Shown here one piece after another: positions 1-61,320 of a stretch of 61,320 bases of DNA (the stretch's first letter is position 1; the number at the start of each line of letters is the position of its first letter). The stretch is from an uncultured Rikenellaceae bacterium (GTDB lineage: Bacteria > Bacteroidota > Bacteroidia > Bacteroidales > VadinHA17): contig CAYPHL010000008.1 of the NCBI GenBank assembly GCA_964410385.1, positions 1 through 61,320 on the forward strand. The letters run 5' to 3'. Position numbers and translations under genes: made by a program. Under the pieces are notes generated by a model. The model did not search any database, had not been told where the DNA came from, and was given only the letters and a program-made list of their open reading frames with translations.

Positions 1-521
1 GCTGCCCTGACATTTATTTCCATATCATCAATGTAAAAACACTCATCAGGCTTCAGGTTATATTTTTCAAGTAAGATTCTATAGATTTTTATATCGGGTT
101 TTGAGTATCTTACCTCAGCCGAAATAATTCCTCCGTCAAAAAAACTGAAGAATTCATATTTCTTTTTCACTTCCTCAAAAAAGTCGAGGGGAAAGTTAGA
201 CAGGAAGTATAGCTTAAATCCCTTTTTCTTTAGCTCAGGAAGGAGTTTTATGTTATCATTGAGGGGATAGATTATATTTGTCCTGAGATCAAACAGAGAG
301 CATATATAATCCTTTTTCAGGGATGATCTTTCTGCGATCTGGTCTATTGCTTCGGGCGTGGTCAGATCTCCATTGTCAAGGCTAAGCCATTCAGGACTTT
401 TAAATACATCGTTTAAAATCAGGTTGACAGTATCAATATCATAACCTGATCTTTCAAAATACTCACCTGGTTTCCAGCTCAGTAAGACATTTCCCAGGTC
501 GAAGATTATATTTTTAATCAT
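1..521 (-). CDS. HAD-superfamily phosphatase (HAD-IA, YihX-like), 3' end runs off the window
   Basis: Absent from the ORF track; translated by hand from ATG at 521: MIKNIIFDLGNVLLSW...LSNFP...KPDIKIY...FYIDD, i.e. HAD motifs I-IV. ATG lies 1 nt after the pfkA stop. Confidence 0.85.
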   Translation of the reverse strand, partial: MIKNIIFDLGNVLLSWKPGEYFERSGYDIDTVNLILNDVFKSPEWLSLDNGDLTTPEAIDQIAERSSLKKDYICSLFDLRTNIIYPLNDNIKLLPELKKKGFKLYFLSNFPLDFFEEVKKKYEFFSFFDGGIISAEVRYSKPDIKIYRILLEKYNLKPDECFYIDDMEINVRA

Positions 522-522
522 A

Positions 523-1860
523 TCAGGGATTCTTCATGCTTATAGGCTGGCCGGTAGCTTCGAGGACATTCCACCAAAGTTCGCCTTCGACATCAATTTT
601 CTTTCTTTGTCTGACAGCCATCGGGATAGGAATGAGTGTAAATTCATAATTCCAGTAGCCAACCACAAAATCTGTTTTCCCGGCAACGGCTGCATGGACG
701 GCATTCTGGGCCAGAAGACTGCAGAATTTGCTGTCGTTTGCGTTGGCAGTAGCGCTACGGATTATATAGCTTGGATCAATATATTTGATTGAATAGGGGA
801 ATCCCTTGGCGTCGAATTCCTCCTTTATTTTTTCTTTAAGGTATAGTCCAATGTCTTTATGTTTGATATTTCCCGATGCATCTTTCTGCATTTCAATCGA
901 TTCAAACAATTCCTGGCCGGCTCCCTCTGCGACTACAACTACAGCATGGTGCCTTTCTTCAAGGCGTTTTCGGAGAAGTCTGAGAAAACCTCGTGGTCCG
1001 TAAAGATCAAAAGGAACCTCAGGAACAAGAACAAAATTTGCTTCCTGGATTGCCAGGGATGCGCTTGCTGCAATGAAGCCTGAATCACGTCCCATAAGTT
1101 TAACAAGTGCAATCCCGTTATATGCACTGTGTGCTTCATTATGCGCATTACTGATCACATCTGTAGCAATCGAAAAAGCCGTTTCAAAACCAAATGATTT
1201 CTGTATAAGATCAATATCATTGTCAATTGTTTTAGGTATACCTGCCACAGCAATTTTCAAATTTCTCTTTTTTATTTCCTCGTGAATTGCATGTGCACCC
1301 CTCAGAGTACCGTCACCACCAATACAGAAAAGAATATTGATATTAAGTATTTCGAGCGTATCGACCATCTCTTCGACTTTCTGATTCCCGCGGGATGTTC
1401 CCAGGAATGTACCGCCCGAAAGATGAATGTCACTTACCATCGGAGCTGTAAGCTCAACAACCGGATGATTATATTTCGATACTAATCCTTCATACCCGTA
1501 ATTTATTCCAAGTATCCTGCTGATCCCATACCTGTAAGTCAGCTGATTTACAAGCGCTCTTATGACATTGTTTACACCGGGGCACAATCCGCCACAGGTA
1601 ACAATCCCGACTTTGGTCTTTGCGGGTTCAAAAAATAAATTCTCCTTGGGTCCGGCTTTTTCAAATGATACCGGAGTTTCGCCTGTTGTCTTGCAATTAT
1701 TAAAATGACTTATCGATACATCATACAGGATCCTTTCATCATCTTTTACGAATTTATAGACCGGACTATCATCACGCTGACCCTGTTTAAGGGGAGTAAC
1801 CACATTACTGTTTCCAAGTGACGTGACCAGAAAATCCTCATATCTCATTGAATTTTCCAT
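523..1860 (-). CDS. pfkA: 6-phosphofructokinase, ATP-dependent signature (clade X / long N-terminus type)
   Basis: VTCGGLCPG, GGDGTLRG (Gly at the E. coli 104 position), PKTIDND, LMGRDSG, IDPSYIIRS. Confidence 0.93.
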   Translation of the reverse strand: MENSMRYEDFLVTSLGNSNVVTPLKQGQRDDSPVYKFVKDDERILYDVSISHFNNCKTTGETPVSFEKAGPKENLFFEPAKTKVGIVTCGGLCPGVNNVIRALVNQLTYRYGISRILGINYGYEGLVSKYNHPVVELTAPMVSDIHLSGGTFLGTSRGNQKVEEMVDTLEILNINILFCIGGDGTLRGAHAIHEEIKKRNLKIAVAGIPKTIDNDIDLIQKSFGFETAFSIATDVISNAHNEAHSAYNGIALVKLMGRDSGFIAASASLAIQEANFVLVPEVPFDLYGPRGFLRLLRKRLEERHHAVVVVAEGAGQELFESIEMQKDASGNIKHKDIGLYLKEKIKEEFDAKGFPYSIKYIDPSYIIRSATANANDSKFCSLLAQNAVHAAVAGKTDFVVGYWNYEFTLIPIPMAVRQRKKIDVEGELWWNVLEATGQPISMKNP

Positions 1861-1909
1861 AACTTATCATTAAATCAAAAAGGTTAAATACACTGTTTTT
1901 TTGCCAGTG

Positions 1910-1917
1910 CAAATTTA
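1910..1917 (-). promoter_or_regulatory. Bacteroidota sigma-A -7 box (TAAATTTG) for pfkA
   Basis: Exact TAnnTTTG followed by CA, about 50 nt upstream of the ATG. Confidence 0.6.
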
Positions 1918-1940
1918 CTTAAATTTATGAATGATTGATA

Positions 1941-1968
1941 AATAAAGAATCCCGGTTAAACAACCGGG
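1941..1968 (-). terminator. probable intrinsic terminator after ywbE-like gene
   Basis: CCCGGTT-GTTT-AACCGGG 7-bp stem followed by ATTCTTTATT on the minus strand. Confidence 0.5.
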
Positions 1969-1995
1969 TAATGATTAAGCTTTTTTGCAGAAATG

Positions 1996-2187
1996 TCAGA
2001 TTATCTGCTTAATTCTTCCGATTCGTCCGTTATCAAGAACTACCTTTATCCCGTGAGGATGTATGGGTGCCGTTGTCAAAATCTCCTTTACTCTTCCTCC
2101 TGTTAGCCTTCCGCTGCGTTTGTCCTCACTTAATTCTACCAGTACCGCTATTCCGGGTCTGATGTCTGCTCTTCGTGTTCCTTCCAT
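1996..2187 (-). CDS. YwbE-family (DUF2196) small protein
   Basis: RADIRPG...GRVKEILT...HPHGIKVVLDNGRIGR. Start at MEG preferred over the track's 2196. Confidence 0.8.
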   Translation of the reverse strand: MEGTRRADIRPGIAVLVELSEDKRSGRLTGGRVKEILTTAPIHPHGIKVVLDNGRIGRIKQII

Positions 2188-2310
2188 ATTCAGCAATCCA
2201 ATAAAATATTCGGGATTTCTCCTTTTTCTTTAAAGGATACAATTTTAATTAAAAACCTGCTTAAGCTGAAGGAAGCACCTTCCGTTTTGACAAACGGCGC
2301 TATTTATTGA

Positions 2311-3210
2311 TCAATATACTCCTTTTTTACGTGTACGGATTCTGTATAATCCTTTGCTTGCTGTAATATATAGGGTTTTCCTGTCCCGGCCGCCGAAGCA
2401 TACATTTGCAGTCCAGTTCTCCGGGACTGCTATATTACCGACCTGTCTGCCGGTTTTATCAAATACTGTTACTCCTTTGCCTGTCAGATAGATATTTCCT
2501 TTTTTATCAATTGTCATTCCGTCAGAACCCAGTTCACAAAAGAGCTTCTTTGCTGTGAGAGTACCGTCTTCCGCTATTGAATAGGACCATGTTTTATTAG
2601 CCCGTATATCAGCCACATACAGGGTTTTACCGTCTTTTGTGCCTATGATTCCGTTGGGTTGCTGAAGATCATCGGCTACTCTTATAAGTGTTCTGTGGTC
2701 TGGTTTAAGATAATAAACACATTGTTTTTCCTGAGGCATGTCTTTGTGGGCCCACCACGACCGCCTGTAAAAAGGATCAGTAAAATAGACACCGCCATCA
2801 GGGGCGATCCAGAGATCATTCGGGCCGTTCAGAAGCTTATCATTGTATTTGTTCAGAATAACTTCCACATTTTTGCCCGGTTCTATTTTCCATAGAGCAT
2901 TATTTTCATCAGCACAGGACCAGAGATTGCCTTTGGTGTCAAAAAAAAGTCCGTTCGACCTGCCCGAAGGTTGCATGTATGTGACAAGCTTATCTTCAAT
3001 CGTCCAGACCATTATTCTGTCGTTTGGCTGATCGGTAAAGTAAACGTTCCCGCGGGAATCTGCAGCCGGACCTTCAGTAAATGTAAACTCTCCTGAAAGC
3101 TTTTCAACCGGAGTTCCCTCTCTGATTATTCCGGAAATATCATTATTCTGGGCTATAGCCATGAAGTTCAGAAGGATTAAGGAGGCAAATAAAAGACTGT
3201 AATATTTCAT
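2311..3210 (-). CDS. SMP-30/gluconolactonase/LRE family protein with Sec signal peptide
   Basis: FTEGP, SNGL, PNDL, PNGI, SDGMTID, TANVCFGG; hydrophobic N-terminus ending AIA-Q. Confidence 0.9.
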   Translation of the reverse strand: MKYYSLLFASLILLNFMAIAQNNDISGIIREGTPVEKLSGEFTFTEGPAADSRGNVYFTDQPNDRIMVWTIEDKLVTYMQPSGRSNGLFFDTKGNLWSCADENNALWKIEPGKNVEVILNKYNDKLLNGPNDLWIAPDGGVYFTDPFYRRSWWAHKDMPQEKQCVYYLKPDHRTLIRVADDLQQPNGIIGTKDGKTLYVADIRANKTWSYSIAEDGTLTAKKLFCELGSDGMTIDKKGNIYLTGKGVTVFDKTGRQVGNIAVPENWTANVCFGGRDRKTLYITASKGLYRIRTRKKGVY

Positions 3211-3240
3211 TTTGCGGATAAATATTATTTCAGGGATCAG

Positions 3241-4152
3241 TTATCCAAGACTTATATTTTTCATTCTAGTTATATAATCATCAACCTGGCCGGTCGATTC
3301 AAATCCGACAATTATCATATCTACTGTACCGAGGCCAAGGACATATTTTAAGGAAGGATCAATTTTTTCGGGTTCATTCCTGAACTTACCACCTCCGACT
3401 ACTTTCATTCCGATGACACCCTTCCCGGCTTTATGGAACTTTTCTATGACGGGGACAACAAGAGCAGGATCGCGTTGATCCATATTTTCACCAAATGGAT
3501 TGATCCTGACATGTATAACATCAACCCATGGATCTTCAGCAGCTACTTTAAGTGCATCAAATGAATGAACAGAAACGCCGTGAGCCCTGATCACCTTTTT
3601 TGCTTTCAGATCCTCAAGTCCGTCCATGAATCTCTTCTGCAGGCTTGTCCATTCGCCGGTTGTCATGCAGTGAAGCTGAACAAGGTCGATATAATCTGTA
3701 TTCAGTTCTTTCCTGAACCGGTCAACAACAACCCGGGCATCAGGTCTTTCTGTTTCAGGGATTCCTCCGGGAGTTACCCACATTTTTGTTCCGATAGTAT
3801 ATTTTTCCCTTGGGATGCCTCTGAGTGCAGCCGCTGCGAAAGGATGTGTCCCATAACTGTCGGCACAATCAAAAAACCGTATACCTGATTCATAAGCATG
3901 TCGTATAACAGATTCTGCCACTCCTGCCCTTGTAATTGCTGATGAACGGTTATATCCGCTGTAACCTGTCCCCATTCCAAGCAACGTTGTCCTGATCCCT
4001 GTTTTTCCAAGAGTAATTGTCCGGAACGGATCGGTTGCGGTTCTGGTATTTCCGGCAAATGCTGCACATGAAGCTGAACCGATTAAAATCGTTCCGGCAC
4101 CTGCAGCCACCGTTGTTACAAACTGTCTCCGGCTGAGATTCTTTTTTTCCAT
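3241..4152 (-). CDS. aldo/keto reductase with twin-arginine signal
   Basis: LGKTG, FFDCADSYG (Asp/Tyr), GTK (Lys), DLVQLH (His); N-terminal SRRQFV plus h-region. Confidence 0.88.
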   Translation of the reverse strand: MEKKNLSRRQFVTTVAAGAGTILIGSASCAAFAGNTRTATDPFRTITLGKTGIRTTLLGMGTGYSGYNRSSAITRAGVAESVIRHAYESGIRFFDCADSYGTHPFAAAALRGIPREKYTIGTKMWVTPGGIPETERPDARVVVDRFRKELNTDYIDLVQLHCMTTGEWTSLQKRFMDGLEDLKAKKVIRAHGVSVHSFDALKVAAEDPWVDVIHVRINPFGENMDQRDPALVVPVIEKFHKAGKGVIGMKVVGGGKFRNEPEKIDPSLKYVLGLGTVDMIIVGFESTGQVDDYITRMKNISLG

Positions 4153-4158
4153 CGTATA

Positions 4159-4584
4159 TTATTTTTGCAGATTTAACATTCTTAAAATTTCATCAGGACG
4201 TGAGGGTTTTCCATCCCGGGTTGCCGCACCTGTAATCTTTGCCCTCACAATCAGCTTTTCATCGGGCAACCTGAAAATATCCTGAATAAATACAAGCCGA
4301 ATATAACCTTCCCTGCGAACAGCGGTCCTGATAATAAACCTGTCCCTGCTTCTCAAAGGATATTTATAATCAATTTCAACCCTTGTGATAATGAGATCAG
4401 TACCTTCATCATGAAGCTGTGAAAAACTGATCCCTTCCGAGAGCAGGAATTCATGCCTTGCATGTTCCAGGTAATGCTGATAATTTGCATTATTCACAAC
4501 TCCCTGAAGATCACATTCATAATCCCTCACTGAAAACTCAAGGGAAGAGAGATATTCCGGACTATTCTCTGTTTGTTTCGCCAT
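4159..4584 (-). CDS. acyl-CoA thioesterase (4HBT/YbgC/FadM family)
   Basis: VRDYECDLQGVVNNANYQHYLEHAR hotdog-fold motif. Confidence 0.9.
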   Translation of the reverse strand: MAKQTENSPEYLSSLEFSVRDYECDLQGVVNNANYQHYLEHARHEFLLSEGISFSQLHDEGTDLIITRVEIDYKYPLRSRDRFIIRTAVRREGYIRLVFIQDIFRLPDEKLIVRAKITGAATRDGKPSRPDEILRMLNLQK

Positions 4585-4598
4585 CAGGTAAACTGTGA

Positions 4599-5048
4599 TT
4601 ATTTCGGGAATCTTCTGAAAAATTTCCTGATCCCGGCATGAAATTTATGGACTCCGTGAGGTTTGTAATGCATTAAAATACATTCTTTTGTAATGTAATT
4701 AATCCCTGAACCCTCCAGTTCCTTCATGGCATCACCACTTTCAGCCATCTGCTGGATCCAGATCTGACGGATCCCCTTTTCCTTTGCTTCCCTGATTATA
4801 CCGGCTGTCTTTTGTCGTGAGGTCATTATTATCAGGCTTTTGACATTTTCCGGCAGACTTTTTATGTCAGGGAAAACTTTCACCCCATGAATTTCAGTAG
4901 CGTTCGGGTTTACAGGAATTATGTTCATCCCCTTTTCCTTTAATTCGCGGAAAGCTGCAAATCCGAATTTTTTCGGATTACGGGAAACACCTGCCATTGC
5001 AACCGGTTCCGATGCAATGAATTCTTCAATTTGTTTCAGTGTTACCAT
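4599..5048 (-). CDS. CoA-binding protein (YccU-like)
   Basis: AMAGVSRNPKKFG, IPVNP, IWIQ Rossmann-like pattern. Confidence 0.85.
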   Translation of the reverse strand: MVTLKQIEEFIASEPVAMAGVSRNPKKFGFAAFRELKEKGMNIIPVNPNATEIHGVKVFPDIKSLPENVKSLIIMTSRQKTAGIIREAKEKGIRQIWIQQMAESGDAMKELEGSGINYITKECILMHYKPHGVHKFHAGIRKFFRRFPK

Positions 5049-5198
5049 TTTACTGTAAAATTAAGTGCCTGTTGGCGTGTTGCAATTAAGTATGAATTCT
5101 TTTCTGTGAAATAAGTATAAAGACTTAAAAATACAACAAATAAATCAACCAACATATTTTTTTATTTACTTGGCTGTGCCTAATTTGAATCATCCAAA

Positions 5199-6482
5199 AT
5201 GAAAAATTCCAAGACCGAAGAGGGATATCTTTTCTCTAAAAGATACTCGCATTACATTTTCATACTGCTTTTCCTGTTGTATATGTTCGATTACATTGAC
5301 AGGATGGTTATTACATCAATGTTTCCGGCAATAGAAAGGGACCTTGGCATTTCGCATACACAGAGTGGAATGCTTGTTTCGGCAGTTTACTGGGCCATTG
5401 TACTGCTTACATTTCCGGTCTCATTGCTTGTCGACAGGTGGAGCAGGACAAAAACGATCGGGATCATGGCAATAATGTGGAGTATAGCTACTGCCCTCTG
5501 TGCCCTGACAGGAAATTATGTTCAGCTTTTCATGGCCCGTGCTCTCATCGGGATAGGCGAAGCAGGATATGCTCCCGGTGGAAGCGCTGTAATATCAGGA
5601 TTGTTTCCGATTGACAAGCGGTCCAGGATGATGGGTTTATGGAATGCATCAATTCCTATAGGTACTGCGATCGGACATTTCCTGGGTGGGGTGATTGCAG
5701 TTAACCTGGGTTGGAAACATGCATTCGGGATAGTTGCTTTACCCGGACTGATAATTGCTGTTCTTTTCCTCTTTCTGAAGGATTATAAGACTGTCGATCT
5801 GGCATTTATCGAAAAAGGTAACCAGAAGATAAAAATGGAAAGAAAAGATATGGTAAGGGAGTTTTTAACAAGGCCATCTGTGATTTTTACATATTTCGGA
5901 ATGGCAGCAGTAACTTTTACCACCACTGCTCTTATTACTTGGTTATCAACCTATTTTCAGAATGAACAGGGGATGCCCATGGATACAGCTGGTGCCAAGG
6001 CAAGTCTTGTTATGGTCCTTGCTGTTGTGGGAGCCCCGCTTGGCGGCTGGCTCACCGACCTCTGGAGGAAAAAACAGGCGAATGCCAGACTGATTCTCCC
6101 TGCAATCTCCACATTGCTGACTGCAGTTTTGCTCTTTATAGCATTGTATCTTTTTAAGGGGACTATACAATACGTTTTCCTTCTTGTAATGGGAGTAAGT
6201 ATAATGTTTTTCATTTCGGGAGCTGCAGCTGTAACCCAGGACGTTATACATCCCGGATTAAGGGCTACATCCTACGCGGTGGCTGTTGTTATAATGAACC
6301 TTATTGGATCATCCATGGCCCCGATAGTAATAGGAAAACTGTATGATATCTATAATATTAAAACAGCGCTGTCTATACTGCCCTTCATACTTATGACAGG
6401 TTCACTTTTGTTTTATCTGGGATCGAGATATTATGAGAAGGATATGGAAAAGGTAACTAAGGTAAAACTGGAGGTTGCCTGA
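5199..6482 (+). CDS. MFS transporter (spinster-like, 12 TM)
   Basis: DYIDR, LVDRWSR motif A, RALIGIGEAGYAP, GGWLTDLW. Confidence 0.9.
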   Translation: MKNSKTEEGYLFSKRYSHYIFILLFLLYMFDYIDRMVITSMFPAIERDLGISHTQSGMLVSAVYWAIVLLTFPVSLLVDRWSRTKTIGIMAIMWSIATALCALTGNYVQLFMARALIGIGEAGYAPGGSAVISGLFPIDKRSRMMGLWNASIPIGTAIGHFLGGVIAVNLGWKHAFGIVALPGLIIAVLFLFLKDYKTVDLAFIEKGNQKIKMERKDMVREFLTRPSVIFTYFGMAAVTFTTTALITWLSTYFQNEQGMPMDTAGAKASLVMVLAVVGAPLGGWLTDLWRKKQANARLILPAISTLLTAVLLFIALYLFKGTIQYVFLLVMGVSIMFFISGAAAVTQDVIHPGLRATSYAVAVVIMNLIGSSMAPIVIGKLYDIYNIKTALSILPFILMTGSLLFYLGSRYYEKDMEKVTKVKLEVA

Positions 6483-6492
6483 GAAATCAATC

Positions 6493-7467
6493 TTATTTAT
6501 TTCTTGAAGCCGTATAGTTTACAAACCTCTGTAAAGAATCCCTGATTTCAGATTCCGGATAGGTTCCAAGGATTTCAAGTGCCTTGTCCCGGTATAGGTT
6601 CATTTTTTGTTCGGTAAATTCCGGTCCACCTGAAGATCTTACAAAATCAATCACCTGGCTGATCTCTGCTTTTGTTTTCTTCCTGTTTTTCACAATTGAA
6701 AGGATTTGCCGTCTCACTGATACGGATGCATTCTCAAGAGCATATATAAGGGGAAGTGTGATTTTCCTCTCCTTTATATCATTTCCTGTCAATTTTCCCG
6801 TAAGTCCATTTGGTTCATAATCAAGCAGATCGTCCTTTATCTGGAACGCGATACCTATGTTTTCACCAAAATCCTTCATTTTCCTGATGGTATCAGGATC
6901 TTCTGACACCGACTTTGCACCACAGGCAGTACATGCAGCAATAAGAGCTGCAGTCTTGCTCCTGATTATCCTGTAATAATCATCCACCTTAATATTCATT
7001 TTCCTCGACTTCTGTAGTTGCAGAAGCTCACCTTCGCTCATTGACTTCACTGCATCAGAAACTATCTCAAGCATGTCATAGCGCTTTTTTTCAAGACTTA
7101 TTGCCATTCCCCGCGATAACATATAATCCCCTACCAGAACGGCGATCTTTGAATTCCAGAGGGCATTGACCGACAATGACCCGCGCCTTTCATGTGCATC
7201 ATCAACCACATCGTCGTGTACAAGTGATGCAGTATGAAGAAGTTCTATGAGTGTTGCCGCCACATATGTCGCTTCTGAGATTTTTCCATTGAGCCCTGCT
7301 GTCAGAAAAACCAGCAAAGGCCTCATCTGTTTGCCTTTACGGCGAAGGATATAATTGAGGATGATCTTCAGAAGAGGTATTTCAGTCTTCAATGTCCTGT
7401 TGAAGTAAGCTTCAAACTCACCCATCTCTTTCTCAACAGGTTTTCTTATCTCAGCGAGGATTGACAT
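6493..7467 (-). CDS. ispB: long-chain polyprenyl diphosphate synthase
   Basis: GKQMRP, LVHDDVVD (FARM), FQIKDDLLD (SARM). Chain length cannot be read from sequence alone. Confidence 0.9.
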   Translation of the reverse strand: MSILAEIRKPVEKEMGEFEAYFNRTLKTEIPLLKIILNYILRRKGKQMRPLLVFLTAGLNGKISEATYVAATLIELLHTASLVHDDVVDDAHERRGSLSVNALWNSKIAVLVGDYMLSRGMAISLEKKRYDMLEIVSDAVKSMSEGELLQLQKSRKMNIKVDDYYRIIRSKTAALIAACTACGAKSVSEDPDTIRKMKDFGENIGIAFQIKDDLLDYEPNGLTGKLTGNDIKERKITLPLIYALENASVSVRRQILSIVKNRKKTKAEISQVIDFVRSSGGPEFTEQKMNLYRDKALEILGTYPESEIRDSLQRFVNYTASRNK

Positions 7468-7484
7468 CCGTATTTTATTTCATC

Positions 7485-7492
7485 CAAACTTA
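7485..7492 (-). promoter_or_regulatory. sigma-A -7 box (TAAGTTTG) for ispB
   Basis: Exact TAnnTTTG 17 nt upstream of ATG. Confidence 0.55.
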
Positions 7493-7569
7493 CATAAAAT
7501 ATGACAAAAGAAAACAGTCTGTATGTAATGGTTCCAAATTAAGTCTCCACACATTAACATATTTGTATA

Positions 7570-7577
7570 TATATTTG
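7570..7577 (+). promoter_or_regulatory. sigma-A -7 box (TATATTTG) for ArsR gene
   Basis: Exact TAnnTTTG 16 nt upstream of ATG. Confidence 0.5.
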
Positions 7578-7593
7578 TTTTAAAATTTTCCGG

Positions 7594-7893
7594 ATGGAAT
7601 TCAATGAGCTGAATCCAGAGGTCCTTCAGAAAGCTTCTGAAATGCTGAAAGCCATGGCACATCCTGCCAGAATAAGCATTGTGCGTTTGCTTGAGGACGG
7701 TAAAAAGCAGACTGTAACAGAGATCCACAACAAGCTTGGCATAGGCCAGGCCGTTGCATCGCATCACCTTGTTATTTTGCGCGACAGGGGTGTTTTGTCA
7801 TCATCGAGGGAAGGGAAGAATATTTACTATTTCCTCAGGCATCCGAACCTTGGGAATATGCTCAAAACCCTGGGTGAGTGTTGTAAGGATTGA
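7594..7893 (+). CDS. ArsR/SmtB family transcriptional regulator
   Basis: LKAMAHPARISIV, SHHLVILR, SREGKNIYY winged HTH. Confidence 0.9.
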   Translation: MEFNELNPEVLQKASEMLKAMAHPARISIVRLLEDGKKQTVTEIHNKLGIGQAVASHHLVILRDRGVLSSSREGKNIYYFLRHPNLGNMLKTLGECCKD

Positions 7894-7916
7894 TTTATTG
7901 ACCGGAGCCTGTATTT

Positions 7917-8528
7917 CTACTCAAAGTCCCTGAACATTTTCTTCTGAAAAAGCAATATAGCAAATACTCCACAGGTGATAGCAGAATCAGCAATATTGAA
8001 TACCGGCCGGAAGAAAATAAAAGACTGACCCGGTCTGAAAGGTGACCAGTCGGGCCATGTGGTATTGATAACAGGGAAATAGAGCATATCAACGACTCTT
8101 CCGTGAAGAAATGACGAGTAACCGCCTTCGGGAGGGAAAAGAACAGCAGGTTCATGGAAACTTTCGCTGAAAATCATACCATAAAATGCACTGTCGATAA
8201 TATTCCCGATCGCTCCTGCAAGAATTGCGCTAACTGCCAGTATTAATCCCGTATATGCATTTTTCCTGATTATTGAGTTAAGGAACCATGCTATGGCAAA
8301 AATTGCTATTATCCTGAAGATACTGAGAATAAGCTTCCCCGGCTTGCCGCCCATTTCCATTCCAAAAGCCATTCCGTTATTTTCTATAAAATGCAGCATA
8401 CCCCATTTCCCGATTAACGGAATATCTTCACCGATAACCATATGAGTTTTTACCCAGAATTTCAGTAACTGGTCAAAAAACAAAATAAGTATTATAAGTG
8501 ATATTGCTTTTTTCCCTGATGACATCAC
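7917..8528 (-). CDS. lspA: lipoprotein signal peptidase II (long Bacteroidota type)
   Basis: DQLLK, ENNGMAFG, GAIGNIIDS, VVDM, VFNIADS. Confidence 0.93.
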   Translation of the reverse strand: MMSSGKKAISLIILILFFDQLLKFWVKTHMVIGEDIPLIGKWGMLHFIENNGMAFGMEMGGKPGKLILSIFRIIAIFAIAWFLNSIIRKNAYTGLILAVSAILAGAIGNIIDSAFYGMIFSESFHEPAVLFPPEGGYSSFLHGRVVDMLYFPVINTTWPDWSPFRPGQSFIFFRPVFNIADSAITCGVFAILLFQKKMFRDFE

Positions 8529-8558
8529 TTGTGTATTGATTCAGGGGCGCAAAATAAT

Positions 8559-8582
8559 AAAAAAACCCAGCATTGAGCCGGG
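8559..8582 (-). terminator. intrinsic terminator after the lipoprotein gene
   Basis: Minus strand CCCGGC-TCAAT-GCTGGG (one G-U pair) then TTTTTTT. Confidence 0.6.
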
Positions 8583-8599
8583 AATTTTAAAAAATGACT

Positions 8600-9433
8600 T
8601 TATTGCGGACAGATGACATTGACATAATTGCCATTCCAGCAGTGCCACAGGTCATCTGCGAAGAACTGTTCACATTTTACCCGGCCTTGTTTTCCGGTCG
8701 AACTCCATTCCACTATCATATCAGAAAAATCAGCTCCGTTGAAGTAATGTATTGTATAATAGGAATCATATGGTCCGGCCTGTTTACCGGCTTCAATACT
8801 GCTGTTCCTGAAATTATCTTCAGTACGGGAATCGTTCAGTACCCTTACATAAGTGTATTTGATTTTTTCAACAGCTGACTGGTTACCTTCCCAGTCGATC
8901 TGAAGGACAGGTTCCTTGAAGGATGAGCTGTGGTTCAGTATCCACTGGCCGCCCGTTCGGTCGAGCTTCGAAGTGCCCTGGAACCAGAGGAATTCGGAAA
9001 ATCCTCCCGATCCTTCCCTGCTTACATACATCTTCCACTCAATATCCTGGGTCCTTATCTGACCTGTAAGTCTTGCTTTATATACTGCTGTGAAAAAAGG
9101 AACTTCATATCTCCATTCCCATGTTTTATCATCTACATATACAGGTACTTTATCAACTGCTTTTTCAAAGGATATCACCGGTACCGCAAGGGTTGTTACC
9201 AGGATCATGTTCCATGTCCCGGCTACAAGTGCGGAAAACTCCCAGTTCACATTTTCGATGCCTTTGGACATTGAATAGGCAGCATGCTTCTTTTCTGTAT
9301 CAAAATTGCTGAAATCAATATTCATTGATTCAACAGGCGGAAGCTTGGGAGGATCTTCAGTCTCCTTATTACAACCGGCAAAAAACCCTCCTAAAAATGT
9401 CAGGATAATCACCAGAGAAGTAATTTTTTTCAT
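8600..9433 (-). CDS. hypothetical lipoprotein
   Basis: Basic N-terminus, h-region, lipobox FAG-C20; Trp-rich mature region of unrecognised family. Confidence 0.75.
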   Translation of the reverse strand: MKKITSLVIILTFLGGFFAGCNKETEDPPKLPPVESMNIDFSNFDTEKKHAAYSMSKGIENVNWEFSALVAGTWNMILVTTLAVPVISFEKAVDKVPVYVDDKTWEWRYEVPFFTAVYKARLTGQIRTQDIEWKMYVSREGSGGFSEFLWFQGTSKLDRTGGQWILNHSSSFKEPVLQIDWEGNQSAVEKIKYTYVRVLNDSRTEDNFRNSSIEAGKQAGPYDSYYTIHYFNGADFSDMIVEWSSTGKQGRVKCEQFFADDLWHCWNGNYVNVICPQ

Positions 9434-9458
9434 AACGGGTACAGTTATCTGTTTCTCT

Positions 9459-9486
9459 TAAACGCAAAAATGGTGTTAAAGTTACG
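9459..9486 (-). promoter_or_regulatory. putative ECF sigma promoter CGTAAC-N16-CGTTTA
   Basis: Matches the motif found upstream of the ECF sigma gene (44304-44332) and the OM barrel gene (42671-42699). Confidence 0.5.
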
Positions 9487-9580
9487 TCAACGGTATAAAA
9501 ATTAACTTTAATGGACTAATTTCATACACGAAATGAACAAAACCACATATTTTGTGTTTAACGTGCAAAATAAAATAAAA

Positions 9581-10303
9581 ATGAAGAAAAATCTATTAAA
9601 AATTTTAAATCTCGGGTTAATCCTGATATCAATTCCGGCAATAACCCTGGCTGAGAACCCAAACGATAAAAACGAAAGTAATATGAAAGAATTTAAAACA
9701 ACAGAATTTCCGGCTCTTCCATATGCATATGATGCGCTTGAGCCGTACATTGATGCCAGAACGATGGAGATCCATTATGACAGGCACCATAGAGCTTATT
9801 TTAATAATTTTGTAGCTGCCATCAAGGGCACAGCTCTTGAAAACAGTTCAATTGAGAAAATATTTTCAGAAGTATCAAAAGCCGGCGATGCCGTAAGAAA
9901 TAACGGCGGAGGTTTCTATAATCATGTAATTTTCTGGGAAAATCTTGGTAAAGGCACTTCAAAGCCGTCGGCTGCTCTTGCAGAAGCTATAAACCAGACT
10001 TTTGGTTCATTTGACAAATTCAGGGAGGCATTCAGTAATGCTGCAAAAACAAGATTCGGGAGCGGCTGGGCATGGCTGTACCTTACTGCTGACAAGAAAC
10101 TGGCTGTAGGTAGCACACCCAACCAGGACAATCCTCTGATGGATGTGTCGCCTGTCAAAGGAATTCCCTTACTTACAATTGATGTATGGGAACATGCATA
10201 TTATCTGAAATACCAGAACAAACGTGCTGATTATGTAGAGGCATTCTGGAATGTTGTTAACTGGGATGAGGTGAACAGGAGATATGCTGAGGCGGTAAAA
10301 TAA
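9581..10303 (+). CDS. sodA: Fe/Mn superoxide dismutase with Mn-type signature and signal peptide
   Basis: LPYAYDALEP, HYDRHH, NNGGG..NH, TPNQD, DVWEHAYY. Start at MKKNLL preferred over the track's 9533. Confidence 0.9.
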   Translation: MKKNLLKILNLGLILISIPAITLAENPNDKNESNMKEFKTTEFPALPYAYDALEPYIDARTMEIHYDRHHRAYFNNFVAAIKGTALENSSIEKIFSEVSKAGDAVRNNGGGFYNHVIFWENLGKGTSKPSAALAEAINQTFGSFDKFREAFSNAAKTRFGSGWAWLYLTADKKLAVGSTPNQDNPLMDVSPVKGIPLLTIDVWEHAYYLKYQNKRADYVEAFWNVVNWDEVNRRYAEAVK

Positions 10304-10327
10304 CCGACAAATCATTTAATCAGAAAT

Positions 10328-10359
10328 AAAAAAGGGCGTTGAAAACAACGCCCTTTTTT
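10328..10359. terminator. bidirectional intrinsic terminator
   Basis: AAAAAAGGGCGTTG-AAAA-CAACGCCCTTTTTT perfect 14-bp stem between convergent sod and acyl-CoA synthetase genes. Confidence 0.9.
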
Positions 10360-10376
10360 ATGTAAAGGATATATTT

Positions 10377-12032
10377 TTATGTGTAAAGGAACCTTTTGAT
10401 CTTCAGAGTGGCTGTTTTCTGGAAAGGCACAGGTTGAATAACCACTTTGTTGATCTTACTGAATTTGTTGACATGAGAATTTACATATTCCTGTAATTCG
10501 GTCAGGATCTCCTGTACCCTTTCCTCATATTTATCAGCTTTGTCAGCCATATCCTGTTTAAGGATGTTATATTTCTTTTCAATTTCTTCCATGTTGAGGT
10601 GGACAAGGGCAACCAGCTTGCCTTTTTGCTGTACCACAAGAGACTCGACAACGCCACGGAAATTATTGATGACGGATTCAATCTCCTCGGGGTAAATATT
10701 TTCGCCGCTGGCCCCGAGAATCATATTTTTCAAACGTCCTTTGATGTAAAGATTATTGTTCTTATCCAGTACACCCAGATCACCTGTCTTGAACCAGCCA
10801 TCAGGAGTGAGTACCTCTGCTGTCATTTCAGGATCTTTGTAATAACCTTTCATTATACTTGGGCCTTTTGCCCATATTTCGCCTTCTCCTGTTTTATTAT
10901 CGGGGTTATGGATCTTCAGTTCAATGCCTTCTATTGCCGGTCCGGTCGAATCGAAAACCGTTTTTGACGGATTTGCCCCGGCCAGAAGGGGAGATGTCTC
11001 AGTAAGCCCGTAACCTATTGCATACGGGAAGCGGGCTTCAAGGAGAAATCTTTCGACACTCTTATTCAGCTTTGCCCCGCCTATACCAAAGAATTTAAGA
11101 TTCCCACCGAAGGTCTTGTAAAGTTTCTTTCCGGCAACCTTATTGAGTATTTTCCTTGCCGGGGGAATGCTGTAGATAATCTTCATGATCCTTTTATCAG
11201 TGAAGGCAGGCAGTATCTTATTGAAATAGACTTTTTCAATTATAAGGGGAACAGTGAGCATTACAGTCGGCCTGACCTGTTCAAGTGCAGGCAGAAGAAC
11301 AGGTGGTGTTGGCGGTTTCCTCAGGTAATAAACACATGATCCGCCAAGTAACGGCAGGATCAGACCCAGCGTGTTTTCGTAGGTATGTGACAGTGGTAAG
11401 ACTGAAAGAAATCTGTCGTTCTCGTCGACATGTTGTATGACCTTACCCTTTTCTGCATTGAAGCAGATATTCCTGTGGGTGAGCATTACCCCCTTTGAAC
11501 GTCCGGTTGTGCCTGATGTATAAATAATCGATGCAAGATCTTCTTCTTCAACCACATATTCATTTAAAGGCACCGCCTCCGGATCAAATCTTACAGAGCT
11601 GTTCTCAGAAAACAGAATCGAGAAATCATCCAGAAGTATCCCGGTTTCAAGAGAACCGTGTTTCAGGCCTTCCATACGGTGTAACAGACCTGAGGATATA
11701 AAAAGTGCCTTTGCACCTGAATGTTCAAGAACATTAGCAAATTCAGTAGCTGAAAAATCAGGAAGCACAGGAACAACAACTGCTCCCATAAATGTAATTG
11801 AAAAATAGGCTATTGCCCAGTTCGGCATGTTGGTGCTGAGAATTGCAACCCTGTCGCCTTTCTCAATACCTGCCGACTCCAGAAAGGCTGTTACCGACCT
11901 TATGGATTTGGCAGCGGCCTCAAATGTCATGGGATCTTCCCCGACAAATGAATATGCGCGGGATTTTCCATGTTTCAATAAAGTATTATTGAAAATTGAC
12001 GGAAGTGTAAGAACATTTTCCTTATGATCCAT
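10377..12032 (-). CDS. long-chain fatty acid-CoA ligase (AMP-binding)
   Basis: YTSGTTGRSKG, GYGLTETSP, FKTGDLG, IKGRLK, NIYPEEIE. Confidence 0.92.
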   Translation of the reverse strand: MDHKENVLTLPSIFNNTLLKHGKSRAYSFVGEDPMTFEAAAKSIRSVTAFLESAGIEKGDRVAILSTNMPNWAIAYFSITFMGAVVVPVLPDFSATEFANVLEHSGAKALFISSGLLHRMEGLKHGSLETGILLDDFSILFSENSSVRFDPEAVPLNEYVVEEEDLASIIYTSGTTGRSKGVMLTHRNICFNAEKGKVIQHVDENDRFLSVLPLSHTYENTLGLILPLLGGSCVYYLRKPPTPPVLLPALEQVRPTVMLTVPLIIEKVYFNKILPAFTDKRIMKIIYSIPPARKILNKVAGKKLYKTFGGNLKFFGIGGAKLNKSVERFLLEARFPYAIGYGLTETSPLLAGANPSKTVFDSTGPAIEGIELKIHNPDNKTGEGEIWAKGPSIMKGYYKDPEMTAEVLTPDGWFKTGDLGVLDKNNNLYIKGRLKNMILGASGENIYPEEIESVINNFRGVVESLVVQQKGKLVALVHLNMEEIEKKYNILKQDMADKADKYEERVQEILTELQEYVNSHVNKFSKINKVVIQPVPFQKTATLKIKRFLYT

Positions 12033-12061
12033 TTAACACTTATTAGTGAAGCAAAAGTGTG

Positions 12062-12069
12062 CAAAGGTA
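12062..12069 (-). promoter_or_regulatory. sigma-A -7 box (TACCTTTG) for the acyl-CoA synthetase
   Basis: Exact TAnnTTTG followed by CA. Confidence 0.6.
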
Positions 12070-12165
12070 CTTAATTCTCATCACCTTTCTGTTAAATGGT
12101 GATAAATATTATGGTTGCCTCAGTGAAGACTTTACATAAATCAGCCGGGTTTCCGGTATATTAAC

Positions 12166-12173
12166 TATTTTTG
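12166..12173 (+). promoter_or_regulatory. sigma-A -7 box (TATTTTTG) for queD-polA
   Basis: TAnnTTTG 27 nt upstream of ATG. Confidence 0.5.
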
Positions 12174-12200
12174 ATTTTTTAAACTGAATAACAAATATCT

Positions 12201-12650
12201 ATGAGTATAATAAGGGTAACAAGGGAATTTTCTTTTGAGATGGCACACGTCCTTAAAGGCTATGACGGGCCGTGCAGGAATGTGCACGGGCATTCATACC
12301 GTCTTTTTGTTACTGTCAGAGGAGAACCGATTAACGATAGCAGAAGTCCCAAAAACGGAATGGTTATGGATTTTACAGATCTTAAAGAAATAGTCCTTAA
12401 AACTATAATTGAACGCTTTGATCATTCAGTTGTTATGAGCAATGATTTTGCCGGGGAAAAGAAAAAAATGATGGCAGATGCTTTCGGAAATGCTGTAATA
12501 GTCGGTTATCAGCCCACCTGTGAGAATCTTGTTACCGATTTTGCCCGTATGCTGAAAAATTCACTGCCGGCAGGAGTCAGATTACACAGCCTCAGGCTCT
12601 GTGAAACAGCAAAATCATATGCCGAATGGTTTGCCAGTGATAATGAATAA
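12201..12650 (+). CDS. queD: 6-carboxy-5,6,7,8-tetrahydropterin synthase (PTPS family)
   Basis: FEMAH, CRNVHGHSY, MVMDF, PTCENL, LCET. Confidence 0.88.
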   Translation: MSIIRVTREFSFEMAHVLKGYDGPCRNVHGHSYRLFVTVRGEPINDSRSPKNGMVMDFTDLKEIVLKTIIERFDHSVVMSNDFAGEKKKMMADAFGNAVIVGYQPTCENLVTDFARMLKNSLPAGVRLHSLRLCETAKSYAEWFASDNE

Positions 12651-12656
12651 AACAAT

Positions 12657-15515
12657 ATGCAGGATAATCAGGATAAGAAACTGTTTCTGCTCGATGCATA
12701 TGCACTGATCTTCAGATCATATTATGCATTCATCAGGAATCCGAGGATCACATCCAAAGGATTGAATACTTCCGCAATATTTGGCTTTCTGCTTACTCTT
12801 GAAGAGGTTCTGCAGAAACAGAGACCTACTCATATTGCAGTGGTGTTCGATGTTTCCGGACCCACTTTCCGCCACGAGATGTACAAAGAGTATAAAGCCA
12901 ACCGTGATGAAACGCCTGAAGATATAAAAACAGCCGTTCCTTACATCAAGCGGCTTATTGAAGCTTACAGGATACCCGTTATTGATTATCCGGGATTTGA
13001 AGCCGACGATGTGATCGGCACTCTCGCAAAGAAAGCATCAGCCAGGGGATTCACAACATATATGATGACTCCCGATAAGGATTTCGCCCAGCTCGTCTCC
13101 GGAAATATCTTCATGTATAAACCCTCAAGAAGCGGAAATGAATCTGTTATATGGGGAATTGAAGATATTAAACGCGAATTCGAAGTCGAACGGCCCGAAC
13201 AGGTGATTGATATTCTTGCCCTGATGGGTGATACGGCAGATAATATTCCCGGAGCTCCCGGTGTAGGACCAAAAACCGCGATGAAACTGATATCTGAATA
13301 CGGCTCGGTTGAGGAACTTTTCAAAAATACGGATAAACTTAAAGGCAGGCTTAAAGAAATCATAGAAGATAACAGGGAGAAAATAGAACTTTCCAAAAAA
13401 CTGGCGACAATAATAGTTGATGTACCGGTAGATCTTGAAGAAGATAATCTGGTTACAGAAACTCCTGATGTACAAAAACTTAAAGTACTGTTTGAAGAGC
13501 TGGAATTTAAGACCGCCGCCGCCAGGATACTTTCAAATGCATCCGTACAACAATCCCGGTTTGCAGATAAATCTCAGCCCCAACCTCAGCCTCAGCCTCA
13601 GCCCCAATCTCAACCTCAGCCTCAATCTCAACCTCAGCCTCAAAATCCCCAGGGAACACTCTTTTCCGATGATTTACAGGAATCAGTTATTGACCGGTCG
13701 TCCCTGAAAGACATTAACAGTGTTCAGCATGACTACAAACTTATTTCTGATAATTCTGAACTGAAACAATTAATTGATCTTGTGCTGCAAAAGAAAGAGA
13801 TCTGCTTCGATACGGAAACAACCAGTATTGATGCACTTCAATCTGAAATTGTTGCACTTGCATTGTCGTGGGAAAAACATAAAGGATACCTGATACATTT
13901 TGCCGGGAGCGAAAAAGATACTTTAGAAAAGCTTGAAATAATAAGGCCTTTGTTTGAAAATCCGTCTATCCTGAAAATAGGTCAGAACTGCAAATTTGAT
14001 ATCCAGGTACTGGAGAACTATGGAATCAGAGTGAAAGGACCTCTTTTTGATACAATGATCGCCCACTATCTTCTTGAACCCGATATGCGCCATAATATGA
14101 ACCTTCTCTCGGAAATATATCTTTCTTATACTCCGGTTCATATCGAATCTCTCATCGGGGAAAAAGGACAGAATCAGAAGAACATGAGAGCTGTACCACC
14201 TGAGCTGATCAGGGAATATGCAGTTGAGGATGCAGATGTCACTCTTCAGCTTAAAGAGATCTTTGAATCCGGAATAAGGAAAGAGGGACTTTCTGAACTG
14301 GCAACTGAAATTGAAATGCCTCTGATAAATGTACTCGCTTCAATGGAAAGGAACGGGGTTATCCTCGATGAAGCGGAGCTTAAAAGAATAACTGCAGATC
14401 TGAGGGATGATATTATTAACCTTGAGAAAGATATCTATTTGCTTGCAGGCACGGAATTCAATATTTCTTCTCCGAAACAGCTCGGGGATATTCTTTTTCT
14501 CAGGCTTAAGCTTGACGATAAGGCAAGGATGACAAAAACAAAACAATTTGTCACGAACGAAGAGATCCTTCAGCGGCTTGCCCATAAGCACCCCATTGTC
14601 GACAAGGTGCTGGAATACAGAGGATTGAAAAAGCTGTTATCTACATATGTCGAAGCTCTTCCACAGCTGATAAACAAAAAAACCGGCAGGATACATACAT
14701 CGTTCAACCAGGCTGTTGCTTCAACCGGCCGCTTAAGCTCGAATAATCCTAATCTTCAGAACATTCCTGTCAGGGATGAAAGGGGCAGGGAGATAAGAAA
14801 AGCCTTTATACCGGCAGAAGGTTGTATTTTCTTTTCGGCTGATTATTCTCAGATTGAGCTGAGGCTGATGGCACATCTCAGCGGGGATAAAAGCATGATC
14901 TCTGATTTCCTTTCGGGCAGCGATATTCATGCAGCAACAGCAGCCAAGATCTTCGGTATTAATATCAGTGAAGTTACAAGGGAAATGCGCAGCCGGGCAA
15001 AAACTGCCAATTTCGGCATAATTTACGGAATATCTTCCTTCGGCCTCTCCGAAAGACTTACAATAGGGAGGAAGGAAGCCAAAGATCTCATTGACGGTTA
15101 TTTTGCATCATATCCGGGAGTAAAAACCTATATGGACGATAGTATCCGCAAGGCAAGGGAAAAAGGATATGTTACCACAATGTTCGGCAGGAGAAGGTAT
15201 TTGCGTGATATTCATTCAAGGAATCAGGTAGTAAGGGGAAATGCCGAACGAAATGCTATTAATGCCCCTATCCAGGGCAGTGCAGCAGATATAATCAAGA
15301 TTGCAATGGTAAGGATCCATGAGAAATTACAAAAGAAGAACTTTAAATCCAGGATGATCCTCCAGGTGCATGATGAGCTTATTTTTGAAGTCCCGCACTC
15401 AGAGCTTGACAGGCTCAGGGAGATGGTTATATATGAAATGTCGAATGCTGCAAGCCTGGATGTGCCGTTAAAAGTGGACTGGGGTACAGGCCGGAACTGG
15501 CTGGAGGCACATTAG
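12657..15515 (+). CDS. polA: DNA polymerase I (5'-3' exonuclease, intact-looking 3'-5' exonuclease, polymerase)
   Basis: EADDVIGTL, GDTADNIPG; DTETT / QNCKFD / YAVED exonuclease motifs; ADYSQIELR, KTANFGIIYG, QVHDEL. Confidence 0.98.
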   Translation: MQDNQDKKLFLLDAYALIFRSYYAFIRNPRITSKGLNTSAIFGFLLTLEEVLQKQRPTHIAVVFDVSGPTFRHEMYKEYKANRDETPEDIKTAVPYIKRLIEAYRIPVIDYPGFEADDVIGTLAKKASARGFTTYMMTPDKDFAQLVSGNIFMYKPSRSGNESVIWGIEDIKREFEVERPEQVIDILALMGDTADNIPGAPGVGPKTAMKLISEYGSVEELFKNTDKLKGRLKEIIEDNREKIELSKKLATIIVDVPVDLEEDNLVTETPDVQKLKVLFEELEFKTAAARILSNASVQQSRFADKSQPQPQPQPQPQSQPQPQSQPQPQNPQGTLFSDDLQESVIDRSSLKDINSVQHDYKLISDNSELKQLIDLVLQKKEICFDTETTSIDALQSEIVALALSWEKHKGYLIHFAGSEKDTLEKLEIIRPLFENPSILKIGQNCKFDIQVLENYGIRVKGPLFDTMIAHYLLEPDMRHNMNLLSEIYLSYTPVHIESLIGEKGQNQKNMRAVPPELIREYAVEDADVTLQLKEIFESGIRKEGLSELATEIEMPLINVLASMERNGVILDEAELKRITADLRDDIINLEKDIYLLAGTEFNISSPKQLGDILFLRLKLDDKARMTKTKQFVTNEEILQRLAHKHPIVDKVLEYRGLKKLLSTYVEALPQLINKKTGRIHTSFNQAVASTGRLSSNNPNLQNIPVRDERGREIRKAFIPAEGCIFFSADYSQIELRLMAHLSGDKSMISDFLSGSDIHAATAAKIFGINISEVTREMRSRAKTANFGIIYGISSFGLSERLTIGRKEAKDLIDGYFASYPGVKTYMDDSIRKAREKGYVTTMFGRRRYLRDIHSRNQVVRGNAERNAINAPIQGSAADIIKIAMVRIHEKLQKKNFKSRMILQVHDELIFEVPHSELDRLREMVIYEMSNAASLDVPLKVDWGTGRNWLEAH
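13572..13642 (+). repeat. imperfect hexamer tandem repeat (CCTCAG/CCTCAA/TCTCAA/CCCCAA) encoding (PQ/SQ)n
   Basis: About 12 units giving SQPQPQPQPQPQSQPQPQSQPQPQ in the PolA interdomain linker. Confidence 0.9.
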
Positions 15516-17190
15516 CCCTGAGTACCGGTGCGCTTTTCCCGCTGAGAATAGAACTGTATTTCCCTTTATCGTTAAGTATTTCAAGCGCCCTGAGGATCTG
15601 TTCGTCTTTTTTAACTGACCAGGCAATTGCGCCCTCTTCATAAAAATATCTTCCGATGATCTCTTCTTCAAGCAAAGCCGAGATCTCATCCCTGAAAATT
15701 GTAAGGTCATGGTCAATATTATGGGCTATATCATTTTGAAGTTCTTCGAAAAGATCCTTGTGCAGTTCATAATATTTTTCTTTCTTTGCACTGGCAATCA
15801 GTTCATTAAGAGAGGTCTCGGTAATTGTTCTATAACTGAAATTACGTTCTTTAAGAAAGTCTGCGAAATCAGCATAATCCTTATCGCTCAGTTTAAATTG
15901 TGACGGTGATTCCGGTGCAGGATGAGACCAGTAATAACGTGTTGCGAAGTCGAAAATAAAGTTCCTCAGATACAATTCTGCCGAGATCTGACTCATTGCT
16001 TCAGGATCTACTGTAACATCGGGGGTTATCCCTCCTCCGTCTTTCACAATACGTCCGTTACGGGTCCTGAATTCGGTTACCAGCGAATCCGGGATTATAC
16101 CTACGCTACCGTCCTCATTGGGATGTGAGAAATCGATTGCCTGGATACATCTTCCGGAGGGTATATAGTACTTCGCCGTTGTTATTTTAAGCTGGGTATT
16201 ATAGCTTAAGGGGCGGGTAACCTGAACAAGACCTTTCCCGTATGAGCGCTGTCCGACAATTACTCCCCTGTCGAGATCCTGGATAGCGCCGGCAACTATT
16301 TCAGCTGCTGATGCTGAACCTCTGTTTATAAGCACTGCAAGAGGAATTGTTTCATCAGTTGCTGCTTTTGTGGTCCTGAAATTATCATCAAACTGTTTTA
16401 CCTTTCCTTTCGTGGAAACCACATCGCTGCCGGGACCGACAAAAAGGTTAACAATTTCAACTGCTTCGGACAGCAATCCCCCGGGATTAGCTCTTACGTC
16501 AAGAATTATCTGTTCAGGATTGTTTTTTTTAAGCTCCGTGAGAGCATTTTTAACATCGGTAATACAATTCTGGGTAAAATTAGTGAAACGAATATATCCG
16601 GTCTTGCTGTCAATCATCCCATAGTAAGGAACAGGCGGGATAATGATCCTTTCCCTTTTCATCACATGGTCCGATTCTTTTCCGGCCCTTTCGATTGTAA
16701 CTGTAATATCTGAACCGGGATTTCCTTTCAGCCTGTCGCTTACTTTATCTGTCGGCATTCCTTTCAGAGAAACACCGTCAACTTTTTTTATTTTATCACC
16801 TGCCTTTATTCCTGCTTTATCAGCCGGGAAACCCTTGTAAACTTCGCTTATAACCACATAATCGCCGCCGCCTCTCACAAGTGAGCCTATCCCGCCGTAT
16901 TTACCAGTGGTCATAAAAGTAAAATCATCCGCATCCGATTCAGGATAATATACAGTATATGGATCCAGGGTCTTAAGCATATTATCAATACCCGATTTTA
17001 TAACTTTATCAGGATCTATCTCGTCAACATAAAATGTGTTAAGCTCCCTGAAAAGCGACAGGAAAATATCGAGATTCTTGGCAATTCTGAAATCCCGTGT
17101 TTCCTGAAGGCTTAGAAATCCAACACTTAAACCTGAAATTATCAGGAAACTCAGGATCATTATAAGTCTGCCTTTATGTATCTTTTTCAT
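15427..17190 (-). CDS. ctpA: S41A C-terminal processing protease (PDZ)
   Basis: LDPYT, YGGIG (PDZ), LDVRANPGG, SASAAEIV (Ser), YGKGLVQ (Lys); N-terminal TM/signal. Confidence 0.93.
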   Translation of the reverse strand: MKKIHKGRLIMILSFLIISGLSVGFLSLQETRDFRIAKNLDIFLSLFRELNTFYVDEIDPDKVIKSGIDNMLKTLDPYTVYYPESDADDFTFMTTGKYGGIGSLVRGGGDYVVISEVYKGFPADKAGIKAGDKIKKVDGVSLKGMPTDKVSDRLKGNPGSDITVTIERAGKESDHVMKRERIIIPPVPYYGMIDSKTGYIRFTNFTQNCITDVKNALTELKKNNPEQIILDVRANPGGLLSEAVEIVNLFVGPGSDVVSTKGKVKQFDDNFRTTKAATDETIPLAVLINRGSASAAEIVAGAIQDLDRGVIVGQRSYGKGLVQVTRPLSYNTQLKITTAKYYIPSGRCIQAIDFSHPNEDGSVGIIPDSLVTEFRTRNGRIVKDGGGITPDVTVDPEAMSQISAELYLRNFIFDFATRYYWSHPAPESPSQFKLSDKDYADFADFLKERNFSYRTITETSLNELIASAKKEKYYELHKDLFEELQNDIAHNIDHDLTIFRDEISALLEEEIIGRYFYEEGAIAWSVKKDEQILRALEILNDKGKYSSILSGKSAPVLRANVPPASSGLYPSPLLTAHPGLQHSTFHI

Positions 17191-17272
17191 GACTTTAAAA
17201 TTGGACCGACGAAAATAAGAAGAATATTTATTATAAGGATTTGATTGAGGGTTAATTATAATAACTTTAACA

Positions 17273-17674
17273 TTATCTGCCGGCTGTAATTATTTCAGAT
17301 CTCAATTTTTCAAGCATTTCTTTGATTCCTGTTTCCATTGTACCGAAATCTGCCGGCTTTTCTTTCCTGTAGATAACTATCAGAGCGATATTTATATTTT
17401 GTGAATCCAGGAATTCATAAAGTAAATCTTTATTCTTCCTGTAAGCTTCTCTCATTCTTCGTTTCAGCAGATTCCTTTTTACTGCATGGCGGAATGCTTT
17501 TTTCGGGACCATAAAAGCGATCTCTGCAGGGAAGCCTGAATTAAGATCAGTTGTTGCCCACAATACCCTGAAATAATGTGTGTAAAATACCTTCCCCGAC
17601 CTGAAAAGGCCGGTTATTATCTTCCGACTGCAAAGCCTTTCGGCTTTTTTGAATGTCTGACGGTAAGCGATCAT
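17273..17674 (-). CDS. rnpA: ribonuclease P protein component
   Basis: TFKKAERL, VPKK...AVKRNLLKRRMREAYR (RNR-type motif). Confidence 0.9.
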   Translation of the reverse strand: MIAYRQTFKKAERLCSRKIITGLFRSGKVFYTHYFRVLWATTDLNSGFPAEIAFMVPKKAFRHAVKRNLLKRRMREAYRKNKDLLYEFLDSQNINIALIVIYRKEKPADFGTMETGIKEMLEKLRSEIITAGR

Positions 17675-17740
17675 TCAGGCAGGCCCTGTTATCAGAGTTC
17701 CTTAATTAAAAAAGAAATGTACTAATCTGCAGAATAGATT

Positions 17741-18493
17741 TTACTTTGAATTCCGGTTATGCTCCTTAAGGAAGTTATCCAGAGCCATTGTCATGGATGG
17801 TGCTTTTGGATTTGGTGCATTTATATCCAGCCTGAGGCCTTCCTGTTCCACGGCACATGCCGTTGTGGGGCCAAAAGCCGCTATTTTTATTTCACCCTGC
17901 ACAAAATCCGGAAAATTCTCCTTGAGCGATTTTATCCCGGAAGGACTGTAAAAAACAAGAATATCATAATCGAAATTCTGTACATTCGAAAAATTGCTGC
18001 TTATAGTTTTATACAAAATACCTATCGAATATCTGATAGAATTTTTACCAAGCAATTCAGGGATCTCAGCATTGTGAGGCTCAGATAGAGGTACAAAATA
18101 ATTATCGTCCTTATGTTTGATAATGATATCGATGAGATCCTGGAATTTTGCCTTGCCGTGGAAAATCTTCCGCTTTCTGTAAACTATGTATTTCTGCAGG
18201 TAAAAAGCAACATTTTCTGTAATGCAGAAATACTTCATTGTGTCGGGGACTGTGATTCTCAGCTCATTGCATATTCTGAAAAAGTGATCTATACCAGTTT
18301 TACTGGTGAAGATCACGGCTGAATAATCGAGGATATTAATTTTCTGATGCCTGAAATCCTTTGATGAGATCCCTTCAACCTGGACAAAGGGTTTGAATTC
18401 AACTTTCAGATTATATTTTTTTGCCAGGTCGAAATATGGCGACTTCGGATTCATCGGTTCTGGCTGCGACACTAAAATCTTCCTTATTTTCAA
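17741..18493 (-). CDS. hemD: uroporphyrinogen-III synthase-like protein (Bacteroidota HemD family), TTG start
   Basis: ILVSQP, VIFTSKTGIDHFF, FYSPSGIKS, AFGPTT; typical synteny DUF4271-hemD-rnpA. Confidence 0.8.
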   Translation of the reverse strand: MKIRKILVSQPEPMNPKSPYFDLAKKYNLKVEFKPFVQVEGISSKDFRHQKINILDYSAVIFTSKTGIDHFFRICNELRITVPDTMKYFCITENVAFYLQKYIVYRKRKIFHGKAKFQDLIDIIIKHKDDNYFVPLSEPHNAEIPELLGKNSIRYSIGILYKTISSNFSNVQNFDYDILVFYSPSGIKSLKENFPDFVQGEIKIAAFGPTTACAVEQEGLRLDINAPNPKAPSMTMALDNFLKEHNRNSK

Positions 18494-18540
18494 CGCCTTA
18501 CAGTTTTAGTTATACTATTCAGGGACCACTCGCTTCTTCG

Positions 18541-19338
18541 CTAAAACAGATCGGTTAAATATTTAAGAACCACCAATACCGGAAGAAATTCCAGCGCACA
18601 AAGGTACAAAATGAAATATAAAATAGAAATACTACGCTTCAGAAAAATCAACAACAGCCTCAGAACACGCATAAAATATGCCGTCAGAACAATAAAAAGT
18701 CCTGAATTCAGAATAATCCGGGGTGCCGGGAAAGTTGTATATGCAAGCAAAATTGTAAACAAAAACAGGATAAAACCGGTAATTTGATATGACTGGTGAA
18801 CTGTAGCGCAATATTCTCCGAATACATCTCTCGCACCGGTAATGCTTGCCATAAGAGTGCAAATAATATGCCTTACAAGCACCAGTAAAATCACAAGGCC
18901 GAAGATAACAATCCAGAATAGTATTCCTGAAAGTCCGTTGGGATTAAAACCATGATAATCAGCTGTTAAGTATGCAAATAATGCCGTCCCCGAGAAGGAA
19001 ACTGCGTTTGCAAGAATTGACTGCCACTGTAAGAAAATACCTCTTTCACGCGATGCAGGATCACCGATACCCCTGAAGAGCAGGAATGCCTTGATACTAT
19101 GAAATAACCTGCCGGGAAAGGCGCTGAGCGTTGAATAGATGAATGCTGATGCAAGAACAATTATTATTATCCAGTCGTCCCTGAATGGCTCTGGTTCAAA
19201 TTCCTTGCCTTCACGAAGATCTGAGGTGATAATTCCGGCTTTCCCGGATCCCCTGTCTTCACTTTCTTTAATAAACGTGAAGGGGAAAAAAACAGGATGA
19301 CCGGAAATAAATGAAGTATCCTGTTCAGAAATGATCAT
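18541..19338 (-). CDS. DUF4271-like inner-membrane protein
   Basis: Multi-TM; C-terminal YFILYLCALEFLP signature; position upstream of hemD. Start moved from 19428 to avoid a 104-nt overlap with deoC. Confidence 0.75.
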   Translation of the reverse strand: MIISEQDTSFISGHPVFFPFTFIKESEDRGSGKAGIITSDLREGKEFEPEPFRDDWIIIIVLASAFIYSTLSAFPGRLFHSIKAFLLFRGIGDPASRERGIFLQWQSILANAVSFSGTALFAYLTADYHGFNPNGLSGILFWIVIFGLVILLVLVRHIICTLMASITGARDVFGEYCATVHQSYQITGFILFLFTILLAYTTFPAPRIILNSGLFIVLTAYFMRVLRLLLIFLKRSISILYFILYLCALEFLPVLVVLKYLTDLF

Positions 19339-20197
19339 TTCTTTCTCCGGCAATTTCGGAAAGTATATTATTTGCCAGTCGGCTCGCACCGATCCTGAAA
19401 TAATTATTGTTGAGCCATTCTTTTCCAAGGCAGTATTCAGCTATCCTGTAGTATGAAACAGCATCATTTACGGTCACTATACCGCCTGCCGGCTTGAAAC
19501 CTACCCTTATACCGGTCTCGGAGTAGAAATAGTCTATGGCTCTGCACATAACGAATGCTGCTTCAGGTGTTGCCGACACATTTATCTTCCCTGTTGATGT
19601 TTTAATAAAATCAGCTCCGGCATCCATCGCTATCATCGATGCCTTGAAGATATTTTCATTATCACCCAGCAGTCCGGATTCAATTATAACTTTCAAATGC
19701 TTTTCACCTACTACCTCCCTCATCTCTCTAATTTCATCGGCAACAGCAGCAAAATCATTGCTCAGAAATGAACCGACTGAAATTACCATATCAATTTCAT
19801 CAGCTCCGGAGTCCAGAGCCATTTTACATTCAGCCAGCTTAATTGAACGGAATGTCTGTGATGAAGGAAAACCTCCTGCAACAGATGCTATCTTTACGGT
19901 TTTCACCGTGAGTTTTTCTTTTACAAGCGGAACGAAATTAGGAAAAACACATATAGCCGCAACATTTGGGATATTCGAAAAACGCCCGGAGAAACTGTTC
20001 ACCTTTCCTGTAAGATGAAGGATATGGGTTTTATTGTCCGATGCATTAAGGCTTGTGAGATCAAGACAGTTCAGTATTGTCATCAAAAGATGCTTGTCGG
20101 GGGGGTCAGAGACGAGCTCGGATACTTTTTTAAGCTCCCTTGTTATCTCGGATTCCGACGGACATTGTTTTATCAGTTTTTCGTATAATTTGGTCAT
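19325..20197 (-). CDS. deoC: deoxyribose-phosphate aldolase
   Basis: LDLTSL, GADEIDMV, LKVIIE, GADFIKTSTGK, GFKPAGG, RIGAS. Confidence 0.95.
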   Translation of the reverse strand: MTKLYEKLIKQCPSESEITRELKKVSELVSDPPDKHLLMTILNCLDLTSLNASDNKTHILHLTGKVNSFSGRFSNIPNVAAICVFPNFVPLVKEKLTVKTVKIASVAGGFPSSQTFRSIKLAECKMALDSGADEIDMVISVGSFLSNDFAAVADEIREMREVVGEKHLKVIIESGLLGDNENIFKASMIAMDAGADFIKTSTGKINVSATPEAAFVMCRAIDYFYSETGIRVGFKPAGGIVTVNDAVSYYRIAEYCLGKEWLNNNYFRIGASRLANNILSEIAGERNDHF

Positions 20198-20302
20198 GGC
20201 AACTGGTTCATATCAGTAAAATCTGCGTTGTATTTGACGGGGGTTAATATAATGCTTTTTGTAATCCAATATTATTATCGGTTAATTTATGTTGAGGTTA
20301 AT

Positions 20303-21715
20303 TCATAAAGAAGTATTATTGGCCTTCCTGGTACTGTTCCTTGCCAGGGATGCAAAAATTCCAATAACGCACAATACTGAGAATATTACGAATCCGGTAC
20401 GCATACCGGTCATAAATCCGGGGTAGGAGGAAGGGATGATAGCCCGGTCACCCACATAAAGTGCAAGAAGCATCATTGCGATACCCATACTCATCATCTG
20501 CCCTGCCATACGCATTGTCCCGACAACTGCCGATGCAATCCCGAGATGTTTTTTCTCAACAGAGCTCATAATTGCATTTGAATTTGGTGAAGAGAATAGT
20601 CCAAAACCAGTTCCCATCAGTATAAGCAGGAAGATTATCCATATTATCGGAGTGTTGTTGTTTATAAAGCATAGCATTATCAGTCCGGCCGCAGTAAGCC
20701 CCATCCCGTATGATGCAATGATCCCGGGATTATATTTATCAGACAGTTTGCCTGAAACAGGTGATAAAAGCGCCATCATTACCGGCTGTGATATCATTAT
20801 AAGTCCTGCGCTTCTTGCATCGAAATCTTTAAGATACTGCAGGTAAAGACTGATAAAGAATCCTGTTGCAGAAGTGGCTGAATAATGAATAAGGGCAGCT
20901 ATCCCTGAGAAAGTAAATATCCTGTTGCGGAGTATGAGCCTGATATCGAACACCGGAAAAGCAATTCTGTTTTCAAACATGAGAAATACAATTCCCAGCA
21001 GGATCCCTGTTACTATCAAAGTCCATCCTGTTGCTGAAGGCAGTTTTGAAAATCCAAACATAAATGAAGCCAGTGAAATGCCATAGAATATTGATCCCCG
21101 CCAGTCGAATTTCTCTCCCTCTGCACCGGACCATTCAACCTTCATTTTCTTAAATATCAGATACAGGGAAATAATACCGGCCGGAACAAGAACAGCAAAA
21201 ACACTCCTCCAGCCCCAGTACTGAGTCATTAATCCGCCTATTACAGGCCCGCTGCTAAGTCCCGTATAAACAGCTGTTGTATTTATCCCCATTGCCCGTC
21301 CGCGTTCACCCTGACCAAAAACCGAGGTGATTATAGCCAGGCTCGTCCCAAATATCATCGCACCTGAAATACCCTGGATTATCCGGAAAATGATAAGAGA
21401 TTCAATATTCCATGAAAATGTTATAAGGAAAGTTGAAACAGTAAAAAGAAATATACCACCTGTGAAGATCTTTTTTCTGCCAATAATATCTGCAAGCCTG
21501 CCGAACGGAAGAAGAAATATGGCAGAAGCAAGAATAAAGCTGCTGACTATCCATCCTAGTTCCAGAGCAGTAGCATTAAAGTCTTTTCCTATTGCAGGAA
21601 GAGCAAGGTTTATTGCAGATCCGAGGAAAGGGGTAAGGAAAGCGGCAAACGCCGATACTGTAAGCACCGATCTTTTAAGTGTTTTATCACCGGAAGCCGT
21701 ATTATGCTCTTGCAT
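20303..21715 (-). CDS. MFS transporter, DHA2-type (14 TM)
   Basis: NLALP, GRLADIIGRK, RIIQGISGA, GPVIGG, SPNSNAIM. Confidence 0.9.
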   Translation of the reverse strand: MQEHNTASGDKTLKRSVLTVSAFAAFLTPFLGSAINLALPAIGKDFNATALELGWIVSSFILASAIFLLPFGRLADIIGRKKIFTGGIFLFTVSTFLITFSWNIESLIIFRIIQGISGAMIFGTSLAIITSVFGQGERGRAMGINTTAVYTGLSSGPVIGGLMTQYWGWRSVFAVLVPAGIISLYLIFKKMKVEWSGAEGEKFDWRGSIFYGISLASFMFGFSKLPSATGWTLIVTGILLGIVFLMFENRIAFPVFDIRLILRNRIFTFSGIAALIHYSATSATGFFISLYLQYLKDFDARSAGLIMISQPVMMALLSPVSGKLSDKYNPGIIASYGMGLTAAGLIMLCFINNNTPIIWIIFLLILMGTGFGLFSSPNSNAIMSSVEKKHLGIASAVVGTMRMAGQMMSMGIAMMLLALYVGDRAIIPSSYPGFMTGMRTGFVIFSVLCVIGIFASLARNSTRKANNTSL

Positions 21716-21720
21716 CAGAT

Positions 21721-22173
21721 TTATTCCTTGTTTTTAGTGTCAATAATAATTGTAACCGGGCCATCATTAAATATTTCAACTGTCATCATGGCTCCGAACT
21801 CACCGGTTCCGACAGGTTTGCCAAGTAATTCTGAAAGCCGGGCTACAAACTTATCATAAAGTGGAATTGCAATCGCGGGTGGCGCAGCTTTTATATAGGA
21901 TGGCCTGTTTCCCTTTTTTGTCCTGGCATGAAGTGTGAACTGGCTCACAACGGTTATCTCACCGGCAATATCAAGTACCGAAAGGTTCATTACACCGTCC
22001 GTATCATTGAATATCCTCAGCTGAACGATCTTATTGCTCAGCCATTCAACATCTTCAGAAGTGTCGGCTTCTTCAATTCCTGCAAGGATCATTAATCCTG
22101 CACCGGAAGATGCAAGGATCCCTTTGTCCGAATAAACGGAGGCCTTTACTACACGCTGGATAACTACTCTCAT
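21721..22173 (-). CDS. dtd: D-aminoacyl-tRNA deacylase
   Basis: MRVVIQRV, SQFTL, NDGPVT. The track's 26-aa extension crosses the promoter and was removed. Confidence 0.95.
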   Translation of the reverse strand: MRVVIQRVVKASVYSDKGILASSGAGLMILAGIEEADTSEDVEWLSNKIVQLRIFNDTDGVMNLSVLDIAGEITVVSQFTLHARTKKGNRPSYIKAAPPAIAIPLYDKFVARLSELLGKPVGTGEFGAMMTVEIFNDGPVTIIIDTKNKE

Positions 22174-22193
22174 ATGAACCTGGTACAGGCATG

Positions 22194-22201
22194 CAAATAT
22201 A
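22194..22201 (-). promoter_or_regulatory. sigma-A -7 box (TATATTTG) for dtd operon
   Basis: Exact TAnnTTTG followed by CA, 20 nt upstream of ATG. Confidence 0.6.
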
Positions 22202-22237
22202 AGATCAATTTCATAAGTCAAAACTTGATTTTTCATG

Positions 22238-22245
22238 TACATTTG
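22238..22245 (+). promoter_or_regulatory. sigma-A -7 box (TACATTTG) for mntP
   Basis: Exact TAnnTTTG 17 nt upstream of ATG. Confidence 0.6.
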
Positions 22246-22262
22246 CGGCACAATAGAATTTT

Positions 22263-22823
22263 ATGGATCTTTTAACAATTACTGCAGTAGCACTCGGCCT
22301 CTCTTTTGATACTTTCGCAGTCTCTCTTTCGTTCGGCGTTGTTAAAAACAAAATATTGTTCCGCCAGGCTGTCAGGGTCGCCCTTGTATTTGCAGTATTC
22401 CAGGCGGGATTTCTTGTTGCAGGATATTTCCTCGGGTCCGTAATAAGCGACCTTGTAAAAGCTGCAGACCACTGGATCGCACTTATCCTGCTGTCTTTTC
22501 TGGGAATAAGGATGATAGTTGAAGGTCTGAGAAGAAAAGAAGGTGATGAGGTCAGGGATTATACAAAAACACTTACTCTGTTTGCAACCGCTGTCGGTAC
22601 CAGTATCGATGCATTTGCAGTAGGAATAAGCTTTGCTTTCCTCGATATCAGAATATGGATATCAGGTGTGATAATTGGTGCGGTTACGTTTCTTGCATCA
22701 ATGACAGCAATAAGAATAGGGAAATCTGCCGGGGCCAGGCTTGGTCAGAAAGTCGAAATTGCAGGGGGTCTGATACTTATTGCAATAGGGGTTAAAATAT
22801 TTGTTGAACACATGTTTGGATAG
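22263..22823 (+). CDS. mntP: manganese efflux pump MntP family
   Basis: Two repeats ALGLSFDTFAVS / TSIDAFAVG, DHW, GGLILIAIG. Confidence 0.9.
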   Translation: MDLLTITAVALGLSFDTFAVSLSFGVVKNKILFRQAVRVALVFAVFQAGFLVAGYFLGSVISDLVKAADHWIALILLSFLGIRMIVEGLRRKEGDEVRDYTKTLTLFATAVGTSIDAFAVGISFAFLDIRIWISGVIIGAVTFLASMTAIRIGKSAGARLGQKVEIAGGLILIAIGVKIFVEHMFG

Positions 22824-22825
22824 AA

Positions 22826-23611
22826 TCATATCGGGACGGATCGTCTTTCCCGGTTGCTGAATGTTACAACCGAAGTAAATCCGGAATCTCTGAGTAACCT
22901 GTAAGCTTCATCGAAATACTGGCCCACTCTCGATGGCATATGTGCGTCGGAATTCACACAGACCGGGACCTTCTCCTCACTGAATAAATGCAGATATCTC
23001 CTGTCGGGGTAAAAATCAGCCAGCGGCCTGTTCTTTCCGTTGGTGTTGACCTCAAATGCAACATTATTCTTCTTCATCTGCCTTGCCAGCCTCCGGTAAT
23101 ATGGTTCGGGATCAAAAGAAGGTTTATACCCGAATATCCTGATCAGATCAGGATGACCGATAATATCAAACAAGCCTGATCCGACCGCCATTCCAACCAT
23201 ATTAAAATATGTTTCGAACAAGCGGTCGAAGCTTTTACCTGCATAAAATTCAGGACCTTCATCTACTGTTTTCTCTCCCAGGTAATGGACTGATCCTATC
23301 CTGTAATCCAGAGCCAGACCATCGAGGAATTTTGCTGTCTCATTTTCTTTCCCCTCAAGATAATCGACCTCCAGCCCCTTCCTTATTATTATCTTTTCTG
23401 TGCGGTTTTTAAGATTATCAATATAATCCAGGTAAGTAATGACATTCCCCGGATCCATCAGCCAGTCCTGATCCTCCTTGAACAGGGCAAGATGTTCCGA
23501 GAATCCAATCTCGGAGATACCTTTTTCAATTGCCGGTGCAATATAATCCTCAGGAACAGCCTTCCCGTCACTGAAGGTCGTATGAATATGGTAATCTGTA
23601 ATCTTTTTCAT
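22826..23611 (-). CDS. PHP-family histidinol-phosphatase (HisJ/HisK type)
   Basis: DYHIHT, SEH, GLEVDY, IGSVH, GHPDL, FEVNT, NSDAH. Confidence 0.85.
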   Translation of the reverse strand: MKKITDYHIHTTFSDGKAVPEDYIAPAIEKGISEIGFSEHLALFKEDQDWLMDPGNVITYLDYIDNLKNRTEKIIIRKGLEVDYLEGKENETAKFLDGLALDYRIGSVHYLGEKTVDEGPEFYAGKSFDRLFETYFNMVGMAVGSGLFDIIGHPDLIRIFGYKPSFDPEPYYRRLARQMKKNNVAFEVNTNGKNRPLADFYPDRRYLHLFSEEKVPVCVNSDAHMPSRVGQYFDEAYRLLRDSGFTSVVTFSNRERRSVPI

Positions 23612-23642
23612 TTACAATCAGTTAATATGAGTATCTGTATTT

Positions 23643-23696
23643 ATTATCTACGTATTATAATACGTTTTTAAAAACGTATTATAATACGTAGATAAT
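23643..23696. repeat. perfect 54-bp palindrome containing two 16-bp self-palindromes
   Basis: ATTATCTACGTATTATAATACGTTTTT|AAAAACGTATTATAATACGTAGATAAT; ACGTATTATAATACGT at 23650-23665 and 23674-23689. Confidence 0.95.
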
Positions 23697-23820
23697 TTCA
23701 ATAACAGTTACATTTCCATGAACTTCCGTACAGAATCCCGGGAAAGTAACAATTTCTCAAATTAGCTCCAAATTTGTCAATAAAACAAACCGCTTAATTA
23801 AATATTGATCAGGAAAAATG

Positions 23821-23828
23821 TAAATTTG
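23821..23828 (+). promoter_or_regulatory. sigma-A -7 box (TAAATTTG) for Crp/Fnr gene
   Basis: Exact TAnnTTTG 16 nt upstream of ATG. Confidence 0.6.
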
Positions 23829-23844
23829 TCAGATTGCAGGAATT

Positions 23845-24540
23845 ATGGAGTTAAAAAACAAGAATTGTATTTGCGAAACCTGTGAATTCAGGCATATAGT
23901 TTTTTCTTATCTCGATGATAATGGAATACTGGAACTGTGCGATAATAAGATTGAACAGGCCTTCAGGAAAGGAGAGATAATCAATCGCGAAGGAGAACCG
24001 GTAACAAGTTTTAAATATCTGAAAAGCGGACTTGTAAAGCTTTTCAGGACTACCCCATCGGGAGAGGAACAGGTAATTACAATTACCCGTCCTTTTGAAT
24101 TTGTAAGCAATATGAGTGTTTTTTCCGGGGAAAAGTACCGTTATTCGGTATCAGCCCTTGAAGATTCCGTAGTTTGTATAGTAAAGCTTTCATTTATTAA
24201 AGACCTCTTCCTGAAAAATGGTGCTTTTGCCATGGGTCTTCTTACGCGGATGGCTGAGATTAATGAAAAGATCATCGGGCAGGCTCTCGATCTCAGGCAG
24301 AAAAACCTGATCGGCCGTATTGCTTATGTTATCCTTTATTTCAGCAAAGAGATCTATAACTCAAGAATATTCGACATGCCTGTCTCCAGAAAAGAGATCG
24401 CTGATTTTATAGGAATGAGTACCGCCAATGTTATCCGGACAATGTCAGAGTTCAAAAAGGATGGGATAATAAAAATTGATGGAAAAACAATTGAGGTAGC
24501 GGATATTAGCAAACTTGAAATACTCTCCCGGCGAGGCTGA
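23845..24540 (+). CDS. Crp/Fnr family regulator with N-terminal Cys cluster
   Basis: cNMP-binding fold (FRKGEII, SGLVKL), C-terminal HTH SRKEIADFIGMSTANVIR; CICETC near N-terminus and VVC in the beta-roll. Confidence 0.9.
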   Translation: MELKNKNCICETCEFRHIVFSYLDDNGILELCDNKIEQAFRKGEIINREGEPVTSFKYLKSGLVKLFRTTPSGEEQVITITRPFEFVSNMSVFSGEKYRYSVSALEDSVVCIVKLSFIKDLFLKNGAFAMGLLTRMAEINEKIIGQALDLRQKNLIGRIAYVILYFSKEIYNSRIFDMPVSRKEIADFIGMSTANVIRTMSEFKKDGIIKIDGKTIEVADISKLEILSRRG

Positions 24541-24566
24541 TAATCCATTTTTTCAAATAATACCCG

Positions 24567-26513
24567 ATGAAGAGATTTGCCCTGTTTTTATGCTTGCTGA
24601 TTGTTACAACAGCAATTTCCTCCCAACCCCTGCCTCAATCTCAACCTAAGCCTCAGCCTCAGCCTCAGGAGGTTCAGAAGCCCGTAGGACAGGTTAATTA
24701 TACCCTTTCAGGAATGAGGCACGGAGTAAATTATTTTCCTGAAGTCCGGCTGGCAAATGTTCAGTATGAGACAGGAAAGGAGCTCACTTTTGACAATTAC
24801 CATTCCCTCAATGTCATCTATGACTGGCTCGACATCTGGGCTGAAAAGTACAAAGATCTTGTTGAGCTTTACGAAGTCGGCAGAAGCTTTGAAGGCAGGC
24901 CTATGATGCAAATTACTGTTACAAATAAAAAAACCGGAAAAGATACAGATAAGCCTGCGGCATTTTTTGAAGGAGGCCGTCACAGCGGTGAGGTTACCGG
25001 ATCAGAGACTGTTCTATGGCTTACAAAATTCCTCCTGGAGAATTATGGGACTGATCCGGATATAACTCATCTTCTTGATACCAAAACCATCTATTTACGT
25101 CCGGTGAATAATCCCGACGGGCATAACCTCTATCTCCATACCGCCCAGAGCAACAGGAGTACCGTACGTCCGGTTGATAACGACGGCGATGGTCTGCTGG
25201 ATGAAGACGCTCCTGACGATCTCGACAATAACGGGATAATCCATAATATGAGGTGGAAAGATGATAAGAAGGGGAATCTCATACCCGATCCTAAAGATCC
25301 TTCAGGAAGTATAATGAAACGGGTTGCCCCGGGAAAAGGTATCTATCTTTCTGCATCCGAAGGCATTGATAATGATAATGACGGCCGGATTAATGAGGAT
25401 GGTATCGGAGGACTGGACCTTCACAGGAACTATCCCGAGAACTGGAGACCTCTGAAGGAAGAAACCGGACGGGGATTTACCCAGGGAGGGGCAGGAGAAT
25501 ACCCCCTCAGCGAATCTGAAACAAGGGCAGTAGTGACTTTCCTTCTTGCACATCCAAATGTTTATGTGGTTAATTCCATGGATACAAGTGTACCCATGCA
25601 CCTCAGACCACCATCAACCTCAGGATCCGAAGAAAGAATGTACCCCGAAGACTTAAAATGGTATAAATACTTTGATGATCTGGGAAAGAAGATAACCGGG
25701 TATGACAAAGCCGGAGATGTTTATAATGATTATGGCAGCGGAAGCCCTCTGTTCGGTCATGGCCCTGACTTCGGATACTGGTATTTCGGCTCGGTCTGGT
25801 ATGGCGATGAAATATGGAACAGCGGCAGGTTCGGGGACCTTAACGGGGATAGTATAACTGATCAGATTGACATGCTGATATGGGATAATAAAGAGAACAA
25901 CGGAGAAGGTTTCAGCGAATGGAAACCGGCCAGACACCCTGTTTATGGAGATATTGAAACTGGCGGATTTGATCCTAAGTTCTTCTCCCAGAATCCACCG
26001 GCACGCTTTCTTGAAAAATGGATCAGGAACCAGGCTTCATTCAATATCGAAATGGTAAAACATCTTCCCGAACTGGAATGGGAAAAAATTGAAAGCAGAA
26101 AAACCAGATCATATAAAACCGATTCTGCAGATTATCAGGTTAAGGTAAGTTTCAGGAACAAGGGAAAGCTCCCAACGGCATTTAAACAGGCTCACCTTGT
26201 TAAGATCGTTACTGAGGACAGGGTTGTCCTCGAACTTGATACAACTGGAACTTCAGCTGGAACAACGGGTTATAAAGTACTTAATGAAGAAAAAGTACAA
26301 ACGGGACGTGAAAGAAGAGGATCCATGCAGTTTAATGATCAGCCTCCGCAAAGACGACCTGTCTTTAAAACAGTACCCTATACGGATGGAGGATCAGTAA
26401 CAACAGCTGTTTTCAATATCAGACTTTATAAACGGAATGAATTATCAGGTAAGGCAAGCGTTTATTCAACAAGAGGAGGGATATTAAAAGATAAGGATTT
26501 TATTATCAGGTAG
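24567..26513 (+). CDS. secreted M14-family zinc carboxypeptidase
   Basis: Signal peptide; GRSFEGR, HSGE, NNPDG, DLHRNY, PLSESET; several Dx[DN]xDG-like Ca-binding loops. Confidence 0.88.
   Translation: MKRFALFLCLLIVTTAISSQPLPQSQPKPQPQPQEVQKPVGQVNYTLSGMRHGVNYFPEVRLANVQYETGKELTFDNYHSLNVIYDWLDIWAEKYKDLVELYEVGRSFEGRPMMQITVTNKKTGKDTDKPAAFFEGGRHSGEVTGSETVLWLTKFLLENYGTDPDITHLLDTKTIYLRPVNNPDGHNLYLHTAQSNRSTVRPVDNDGDGLLDEDAPDDLDNNGIIHNMRWKDDKKGNLIPDPKDPSGSIMKRVAPGKGIYLSASEGIDNDNDGRINEDGIGGLDLHRNYPENWRPLKEETGRGFTQGGAGEYPLSESETRAVVTFLLAHPNVYVVNSMDTSVPMHLRPPSTSGSEERMYPEDLKWYKYFDDLGKKITGYDKAGDVYNDYGSGSPLFGHGPDFGYWYFGSVWYGDEIWNSGRFGDLNGDSITDQIDMLIWDNKENNGEGFSEWKPARHPVYGDIETGGFDPKFFSQNPPARFLEKWIRNQASFNIEMVKHLPELEWEKIESRKTRSYKTDSADYQVKVSFRNKGKLPTAFKQAHLVKIVTEDRVVLELDTTGTSAGTTGYKVLNEEKVQTGRERRGSMQFNDQPPQRRPVFKTVPYTDGGSVTTAVFNIRLYKRNELSGKASVYSTRGGILKDKDFIIR
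24621..24668 (+). repeat. hexamer repeat encoding SQPLPQSQPKPQPQPQ
   Basis: CCTCAG/CCTCAA/TCTCAA units; 24633-24655 matches polA 13620-13642 at 22 of 23 nt. Confidence 0.85.
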
Positions 26514-26594
26514 AGGGAGGACGATAATAATTTATATTTTAGCCGCGAAAAATTTCAGACAACCAGAATAGACTACATTTAATCAGATCACTAT

Positions 26595-28127
26595 ATGAAA
26601 ATTGAAGAACACAGCATAAGGGATATCCCCCGCAGGCGCTTTCTTGAGCTGGGAATGAAAGGAGGATTGCTGATTGCAGCATCACCTGCTCTTTTGTCTC
26701 AGCTGGTATCCTGCAGCAGCAGTAATACGGCTTCTCCCGGTTTGAATATTGATAACGCTACTCTCGGCAAAGTCATTGCCAGGGCTCTTTCCCGGGGAGG
26801 TGATTTTGCTGATATCTATCTCGAAAACCGTATCTCGAGGCAGATAACTATGGAAGAATCACAATTCAGGGGCGGCTTATATGGTATAAGCCAGGGAGCC
26901 GGTGTCAGAGTTATTTCAGGAAATAAGACCGGGTATGCTTATACTGATGAGATAACTGAAGCTAAACTTCTGAGAGCTGCCGAAGTGGCTTCTTACGTGG
27001 CTCAGAATGGCAGTCCTGCCACACCCGTGAATATTACTTCCGCGAGCCGGCCATCCTTTGTTACTGTTAAATTACCGCTTGGCGAAATTTCGGATGAGAA
27101 AAGAATAGAGATCATAAAAAGGGCCGACCAGGCAGCAAAAGATTATGATCCGCGGATCAAAATGGCAATGATTGAGTATAATGATGAAGTAAGGAGCCGC
27201 GTGATAGCTAACAGCGAGGGATTATATCTCAGGGATGAGCTTCCGCTTCTTTTCTTTATCGTTCAGGTGATGAGTGATAACGGATCAGCCCGTCATATGG
27301 CACGTGAAAGATTAAGTCTTCATTCCGGTTTTGAGATGTTTGATACGGTCACTCCGGAAACTGTAGCCCGGAATGCAGCAAGGGAAGCTGTTGCAATGCT
27401 CGATGCAGAAGATGCACCTGCCGGAATGATGGATGTTGTAATGCAGAATGGCTGGGGAGGAGTCCTTGTCCATGAAGCCGTAGGCCATCCTCTCGAAGCC
27501 GATAATATTGCAAAAGAGGTCGGGGCATTTACAGGAAAGCTGGGACTGAAGGTTGCAAATGAATGCTTTACAATGGTTGACGATGGTACCCTGCCAAATT
27601 TCAGGGGAACTATCAATTTTGATGATGAGGGAACAGAAGCAAAACGGAACGTATTAATTGAGAATGGAGTTCTGAAGGGATTCATGACCGACATTCTCAG
27701 TGCCCGGCAACTTTCAATGGAAAGGACCGGTAACGGAAGAAGAGAATCATTCAGGTACATCCCGATACCACGTATGACAAATACCTTCATTGAGAACGGG
27801 AAAGATAATCCGGAAGATATCCTTGCATCCACAAAGAAAGGTATCTATGTCCAGAGCCTCAGCGGGGGTAGTGTTAATCCTGTAACCGGGGTCTTCAACT
27901 TTACATGCAGGGAAGCTTACCTTATCGAGAACGGTAAAAAGACCAGACCTGTTAAAGGAGCTACACTTATAGGATCCTGCATGGATGTTATTTCAAATAT
28001 TGATGCTGTGGGGAACGACCTTGCATTCGGTCCCGGGATATGCGGAAAAGGCCAGTCTGCTGAAGTTACAGCAGGCCAGCCGACAGTGAGGATCAGAGGA
28101 ATTAATGTTGGTGGCAGCAGAGCTTAA
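26595..28127 (+). CDS. tldD: TldD metalloprotease subunit with Tat-lipoprotein signal
   Basis: GAGVRV, HEAVGH (HExxxH), DDEG, TGNGRR, RMTNT, C-terminal ICGK; N-terminal RRRFLE and LVS-C40. Confidence 0.92.
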   Translation: MKIEEHSIRDIPRRRFLELGMKGGLLIAASPALLSQLVSCSSSNTASPGLNIDNATLGKVIARALSRGGDFADIYLENRISRQITMEESQFRGGLYGISQGAGVRVISGNKTGYAYTDEITEAKLLRAAEVASYVAQNGSPATPVNITSASRPSFVTVKLPLGEISDEKRIEIIKRADQAAKDYDPRIKMAMIEYNDEVRSRVIANSEGLYLRDELPLLFFIVQVMSDNGSARHMARERLSLHSGFEMFDTVTPETVARNAAREAVAMLDAEDAPAGMMDVVMQNGWGGVLVHEAVGHPLEADNIAKEVGAFTGKLGLKVANECFTMVDDGTLPNFRGTINFDDEGTEAKRNVLIENGVLKGFMTDILSARQLSMERTGNGRRESFRYIPIPRMTNTFIENGKDNPEDILASTKKGIYVQSLSGGSVNPVTGVFNFTCREAYLIENGKKTRPVKGATLIGSCMDVISNIDAVGNDLAFGPGICGKGQSAEVTAGQPTVRIRGINVGGSRA

Positions 28128-28146
28128 ACAATCAACAAGGGAAAAA

Positions 28147-29478
28147 ATGAACAATTTGGATTTATCCGGAAAACTGGTAAAGAAATGTATCAGTATTGGT
28201 GCATCGGCAGCCGAAGTATTTCTTGAATCAAACAGGAACCTGTCTGTGAATGTGCTGAAGTCGGAAATTGAAACCATCGAGGAAGCCTCTTCGCAGGGAG
28301 TAGGTTTCAGGGTGTTTGTTGACGGAAAGATGGGATTCAGCCATTGTAACGATCTTAGCGACAAATCGCTGGAGGATACAATAGCAAAGGCCATTGCATT
28401 TGCAAAGCTTTCTTCACCCGATGAGAATAATGTTCTTACCGATGATAAAGGATTTACACAGGTGGCAGATCTTTATGATCCCGGAATTGTCTCAGAGCCG
28501 ATGGATAAAAAGATAAAAATGGCTCTGGAACTTGAAAAACTTGCCCTGAAGGAGCCGGGAATAACAAAAAGCTCGGGTGCAGGTTACGGGGAAAGCGAAT
28601 CAGAGATCTTTATAGCTAATTCAAACGGATTACTGAAGAGTTTCAAGGCCTCAGCCTGTTTCGCAGGAGTATCTGTCGTTGCTGAAAAGGGTGACCAGAA
28701 AAATACAGGGGGAGAGTATTGTTCCAGAGTTTATTTTTCTGATCTTCCGCCTCTTGACAAGATAGCGGCCACAGCATCAAAGAGGGCTCTGGAACTGCTG
28801 GACCCGGTTATGATAAAAACCCAGAAAGCTGCGGTTATAATTGACCCGGATGTTTCCCGCTTCCTGGGAGGCATACTTTCAGCAGTTAACGGTGAACGCG
28901 TCCTCCAGGGTGCAAGTTTTCTGAAAGACCAGATGAATAAACAGTTTGCTTCACCTCTTCTTACAATTACTGATGACGGTACTATCCCCAGGAGCACGGG
29001 AAGTTCACCCTTCGACGGGGAAGGTGTGCCTACAATGAAAAATATTATTGTTGATAAAGGCGTCCTGCGGAGCTTTATTTATAATACAAGAGCAGCCAGG
29101 CGTGCCGGAGTGAAGAGTACAGGGAATGCATCCAGAAACGGCTTCAGCTCACTTCCGGGAATAGGAACCCATAAGGTATACCTGGCCGGGGGAAACCAAT
29201 CACGGGACGAAATTATTGCTGCCACTGCAAGAGGGTTGCTCGTACTTGAACTGACAGGTTATGGAATCGACCCTGTGACCGGTAATTTCAGCGGCGGGGC
29301 AAGCGGACTATGGATTGAAAAAGGCGAGATATTACACCCTGTAAAAGGAGTTACAATCGCCGGAAAAGCGTTTGATATCCTCAATGCAATTGATATGATG
29401 GGGAATGATATCGACATGAACCAGGGTTTTGCAGCTCCGACATTCAGGATAGCAGAGATGCAGATAGGAGGTAAATGA
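28147..29478 (+). CDS. pmbA: PmbA/TldE subunit
   Basis: GVGFRV, FDGEG, TGNA, VTGNFS, VTIAG, APT; no HExxxH; no signal. Start at MNNLD preferred over the track's 28105. Confidence 0.9.
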   Translation: MNNLDLSGKLVKKCISIGASAAEVFLESNRNLSVNVLKSEIETIEEASSQGVGFRVFVDGKMGFSHCNDLSDKSLEDTIAKAIAFAKLSSPDENNVLTDDKGFTQVADLYDPGIVSEPMDKKIKMALELEKLALKEPGITKSSGAGYGESESEIFIANSNGLLKSFKASACFAGVSVVAEKGDQKNTGGEYCSRVYFSDLPPLDKIAATASKRALELLDPVMIKTQKAAVIIDPDVSRFLGGILSAVNGERVLQGASFLKDQMNKQFASPLLTITDDGTIPRSTGSSPFDGEGVPTMKNIIVDKGVLRSFIYNTRAARRAGVKSTGNASRNGFSSLPGIGTHKVYLAGGNQSRDEIIAATARGLLVLELTGYGIDPVTGNFSGGASGLWIEKGEILHPVKGVTIAGKAFDILNAIDMMGNDIDMNQGFAAPTFRIAEMQIGGK

Positions 29479-29526
29479 TTAATATAATGGTAATTAAACT
29501 CTGTTTGGAATCAGAATAAAATATTA

Positions 29527-29534
29527 TACTTTTG
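29527..29534 (+). promoter_or_regulatory. sigma-A -7 box (TACTTTTG), overlapped by the 16-bp palindrome at 29530-29545
   Basis: TAnnTTTG upstream of second PFK; TTTTGAAATTTCAAAA is self-complementary. Confidence 0.55.
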
Positions 29535-29580
29535 AAATTTCAAAATAAAAAAAATGGTAACAAATAAAAAGCAGAAAAAC

Positions 29581-30783
29581 ATGGCAATTCAGAAGACAAA
29601 GGGGATTATCGCTATCCTTACCGGGGGTGGTGATGTGCCGGGATTAAATCCCGCGATCAGGGCGGTTACTATTCGTGCCAACCGCGAAGGGTACAAGGTA
29701 ATAGGATTACGCAGGGGATGGGCAGGCATTACTGAGCTGATAAGAGATACAAAAGCTGACAACAGTAACAACTACCAGATACTTACTGATGACATAGTCA
29801 ATAAAGCAGGAAGGACAGGAGGTACATTTTTACATACTTCAAGGACACGACCAAGCCACATGTCGAAATCGAGCGTACCCGATCATCTTAAAGATACTTA
29901 CAACCAGGAGATCAATGACCTTACTCCCGAGGTGATCAGGAACCTTGAATGGCTTAACGTCGATTATCTGATACCTATCGGAGGAGATGATACCCTGAGC
30001 TATGGTGTTCATCTGTTCAAAAAAGGTGTTAATGTTGTTGCAATACCCAAGACAATGGACAACGATGTTCCCGGTACGGATTATTGCATCGGATTCAGCA
30101 CTTGTGTCACCAGGACAATACAGATGACGAACAGCCTCAGGACATCGGCAGGTTCGCATGAAAGACTCCTCGTCCTTGAAGTGTTCGGCAGGTATGCAGG
30201 TTTTACCGCAATGCTTCCGACTATGGCCGGAGCTGCAAACAGATGCGTTATCCCTGAGTATAAGTTCGACATAGAATCACTTACAAAACTCCTAGTCGAT
30301 GACAGGAATGCAAATCCGAGTAAATATTCAGTGGTCCTTGTTTCTGAGGGCGCCATGTTTGAGGGTGGTGAAATGATATTCGCCGACAGCGAGAAAGACG
30401 CTTATGGCCATGCCAAACTTGGAGGGATCGGCGACCTCGTTTCGGCAAGACTTAAAGACCTCTCTGCTAAATTCAACCACGGCAAAACAATAAATATTAT
30501 TAACCAGAAACTCGGCTATATGGTCAGAGGCGGAGATCCTGATTTTCTTGATTCAATCGTTCCGATGGCTTATGGTAACCTGGCGCTTGACCTTATTCTC
30601 AAGGGCGTTCACGGCAGAATTGTGGTTCTGAAGAATGGACGCTACGATAATGTACCGATCGATGTTGTTACCTCATCCAAGAAAATCGTAAAAGTATCCG
30701 AATATTATAATACAGAAAGGCTGAGACCTTATTACCATACGTTCGAAATGAAACCATTCCTCCTCATGGCTTCGGATAATTAA
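29581..30783 (+). CDS. pfp: phosphofructokinase with PPi-dependent signature (group III type)
   Basis: TGGGDVPG, GGDDTLS (Asp at the 104 position), PKTMDND (Lys at 124), EVFGR. Start MAIQK or upstream 29554. Confidence 0.85.
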   Translation: MAIQKTKGIIAILTGGGDVPGLNPAIRAVTIRANREGYKVIGLRRGWAGITELIRDTKADNSNNYQILTDDIVNKAGRTGGTFLHTSRTRPSHMSKSSVPDHLKDTYNQEINDLTPEVIRNLEWLNVDYLIPIGGDDTLSYGVHLFKKGVNVVAIPKTMDNDVPGTDYCIGFSTCVTRTIQMTNSLRTSAGSHERLLVLEVFGRYAGFTAMLPTMAGAANRCVIPEYKFDIESLTKLLVDDRNANPSKYSVVLVSEGAMFEGGEMIFADSEKDAYGHAKLGGIGDLVSARLKDLSAKFNHGKTINIINQKLGYMVRGGDPDFLDSIVPMAYGNLALDLILKGVHGRIVVLKNGRYDNVPIDVVTSSKKIVKVSEYYNTERLRPYYHTFEMKPFLLMASDN

Positions 30784-30805
30784 TTGTATTTACGGATTAT
30801 TTTAC

Positions 30806-30888
30806 ACGATGATATATCGTTGTTGAGACGGCCAAATTGGGCGTCCTTACGATACGATGATAGAGACGCCCAAATTGGGCGTCTCAAC
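30806..30888. repeat. REP-like palindrome doublet
   Basis: GAGACG(G/C)CCAAATTGGGCGTC at 30825-30847 and 30863-30885; outer inverted repeat GTTGAGACG / CGTCTCAAC; ACGATGATA precedes both copies. Confidence 0.75.
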
Positions 30889-30891
30889 TAT

Positions 30892-31818
30892 ATGGAAGAG
30901 GGCATTGTCATAAAATCTACAGGCAGCCGGTACAGGGTTCTTTGCACGGATGGGAATGTTGTCGATTGTATCATCAAAGGAAAATTCAGGGTAAAGGAAC
31001 TGAAAAATACTAATCCCATCGCTGTCGGAGACAGGGTCCGCTTTGAATTTGAGCAAAGTAAAAGTTCAGGTATAATAACCGAACTACTTGACCGTAAAAA
31101 TTATATACTGCGGAAGTCATCAAACCTTTCAAAACAATCCCAGATACTTGCTGCAAACGTTGACCATGTTTTCCTGATGATTACAATTTCATATCCTGAA
31201 ACGCCGGTGGAGTTTATCGACCGTTTCCTGATCACCGCTGAAGCATACAGGATCCCTGCAGGTATCATTATAAATAAAACGGATCTTTATGATGAAGAAG
31301 AAAAATCAAGGATGGATCACCTGGTGTCGGTTTATGAAAAGATCGGATATAGATGTTTCACAATATCACTAAAAAACAAGGATGGTCTTGAATCATTGAT
31401 TGCCCTGATGAAAGATAAGATCAGCCTGATAGCTGGTAATTCAGGTGTGGGAAAGACAACTCTGCTTAATTCATTGAATCCGGCTCTTAACCTGAAAACG
31501 GAGGAGATCTCGGATTATCACAAACAGGGTAAACACATTACCACCTTCCCCGAAATGCACCACATGCCTTTCGGAGCTTACCTGATCGATTCTCCGGGAA
31601 TCAGGGGATTCGGGGTTGTTGATATGGACAGAAATGAGATTTATCACTTCTTCCCCGAGATTTTCCGGATCTCTCAGGATTGCAGATTCTATAACTGCCT
31701 TCATATCGATGAACCGGGCTGTTCGGTGAGAAATGCCGTTGAAAAAGGTAAGATTGATCCCCTGAGGTACAGAAGCTATCTCAATATCCTTGAGGATGAT
31801 AATCGTAAATACCGATAA
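30892..31818 (+). CDS. rsgA: small-subunit-dependent GTPase A
   Basis: OB fold, NKTD, GNSGVGKTT, DSPG, CRFYNCLHIDEPGC Zn site. The track's extra 36 aa are read-through of the repeat. Confidence 0.95.
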   Translation: MEEGIVIKSTGSRYRVLCTDGNVVDCIIKGKFRVKELKNTNPIAVGDRVRFEFEQSKSSGIITELLDRKNYILRKSSNLSKQSQILAANVDHVFLMITISYPETPVEFIDRFLITAEAYRIPAGIIINKTDLYDEEEKSRMDHLVSVYEKIGYRCFTISLKNKDGLESLIALMKDKISLIAGNSGVGKTTLLNSLNPALNLKTEEISDYHKQGKHITTFPEMHHMPFGAYLIDSPGIRGFGVVDMDRNEIYHFFPEIFRISQDCRFYNCLHIDEPGCSVRNAVEKGKIDPLRYRSYLNILEDDNRKYR

Positions 31819-31883
31819 AAAATCGATGTATTTAGCAAATTAAGATTATCTTTATAACCTCTGAAAGTCAAACTTCTGTCCTG

Positions 31884-34694
31884 ATGAAAAAAATCCTGAT
31901 TATTATCTATTCGGCTTTTATTGTCATTGTACTGGTTAATATTATCTATTATAAAAGCCTGTATAATAAACAGATTGAGTATATAACGACACATCTCGAT
32001 CACCAGGTCCAGCTTACGGGGATAGCTGTTGATGATGTTAATAATACATTTACTTCCGACCTTAGCGAAATAGGCTATCTCGAGGATCTCGGATCATTCT
32101 TCACGGATCAGGGTTACCGGACAGGAGCAGTTGAGAAGATGAGATTATTCTATTCAAAATATCAGGATTTTATTACAGGAATAAAGATTTATGATGATGC
32201 GAAGAATGAATTCACCCTGAAGATTGAAGATGGGGAATGGCTTGAACAACAGTTTGTTCTTCATTCAATGAATACTATTTTCACCAGGGATTCTCTCGTG
32301 AAAGGAAACAGGAATTTCGAATATTACCTGCCGGTAATAAAAAACAATAAAATCTCGGGAAATATTGTCGTTACAGTCGATTATGACAAATATTTCGATG
32401 CGCTTTTCTCAGTTTATAACCTGAAAGATTACCAGTGGCAATGGGTACTTAACAGCTCGGGGGATGTTGTCTATTCAAACTCCGGAGAACAGGTCATGTA
32501 TGGCGAAAAAGAAAAGATTACAACTGCTCTTGAAAGCGGGTCGGTGGGTAACATAATCCATAATGCTGTCTTTGGTGGAAAAGACAGGCAGCTGGTTTCA
32601 TCATATTATCCGACACAGCTTCTTCAGAGGGACCTGGCCATTATCTTTTCATCCCCGACAACATGGTTCCAGAATTATATAATAAGAAATTCTTTCCTGA
32701 TAGTTATTGCTACTCTTCTTCTTATACAGACGATAATATTTATCCTGTTACGTCATCTGAAAAAACGGGAAAATGAAAACAAAAAGCTCCGGGAGTCGGA
32801 GGGGACTTTGAACACGCTTATAGACAGGCTGCCTGCAGGGGTGATAGTATATGATAAAAACAGGGAGATTCTTTTAGCCAATAGCATGATTACGAAACAA
32901 TTATCCCTCACATCCGCCTCCGGTATGAAGGGTACGGAATACCCTGAACCTTCCCTGTCTGTTATAAATGAATATTTTGCAAAAAATCCCGGCGGAGTAT
33001 TAAATCCGGCTCAGTTTGCTATTTTTAAACAGGAAAGCGGCGACAGGATATTTCTCAGAAATACTATCCCGGTTGTTTTTTTTGGAAAAGAAGGTTTTGC
33101 TGATATCCTTGTGGATATTACTGAGGTGGAAGATGCCAGGAACCATGAAGCAAAAGCCAACAGGGCAAAATCGGAATTCCTTGCAAGGCTTAGCTATGAA
33201 GTCCGAACCCCTCTTACAGGTATCATAGGGATGACAGACATAATTGGCAGGAAAAAGCCGGAGGAAATAAGTCAGATCGTGAGTATTTTACGTAAATCAT
33301 CTGAGGACTTGTTGAATCTCAGGGATGATATTCTTGATTTTTCAAAGATCGAAACAGGGAACCTTGTACTCAAAGAGATCCCGTTCAACCTCAGGGATGA
33401 ACTGGATTATTGTACTGACAGGGCGAGGACACTTTTATCGGGGAAAAACATACAATTCCTGACTAATGTAGACGAAAATGTTCCTGTAAGCATAATTTCA
33501 GATCCCTACAGACTGCGGCAGATAATGACAAATCTTATTGACAATTCCATAAAGAACACAAGTTCAGGGAAGATAAGTTTGAGCTGCAGCCTTTTAGGTA
33601 ATGATAACGGGTATGTTAAACTTGCTTTTGATCTCAGTGATGCCGGTAAAATATCTGACACCGGGATCCTGAAGAAGATCTTCAGTGAAACAGTCAATAT
33701 TGAATCAAAAGTGCTTACAAGCGATGATGAATCAGTATTCGGACCCGTTATGGCCGCTCAGCTTATCAGGTTGATGGGAGGGAAAATTACTGTTGAAAGT
33801 CCTACGGATCCTGATGGAAAAACAGGTACAAATATAAGATTTACCCTTGGGGTATATTCATTTGACAGAAAGCAGAAAGCTCTTGAAATTGATTCTATAA
33901 GATCCTTTAATGAGATAAAAACACTTGTCATTACTGATCCTCAGGCTGATGATGACAGGGTTCTCAGTTTGCTTCATCAGTTGCGGCTGAATATTTCCGT
34001 GACAAATTTTCAGAAGTCTACACCAAACCAGATTAAAGCCAGCCTGAATTCAGCCGAAGACAGATATAAAATGGTTGTCATCCTTAATGATTATAAATTC
34101 AATGGTTTTGATGTCGCTCAGTCACTTAAGGATAACAATCTGTCAGACAAACTGATAATAATTCTGATCAGTACGGAAGATTCAAGAGGAAATTATCTTA
34201 AATCTGTAATTCTGGATATTGATCACTATCTTGTTATGCCACCCGATTCAATAACTCTGGCAAAAGCGATCGCTGAATGCTTTACATCCATAGACTACCA
34301 GGGCAGGGACGGAGACGGTGACACAACAAAAAAAGAATTGCATACCCTGATAATTGAAGATAATAAAATGAATCTGAAAGTTCTTTCAATGCTTCTTGAG
34401 ATGCTGGGGTGTTCATATGATATTGCTGAAAATGGAGAAGATGGATGTGCTAAAGCAGGAAATAACAAATATGATATTATTTTTATGGATCTTATCCTGC
34501 CTGGAATTGACGGGTATGAATCTGCCAGGAGGATCCTTGAAGAGAATCCGGAAGCATTTATTATCGCAATAACTGCCGATAATATGCCTGCTTCAAGGAG
34601 TAAGGCAGAATTATCGGGAATTAAGGAATTCATTTCAAAACCGGTCAGGATCGATGATCTGAAAAAAATTCTTGCAAAATATTTCAGTGAATAA
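31884..34694 (+). CDS. membrane hybrid sensor (sensor-PAS-HisKA-HATPase-REC-REC) with degenerate kinase core
   Basis: Two TM segments; SYEVRTPLTGIIG H-box lacking His; NLIDNSIK N-box; final REC has IIEDN...FMDL...ITA...SKP. Confidence 0.85.
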   Translation: MKKILIIIYSAFIVIVLVNIIYYKSLYNKQIEYITTHLDHQVQLTGIAVDDVNNTFTSDLSEIGYLEDLGSFFTDQGYRTGAVEKMRLFYSKYQDFITGIKIYDDAKNEFTLKIEDGEWLEQQFVLHSMNTIFTRDSLVKGNRNFEYYLPVIKNNKISGNIVVTVDYDKYFDALFSVYNLKDYQWQWVLNSSGDVVYSNSGEQVMYGEKEKITTALESGSVGNIIHNAVFGGKDRQLVSSYYPTQLLQRDLAIIFSSPTTWFQNYIIRNSFLIVIATLLLIQTIIFILLRHLKKRENENKKLRESEGTLNTLIDRLPAGVIVYDKNREILLANSMITKQLSLTSASGMKGTEYPEPSLSVINEYFAKNPGGVLNPAQFAIFKQESGDRIFLRNTIPVVFFGKEGFADILVDITEVEDARNHEAKANRAKSEFLARLSYEVRTPLTGIIGMTDIIGRKKPEEISQIVSILRKSSEDLLNLRDDILDFSKIETGNLVLKEIPFNLRDELDYCTDRARTLLSGKNIQFLTNVDENVPVSIISDPYRLRQIMTNLIDNSIKNTSSGKISLSCSLLGNDNGYVKLAFDLSDAGKISDTGILKKIFSETVNIESKVLTSDDESVFGPVMAAQLIRLMGGKITVESPTDPDGKTGTNIRFTLGVYSFDRKQKALEIDSIRSFNEIKTLVITDPQADDDRVLSLLHQLRLNISVTNFQKSTPNQIKASLNSAEDRYKMVVILNDYKFNGFDVAQSLKDNNLSDKLIIILISTEDSRGNYLKSVILDIDHYLVMPPDSITLAKAIAECFTSIDYQGRDGDGDTTKKELHTLIIEDNKMNLKVLSMLLEMLGCSYDIAENGEDGCAKAGNNKYDIIFMDLILPGIDGYESARRILEENPEAFIIAITADNMPASRSKAELSGIKEFISKPVRIDDLKKILAKYFSE

Positions 34695-35715
34695 AACAGA
34701 TATATGCCGGTTTCTTGAATTGTCGGAAAAATATCCGGTGATCGATGTAAGATCACCCTCAGAATATCTGTCGGGGCATATTCCCGGGTCGATAAATATT
34801 CCGTTATTTGACGATAAAGAAAGGAAGGCTGTAGGAATCAAATTTAAGAATGCCGGACGGGTAAAAGCCATCCTGAAAGGCCTGGAACTTGCGGGGCCTT
34901 TCATGCATAATAAGCTTTCCGAAGCGATAAAAGCAGCTACAGACGGCAGGCTGCTTGTCCATTGCTGGAGGGGAGGAATGAGATCAGAAGCCATGGCCTG
35001 GCTGTTCTCTCTTGCAGATATTCAAACTGAGGTACTTGAAGGCGGCTATAAGTCTTACCGTAATCATATCCTTTCATCCCTTTCTGAAAAACGTAAAATG
35101 ATTATCGTGGGCGGAATGACCGGCAGTGGCAAAACTCATATCTTAAATTATTTAAAAAGTCATAATCATCAGGTTATCGATCTTGAGGGAATAGCCTGTC
35201 ATAAAGGTTCGGCATTCGGAGCGCTTGGACAGCCGCCCCAGCCAACATCAGAACATTTTGCTAACCTGTTGTTTGAGGAATGGAGCAGGTTGGATCATAA
35301 TATTCCTGTATGGATTGAAGATGAAAGCCGGAATATCGGGAATGTATTTATTCCGGATAATTTCTACAATAATATGCTTGAGGCACCGGCTATTGTAATA
35401 ATGATGGACATAAAGACAAGGCTTCCGAGGCTTACGGAAGAGTATACCGGTTATCCGCCGGGATTGATAAAGGAGTCAATCCTTAAGATCAGAAGGAGAC
35501 TTGGTGGCGACAACACTGCTGATGCTTTGAGGGCTGTTGACGAAGGAAGACTTTCAGAAGCGGTGGAGATAACTCTGAAGTATTATGATAAGGCATATAT
35601 GTACGGAATCAGCAAAAGAGCTTCAAAGAATATCGTCTATGTAGAGACTGATACAGATGATATACGGGTAAATTCAGGCAAAGTGATTGAAGCAGTTGCC
35701 AGGCTGGATCTTTAA
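34687..35715 (+). CDS. mnmH: tRNA 2-selenouridine synthase
   Basis: Rhodanese DVRSPSEY...GHIPG, HCWRGGMRS; P-loop GMTGSGKT; IDLEG, WIEDES. Probable GTG start overlapping the upstream gene end (track: TTG at 34672). Confidence 0.92.
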   Translation: MNKTDICRFLELSEKYPVIDVRSPSEYLSGHIPGSINIPLFDDKERKAVGIKFKNAGRVKAILKGLELAGPFMHNKLSEAIKAATDGRLLVHCWRGGMRSEAMAWLFSLADIQTEVLEGGYKSYRNHILSSLSEKRKMIIVGGMTGSGKTHILNYLKSHNHQVIDLEGIACHKGSAFGALGQPPQPTSEHFANLLFEEWSRLDHNIPVWIEDESRNIGNVFIPDNFYNNMLEAPAIVIMMDIKTRLPRLTEEYTGYPPGLIKESILKIRRRLGGDNTADALRAVDEGRLSEAVEITLKYYDKAYMYGISKRASKNIVYVETDTDDIRVNSGKVIEAVARLDL

Positions 35716-35726
35716 GTATTAATTGT

Positions 35727-36983
35727 TCATTTTATTCTGATCTCAGATTCATCTACCCATTTATAAACTTTGTCTGAACGCCGCAGGAAATCATTAATCT
35801 TCACTGAACAGAATTCACCTTTTAATGCCTTATCTGTTTTGTTGAGATCGACGCGGATCTCTTCAACATTATATTCCACAACACCTGTTGTAGGTCCCGT
35901 AATTAAAAGTGAATCACCGGTATTAAGATCGCCATTCTCAAGTTTAATTTCTGCAACTGATTGTTTAGTAAAATAGTTGGTTATCCTGCCAAGGTAAACT
36001 TTTCTTTTTGTGGCAGCAGATCCATACCGGGTATTCCAGTCGCCAAGTCTTTGTCCAAGATAATACCCGTCCCAGAAGCCTCTGTTGAATACTGCAGACA
36101 ACCTTGTTTTCCACTCAGTTATCTTTTCCTGTGAATAGGAACCATCAGCAACTGACCTTAATGCTTCATCATAACAGCTGGCAACTGTTTTTACATATTC
36201 GGGTGAACGGGCGCGACCTTCTATTTTCATAACCCTTACTCCGGCATCTATCATCTTATCAATAAATCCGATAGTGCAAAGATCTTTTGGCGACATTATG
36301 AATTCATTATCTATTTCAAGTTCGTAACCCGATTCTTTTTCGGTCACAATATAGGATTTACGGCATGTCTGATAACAGGTCCCGCGGTTTGCGGATTTAT
36401 TGTTTTCATGAAGGCTCAGGTAGCATTTCCCCGAGACAGCCATGCACAGGGCCCCGTGAACAAACATTTCTATCTTCATCAGTTCACCACCGGGACCTCT
36501 GATTTCTTCTTCCCCGATTTGCTCAGAGATTCTTTTTACCTGATCAAGGTTAAGTTCCCTGGCGAGGACAGCAACATCGCCATAGCGGGAATAGAACCTC
36601 AATGCATCGGTATTGGAGATATTAAGTTGTGTTGAAAGATGCACTTCAATTCCCTGCCTGAAAGCATAATCAATAGCTGAAATGTCGGAAGCAATAATCG
36701 CACTGATTCCACTTTCCTTTGCAGTATCAATTATCTTTTGCATCTGTTCCTTCTCATTGTCATAGATCACAACATTTACCGTGAGATAACTTTTCAGGCC
36801 GTTATCCCTGCAGACAGTTGCAATTTTTTTCAGGTCCTCCGTCGGGAAATTTATTGATGAAGCTGACCTCATGTTCAGCTGACCGGCGCCGAAATAGACT
36901 GAATCGGCTCCTCCCTGTATCGCCGCCATCAATGATTCCCAGGATCCTGCAGGAGCTGTTATTTCTATATCTTTTCTTTCCAT
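35727..36983 (-). CDS. U32-family protein, probable Fe-S tRNA hydroxylation protein (TrhP-like)
   Basis: APAG, GADSVYFG, HGALCMAVSGKC, RGTCYQTCR, MSPKDL, KIEGR; C-terminal beta domain. Confidence 0.85.
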   Translation of the reverse strand: MERKDIEITAPAGSWESLMAAIQGGADSVYFGAGQLNMRSASSINFPTEDLKKIATVCRDNGLKSYLTVNVVIYDNEKEQMQKIIDTAKESGISAIIASDISAIDYAFRQGIEVHLSTQLNISNTDALRFYSRYGDVAVLARELNLDQVKRISEQIGEEEIRGPGGELMKIEMFVHGALCMAVSGKCYLSLHENNKSANRGTCYQTCRKSYIVTEKESGYELEIDNEFIMSPKDLCTIGFIDKMIDAGVRVMKIEGRARSPEYVKTVASCYDEALRSVADGSYSQEKITEWKTRLSAVFNRGFWDGYYLGQRLGDWNTRYGSAATKRKVYLGRITNYFTKQSVAEIKLENGDLNTGDSLLITGPTTGVVEYNVEEIRVDLNKTDKALKGEFCSVKINDFLRRSDKVYKWVDESEIRIK

Positions 36984-37041
36984 TACACTGTTTAAAACCG
37001 GTTACGGGATGATTACAACACTATAATTATGAATGCCGGAT

Positions 37042-38160
37042 TCATTTGTTTAATACGATCCTGATAGATGATCCAATTCCAGGTTCAGAATGCCTGACAT
37101 AGATCTTCCCCTTATGGAACTCCTCCACGATCCTTTTTGTGAGTGAAAGGCCCACACCCCATCCTCTTTGCTTGGTGGTATATCCCGGACTGAAGATTTT
37201 TTTGAAAGCGCTCTTCGGGATCCCTTTCCCGGTATCTGAAATATCAACATGAATATTATTTTCCGTCTCAGAAATCCGGTAAGTAATTATTCCGCTGCCT
37301 TCCATTGCATCGATAGCATTTTTTGAGATATTTTCGATTGCCCATTCAAACAATGCGGCATTCAGAGGTATATTTACATCGCGCTCCGGATCAGAATCGA
37401 ATATAAAACTGACCTTTGAAGAAGTTCGTGTTTTCAGGTATGTGATTGTTCCTGTGATTATTGAAACAAGATTTTCATCCCTCAGGGCAACCCTGGAACC
37501 GATCCTCGAGAATCTTTCAGTGATTTTCTCAAGTCTTGCAACATCAAGCGCTATCTCCCTCGACATCGACATTTCAGGATAATCCTGCTGAAGGATCTCC
37601 ACCCAGCCGGCAAGTGACGATACCGGTGTGCCAAGCTGGTGTGCAGTTTCTTTGGACATGCTTACCCATACCTGATTATTTTCGGCTTTTCTCGAAGAGC
37701 TGAACGCCAGAAACGCAACCAGGATAAACAATACAATTATTCCGGTCTGGATATAAGGATAATAATTCAGCCTTGTAAGGATAGTACTGTCTTTATAGTA
37801 GATCTGGTTTTTATGTCCCTTCCCCAGATCAATAATTATGGGATTGTTCTTCCTTTTGATTTTCTGGAGCTGGGAGATCAGATATTGGGGGTCCCGCATC
37901 TTCCTTGCATCAAAATTACCTGAACTGATTATACTGTCTGCTTCATCAGTAAGTATGACGGGAATTGTTATATTATTTTCAATTATTGAAGAAAGGAACT
38001 CAATATCCTGTCCGTTTTCAGCAATTGTAATGAGCCTTGTTGCCTCAGCCCACAGTTCAACTTTCTTCCGCTCTTCATTTTTAAGGATCTCAACCAGAAA
38101 GCGGGTATAGATAAGGGATCCCGATCCTGAAAGAATTGCAAACAGGAAAAGGAAGAGCAT
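37042..38160 (-). CDS. orphan sensor histidine kinase
   Basis: ETAHQLGTP (His intact), KNAIDA, DTGKGI, GWGVGL; frame stays open upstream to a CTG at 38190. Confidence 0.9.
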   Translation of the reverse strand: MLFLFLFAILSGSGSLIYTRFLVEILKNEERKKVELWAEATRLITIAENGQDIEFLSSIIENNITIPVILTDEADSIISSGNFDARKMRDPQYLISQLQKIKRKNNPIIIDLGKGHKNQIYYKDSTILTRLNYYPYIQTGIIVLFILVAFLAFSSSRKAENNQVWVSMSKETAHQLGTPVSSLAGWVEILQQDYPEMSMSREIALDVARLEKITERFSRIGSRVALRDENLVSIITGTITYLKTRTSSKVSFIFDSDPERDVNIPLNAALFEWAIENISKNAIDAMEGSGIITYRISETENNIHVDISDTGKGIPKSAFKKIFSPGYTTKQRGWGVGLSLTKRIVEEFHKGKIYVRHSEPGIGSSIRIVLNK

Positions 38161-38194
38161 CCATGGGGTCTTATGACGGTAAGTGTTCAGTGTT

Positions 38195-40810
38195 TTATTT
38201 CTTTTTAAACAGGTTTCTTAAGGGATTGTCTTTTTTTTCAGCAGGCTGATCCTTAATTTCAGTTTTTACACTGTCCCTCTCCTCCCATGTTACCCTGAAC
38301 TTACGGGTTCCTGAGGATGAAGGCTTTTGTGCTGCTGCAGTGTCATATTTATACCATCCGTATTCTTCATTCAGGATAGTCCGGAGAGACTGTTTTTCTT
38401 TTTTTATTTCATTTCTTACCTGTGTCCCTGCAGCTTTTACATCATATCCTACTTTTACATTATCACCATTATCCTCTATCCTGAGAAGCAGTGAAGTCCT
38501 TCCCAGGCCATCATCCTTAACGGCACCGAATTCAGTCGTATTGGGCCTTGGCTTCGGAATTTTTTTGCTGAGGATCTCCGAAAGAAGTATTTTAACATGA
38601 TATTCATAGTCATTATCAAAACCATGCCTCCCGTTCACTGACAGATCCGCTGCCGATGATCTGACATCCATCTGTGGGATGAACAGGGCATTATTTCTTA
38701 TGAAGAAATCATTAGCCAGCTCCTCAAAGCGGATATTTTCAAGCTCTGATATGTCGATAAATTCGGAAAGCTCCTTTACAGGTTCAAAATTAACAAGAGC
38801 CCCGTTTTTAAGTATATATTTACCTTCTGCAGTCAGAGCTTTTACAGACGGACGAAAATATTGATCCATAGGGATCAGGATTGTAAGTGAGCCGGATAGT
38901 ATGCCTTCAAGATTCTCATCCTTAATAAAATCCTGCCCGAAATTGTTAAAAACTGAAAATGTCTTTTTTACATTTATGCTGTTAACGTTAAAATTTCCTT
39001 TAAGCATATATGATTTATCGGCATTCTGAGCCAGGAATCCGTCTCCTGAAATATTTCCATCAAGTGAATTTAATGATACTGGGTTAAAAGTCATCACCCT
39101 GGGCTTATAATTCATTTTTCCCCTTACATTTTCAGCATTGAGACTCTTGTATTTCAGTTTGCCAAGATCAAAACTCAGGTCAAGGATGACATCTGCGGGA
39201 AGAGAAAATGGCTTTTCCGTGGTGATATTCTTCTCATTTTCCTCCGGCAGGAAGGATCCGGCATCAATGCCGGCTGAGGTTATTGTGGCTGTTGCGGTCA
39301 TAATAACAGGCTTGCCCGATAACCATTCAGTAAGACGGGAAAATGTGCCATTCAGTTTTATATCCTGCTCATTCAACAAGAAATGCAGATCTCTTGCCAC
39401 GACGTTGTCTGAAACTGAAAGATTACCGGTCATATTTTCAATCCGGATTTTGTGATTTCTGAACACCGCACCGAAGGAATCAAAAACCATAAGGGCTTTT
39501 GTATCAAGGGCCAGAAAATCGGATATACTGTATTTTTCTTTACGCGGGATCAGTCCGGACATTCTCAGATCCAGTATTACTGATCCTTCCGGTGATAAAA
39601 TTTCTTTGAGTCCGAAGAATTCTTTTACTTCTGATGGAATTACTTTTCCTTTCAGTTCAATATTTGTTTTGATTGACCTGAAATCCGTTACGGTCAGTGA
39701 ACCTGAATACAGCGATGATCCGAGAGTACCCCTGAAATTGTTTATTTTCAATGAACTGGTTGATGGATCCGTTTTTGTACCGTTCGAGAATAATCCCATA
39801 AAGGAAACATCTTTCAGAGCAAGAGATGAGGATCCGTAGGTTGCCCTTCCATTATTTACTGTAAAACTGATTTCAATACCCGGATTTGTAGTTCTGGAGG
39901 CTTCCCCTTTTATTTTGCTTTCAATGTTCAGAATGCCAGTGGGGTCATAAGATCTCAATTTGTCAAGGACCTTTGGAGGAAGGTATTTTTTGATAACAGT
40001 TAAATTAATGTTATCACCTGTCAGTGTAAGATCCAGAAGGTTATTGGCAGATATGGATCCTTCTATACCGAATCGGTTTTTATCCAGTATAAGAGTACTC
40101 TTATCAAAGCGGATACCTTTTTCTGAACTGTTCAGATCCACGTCTATTTCGCTTCTGATACTGCTCCTGATGTTGAAGTTGTAAAGCGAAAAAAGGTCGA
40201 TTGTAAGGTTTCCCCTGCCTGTAAAATCAATGTTGTCACCGGATATTTTGCTTTTAAGTCGTCCGTTATCCATCATTCCGGATATGATTAGTTCGGTCGC
40301 CAGGTTATTGTAAAGTGCTTTAACATCTGTAACGTTAATACTTTCAAGGTTGATTATCAAATCATTATCCGATGATGGTGTATTGACCGACCTGATATCA
40401 TAATTAACCCCGCCTGAAGTGTCGGTCAGTATCCTGAGAGACCCGTTCCTTACGCTGATTCTGCCTATATTATAGTGGCCCCTGATTATATCCATTAGTC
40501 TGAATTCCATCATGACCGATCTTGCTGCCAGCAGTGTGTCGGTATCCATTTTTCCGAATGACGATCTGTCAAATCCGGGGGATGAATGAACGAGTACATT
40601 TTTCAGGTCGAGTGTGGCTCTGGGGAATCTCCTGAGGAAAGAAAGCCTGACTGATCCTGTTTCGAATTTTGTTGAGATATCGTTGCTTAACGATTTGAGT
40701 ACAATACCTGCCACTTTATCCTGCACAAGAATGGCAAGAATTATCAATACTGCTGCAATTCCTGCGACAACAACAGCAACGGGTTTTAGTATTTCAGACA
40801 ATAACTTCAT
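38195..40810 (-). CDS. AsmA-like envelope protein
   Basis: N-terminal TM anchor, long amphipathic beta-repeat body, AsmA-like C-terminus (FFIRN...IPQMDV...G.HGFD..YEYH). Confidence 0.75.
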   Translation of the reverse strand: MKLLSEILKPVAVVVAGIAAVLIILAILVQDKVAGIVLKSLSNDISTKFETGSVRLSFLRRFPRATLDLKNVLVHSSPGFDRSSFGKMDTDTLLAARSVMMEFRLMDIIRGHYNIGRISVRNGSLRILTDTSGGVNYDIRSVNTPSSDNDLIINLESINVTDVKALYNNLATELIISGMMDNGRLKSKISGDNIDFTGRGNLTIDLFSLYNFNIRSSIRSEIDVDLNSSEKGIRFDKSTLILDKNRFGIEGSISANNLLDLTLTGDNINLTVIKKYLPPKVLDKLRSYDPTGILNIESKIKGEASRTTNPGIEISFTVNNGRATYGSSSLALKDVSFMGLFSNGTKTDPSTSSLKINNFRGTLGSSLYSGSLTVTDFRSIKTNIELKGKVIPSEVKEFFGLKEILSPEGSVILDLRMSGLIPRKEKYSISDFLALDTKALMVFDSFGAVFRNHKIRIENMTGNLSVSDNVVARDLHFLLNEQDIKLNGTFSRLTEWLSGKPVIMTATATITSAGIDAGSFLPEENEKNITTEKPFSLPADVILDLSFDLGKLKYKSLNAENVRGKMNYKPRVMTFNPVSLNSLDGNISGDGFLAQNADKSYMLKGNFNVNSINVKKTFSVFNNFGQDFIKDENLEGILSGSLTILIPMDQYFRPSVKALTAEGKYILKNGALVNFEPVKELSEFIDISELENIRFEELANDFFIRNNALFIPQMDVRSSAADLSVNGRHGFDNDYEYHVKILLSEILSKKIPKPRPNTTEFGAVKDDGLGRTSLLLRIEDNGDNVKVGYDVKAAGTQVRNEIKKEKQSLRTILNEEYGWYKYDTAAAQKPSSSGTRKFRVTWEERDSVKTEIKDQPAEKKDNPLRNLFKKK

Positions 40811-40851
40811 TCACTCACCGGGAAAAAGATTTGTAGCCGGATAACGGTGGA

Positions 40852-40859
40852 CAAAGTTA
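40852..40859 (-). promoter_or_regulatory. sigma-A -7 box (TAACTTTG) for asmA-like gene
   Basis: Exact TAnnTTTG 41 nt upstream of ATG. Confidence 0.55.
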
Positions 40860-40885
40860 ATTTATTTGGATTAATCCGGATATAA

Positions 40886-41596
40886 TTACCTTTTAAGCAG
40901 CCATGAGAGGTCGTCCTTATCTCCGGCTTCCACAGGAGTGCTCCCTTTTTTGAAGATCCTGGCATTTCTGGGGCCGATCAGCTTTACGGATCTGTGACTG
41001 ACCGTCAGCATTGTTCCTTCACGTAGTCCGACAACATTAATATCGGGGTTCACTTCTATGAATTCAATAATCCGTTGTTCGCGGGTTTCGCCTGCATGTC
41101 CTTCCGGGTTGGAATCAAGGTAATGCGGATTTATCTGAAAAGGGATAAGCCCGAAAGCACTGAAAGAATCAGGCTGGATAACGGGCATGTCGTTGGTGGT
41201 CATAATTGTGGGACAGGCTACATTGGATCCTGCACTCCAGCCTATGTAAGGAGTTCCTCCTATCACCTTCTCCTTTACAGGTCCTGTCAGCTTCTTATCC
41301 CTGATCTCTTTCAGGAGCTTCCATGTATTTCCCCCTCCTACGGCAATAGCTTCAGCTTCCCTGACAGCTTTTACAGGATCTTTTGCATGATGTATGGATA
41401 TTATACTGTGCCCTATTTCACGGAACCTTTCAGATACTTTTTCTTCGTACTGATCATAAGAAAATGTAACCGCTGCATAAGGGATAAATAAAACCTTAAC
41501 GGGTTTCGGGCCGAGAAACTCACGGATATTATGCTTGGGATAATCGAGGTATGGTTCTCCGGGATTTGTGGAATTGCTTATTAATAAGAGATACAT
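40886..41596 (-). CDS. pepE: alpha-aspartyl dipeptidase (peptidase S51)
   Basis: FIPYA, GGGNTW, GWSAGS, INPHY, GETREQRI. Confidence 0.93.
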   Translation of the reverse strand: MYLLLISNSTNPGEPYLDYPKHNIREFLGPKPVKVLFIPYAAVTFSYDQYEEKVSERFREIGHSIISIHHAKDPVKAVREAEAIAVGGGNTWKLLKEIRDKKLTGPVKEKVIGGTPYIGWSAGSNVACPTIMTTNDMPVIQPDSFSAFGLIPFQINPHYLDSNPEGHAGETREQRIIEFIEVNPDINVVGLREGTMLTVSHRSVKLIGPRNARIFKKGSTPVEAGDKDDLSWLLKR

Positions 41597-41651
41597 TACA
41601 CTTCATGTTTTTTGTTGCATAAAGGTAATATATCTCTCAAGAAATCAAACA

Positions 41652-42644
41652 TTAATCAATAGTAAAAGCAAGGCCTATTTCGAATGGGAACAGATCAACA
41701 CTTCCAGGCCCTTTGCCTGTCTGGAAAAGCGGGGTGATGTAGTAGGTCCCGTAAACCTGGAGGTTTTCATATCCGATGCGGGCTGTTACACCATATCTGA
41801 GCATGTTCAGGCTGAAATCATCTTCAGATCTCACTTTATCACCTTCATCAAAAACCATTTTTGAATATGAGTAAAGCTTGACAGCGCCTATCGGACCTGC
41901 TGCAATGTTGAGATGATTATGATCGGCAGGGATCTGGAATTCCAGCAGGACAGGAAGTGTGAGGTATAATGTTGAGAATTTTGACTTTTTAAGCAGTGCT
42001 CCGGGATCATATTTTTCAATTATACCGGATTCATTCTTAATTATATTATTATTCCCGTCGAACCTGTAATTATTCCAGTTAAGGCCAAGGCCGGTCACAA
42101 AGCCAATTCGCCTTGCCAGTCCGAGGCTGGTTTGTGCGACATTGAAATTGAGATTATGTGATTTGCCTGAATGTAGCGACATGTAATCAATGTTTTCGGG
42201 TAATGTTAAGCTGTAGTCAGAGACTGCGTAATTATTGAATCCCAATTCAAAACCTGCCCAGTGCCCCCGGAACCGGCTTCTTCTTTCAGCTCTTTCATCT
42301 TCAGGATCCTGCCAGTTATGATTACTATATTCATCAGCTTCATCAATAAAAGTATTCTTATCATACTTTTCCACACTTATTCTGGGTTTTCCTTCTTCAA
42401 GCGATTCAAGGATAATGAGTTTTCTGTTACCCACTTTAACCTGAAGTGCATCATCGTCATCTTCAATTATAATGCGGTCTTTCCCGACCACAACTTTCAT
42501 GATTTCACTTGTGTCTGAAACCGTACGGTCTGTTCTGACCGTATCCCTGGCTGCAGAGGTTTTCTGTCCGAATCCCTGACCCAGAAATAACATAAGTAAT
42601 AATACAGTTCCAAATTTCCTGATGTGTAAATTTTTCGTTTTCAT
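41652..42644 (-). CDS. outer-membrane beta-barrel protein (PorT-like) with acidic N-terminal region
   Basis: Signal peptide, GHWAGFELGFN, alternating beta strands, YGVTARIG. Confidence 0.7.
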   Translation of the reverse strand: MKTKNLHIRKFGTVLLLMLFLGQGFGQKTSAARDTVRTDRTVSDTSEIMKVVVGKDRIIIEDDDDALQVKVGNRKLIILESLEEGKPRISVEKYDKNTFIDEADEYSNHNWQDPEDERAERRSRFRGHWAGFELGFNNYAVSDYSLTLPENIDYMSLHSGKSHNLNFNVAQTSLGLARRIGFVTGLGLNWNNYRFDGNNNIIKNESGIIEKYDPGALLKKSKFSTLYLTLPVLLEFQIPADHNHLNIAAGPIGAVKLYSYSKMVFDEGDKVRSEDDFSLNMLRYGVTARIGYENLQVYGTYYITPLFQTGKGPGSVDLFPFEIGLAFTID

Positions 42645-42670
42645 GGCAGTAGTAATTAGTTTCTGAGAAT

Positions 42671-42699
42671 GAGACGCAGTACGGGTATTAAAAGTTACT
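42671..42699 (-). promoter_or_regulatory. putative ECF promoter AGTAAC-N17-CGTCTC
   Basis: The -35 element overlaps the anti-sigma stop codon; 26 nt upstream of the barrel ATG. Confidence 0.55.
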
Positions 42700-43798
42700 G
42701 CGAAGCTTCATCCTTTTTTACCGGGGCATTGATCTTGAGCAGACCTGAGCTGAAATAAAGGGATTTCATTTCTCCCTGTTCATCACTTACCTTTACCAGA
42801 GCCATCTGAAGCCCGAAAAGCCTGCTTAATCCGTTAATACCAGCTGAAGCAATTTCATAAGGCTTTACAGGAGCGTCGCTGCCGGTATCTTCCCTGAGAA
42901 TTTTTTCCCGGATCACTCTTGCGAGGAATTTGCTGAACCCGTTCCTGTCGTCATAAGCAGGTTCATGGTATTCTATTTTTGATGCAACAAGTTGAAAAAC
43001 GGCAGGTTTTTCAGTAATATCTATCGTTAAGCCCGGGAAATCAATAATTGCAGAGATTGCCGGTTCTCTGAAAATAACAGGAAGTATCACGGAAGAATCG
43101 GTATAGGATAATCCGGCTGAAACAGGATTATCAGGTAATGAAGTTTTAATTTTCACCGCTGAAGCTGAAATATTTGTTTTTTCTGACAGTGCCGGGGTAA
43201 TAATTTCTTCTTCAGGCGCGGTGAGTATTCTGGAATAAAGAATGACCGGTTCGCTCTGCGGTACCTTATTTATTGCTATTTCATCGTTCTTCAGGGAAAC
43301 AATTTTCGGGACGAAGACAAAACTGAGTGCGATAATTGCGATTAAAGCAGCAATTCTTACTATGGGCAATGCAAGGTACAGGACTTTTTCGAATGTGCTT
43401 TTCTTCTTAAGCCTGTCTTTATACTGGTACCGGGATGCAGGTGGAACAAGCTTTATTTTGCTGACTGATTCAAAAATCTTCTTTGATTCAGGATTATTGT
43501 TTATACATATATTGAGGTCTTCAATCTGTTCGGAAGATAAATCGTGTTCAAGATATGCCACCGACAGATATTCAACCTGTGCCGGATGAAGATCTTCCGG
43601 GCTCTTTTTAAGTGATCGTTTTGGTTCAAAGGACCTGTTGTCAGGTGTCAGTATTGTAAGTGACAGCGATTCGGCTTCATCTCTGAGATCAGGATTCTGT
43701 TCAAGGAATCTGATTAAAAGTTCTTTCTGTTCCCCTGACAGATTTCCGGCGAGCCAGTCGGTGATCCATATTTCATAATTTGACCTGTCGGGCTTCAT
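42695..43798 (-). CDS. probable anti-sigma factor (duplicated N-terminal helical domain, single TM)
   Basis: 2 nt after the ECF sigma stop; W/Y-L-x-G/H-x-L-S-x-E-Q motif twice; TM near aa 140-160. Confidence 0.65.
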   Translation of the reverse strand: MKPDRSNYEIWITDWLAGNLSGEQKELLIRFLEQNPDLRDEAESLSLTILTPDNRSFEPKRSLKKSPEDLHPAQVEYLSVAYLEHDLSSEQIEDLNICINNNPESKKIFESVSKIKLVPPASRYQYKDRLKKKSTFEKVLYLALPIVRIAALIAIIALSFVFVPKIVSLKNDEIAINKVPQSEPVILYSRILTAPEEEIITPALSEKTNISASAVKIKTSLPDNPVSAGLSYTDSSVILPVIFREPAISAIIDFPGLTIDITEKPAVFQLVASKIEYHEPAYDDRNGFSKFLARVIREKILREDTGSDAPVKPYEIASAGINGLSRLFGLQMALVKVSDEQGEMKSLYFSSGLLKINAPVKKDEASQ

Positions 43799-43800
43799 TG

Positions 43801-44286
43801 TTAAAGAACAGTTTCAATTTTACCTATATGATTCCTGAGGGCAAGCCTCCCCCTGTAAATATTTATCTTAACCTGGGCTTCACTCATTCCGGTTATCTCA
43901 CCGATCTCCTGGTAGCTGTAACCTTCATAATCGCGTAATAAAATAACTGATCTCTGATGTTCCGGCAATCTTTCAAGAGCAGCGTGAAGTATTTCATTAA
44001 GATCGCTGTACTGGGATTCGTAAACGAGATCCCGGGTATGTGATTCTTCAATTATTGTCATCCTTTTTTCTTTTCTTATCATATCGATCATTCCATGATA
44101 TGCAGTCGAAAAAAGCCATGATTTTACAACTTTAAAATCGAGCTCCGAAACATTCCTCCATAATTTCTCGAAAGTATCCTGAACAATATCATTTGCACGC
44201 TCCTCATCCTTTATATCCGCCAGAATAAAGCGGAAAACAGAATCGGCATACTCCTCCACAGATCTGTTATATTCCTTTACAGTCAT
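43801..44286 (-). CDS. ECF sigma-70 factor
   Basis: Region 2 DIVQDTFEKLW / KSWLF; region 4 LPEHQRSVILLRDYEGYSYQEIGE. Confidence 0.93.
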   Translation of the reverse strand: MTVKEYNRSVEEYADSVFRFILADIKDEERANDIVQDTFEKLWRNVSELDFKVVKSWLFSTAYHGMIDMIRKEKRMTIIEESHTRDLVYESQYSDLNEILHAALERLPEHQRSVILLRDYEGYSYQEIGEITGMSEAQVKINIYRGRLALRNHIGKIETVL

Positions 44287-44303
44287 AAACCTGATTACTA
44301 CCT

Positions 44304-44332
44304 AAAGACGAACGAATGTCCCGATAGTTACA
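44304..44332 (-). promoter_or_regulatory. putative autoregulatory ECF promoter TGTAAC-N16-CGTCTTT
   Basis: AAC/CGT ECF architecture, 17 nt upstream of the sigma ATG. Confidence 0.65.
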
Positions 44333-44444
44333 TTGTATCAAAAGAAATATTACAGGAATTGAATGCAACGACCTTTATGCATCAATAAAGATAACAGGTC
44401 AATGACCCGTATATCACTGAATGTTCAATGAAAATATAAACAGA

Positions 44445-46061
44445 TTATTTTTTGGGCTGATATACCCTCACCCAGTCAATTTCCATTGAGGTCATGCTGT
44501 TTACTGGTTTGTCAAGCCCTCCTGAAAAAATAATATACATTGGTTCACGGGGAACATCTGTTGTACATTTAAAGACAACAGTATCATTTATTTTCCAGAC
44601 CAGCTTATCGGGAGTCCATTCAAGTGTATAAATATAAAAATCACTTGCATACCTGGATCCGGCAGTAGTTTTAAATCTCCTGTCAACACCGGGAAAGAAA
44701 TCGAATGCCACTTTGCCGTCTGATGTCCTGCATACATCTATGTGGGGAGTGATCTTATCGGCCAGCATCCAGAATGCACACTTGGTTGAAGGATTTCCCA
44801 GCCTTACCTTGGCAGAGAATATTCCATACTGCTGACGGAAACTTTTTCCGGTATTCACTATGCCGGATGTGAAGCTGAACTCTTTCGGCCTGAAACCATC
44901 CGTCGGAGTCCAGACCTTACTCATGTACTTCTGGGGTTTTGTAATTATCTTAAGGAGACTGTTCCGGACCTCGAAATTCTCTTTTTCAGTAAAAGCCTGA
45001 AGGTCCGGTTCCACTGAATACCTGTCGTGAAGAAGCTTATCACCATAATAATAATTTGTGAGCCATTTGGAAGTATCCAGCCTGTCGCCATTGAACTCAT
45101 CACAGAAGGTGAGCTCCCTGTTCTTAAGTAAATCGAATTTATTTGAATCCTTAACCTTAAAATACCAGGTTATATCATCGTGTTTTTTCAGATTTTCAAA
45201 CTCCTGAATGGTTTTGAACATCTCGGTCTTTTCAAATCTCTTTTTATCAAGGAAATAATTCTTTTTCTCTTTAAATCCGGCAGTTGCTACAAAATCCTTT
45301 AGCTCATTATACCTCGCTAACCTGTGTGATCCGTCAGTATTCAGGAAATTGGCATATTCCTTTGAATTTTTAAACTTGTAATACTCTTTTATTTCAAGGC
45401 TGTCCTTAATGCGTTTATATTCCAGGAACTTCTTATATTCCTCACTGTCTTTGAAAGTAATAGGCTTCATATTCTTCTTTGCCAGGAATGCCGGACTGTT
45501 CACAAAAGCCTTCAGCTCTTCATACCGTTCGACAGCTTTTGATTTTACAGCCTGACCTTTTGCTGCCTCTTTGAGATACCTTTTTATCTCCGGGTCTTTC
45601 TTAAGATTCTTAAATTCAAGGAAAGTCCTGTATTCATCCGTATCCTTGAATGTTACAGGTTTCATTTTTTCTTTCTGCTTATACTCAAATGAATTTATAT
45701 ATTCCTGGAGGGATTCAAAGTCCTTGACCTTTGCAGATCCGTCCATATCCCTGAATCTTTTTAGAGTACTACCCGAAATTGTTTTAAAGTAAAGGACAAT
45801 ATCCTTTGCTTTCTGCAGGGAAAAAAATTCATTTTCTCTTGCATATTCTTCGGAATTCTTGTACTGAAGTGATTCAATTTCCTTTTTTTTATGTTGAAAA
45901 TCAGAGGAATTGATAAGATCATTCAGTTTAGTGTATTTTGCCAGAAGTTCAGAACCTGTAAAAGCTTTAAGTTTTTCAAATTCGTCTGTAAGAGCCTTTT
46001 CAGCTTGTTCTAATTTTGCAGTAGAGGGAATCAATCCTAATAAAAGCTTAAGACTTGCCAT
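44445..46061 (-). CDS. GH16-like domain protein with four N-terminal K/E-rich repeats, catalytic motif degenerate
   Basis: FCDEFNGD.LD.SKW, FTSG, YG.F.AK, AFWML, F.IYTLEW...W, PMYI, MEIDWVRVYQ; HIDVCR replaces E-x-D-x-x-E. Confidence 0.8.
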   Translation of the reverse strand: MASLKLLLGLIPSTAKLEQAEKALTDEFEKLKAFTGSELLAKYTKLNDLINSSDFQHKKKEIESLQYKNSEEYARENEFFSLQKAKDIVLYFKTISGSTLKRFRDMDGSAKVKDFESLQEYINSFEYKQKEKMKPVTFKDTDEYRTFLEFKNLKKDPEIKRYLKEAAKGQAVKSKAVERYEELKAFVNSPAFLAKKNMKPITFKDSEEYKKFLEYKRIKDSLEIKEYYKFKNSKEYANFLNTDGSHRLARYNELKDFVATAGFKEKKNYFLDKKRFEKTEMFKTIQEFENLKKHDDITWYFKVKDSNKFDLLKNRELTFCDEFNGDRLDTSKWLTNYYYGDKLLHDRYSVEPDLQAFTEKENFEVRNSLLKIITKPQKYMSKVWTPTDGFRPKEFSFTSGIVNTGKSFRQQYGIFSAKVRLGNPSTKCAFWMLADKITPHIDVCRTSDGKVAFDFFPGVDRRFKTTAGSRYASDFYIYTLEWTPDKLVWKINDTVVFKCTTDVPREPMYIIFSGGLDKPVNSMTSMEIDWVRVYQPKK

Positions 46062-46295
46062 TGGTTAATTGTTTTAGATACAGCGTATAAAGATAAAAAT
46101 CTTTTCTTAATTATTATGAAACAGTTTTCAATTACAGATTTCTGGTTTAACGGAAATTACATAACGATTGTTGCAGGAGTGATGATAATCATTCCTCCCG
46201 GTCGTATAAGTGATTCTTTTATCCGGCCGGGATAAAGAAAAAATGATTTTCTTAAAAAATCCTGAAAAAAACTTGTTAATAAAAAAAATCTGTTT

Positions 46296-46320
46296 TAACT
46301 TTGACTGACCGTTCAATCAA
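46296..46320 (+). promoter_or_regulatory. sigma-A -7 box (TAACTTTG) overlapped by a TetR-type operator
   Basis: TTGACTGACCGTTCAATCAA (46301-46320) is 16/20 self-complementary and ends 6 nt before the tetR ATG. Confidence 0.7.
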
Positions 46321-46326
46321 AAAACT

Positions 46327-46968
46327 ATGTCACCCAGAACGCGGGAGAAATTTCAGGAAATGAGGGAAGAAAAAAAAGCCCTTATAATGGATGTTGCTCT
46401 TTATCATTTTGCCAGAGAAGGATATTTCAGTACCACAATAAGACATATCGCCCGTCATGCTGGAATATCAAAAGGTTTGATGTATAACTATTTTGAAAGC
46501 AAGGATGCTCTGCTGACGGCTATAATTCACAAATCGGTAAATGAAATTTTTCATTCTTTTGATATAAACAGGGATGGGTGGCTTTCAGAAGATGAATTCG
46601 AATTTTTTACCCGGAAGATAAGTGAGATATTAAAAGAAAAACGTTCATTCTGGAGGCTGTTAATGCAGCTAATGATGCAAAATGATGTAAGGGAGCGGTT
46701 CCTGAAGTCGTTTGAGGTACAGGATTCATTATCTCACCCCGGACATGAACCGGGCGACAATCAGTATCCGGCACTTATGATGAAAATGATAAAGGATTAT
46801 TTCAATAATAAAAAGAAAACAGGCGGAGAGAATTATGATCCTGACTCTGAATTCGATATGTTCATCCTGGCAATGAAAGGATTTGCTGTCACCAGGATAT
46901 ATTCGGATGATATTGACGAAGAGAACAATGAAAAGTTATTAAACAGGATTATCGGACTATTTAAATAA
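46327..46968 (+). CDS. TetR/AcrR family regulator
   Basis: ALYHFAREGYFSTTIRHIARHAGISKGLMYNYFESK. Confidence 0.93.
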   Translation: MSPRTREKFQEMREEKKALIMDVALYHFAREGYFSTTIRHIARHAGISKGLMYNYFESKDALLTAIIHKSVNEIFHSFDINRDGWLSEDEFEFFTRKISEILKEKRSFWRLLMQLMMQNDVRERFLKSFEVQDSLSHPGHEPGDNQYPALMMKMIKDYFNNKKKTGGENYDPDSEFDMFILAMKGFAVTRIYSDDIDEENNEKLLNRIIGLFK

Positions 46969-46974
46969 CTGATT

Positions 46975-47733
46975 ATGAAACAATATTTTATATATCTGAT
47001 TCTGGCGACGGGAGTTTCCTTTAATCATCTATCTGCCCAGGATCTCAGCGCCACTGAAATAGTAAAAAAGGCTGATGAAAAATTCAACGGGGAGAAAAGC
47101 AGTTACAGCCTTATGTCTATGACTATAATCAGGCCCGGATGGCAGAGGACGATTGAATTTAAAAGCTGGACTTCCGGAAGAGATTTCGCTCTTTCACTGA
47201 TCACTGCACCTGCCAGGGAAGCAGGACAGTCTTTTCTGAAAAGAGGTTCGGAAATGTGGAGCTGGAATCCCTCAATAAACAGGCTCATTAAACTGCCTCC
47301 TTCAATGATGTCTCAGGGATGGATGGGATCAGATTATACAAATGATGATATCCTAAAGGAGTCATCGGTCGTGAATGATTATATTCATGAAATGGCAGGT
47401 GAAGAAAATATTGACGGGCGGGTATGTTATAAGATCAGTATGACCGCAAAGGAAAATGCTTCGATTGTATGGGGAAAGCAAATCCGATGGATCGACAAAA
47501 AGGAATTCCTTATATTAAAAGTTGAGTTGTATGATGAAGATGGTTACCTTGTAAGAACAGAAACAGGCAGTGATATTAAGGTCATGGATGGACGGACAGT
47601 AACATCAAAAATTAAGCTTATACCCGAAGAGGAACCTCAGAACCTAACTCTTATTGAGATCCGTGAAATTAAATTCAATATACCTGTTGAGGAGAGTTAC
47701 TTTTCCCAGCAAAACATGAAAAGAGTCCGCTGA
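46975..47733 (+). CDS. LolA-like periplasmic protein (outer-membrane lipoprotein-sorting family)
   Basis: Signal peptide; G.SFLK....W.W.P..NR.IKLP..MM.Q.WMGSD.TNDD. Confidence 0.8.
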   Translation: MKQYFIYLILATGVSFNHLSAQDLSATEIVKKADEKFNGEKSSYSLMSMTIIRPGWQRTIEFKSWTSGRDFALSLITAPAREAGQSFLKRGSEMWSWNPSINRLIKLPPSMMSQGWMGSDYTNDDILKESSVVNDYIHEMAGEENIDGRVCYKISMTAKENASIVWGKQIRWIDKKEFLILKVELYDEDGYLVRTETGSDIKVMDGRTVTSKIKLIPEEEPQNLTLIEIREIKFNIPVEESYFSQQNMKRVR

Positions 47734-47752
47734 TAATAGTAATAAAAAAAAC

Positions 47753-49174
47753 ATGAAGGAGGAATTTAAAATAGCCTGGCGAAATTTATGGAGGAACAGA
47801 CGCCGTACAATAATTACCGCGGCTTCTGTATTCTTCGCGGTTTTTTTTGCAGTCGTCATGAGATCATACCAGCTGGGCTCTTACGATCATATGATAAACA
47901 ATTTTATCGAATCGTTTACCGGATATTTACAGGTACAACATGTAAATTATCAGGATAATCCTTTAATTGATAACTCCTTCGGCTATAATGACTCCATTGT
48001 TTCTGCAATTTCGAAAATCGACAGGGTTGTTTCCGTTACCCCGCATCTGGAATCTTTTACTCTTGCCTCCAGCGGAACGCAGACAAAAGGAGCAGCAGTC
48101 ATTGCAATCGATCCGATAAAGGAGAGAGCCTTTTCGGATCCTGAAAGTAAACTGGTAAAATACAGGATCACTGATGAGGCTGTCATGCGCCTGCAGGATG
48201 CAGATGCATTACCGGATGAGATTATTGAAAAGTTGAAAAAGAATCTTGGAAGATCTTATTCATCGTCTGCCAGGTTTGAGCTTGAACTGGGACTTACTTC
48301 TGAAGACAATGAACTCTATATGCCGGATATCCTTAAATACTCTGAAGTATCAAATGAATTTCTGGCTGACGATGACGATGGTATTCTTGTGTCCGACAAG
48401 CTTGCCAGCTATCTTAAAGTTACGGTGGGAGATTCTGTAATTCTTATGGGGCAGGGGTATCATGGCATTTCTGCAACCGGGATATTCCCGGTACGGGGAA
48501 TATTAAAAATGCCTTCACCTGAAATAGACAACAAATTGATTATTATGACAATACCTGCAGCACAAAAATTCTATGATGCTGAAGGTAAAATAACCTCGCT
48601 TGTTGTTAACCTCACAGATAAATCAAACCGGACAATAAAAACAGCAAAAGACAGGATTAATTCTCTACTGACCGATAAAAACACAATTACCAAAACCTGG
48701 TATGAACTGAATCCGATCCTTTATCAGCAGATCCAGGGCGACAGTCAATCAGGTATGGCCATGCTTGCAATACTTTATTTTATAATTTTCTTCGGCATAT
48801 TCGGAACAGTCCTGATGATGGTTTCGGAGAGAAAAAAAGAATTCGGTATTCTTGTAGCGATCGGGATGCAGAAGAAGAAGCTTAAAAGAATAGTCTCGAT
48901 AGAAATGTTGTTTCTCGGAGCAATTGGTCTTGTTTGCGGATTGCTGGCGGGCACACCCGTGATCCTATACTTCTACTATTACCCGATAGTATTGAAAGGG
49001 GATATGGCAAACATGATGGAGGACTTTGGATGGGATGCCGTTATGCCCACAGCCTGGTTTGGCCCGTACTTTTACTGGCAGGCCGGAATTGTGGCAATAA
49101 TGGTAGTGCTGGCAACAATTTATCCTTTACGAAAAATAGGCAGGCTGAAAGAAATAGAGGCTCTTAAAAGCTAA
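47753..49174 (+). CDS. FtsX/LolE-like ABC permease 1
   Basis: AWRNLWRNRRRT, large periplasmic domain, ER.KEFGIL.AIGM; internal ~60-aa insert. Confidence 0.9.
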   Translation: MKEEFKIAWRNLWRNRRRTIITAASVFFAVFFAVVMRSYQLGSYDHMINNFIESFTGYLQVQHVNYQDNPLIDNSFGYNDSIVSAISKIDRVVSVTPHLESFTLASSGTQTKGAAVIAIDPIKERAFSDPESKLVKYRITDEAVMRLQDADALPDEIIEKLKKNLGRSYSSSARFELELGLTSEDNELYMPDILKYSEVSNEFLADDDDGILVSDKLASYLKVTVGDSVILMGQGYHGISATGIFPVRGILKMPSPEIDNKLIIMTIPAAQKFYDAEGKITSLVVNLTDKSNRTIKTAKDRINSLLTDKNTITKTWYELNPILYQQIQGDSQSGMAMLAILYFIIFFGIFGTVLMMVSERKKEFGILVAIGMQKKKLKRIVSIEMLFLGAIGLVCGLLAGTPVILYFYYYPIVLKGDMANMMEDFGWDAVMPTAWFGPYFYWQAGIVAIMVVLATIYPLRKIGRLKEIEALKS

Positions 49175-49176
49175 AA

Positions 49177-50610
49177 TTGAATACTATGATTTGGGGAATA
49201 GCATGGAAGAATGTATGGCGTAACAAAAAGAGAAGCCTGGTTGTAATAGTGGCAGTGACACTTGGTATTATTGCCGGAGTACTTCTTGTCGGTATTATGG
49301 AAGGCTGGGTAAATCAACGCCTTAACGACGCTATATTTAATGAAGTATCGCATATCCAGATTCATAATAACGAGTTCATCAAAAACGAGGAGATAGATCT
49401 TACTGTAATAAATCCTGATGAGATTACCAATAGCCTGGATTCCATGCAGGAGCTTTCCGGCTGGGTTAAAAGGACCCGTATGATTGCCATGGCAACTACC
49501 CCGTGGGCCAATACAGGAGTGATCATCTACGGTGTCGACCCTGAAAAAGAAAAACGGGTAACCGGGATCTATAAGAAAATTGTTCCGGCAGGAGGGAAGT
49601 ATCTTGATGTTCAAAGCCCCGGCGACATCCTGATAAGTGACAAGACTGCCGAAATCCTGAAGCTGAAGCAATATATTGTTACAGGCAGTATTATCGAAAA
49701 GCTAAAGGGGGAAAAAGTCCCGTTAACTGTTCTTACAAAGCTTGAGAATCTTAAGGATGTGCGATTCAGATCGCCTAAAGATTTCCGGGAAGCTTTAAGA
49801 ATAGAATTAAGCAGGAAGGAACTTGACAGGTTTGGTCTTCTTATTACTGACAATGCTCTTGATTACAGGATCAGGAGCAAAATACAGATAACAATTTCAG
49901 ATAGAGAAGGAACCCCGATCCAGGGTATATTCAGAGTATGCGGTATATATAAAACAACCAACACGGGTTTTGACCAGGCCTCAGTGTTTGTAAATGCGTG
50001 GGAGCTGGCAAACCTGTACGGAGGTGGTGAAATCCTCACTCATGAAATTGCTGTTCTATTAAATGACATTAACGATGCCGGCACTGTAAGAGACAAACTA
50101 AGCCGGATTTATGGGGATAATTCCGTCAGAACATGGAAAGAGCTGGCTCCGGATGCAGCAATGATGAATGATTTTATGATTATGTATTATTTCATTTTCA
50201 TTGGAATAATAATGCTGGCCCTCGCATTCGGTATTATCAATACAATGCTGATGGCAATTCTCGAAAGGACAAAAGAGCTTGGCATGCTGATGGCGATAGG
50301 GATGAATCGCAGGAGGATATTTTTAATGATTATGCTTGAAACTGTTTTTCTGACTGTTGTCGGCGCAGTGGCAGGTATATTTTTGGGTTGGGCAATTGTT
50401 GAAATTCTGGGAAAAACAGGAATTCATTTTACCGGCTGGGGTGAAGGATTTGAGGCTATCGGGTTTGCAGCAAAAGTATATCCCGTGGTAACTCCCGGAT
50501 TTTTCATATTCACAACAATTATGGTTATAACCACAGCAATCATTTCCTCGCTCTGGCCGGCCCGAAAGGCGCTGAAATTAAATCCGGTTGAAGCACTAAG
50601 GACAGAATAA
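49177..50610 (+). CDS. FtsX/LolE-like ABC permease 2
   Basis: AWKNVWRNKKRS, ERTKELGMLMAIGM, LNPVEALR; internal ~60-aa insert. Confidence 0.9.
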   Translation: MNTMIWGIAWKNVWRNKKRSLVVIVAVTLGIIAGVLLVGIMEGWVNQRLNDAIFNEVSHIQIHNNEFIKNEEIDLTVINPDEITNSLDSMQELSGWVKRTRMIAMATTPWANTGVIIYGVDPEKEKRVTGIYKKIVPAGGKYLDVQSPGDILISDKTAEILKLKQYIVTGSIIEKLKGEKVPLTVLTKLENLKDVRFRSPKDFREALRIELSRKELDRFGLLITDNALDYRIRSKIQITISDREGTPIQGIFRVCGIYKTTNTGFDQASVFVNAWELANLYGGGEILTHEIAVLLNDINDAGTVRDKLSRIYGDNSVRTWKELAPDAAMMNDFMIMYYFIFIGIIMLALAFGIINTMLMAILERTKELGMLMAIGMNRRRIFLMIMLETVFLTVVGAVAGIFLGWAIVEILGKTGIHFTGWGEGFEAIGFAAKVYPVVTPGFFIFTTIMVITTAIISSLWPARKALKLNPVEALRTE

Positions 50611-50633
50611 GATAAAATTTAAAATGGCAAACC

Positions 50634-51329
50634 ATGAAGATTCTTGAATTAATACATGTGAATAAAATATATGATTCATCAGAGATAGAGGTTCACGCAG
50701 TGAATGATGTTACCCTTGATTTTTCCGAAGCTGAATTCGCCGCAATTGTAGGACCATCAGGATCAGGTAAAACGACCCTTCTGAACATGATAGGTGGTCT
50801 TGATATGCCAACATCCGGTGAAATTACTATCAGCGGCACCAACCTGTCAAAGCTGAAACCATCGCAACTTATTGATTTTCGTCTGAATAACATAGGATTC
50901 GTATTTCAGTCATATAACCTTATCCCAGTTTTAACAGCAAAAGAAAATGTTGAATTTATAATGACACTTCAGAAATGGCCTGAAAAAGAGAGAGACGAGC
51001 GGACGAATGAGTTACTCCAGGCAGTTGGCCTGGGCGACAGGATGAACAGCAGGCCGGCAAAACTCTCGGGAGGACAACAACAAAGAGTGGCTGTTGCAAG
51101 GGCCCTTGCTTCAAGGCCGAAATTTATTCTTGCCGATGAGCCTACCGCCAATCTTGATTCAAAATCGGCCACAACACTTCTCGGGATAATGGAAAAACTC
51201 AATCATGAGTCGAAGATCACTTTCATTTTTTCAACACACGATCCCAGAGTCGTTAAAATGGCTCACCGTGTTATTACTCTTGAAGACGGTAAAGTTGTTT
51301 CAGATGATATCAGGGAACTTCCTGAATAA
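50634..51329 (+). CDS. ABC transporter ATPase (LolD/MacB-like)
   Basis: [35 protein letters not shown]. Confidence 0.95.
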
Positions 51330-51342
51330 CATTTCAATCCTG

Positions 51343-52491
51343 ATGAAGAATTTTATTATTGTCATAAATATTTTGTTTTTGCATGCTACAGGTCTGTTTC
51401 CCCAGGAACAGAAATCCATTTCCCTCGGTGGTTACTTCACAGCAATGCCGGACGTAATGTTTGATACTTTGTCCGGACCTTTTATTAATGACCTCCTTCT
51501 TCATAACAGGATCAACATGAAAGCATATCTGAACGATCATATAATATTTTCAGCCGAATTACGGAACAGGTTTTTCACAGGCGATATGGTGAAAGCCGGC
51601 AAAGCCTATTCGGAAATGATCGGGAAGGATGAAGGGATCTTGGATATGTCGTGGAATATTTTCAATGAGAAATCGTTTTTTTTTAATACCACCATAGACA
51701 GGATGTGGATTGATTTCAATTATGAAAAGTTCCAGGCTAGATTAGGCAGGCAGCGTATTAACTGGGGGCAGACATTTGTGTGGAATCCGAATGACATTTT
51801 CAATGCTTACTCTTTCTTCGATATCGATTATATTGAAAGACCCGGAAGTGATGCAATAAGGCTGCAATATTATCCGACTTCCTCTTCTGTGGCTGAGCTT
51901 GCCGTTAAAGCCGACCGGAATAATGATATAACAGCAGCCGGATTGTTCCGTTTCAGTAAATGGGGATATGATATACAATTTCTTGCAGGGTATTCAAACA
52001 GTTCTGATATAGTTGCAGGTGCCGGATGGTCAGGGTCGATAGGATCGCTATCTTTCCGCGGTGAAGGAACATGGTTTCATCCGGTCCGTTCTTTCAGCGA
52101 TACTTCCGGTACTTCAATAATCACAGCCGGGATTGACAAAATTTTCAGTAACAATTCAACACTTCAGTTTCAGCTGATGTATTGTAATAATCCCCTGGAT
52201 CTTAAGAATTTTACAAGTTTATATACTGGAAATCTCACTGCCAAGGATCTTGCATTTTCGGAATTTTCAGCATTCGGGCAGTTCTCCTGGGCTGCCACAC
52301 CTTTGCTGACCCTTGGTCTTTCTGCAATGTGGTTCCCCGACCTCAGCGGATATTTCACCGGGCCGTCAATCGACTTTTCAATGGCTGAAAATGTCGACTT
52401 CTCCCTTATCTGGCAGCACTTCCGAGGTGAAATGAGCGGAATAAGATCAAGGATAAACCTTGTATTTCTCAGATTCAAATACAGTTTCTAG
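51343..52491 (+). CDS. probable outer-membrane beta-barrel protein
   Basis: Signal peptide from MKNFII; IDR.W, GRQRINWG..W.PND.F, ERPGSDA; ends ...FKYSF. The track's extension overlaps the ATPase gene. Confidence 0.75.
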   Translation: MKNFIIVINILFLHATGLFPQEQKSISLGGYFTAMPDVMFDTLSGPFINDLLLHNRINMKAYLNDHIIFSAELRNRFFTGDMVKAGKAYSEMIGKDEGILDMSWNIFNEKSFFFNTTIDRMWIDFNYEKFQARLGRQRINWGQTFVWNPNDIFNAYSFFDIDYIERPGSDAIRLQYYPTSSSVAELAVKADRNNDITAAGLFRFSKWGYDIQFLAGYSNSSDIVAGAGWSGSIGSLSFRGEGTWFHPVRSFSDTSGTSIITAGIDKIFSNNSTLQFQLMYCNNPLDLKNFTSLYTGNLTAKDLAFSEFSAFGQFSWAATPLLTLGLSAMWFPDLSGYFTGPSIDFSMAENVDFSLIWQHFRGEMSGIRSRINLVFLRFKYSF

Positions 52492-52499
52492 AATTTTTC

Positions 52500-52507
52500 T
52501 ACTTTTG
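52500..52507 (+). promoter_or_regulatory. sigma-A -7 box (TACTTTTG) for lmtA-like gene
   Basis: Exact TAnnTTTG 20 nt upstream of ATG. Confidence 0.6.
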
Positions 52508-52527
52508 CCGCATTAACTGAATTATAC

Positions 52528-53265
52528 ATGGCACTTGTTCATGAATTAGAGAGAAGCGGGAACTGGCTTTTTAAAAGAAGGAGCTGGCTGCCATTGTTCC
52601 TGGTCGCAGCAGGTATACTGATAATGTTCCTCGGCAACAGGCAGGCTATATTCTTTGATCTGCGTGATGAGATGATCTTTTTGGGAGTCAGCCTTCTCGG
52701 GGAACTGGTCAGGATACTGACGGTGGGATTTGCTCCCAAAGGGACATCGGGACGTAATACAGGTGACGGACAGGTGGCCTGGGAACTGAACACAACAGGC
52801 GCTTACTCATTATTAAGACATCCGCTTTACCTGGGTAACCTCCTGATGTGGCTCGGCCCTGTTCTTTTTCTGAGGTCAGTCTGGTTCACTATACTTTTCC
52901 TTCTGATTTATTGGCTCTATTATGAACGTATTATGTTTGCCGAAGAACAGTTTCTCAGGAGAAAGTTCGGGGAAGAATATGATAAGTATTCCGAAAAAGT
53001 AAATTCATTCATACCATTCGGCTCTGAATTCATAGCCCCAAAACTTCCTTTCTCATTCAGGAATGTTTTAAAAAGGGAATATAACAGCGTAGTGAATATC
53101 TTTCTGATTTTTGCAGTACTTGATCTTTTCCGCAATTACTTCCTTACAGGCAGGGTCTTTTTTTCCAGGCTATGGCTCCTACTGCTTATAGCTGCTGCTG
53201 TAATCTGGGTAATAATAAGAATAATTCACAAGTCGACAAAATTGCTTGAGGTTGAAGGGAGATAA
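52528..53265 (+). CDS. lmtA: ICMT/PEMT-family membrane methyltransferase, LmtA-like (lipid A 1-phosphate O-methyltransferase)
   Basis: TSGRNT, YSLLRHPLYLGN, YERIMFAEEQFLRRKFG, KREY, C-terminal EGR. Resemblance to Leptospira LmtA is from recall. Confidence 0.7.
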   Translation: MALVHELERSGNWLFKRRSWLPLFLVAAGILIMFLGNRQAIFFDLRDEMIFLGVSLLGELVRILTVGFAPKGTSGRNTGDGQVAWELNTTGAYSLLRHPLYLGNLLMWLGPVLFLRSVWFTILFLLIYWLYYERIMFAEEQFLRRKFGEEYDKYSEKVNSFIPFGSEFIAPKLPFSFRNVLKREYNSVVNIFLIFAVLDLFRNYFLTGRVFFSRLWLLLLIAAAVIWVIIRIIHKSTKLLEVEGR

Positions 53266-53279
53266 GCTCTCCACGGTCA

Positions 53280-53966
53280 TCAGTCATCTCTAGCGCCTGT
53301 AAATATCATCACATAATATAACAATGTAGCCAGTGAGCCGAGGGCGGCAACAACATATGTCGTGGCGGCCCATTTAAGTGCATCCTGGGCTTTTTCATGG
53401 CTGTCATAGGATGTAATTCCTGAATTCGAAAGCCATACAAGAGCTCTCTGGCTTGCATTGAATTCAACAGGAAGAGTTATGAAACTGAATAAAGTGGTAA
53501 GTGCAAAAAGTACTATACCGGCAAACAGAAGTGCGGGAAATGTGTTTACAAAAATTACTCCTGCAAGAAGAACCCACTGAACCCAGTGTGATGAGAAGCT
53601 GACAATCGGTACCATTCTGGAACGGAACCCGAGCCATGCATAGGCTGTTGCATGCTGAACGGCATGACCTGTTTCATGAGCTGCCACTGCAGCAGCTGCA
53701 ACGCTTCGTGAACTGAATACATCCTGGCTGAGGTTTATGGTCTTTTTTTCCGGATTGTAATGATCTGTAAGCTGCCCCGGAACACTAACCACCGATACAT
53801 CATAAATGCCATTATCCCTTAGCATCCTTTCGGCTATTTCCTTGCCCGTCATGCCATTGTCAACAGGGATTTTAGAATATTTTTTGAATTTGGATTTCAG
53901 AATAGCACTAACGATCCAGCTGAGGACCATAAACACTATAAATATTACCCAGATATTTACTGTCAT
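53280..53966 (-). CDS. membrane zinc metallopeptidase (YugP-like)
   Basis: LTDHYNP, AAHETGHAVQH, TLPVEFNAS.RA, AATTYV. Confidence 0.9.
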   Translation of the reverse strand: MTVNIWVIFIVFMVLSWIVSAILKSKFKKYSKIPVDNGMTGKEIAERMLRDNGIYDVSVVSVPGQLTDHYNPEKKTINLSQDVFSSRSVAAAAVAAHETGHAVQHATAYAWLGFRSRMVPIVSFSSHWVQWVLLAGVIFVNTFPALLFAGIVLFALTTLFSFITLPVEFNASQRALVWLSNSGITSYDSHEKAQDALKWAATTYVVAALGSLATLLYYVMIFTGARDD

Positions 53967-54079
53967 TTTACTAATATTTTTTCTATTAACACTTCAAAAG
54001 CCCTGCCAGTTCATTTTATTTGTCATTTTGGCAGGAATTAACCTTTATTAAGGAACTGTATCCGATAGTTCTTTTTATA

Positions 54080-54087
54080 TATATTTG
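54080..54087 (+). promoter_or_regulatory. sigma-A -7 box (TATATTTG) for yidD
   Basis: TAnnTTTG only 4 nt before the ATG, so the leader would be very short or absent. Confidence 0.4.
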
Positions 54088-54091
54088 ATAC

Positions 54092-54400
54092 ATGACAAAG
54101 GTACTCAAAAATATCCTGACATTCCTGTTATCAATACCTGTACATTTTTACCGTCATGCAATATCTCCATGGCTCAGACCTTCGTGCAGACATCTTCCGT
54201 CCTGTTCGGAATATATGCTTGATGCCCTGAAGTTACATGGCCCGTTCGCCGGTCTTGCTCTTGGCACAGGCAGGATCCTCAGGTGCCGTCCCGGCGGAAC
54301 ACATGGTTTTGATCCTGTTCCCCGGTTTCTCTTCAAAAGGTACAGGCCGGTAAGAAGATTTTTTAAAAGATATAAGACTGAGAACAGGCTCAGAAGATAA
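54092..54400 (+). CDS. yidD: membrane protein insertion efficiency factor
   Basis: Y...ISP...SCRH.PSCSEY, RILRC.P, FDPVP three-Cys pattern. Confidence 0.88.
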   Translation: MTKVLKNILTFLLSIPVHFYRHAISPWLRPSCRHLPSCSEYMLDALKLHGPFAGLALGTGRILRCRPGGTHGFDPVPRFLFKRYRPVRRFFKRYKTENRLRR

Positions 54401-55153
54401 TTAAAAATTCAGTTCCTTTTTTAACAGCTGGTATCCGGCTCTGCTTACCGGCAGCTTCTCGCCCGATTTTAACATGGCAAGATGAGTGTCCTTGCCATAA
54501 GGCTCTATACGGTTGATCTCCTGGACCCGCACTATATACGACCTGTGGATCCTGATAAAGTCATTTTCAGGAAGATTATCCTCATAATACTTCATGGTCT
54601 GCTGTTTCAGTGCTTTCCCCGATATGTGATGTATCATGACATAATCATCCTGGGCTTCGACAAATCTAATCTGGTCTACCGGTATCAGGCTTATGCCATT
54701 TCCTTTCCTGACTACAATCCTGGAGACAGGAGAAACGGGTTCGGGTAACTTTGACAACAGCATGTTTGCCGGTTCCGAATTGCCTGATCCGGACCGGATC
54801 TTGTCGGTGGCCTTTTTTACAGCTTCCAGGAAGCGCCTTTTGGCGAATGGTTTAAGGAGGTAATCAACTGCATTCAGCTCAAATGCTCTGATTGCAAACT
54901 GGTCATAGGCAGTTGTGAATATCACTTCAGGTTTTTCAGTCATTACCTCCAGCATCTCAATCCCTGTCAGCCTTGGCATCTGGATGTCGAGAAAGACCAG
55001 TTCCGGTTTCATCGTGGTTATTGTTTTCAAACCCATAAAGCCATCTGAGCATTCCGCAATAATATCAATATAATCAAGCTCACTTAAATAATGTCTGATG
55101 ATTTCCCTGGCAGGAGTTTCATCATCAATGATGACTGCTCTGATTTTTTCCAT
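54401..55153 (-). CDS. LytTR-family response regulator
   Basis: IIDDE, FLDIQMP, FTTAYD, DYLLKP; F.RIHRSYIV, LPVSR. Confidence 0.95.
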   Translation of the reverse strand: MEKIRAVIIDDETPAREIIRHYLSELDYIDIIAECSDGFMGLKTITTMKPELVFLDIQMPRLTGIEMLEVMTEKPEVIFTTAYDQFAIRAFELNAVDYLLKPFAKRRFLEAVKKATDKIRSGSGNSEPANMLLSKLPEPVSPVSRIVVRKGNGISLIPVDQIRFVEAQDDYVMIHHISGKALKQQTMKYYEDNLPENDFIRIHRSYIVRVQEINRIEPYGKDTHLAMLKSGEKLPVSRAGYQLLKKELNF

Positions 55154-55196
55154 CTGTATAATTCCTTCGCTATGTAAAACAAATTTACTGAAAATT

Positions 55197-56249
55197 TCAA
55201 ATTTCAGCAGGAATATACAGTGTTACTTTAAAGACATCATCCTCCGTCAGGGTACTCATTGAGGCCTTGCTTCCGTAAAACAGCTTCAGCCTTCGTTCAA
55301 CGTTAATAAGTCCTGTCCCTGTCCCTTTTCCATGTGGCTGCCCTGGTTCAAAATTATTGCTAATAGTTATAACAGCATAACCATCCGACATTTTTGCCTC
55401 AGTACTTATCTTAACAGTTCCGGTGCTTTCATAGACGCCATGTTTAATTGCATTCTCATAAAGAGGCTGAAGTATCATTACAGGCATTTTTATTTCAAGA
55501 CAATTCTCCTCAATATGTTCTTCGGTCGACAATTTTTCTCCGAACCTCACTTTTTCTATGTCGAAATACAACCTGAGATTCTCGAGTTCACTTCTGAATG
55601 AAACAGGTTGTTCATCTTTTTTTGACAGGGCATACCGCATGAATTCTGAAAGATTCACAACCATATCCCTTGCTTTTTCAGGGTTTGTGACTGTAAGTGA
55701 GCTAATAGAATTAAGACTGTTAAAGAGGAAATGTGGATTTATCTGGGACCGGAGCATTTTCAGCTCTGTTTCCCGGACAAGGCTTTCAAGTCTTGCTTCT
55801 CTTGCTTTTTTCTCGGAAAGGTTTGTAAGACTTATAAAAAGGTAATAAGCAAGTATGGCCAGGAAGTAAATAAAAACACCAGTACCTGTCCTGTAAGGAA
55901 GAGTGACTGACCAGTAATTATTATATAGTTCCTTGTCACTGGCAATCAGAAGCATGATTGATTTTGTCAGCAGTATTGTCAGGGCAATTGTGACGATACC
56001 TCCGGCAACAAGATTGATAATCATCGAAAGAGGTCTTGCTTTTTCCTGATTAAAATAGTTGAAAGGGAACCACAGGGACAGCATCAGTACTGAAAAAATA
56101 AGAAGTGACAACAATGTATCGGGGATACTTATTATCTCGAAGCTTCCATAGGCGAAATAATATAACAATGTCTGGCCCAGCGCAAGAAAGAGCCAGGCCA
56201 GCCACCATATTATAAGTCGTGTCCTGTTTTCAAATACAGGATGCTTCAT
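55197..56249 (-). CDS. LytS-family sensor histidine kinase
   Basis: N-terminal TMs; QINPHFLFNSLN, ENAIKHG, GTGLINV. Confidence 0.93.
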   Translation of the reverse strand: MKHPVFENRTRLIIWWLAWLFLALGQTLLYYFAYGSFEIISIPDTLLSLLIFSVLMLSLWFPFNYFNQEKARPLSMIINLVAGGIVTIALTILLTKSIMLLIASDKELYNNYWSVTLPYRTGTGVFIYFLAILAYYLFISLTNLSEKKAREARLESLVRETELKMLRSQINPHFLFNSLNSISSLTVTNPEKARDMVVNLSEFMRYALSKKDEQPVSFRSELENLRLYFDIEKVRFGEKLSTEEHIEENCLEIKMPVMILQPLYENAIKHGVYESTGTVKISTEAKMSDGYAVITISNNFEPGQPHGKGTGTGLINVERRLKLFYGSKASMSTLTEDDVFKVTLYIPAEI

Positions 56250-56260
56250 ATACTGATTTC

Positions 56261-57010
56261 TTAATAACTTTTTACTTCACCGCCGCCAAATACAACTGCA
56301 CCTTTGATAACAAGCTGGCTTGTCGAATCAACCGTTCTGCCGGGAGTCAGTTTCCTTGAATCGCTGAACCCGCCAAGAATGGGTGTCACTTCTATTGTAA
56401 CGAACCAGGTATCGGGTACAATAATTGTTGCTCCTCCGAAAACGCATGCTATCTCTATTTCATTCCTTCCCGGTGCCAGCCTTGCTTTAGTCAGATCAAG
56501 TTCTGTACCTCCAAAAACAGCTGATATCTTTCCTCCCCTGAAATTCTGCGAAACAACCTGGCGGTCTCCTCCACTGAAGATATTTACATAATCGATATAG
56601 TCATCTCCTGTCATTCCTTTCGAAGAACCCCCGGCAAAGCCTTTCCGTCTGGATACAATGAAAAGAATACCCACTATTATGAATATTGCGGGCCAGAACA
56701 TATTATACATATGAAATGTTTCCCTGAATACAAGAGGGATCATAAAAAATCCGCCAACTGCCATTACAATTATCCCTGCAGTTTTTTCTGCTGAACTAAG
56801 GGTAAGAACAAGCCCTATTGTAACAAGAAGCATCGGCCAGCTGAAGACCACATTATCGATGAAGTCGGGAAAGATCCCTGTATTCCTGAGGATAAGAAAT
56901 AATCCCGCAATGACAAGAACTACTCCGATAAGTACTTTGTTGCTGGAACCCTGATAAGGTTCCTTACCCGGGATATTACTATCAGTCCGGTAATCATTAT
57001 TTGTTTCCAT
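56261..57010 (-). CDS. LiaF-like membrane protein (DUF5668 plus C-terminal beta-solenoid)
   Basis: G..L..G.FL.L.N, WP..L, IFSG...GG.ISAVFGG.ELDL..A...VFGG. Confidence 0.8.
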   Translation of the reverse strand: METNNDYRTDSNIPGKEPYQGSSNKVLIGVVLVIAGLFLILRNTGIFPDFIDNVVFSWPMLLVTIGLVLTLSSAEKTAGIIVMAVGGFFMIPLVFRETFHMYNMFWPAIFIIVGILFIVSRRKGFAGGSSKGMTGDDYIDYVNIFSGGDRQVVSQNFRGGKISAVFGGTELDLTKARLAPGRNEIEIACVFGGATIIVPDTWFVTIEVTPILGGFSDSRKLTPGRTVDSTSQLVIKGAVVFGGGEVKSY

Positions 57011-57047
57011 AGCTGTAAATTTATTTGTTTTTTAATTAACCAGTTTG

Positions 57048-57404
57048 TTATCTCCTTTTTAAGAAGGAAGAGATTATGAATGAAATTCCGATCAGTATCA
57101 CTACTCCCGGCCAGTAAAAAGTTCTTACAACCTCAGGCATTTCCCCGAAGTGATTATCATACATGAACCATATCCCTCCTGCTATCAAAAGCACACCCGG
57201 GATAAAGCTGAGGTTCAGGATCAGGATCACTCCGACAAAGACCATTGCTGTTTCCCAGGTAAAGTAATCCTTAACGCTTCCCAGGTGAAGCATGTCGTTT
57301 GTCGCTACAAGGAGGGCAAGCCCGAGTGCTATGAGAAAGAGTCCGAAACCCACTCTGGGATGATGCTCCCTGTGTCTCTCAATATGACTGTCACGCTGTT
57401 TCAT
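57048..57404 (-). CDS. DUF5668/LiaI-LiaF-like small membrane protein
   Basis: GLFLIALGL.LL, FTW, YWP.VVILIG; four TMs. Confidence 0.7.
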   Translation of the reverse strand: MKQRDSHIERHREHHPRVGFGLFLIALGLALLVATNDMLHLGSVKDYFTWETAMVFVGVILILNLSFIPGVLLIAGGIWFMYDNHFGEMPEVVRTFYWPGVVILIGISFIISSFLKRR

Positions 57405-57555
57405 GTCTTTAATATTTAATGGATCAAAAATAATTCACACAAATAATGACGGGAAATTAAAATCGGTGAATTGCGGTTTTTTGGCGGTATATGGCATCTT
57501 TTGCTGGAAAGTGTTACTTTTTTGTTCATAATTTTTTTAATTGAATAAGCTTTCA

Positions 57556-57563
57556 TATTTTTG
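57556..57563 (+). promoter_or_regulatory. sigma-A -7 box (TATTTTTG) for yceD-rpmF-plsX-fabH
   Basis: TAnnTTTG followed by CA, 19 nt before ATG 57583. Confidence 0.6.
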
Positions 57564-57582
57564 CAGACCAAAATTTGTTGAG

Positions 57583-58101
57583 ATGTCGGGTTCATATACA
57601 ATACCGATAAGCGGGTTGAAGGAAGGCTGCCACAGTCATAATTTTGAATTAGGTAAGAAGTTTTTTGGCCTGTTTGAGGAATCTGAAATAAGTGAAGGGG
57701 AGCTTAAAGTTTCTGTGGAAGCTGACCGGCGTGTATCACATATTGATATTATGATCAGGATCAAAGGGACTGTAATGGTTTCCTGCGACAGGTGCCTCGG
57801 AGTTTTTTCCCTGCCTGTAAACTCTGAGAACAGACTTCTGGTCAAATTTGATAAATCGCATGATGAAAGCGACCCGGATATTATATCACTGTCAGCAGAT
57901 GAGACAGAGCTGGATCTCACCTGGTATTTATATGAATACATACAGCTGGCCCTGCCCATTCAGCGAATTCATCCGGAAGATGAAAAAGGGAACAGCACAT
58001 GCGATCCTGAAATGATCAGCAAGCTTAATGAACATATTATTAAAGAAGATATTGGCACAGACCCACGCTGGGACGAATTAAAAAGAATTATGAACAATTA
58101 A
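57583..58101 (+). CDS. yceD: DUF177 / YceD large-subunit biogenesis protein
   Basis: CDRCL, LALP...HP, DPRW..LK; directly upstream of rpmF. Confidence 0.9.
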   Translation: MSGSYTIPISGLKEGCHSHNFELGKKFFGLFEESEISEGELKVSVEADRRVSHIDIMIRIKGTVMVSCDRCLGVFSLPVNSENRLLVKFDKSHDESDPDIISLSADETELDLTWYLYEYIQLALPIQRIHPEDEKGNSTCDPEMISKLNEHIIKEDIGTDPRWDELKRIMNN

Positions 58102-58112
58102 AACTGAAAGAA

Positions 58113-58298
58113 ATGCCAAATCCAAAACGGAAACACTCGAAAACAAGAAGAGACAAACGCAGGACTCACTATAAAGCAACTGCACCAACAGTTGGAACAT
58201 GTTCGAACTGCGGATCTTCGGTACAGTATCACAGGGTATGTCCTGAGTGCGGCTTTTACAGAGGCAAGCTTGTCATCGAGAAGAAGACAGCTGAGTGA
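58113..58298 (+). CDS. rpmF: 50S ribosomal protein L32 (four-Cys zinc-ribbon form)
   Basis: MPNPKRKHSKTRRDKRR, CSNC, HRVCPECGFY. Confidence 0.97.
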   Translation: MPNPKRKHSKTRRDKRRTHYKATAPTVGTCSNCGSSVQYHRVCPECGFYRGKLVIEKKTAE

Positions 58299-58323
58299 CC
58301 CCGGTTAACAAACCGATGATTCG

Positions 58324-59262
58324 ATGAAAATAGGCCTGGATATAATGGGTGGAGATTTTGCACCCGATGCAGTTGTTGAGGGTGCAGTTGATTCACTCAG
58401 CCATTTATCTGATAATGATAAACTGGTTCTCATTGGAGATCAGGACTCAATTCTTTTCAAGCTGAAAGAATTATCCTGTGATCCGTCACGGTTCGAGATT
58501 GTTCATACTACACAGGTAATAGGAATGGGCGATACACCATCAAAGGCCTATTCCCAGAAACCCGATTCAAGTATAGCAGTCGGATACAGACTTTTAAAGC
58601 AAAACAGGATAGACGGGTTTTGCAGTGCAGGAAATACCGGTGCAATGCTTGTTGGCGCCAGCTATACGGTTAATGTGATCCCGGGAGTCTTCCGTCCCGC
58701 CCTTGCTACCGTTATGCCTGTTATGAATAACCGCCATGCCGTCATTCTGGATGTTGGACTTAATCCCGATACTAAACCTGACGTTCTGCTTCAGTATGGT
58801 ATGCTTGGGACCCTGTTTGCAAAATATGTCCTCGAAATTGATAATCCTACTGTCCGGCTTCTTAATATAGGTGAGGAGGAATCAAAAGGCACTCCGGCGG
58901 TGAAAGCTGCCTATGAACTTATGAAGGAACATACAGAAATAAATTTCCTCGGGAATATCGAAGCAAATGACATGTTTGGCGAAAAATCACCGGATGTGAT
59001 AGTTTGCGACGGCTTCGTGGGAAATGTTGTCCTGAAGCAGACAGAAGCTTTTTATCAGATATATAAATCCCGGAATCTCTCGGATTCCTATTTTGAAAGG
59101 CTTAATTTCGAGAATATCGGAGGTACTCCTATTGTTGGGATAAATGCCAATGTTGTTATTGGTCATGGGATATCCAGGCGCAAGGCAATAATGAATATGA
59201 TACTCCAGACCCTGGCAGTAGTCCATGTCGACCTTGCCCAGAAGATCAAAGAAGCAATCTGA
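58324..59262 (+). CDS. plsX: phosphate acyltransferase
   Basis: [49 protein letters not shown]. Confidence 0.95.
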
Positions 59263-59264
59263 TA

Positions 59265-60263
59265 ATGGAAAAAATTCGTGCAGCCATAACAGGGATTCAT
59301 GCATGGGTTCCGGATTACAGGCTCACAAATTCCGAGCTTTCCCGATTGGTTGACACTTCCGACGAGTGGATAATGCAACGTGTCGGAATAAAGGAAAGAA
59401 GGATACTTAAGGGAGAGGGCATGGGAACTTCTTATCTCGGGGAAATGGCTGTCTTAGGTCTTCTCGAAAAAACCGGCACTTCACCCGACGATGTCGACCT
59501 CCTGATCTGCGCCACCATCACTCCCGATATGCAATTCCCGGCCACAGCAAATATAATTTCGGAAAAAGCGGGAATAAAGAATGCCTTCAGTTTCGACCTG
59601 GCAGCTGCATGCTCCGGTTTCCTTTTCGCTTTACAGACGGGAGCTTCATATGTTGAGACAGGTAAGTATAAAAAGGTTATTATAGTTGGCGCCGACAAAA
59701 TGTCGTCTATAACGGATTATACTGACCGGACAACTTGCCCTCTTTTCGGCGATGCAGCCGGTGCTGTTCTCCTTGAACCCACAACAGAGGATTATGGAAT
59801 ACTGGATCATATTTTTCACGTCGACGGTTCAGGTCAGAAATATCTTCATCTCAAGGCCGGGGGATCAGTGAAGCCGGCTTCTGTTGAGACTCTTGAGGCC
59901 AGGGAACATTTTATATACCAGGAAGGACAGGCAGTGTTCAAGTTTGCAGTATCGAAAATGGCCGATGTGGCAGCTGAGATAATGCAGAAGAACAACCTTA
60001 AGCCCGATGATATCGCCTTTCTTGTGCCACATCAGGCCAACCTCAGAATAATTGATGCAACAGGCCGAAGGATGGGACTTCCTCCGGAAAAGGTAATGAT
60101 CAATATAGAGAATTACGGTAATACAACCGCAGCCACAATCCCTCTGTGTTTATGGGAATATGAAAACCGGCTTAAAAAGGGCGATGTACTCATTCTGGCA
60201 GCATTCGGCGGTGGATTTACATGGGGCTCCGTCTATTTAAAATGGGCCTACGATCCGGAATAA
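59265..60263 (+). CDS. fabH: beta-ketoacyl-ACP synthase III
   Basis: AAACSGF (Cys), PHQAN (His), YGNT (Asn), FGGGFTWG. Confidence 0.97.
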
Positions 60264-60290
60264 GGATTATGTAATCTACGCAATAGTTTA

Positions 60291-60298
60291 TATATTTG
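60291..60298 (+). promoter_or_regulatory. sigma-A -7 box (TATATTTG) for bactofilin-atp locus
   Basis: Exact TAnnTTTG 37 nt upstream of ATG. Confidence 0.55.
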
Positions 60299-60335
60299 CG
60301 AGTTATTAAGTTTATATCTTAAAGCTCTAACTACT

Positions 60336-60731
60336 ATGGCAAAATACAATGAGGCTGAAGCGGCAGCAATTAACCTTGTAAGCAGCGGTACTGATATTAC
60401 GGGAGATGTTAAATCCAGCGGGGATCTGCGTATTGATGGCACTCTTAACGGTAATCTGAATACAAAGGGGAAGGTTGTTATAGGCCCGACCGGAAGAGTT
60501 AACGGGGAAGTTATCTGCAAGAATTCGGAAGTATCAGGTACGGTAGAGGGAAAGATCACAGTGCATCAGCTGCTTATACTGAAAGTCTCTTCAAAGATCT
60601 TTGGCGATATTGTTACCTCAAAATTATCAATTGAACCCGGAGCAATCTTCTCCGGAAACTGCAAAATGAGCGACAACGACAGCAATGGAGGAGCAGGAAA
60701 AGGAAAAGAATCAGAAAAAAGCTCAAAATAA
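60336..60731 (+). CDS. bactofilin (polymer-forming cytoskeletal protein)
   Basis: GT.ITGD...GDLRIDG...G......VIG.TG.V.G...I.G.I...L.IEPGA.FSG.C.M beta-helix. Confidence 0.92.
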   Translation: MAKYNEAEAAAINLVSSGTDITGDVKSSGDLRIDGTLNGNLNTKGKVVIGPTGRVNGEVICKNSEVSGTVEGKITVHQLLILKVSSKIFGDIVTSKLSIEPGAIFSGNCKMSDNDSNGGAGKGKESEKSSK

Positions 60732-60921
60732 AGGGTTAAGCGATTATGCCAGATATACGGGCCTGGCTGTCCAGATGGCAGTCATAATTGGCCTCACCAC
60801 CTGGGGAGGCATCAAACTCGACCAGCTGGCAGGATTCTCCGGACCAGTCTTTACAATAATTCTTTCTTTACTTGGTGTCTTTGCTGCTATATATGCGGCA
60901 ATCAAAGATTTCATTAAGTGA
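60685..60921 (+). CDS. AtpZ/AtpI-family protein
   Basis: YARYTGLAVQM...WGG.KLD...P.FTI..SLLGV; overlaps the bactofilin end by 47 nt. Confidence 0.8.
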   Translation: MEEQEKEKNQKKAQNKGLSDYARYTGLAVQMAVIIGLTTWGGIKLDQLAGFSGPVFTIILSLLGVFAAIYAAIKDFIK

Positions 60922-61316
60922 TCCTTCCCTTGAAACCTCTTCTTAAAAATATCTTTTGGATAATTATTATCGAAACACTGATTCTTGCCGGAGGGCTTGT
61001 TTTACTGGCACGGTCTGATCCCGGGTTTGAATTTGCGGGAATAGTTGCCCTTTCAATGTCTTTTGCCCTGCTGTCGCTTCTTACATTAATAATATTTTTC
61101 CTCGGACAGAAAAAGGGACCTGAAGCACGGACAATGTACATACTTGTAGCTTTAGGAATCAAGTTCATTCTCGAAATGGTGATTGCTCTGCTCTGGTTTT
61201 TTGTTGCTAAAAAAACTGGATTAACATCAGTAATATTGTTTTTTGTACTATATTTAGCCTTCACTCTGTTTTCGGTATTGGTTGTGTTGAAAACACTGAA
61301 ATACAAACCTTTATAA
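60918..61316 (+). CDS. four-TM membrane protein, probable ATP synthase protein I-like
   Basis: GTGA overlap with the previous stop; four hydrophobic helices, GIKFIL motif. Context suggests atpB follows outside the window. Confidence 0.55.
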   Translation: MILPLKPLLKNIFWIIIIETLILAGGLVLLARSDPGFEFAGIVALSMSFALLSLLTLIIFFLGQKKGPEARTMYILVALGIKFILEMVIALLWFFVAKKTGLTSVILFFVLYLAFTLFSVLVVLKTLKYKPL

Positions 61317-61320
61317 GAGA

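Follow-up and report, generated by a model that had tools for sequence, protein, structure and literature searches.

A candidate Tat-exported TldD/TldE protease, with an export leader on TldD only, in a wastewater Bacteroidales bacterium

In a wastewater Bacteroidales bacterium, we found a TldD/TldE locus in which only TldD carries an export leader. We favour, with moderate confidence, a reading in which TldD is exported by the Tat pathway, is lipid-anchored in this clade, and carries TldE along as a folded heterodimer that would degrade unfolded periplasmic peptides. This reading starts from what can be observed directly, namely the sequence features, their conservation and the architecture of the gene pair. 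TldD and TldE are nearly universal in bacteria and archaea and are treated as cytoplasmic; in E. coli the two genes are unlinked and both proteins are cytoplasmic. Established roles of the family are the processing of microcin B17 and CcdA, and its general physiology beyond these is not settled. An earlier note on this DNA had presented the locus as a candidate new system, but it is a known protease in a new arrangement, as a putatively exported variant.

Gene order and the two subunits

Four plus-strand genes (23845-29478) of the window, that is, the whole 61,320-nucleotide stretch of DNA analysed, are likely to form one transcription unit, with a Crp/Fnr-family regulator as its likely first gene. 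This regulator (23845..24540, 231 aa) matches the Pfam models cNMP_binding and HTH_Crp_2; its best NCBIfam match is Fnr, under the cut-off of that model, and its Cys residues lie at positions 8, 10, 13, 32 and 111. The following genes encode an M14 zinc carboxypeptidase homologue (24567..26513, 648 aa; Pfam Peptidase_M14, E = 2e-38), the TldD metalloprotease subunit precursor (26595..28127, 510 aa; identified by Pfam, NCBIfam and its match to E. coli TldD), and the PmbA/TldE non-catalytic partner subunit (28147..29478, 443 aa), which begins 19 nt past the TldD stop at 28127. The successive intergenic gaps are 26, 81 and 19 nt. A Bacteroidetes-type -7 promoter motif (TAAATTTG, 23821..23828, plus strand) lies 17 nt 5' of the Crp/Fnr start and is the sole plus-strand TAnnTTTG up to 29527, where the next one (TACTTTTG, 29527..29534, plus strand) is found 20 nt 5' of a phosphofructokinase gene and is likely to mark the downstream boundary of the unit; between 23821 and 29534 the plus strand thus has such motifs before Crp and before phosphofructokinase only. 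Since TAnnTTTG occurs at chance level over the whole window, these motifs are positional evidence only. Metatranscriptome contigs bridge the Crp-M14 junction and cover the TldD leader, and a further junction, between TldD and PmbA, is also bridged by one. The sigma-70 promoter and terminator scan, whose sigma-70 models are uninformative for Bacteroidota, returned no intergenic terminator.

The window TldD, placed as a catalytic subunit in peptidase family U62/M103, matches all three PmbA_TldD Pfam domains (PF01523, PF19290 and PF19289) and scores 376 bits against the NCBIfam TldD equivalog, below the 513-bit cut-off; by the NCBIfam criterion it is a diverged family member, not an equivalog. 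Its residues 56-508 match E. coli TldD (5NJ5_A, E = 4e-101) at about 42% identity and with the same three domains (PDB 5NJ5; Ghilarov et al. 2017, PMC5810440). The AF2 model has a pLDDT of 92.7, with low values at residues 1-50 (below 50 at 39-45), and its top Foldseek match is E. coli TldD (TM 0.93, rmsd 1.5 Å). Judged by its motifs, the protease site is intact. The metal-binding/catalytic motif HEAVGH (residues 293-298; 27471..27488, plus strand) corresponds to E. coli His262/Glu263/His267, and CGK (residues 483-485; 28041..28049, plus strand) supplies both a third ligand of the metal (Cys483) and the tether of the clamp (Lys485), the equivalents of E. coli Cys454 and Lys456 (PMC5810440). 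H293, E294 and H298 do not vary in an alignment of 61 TldD sequences, where C483 is at least 90% conserved. Like E. coli TldD, with its HExxxH and Cys metal site, the window protein also has the Glu/Asp clamp residues (PLEAD). The full catalytic features that the earlier note had read in TldD are therefore borne out. The E. coli enzyme binds Zn or Fe and works as a closed heterodimer, which unfolded N-termini enter by a narrow channel (PMC5810440).

The window PmbA matches E. coli PmbA with E = 6e-54 and, like the partner in the E. coli pair, lacks the metal site; neither HExxxH nor a signal peptide was found in its 443 residues. It belongs to the same fold family as the PmbA/TldE homologues of B. 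thetaiotaomicron (BT3649, 1VPB), T. maritima (TM0727, 1VL4) and P. aeruginosa (PmbA, 3QTD), which were solved as homodimers or monomers and, at E = 1e-39 to 1e-47, are no closer to it than E. coli PmbA. A start at the other ATG, at 28105, would lengthen the protein by no more than 14 residues, which are unconserved and overlap TldD, and the start M-N/D-Y...LTEKLV is conserved, leaderless and directly after TldD in all 78 close loci. This agrees with the description in the earlier note of a leaderless PmbA 19 nt downstream, a spacing that also sets the window pair apart from that of E. coli.

The leader of TldD

Unlike E. coli TldD and TldE, which have no signal peptides, the window TldD begins with a 40-residue leader (26595..26714, plus strand), which orthologue conservation marks as a putative twin-arginine lipoprotein (Tat/SPII-type) signal, followed by a variable Ser/Gly-rich linker of 15 residues (41-55; 26715..26759, plus strand); the part homologous to E. 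coli TldD begins with residue 56. The n-region contains RRRFLE (residues 13-18; 26631-26648, plus strand), and the h-region GGLLIAASPALLSQLVS, within the same leader (plus strand), ends in the lipobox LVS-C (residues 37-40; 26703-26714, plus strand), which fits the consensus [LVI]-[ASTVI]-[GAS]-C. These elements had been recognized in the earlier note and are supported by 85 orthologues that are 70-93% identical overall. R13, R14 and F16 are invariant in all 85, with six Arg codons in use, while residue 15 alternates between K (48) and R (32). The lipobox Cys is present in 76 of the 85 and offset by one residue in 6 more, and the Ser at -1 in 80. Such conservation at the protein level indicates that the leader is not a chance match and that purifying selection maintains it in the manner of a twin-arginine lipoprotein signal.

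The protein could also be imagined to start at the in-frame Met of residue 21 (MKGG) or later, so that the leader would be an annotation artefact and both subunits would be cytoplasmic as in E. coli. The earlier note had counted such a start against its own reading. This Met is present in 47 of the 85 orthologues, but the position is occupied by L, I, A, V or F in the other 38; residues 9-20, upstream of it, show strong protein-level conservation with synonymous variation, and stop codons are found 0-36 codons 5' of the TldD start. Moreover, RNA contigs begin at or before 26593 and span the leader, and the h-region and lipobox would remain even in a protein begun at Met21. By these comparisons the true start is MKIEE, not MKGG, and we regard the artefact as scarcely credible.

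We also considered whether the leader of this clade is an ordinary Sec lipoprotein signal, with RR as a mere positive n-region; TldD would then cross the membrane unfolded, and PmbA could not follow. The leader reads P-R-R-R-F-L-E and thus contains the R-R-x-F-L of the Tat consensus S/T-R-R-x-F-L-K, while the -1 and +5 positions deviate. The Glu in place of Lys after RRxFL would suit a Sec signal, as would the finding that the window leader matches neither Pfam TAT_signal (PF10518) nor TIGR01409 even at E <= 10, although these profiles are only 21-29 positions long and insensitive. Eight residues further on, and still ahead of the h-region, there is a Lys, which also counts against Tat. However, the leader aligns column for column with homologous leaders that pass the cut-offs of these profiles (P0013 with 26.8 and 25.1 bits, P0099 with 23.2 and 18.6, and P0006 with 18.4 for TIGR01409). 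A Sec n-region takes K or R, yet here two Arg are fixed and only the next basic position toggles, and the Tat-specific Phe at +2 is invariant as well. The h-region of 17 uncharged residues, a length within the approximately 13-20 of Tat signals, is weakly hydrophobic (mean hydropathy 1.46 versus 2.76 for the Sec signal of the adjacent M14 protein), so that the signal resembles Tat rather than Sec. A Sec lipoprotein signal therefore seems quite improbable to us.

Tat-dependent lipoproteins have been described in Streptomyces and haloarchaea and form the Tat/SPII class in SignalP 6.0; we are not aware of one from Bacteroidota that has been characterised experimentally. The TldD leader is similar to them in its RR-x-F-L, mildly hydrophobic h-region and L-x-[GAS]-C lipobox, and differs from typical members by the Glu at +5 and Lys at +9 in its n-region and by failing the Tat profile HMMs. 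In Bacteroidota, lipoproteins reach the surface by means of an export signal made up of acidic residues, located at about +2 to +5 from the Cys that is lipidated. The lipobox Cys of the window TldD is directly followed by SSSNTASPG, which has no acidic residue at +2 to +5 or elsewhere; across the 85 orthologues the positions +1 to +4 are S/R/K/G, S/G/N/P, G/Q/S/T and A/G/S/V, and residues 42-45 are variable and non-acidic. This predicts a location facing the periplasm, and the statement in the earlier note that the Ser-rich linker lacks an acidic surface signal holds.

The leader of an aldo/keto reductase encoded elsewhere in the window (3241-4152, minus strand) passes TIGR01409, which implies that the organism uses Tat. 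When E. coli TatA and TatC were compared by phmmer with every ORF in the window and in 172 loci, 1.79 Mb in total, no match was obtained, as would be expected of local neighbourhoods; a TatA motif regex found nothing in the window.

Recurrence of the gene pair and the proposed export of TldE

The earlier note had called for a survey of such TldDs, and twin-arginine (RR) leaders were found to recur, in 21 of 138 related full-length TldD representatives (50%-identity clusters), including other phyla; among these RR-TldD lineages are Aminicenantes/Acidobacteriota and others of high GC. When 22 diverged RR-TldD clusters were aligned, the RR column did not vary. In all 11 distant RR-TldD lineages a leaderless PmbA directly follows, at a distance of -8 to +94 nt, and the locus GC is 43-70%. 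Many RR-TldD lineages have no lipobox Cys, which makes the predicted lipid anchor, as far as the alignments tell, clade-specific; the lipidated TldD of the earlier note is thus a prediction for its own clade (76 of 85, plus the 6 with a shifted Cys) and does not extend to those lineages. A metagenome scan with the RR-TldD alignment, which used a single degenerate pattern, returned mostly leaderless TldDs and only six loci with a leader, about 70% identical to the window TldD; distant lineages were instead reached via the contigs encoding the cluster representatives.

Known Tat hitch-hiker complexes have a twin-arginine signal on one subunit only, as in E. coli hydrogenase-2 (HybO/HybC) and DMSO reductase (DmsA/DmsB). 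The window pair is like them in being, by prediction, a two-subunit metal-containing complex with adjacent genes and the RR leader on one subunit. The known examples are redox enzymes with complex cofactors, whereas this pair would be a protease, and its co-export is deduced. The combination of a Tat-type TldD and a leaderless PmbA has been kept over deep divergence, which is what hitch-hiking predicts. Cytoplasmic pairs, too, have a leaderless PmbA beside TldD by default, and adjacency alone is therefore no proof of co-export.

Accordingly, we weighed the export of TldD by itself, with PmbA remaining cytoplasmic and periplasmic TldD acting as a monomer or homodimer; PmbA would then be a chaperone for folding or proofreading that releases TldD ahead of transport, or would have a separate role. 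On this account the leaderless PmbA is simply the ancestral state, TldE-type homodimer structures (1VL4, 3QTD and 1VPB) offer a parallel, and a Sulfolobus TldD homodimer is reported to be active, according to a citation in PMC5810440. However, E. coli TldD is inactive unless TldE is present (PMC5810440), and the genes of the pair are tightly linked or overlapping across phyla, in the 78 close as well as the 11 distant RR-TldD loci. All exported lineages seen use an RR leader, as would be expected if the cargo had to be assembled before its export. We consider export of TldD alone doubtful.

The proposed joint export, whose route, lipidation, passenger and substrates we infer from homology and comparative evidence, would proceed as follows. 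While still in the cytoplasm, TldD and TldE would fold, take up metal and associate into a closed heterodimeric shell as in E. coli, and the leader on TldD alone would allow Tat to move the folded pair over the inner membrane with TldE as a passenger. The lipobox Cys would then be acylated and the leader cut by signal peptidase II, leaving the complex tethered by the flexible linker of about 15 residues to a periplasm-facing membrane leaflet, where it may degrade unfolded peptides that enter N-terminus first. Whether the TldD/TldE family at large has a widespread, cross-phylum extracytoplasmic branch, with the pre-assembled, metal-loaded heterodimer exported and TldE as a Tat hitch-hiker, is in our view an even call. 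An export leader confined to TldD suggests that the folded pair works outside the cytoplasm, and this arrangement of leader-bearing TldD and leaderless TldE is repeated in distant bacteria; our literature search returned nothing on exported TldD, and no experiment or paper placing any TldD outside the cytoplasm.

If true, a conserved exported branch would extend the TldD/TldE family to a further compartment and probably to further substrates. The few Tat hitch-hiker complexes known would be joined by one that is proteolytic and not redox-active, the first protease exported as a hitch-hiker heterodimer. Gram-negative envelopes would then contain a caged protease specific for unfolded peptides, for peptide scavenging or envelope quality control, and the exported pair would be a handle for genetic tests of Tat co-export. 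NCBI labels the RR-TldD proteins just 'TldD/PmbA family protein'; given this naming and the Tat HMMs that miss the leader of this clade, annotation pipelines will place RR-TldDs in the cytoplasm.

The M14 carboxypeptidase and possible substrates

The product of the gene upstream of TldD has a hydrophobic Sec-type signal peptide (about residues 1-18; h-region mean Kyte-Doolittle 2.76) followed by a Pro/Gln linker; it also contains the zinc motif HSGE and an insert rich in Asp, and is extended at the C-terminus. The Pfam Peptidase_M14 match falls in two stretches. In an alignment with carboxypeptidase A, HSGE corresponds to H69/E72 and the Arg of DLHRNY to R145, while the part expected to hold the third His and the catalytic Glu follows the Asp-rich insert of about 90 residues, in a region without confident alignment to carboxypeptidase A. 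No T9SS C-terminal domain was matched in this protein by Pfam or NCBIfam, and the M14 carboxypeptidase homologue is predicted to be periplasmic. A carboxypeptidase gene with a Sec-type leader, upstream of TldD and behind Crp/Fnr, is therefore present as the earlier note had described it.

The conserved partnership of M14 and TldD that the same note proposed was not upheld. M14 is adjacent to TldD in 45 loci, separated from it by an insert in 7 and absent from 18, of which 7 keep the synteny of the clade and 11 have other neighbourhoods. It adjoins TldD in one Bacteroidales clade only, whose members also share the PHP, Crp, PFK and RsgA synteny, and in the 10 distant lineages for which upstream sequence is available, M14 never lies upstream of RR-TldD. 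Thus, the M14 linkage is local synteny and not obligate. A periplasmic-peptidase theme in the distant loci was considered and dropped, since the M17 aminopeptidase upstream of the pair in one of them (L164) has no signal peptide.

Within this clade, the co-expressed, Sec-exported M14 carboxypeptidase may trim from the C-terminus the same peptide pool that TldD/TldE would trim from the N-terminus, and together they would furnish a proteolytic anaerobe with amino acids for uptake. In ecological terms, this suggests that wastewater and digester Bacteroidales have a periplasmic peptide-trimming module. The context argues weakly for a peptide-catabolic role, as M14 is not obligate and the neighbours in distant lineages are unrelated or cytoplasmic.

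The exported pair might instead mature or destroy a specific exported peptide, such as a RiPP, a signalling peptide or a toxin, with M14 as an unrelated neighbour and no part in bulk catabolism or quality control. The known TldD/TldE roles in peptide maturation, on the microcin B17 leader and CcdA (PMC5810440), the PQQ-linked roles in Gluconobacter found in the literature and the lack of a conserved M14 linkage are in line with this. However, neither a precursor-like small ORF nor a modification enzyme was found within the unit from Crp/Fnr to PmbA, with the intergenic gaps given above, and the 11 distant pair neighbourhoods have no biosynthetic genes in common. Dedication to one such peptide is thus rather unlikely in our view. 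Amino-acid transporters recur near the pair, a nutritional hint that also counts against such dedication: in 6 relatives a gene for an SDF amino-acid/dicarboxylate symporter separates M14 from TldD, on a seventh contig, which is too short to show M14, it immediately precedes TldD, and an amino-acid permease gene is located beside the TldD/PmbA pair in a further locus (L171).

Gene layout and the TldD leader

Four co-oriented genes lie on the forward strand: a Crp/Fnr-family regulator (23845-24540), an M14 zinc carboxypeptidase homologue of 648 aa (24567-26513), TldD (510 aa, 26595-28127, with three PmbA_TldD Pfam domains), and PmbA/TldE (443 aa, 28147-29478), which starts 19 nt past the TldD stop and is followed by phosphofructokinase (PFK) and then RsgA. 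Judging from its sequence, the window protease is a clear TldD/TldE family member. TldD matches E. coli TldD (5NJ5_A) across residues 56-508 (E = 4e-101) and retains HEAVGH at 293-298, the PLEAD clamp residues, and Cys483/Lys485 within CGK. Its AlphaFold2 model, built from a 61-sequence alignment, has a mean pLDDT of 92.7, with low confidence limited to residues 1-50, and superposes on E. coli TldD with a TM of 0.93 and an rmsd of 1.5 Å. PmbA matches E. coli PmbA (E = 6e-54), and inspection of its 443-aa sequence found no HExxxH. Every sequence statement of the earlier note on this interval was correct, including the catalytic features of TldD, the leaderless PmbA 19 nt downstream, and the secreted-type M14 gene directly upstream, behind the Crp/Fnr gene.

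Sequences nearly identical to the window occur in activated-sludge, wastewater, bioreactor, and anaerobic-digester metagenomes, and its nearest genomes, with a TldD identity of 92-93%, are uncultured Bacteroidales/'Rikenellaceae' MAGs. The public gene call places the PmbA start at ATG 28105, giving 457 aa and a 23-nt overlap with TldD; the 14 extra residues are unconserved among orthologues, and thus 28147 was taken as the start. Similarly, the mechanical RsgA ORF starts at TTG 30784 (344 aa, forward strand) and is probably over-extended (30784-30891), since the public gene call (308 aa) starts at 30892, as does the Pfam RsgA_N match. The Crp/Fnr regulator contains Cys at residues 8, 10, 13, 32, and 111, a spacing that resembles FNR Fe-S cluster ligands; a response of the M14-TldD-PmbA unit to oxygen or redox state is therefore possible.

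The twin-arginine (RR) lipobox leader proposed for TldD was compared with 80 related loci taken from species-representative genomes, each an uncultured Bacteroidales-type MAG (TldD 75-93% identical), and six further loci from metagenomes (approximately 70% TldD identity). At all related loci, an upstream stop lies just a few codons before the ORF start, and the encoded leader is the same. Among the 85 sequences used for column statistics, Arg13, Arg14, and Phe16 are invariant, with all six Arg codons in use; the basic position adjoining RR alternates between K (48) and R (32), and conservation is strong at Pro12, at Gly23, and in the h-region. The lipobox has Ser at -1 in 80/85 and Cys in 76/85, six others being displaced by a one-residue insertion. 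The leader is therefore real, and the reported lack of an acidic surface signal also held: the four positions past the lipobox Cys are variable and acidic in none of the 85 sequences. A start at MKGG (Met21), which the earlier note had named as a finding that would speak against its reading, is very unlikely, because Met21 is present in only 47/85 sequences (L, I, A, V, or F in the other 38); the start at 26595 stands. Sludge and digester metatranscriptomes yielded contigs that cover the TldD leader and bridge the Crp-M14 and TldD-PmbA junctions, with DNA carry-over in these runs possible.

Probable Tat recognition and distribution of RR-leader TldDs

The two Arg-only positions beside one that tolerates Lys point to Tat recognition rather than a Sec n-region. 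Moreover, the h-region of the TldD leader is weakly hydrophobic (mean Kyte-Doolittle 1.46) compared with the Sec-type signal of the adjoining M14 (2.76). At thresholds as loose as E <= 10, the window leader itself matches neither Pfam TAT_signal nor TIGR01409. Its motif, P-RR-R-F-L-E, is followed by a Lys eight residues further along, so that the h-region begins later than usual. It aligns column for column with diverged TldD leaders, several of which exceed curated Tat-profile cut-offs: among representatives of 50%-identity clusters, P0013 passes with 26.8 and 25.1 bits, P0099 with 23.2 and 18.6 bits, and P0006 passes TIGR01409 with 18.4 bits. The window leader is a predicted member of the recognised Tat/SPII class, and it is very likely that TldD would be exported by Tat. 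Neither tatA nor tatC was found in the window or in 1.79 Mb of related loci, which represent local neighbourhoods only.

The window also encodes an aldo/keto reductase (Pfam PF00248, 3241-4152, reverse strand) with a twin-arginine leader, MEKKNLSRRQFVTT...LIGSASC, which terminates in a possible lipobox Cys and makes this protein a second candidate Tat (lipo)protein of the genome. As this leader passes TIGR01409 (18.6 bits, cut-off 16.7), the organism probably uses Tat.

When 1.84 billion cluster representatives were searched exhaustively with phmmer, 15,585 TldD family members were recovered, the best 150 of which were surveyed for leaders. Of the 138 full-length sequences among these 150, 21 have an RR-x-[F/L] leader at the N-terminus, with an uncharged stretch after it; some RR leaders in this set have a lipobox Cys, and many have none and resemble Tat/SPI signals. 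The five closest neighbours of the window TldD all bear RR leaders, compared with a base rate of 15%. Cluster members come from Candidatus Aminicenantes/Acidobacteriota and Bacteroidota and carry no more specific name than 'TldD/PmbA family protein' or 'metalloprotease TldD', and the GC content of RR-TldD loci ranges from 43 to 70%. Leader frequency, phylum sources, and GC range indicate that RR-TldD is a broad multi-phylum subfamily not peculiar to this genome, to which the predicted lipid anchor is a clade-level addition. In an alignment of 22 diverged RR-TldDs, the metal motifs of P0061 and P0110 are degenerate (HYAVGQ and HKIIGH, columns ~322-327), and both may be inactive exported paralogues.

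Proposed co-export of PmbA

PmbA begins with M-(N/D/K)-Y-x-x-L-T-E-K-L-V in 78/78 close loci having downstream sequence, and the in-frame stretch upstream of this start is unconserved and overlaps TldD in all of them. PmbA also lies directly downstream of TldD in 11/11 distant RR-TldD contigs (P0002, P0004, P0006, P0007, P0011, P0013, P0014, P0018, P0080, P0099, and P0103/P0167), with a spacing of -8 to +94 nt; nine of these genes are complete (438-451 aa) and two are cut at the contig end. No PmbA leader was found in the 10 distant lineages with DNA available. Adjacency alone is no proof of co-export, since a leaderless PmbA beside TldD is likewise the norm for cytoplasmic pairs. However, such tight coupling through deep divergence would be hard to explain with separate final compartments. 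The Tat route is used for folded, cofactor-loaded, or oligomeric cargo, and an RR leader is present in every exported TldD lineage seen. In E. coli, TldD requires TldE for activity and forms with it a closed shell around the Zn/Fe site (PMC5810440). Taken together, the TldE dependence in E. coli, the shared RR leader, and the lasting pair linkage favour co-export of TldE, which appears rather probable given TldD export.

Tat hitch-hiker redox enzymes likewise have the signal on one subunit only. A full-text literature search found no paper describing an extracytoplasmic TldD or PmbA or tying either to Tat, and the reference paper on the E. coli structure is silent on periplasm and secretion (PMC5810440). 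The novelty lies in the combination of a known protease, a Tat/SPII leader, and a one-subunit signal, plus evidence of cross-phylum conservation. The label 'new system' was too strong for a known family with a recognised leader class, and M14 would not be a defining partner; an exported TldD/TldE is a good hypothesis of moderate interest that is cheap to test.

M14 and other neighbouring genes

Linkage to M14, put forward in the earlier note as part of the system, was retained only within the clade. M14 directly adjoins TldD in 45 of the 80 genome loci and lies upstream with a gene inserted before TldD in seven; it is absent from 18, either despite retained Crp/PHP synteny (7/80) or in a different neighbourhood (11/80), and 10/80 could not be called. 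Contig sequence upstream of TldD is available for 10 distant lineages, and M14 is present there in none of them. M14-bearing loci also have PHP, Crp, PFK, and RsgA in common, and the link is therefore ordinary clade-level synteny that does not mark M14 as a defining partner. Neighbours in distant lineages include M17, on which no signal peptide was found, Peptidase_C25, NifU/cysteine desulfurase, and thioredoxin.

Within the clade, a shared function of M14 and TldD/E is somewhat favoured by several features. A periplasmic location is predicted for both products, their genes in the window are 81 nt apart, and no Bacteroidetes -7 motif was found on the forward strand between the Crp and PFK promoters. 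Furthermore, an SDF-family amino-acid/dicarboxylate symporter gene lies between M14 and TldD at six related Bacteroidales loci (L042, L044, L045, L049, L058, and L071); that of L042 (6678-7901, forward strand, 407 aa, Pfam SDF E = 4e-124) is of the sodium:dicarboxylate/amino-acid type. L048 has the same gene upstream of TldD on a contig not long enough to reach the M14 position, and an amino-acid permease gene (3690-5057, reverse strand) flanks the distant RR-TldD/PmbA pair of L171.

In addition, a 1319-aa Peptidase_C25 (gingipain-like) protein is encoded directly upstream of the pair on the P0014 contig, and an HtrA/DegP-type PDZ protease (6913-8268, reverse strand) near the distant pair of L167. 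With the permease, these neighbours provide a suggestive but inconsistent link to extracytoplasmic proteolysis. The features listed for a shared M14 and TldD/E function fit, weakly, peptide scavenging by proteolytic anaerobes of wastewater and digesters. Substrate entry with the N-terminus first has been proposed for E. coli TldD/E (PMC5810440); speculatively, N-terminal trimming by TldD/E combined with C-terminal trimming by M14 would be consistent with it.
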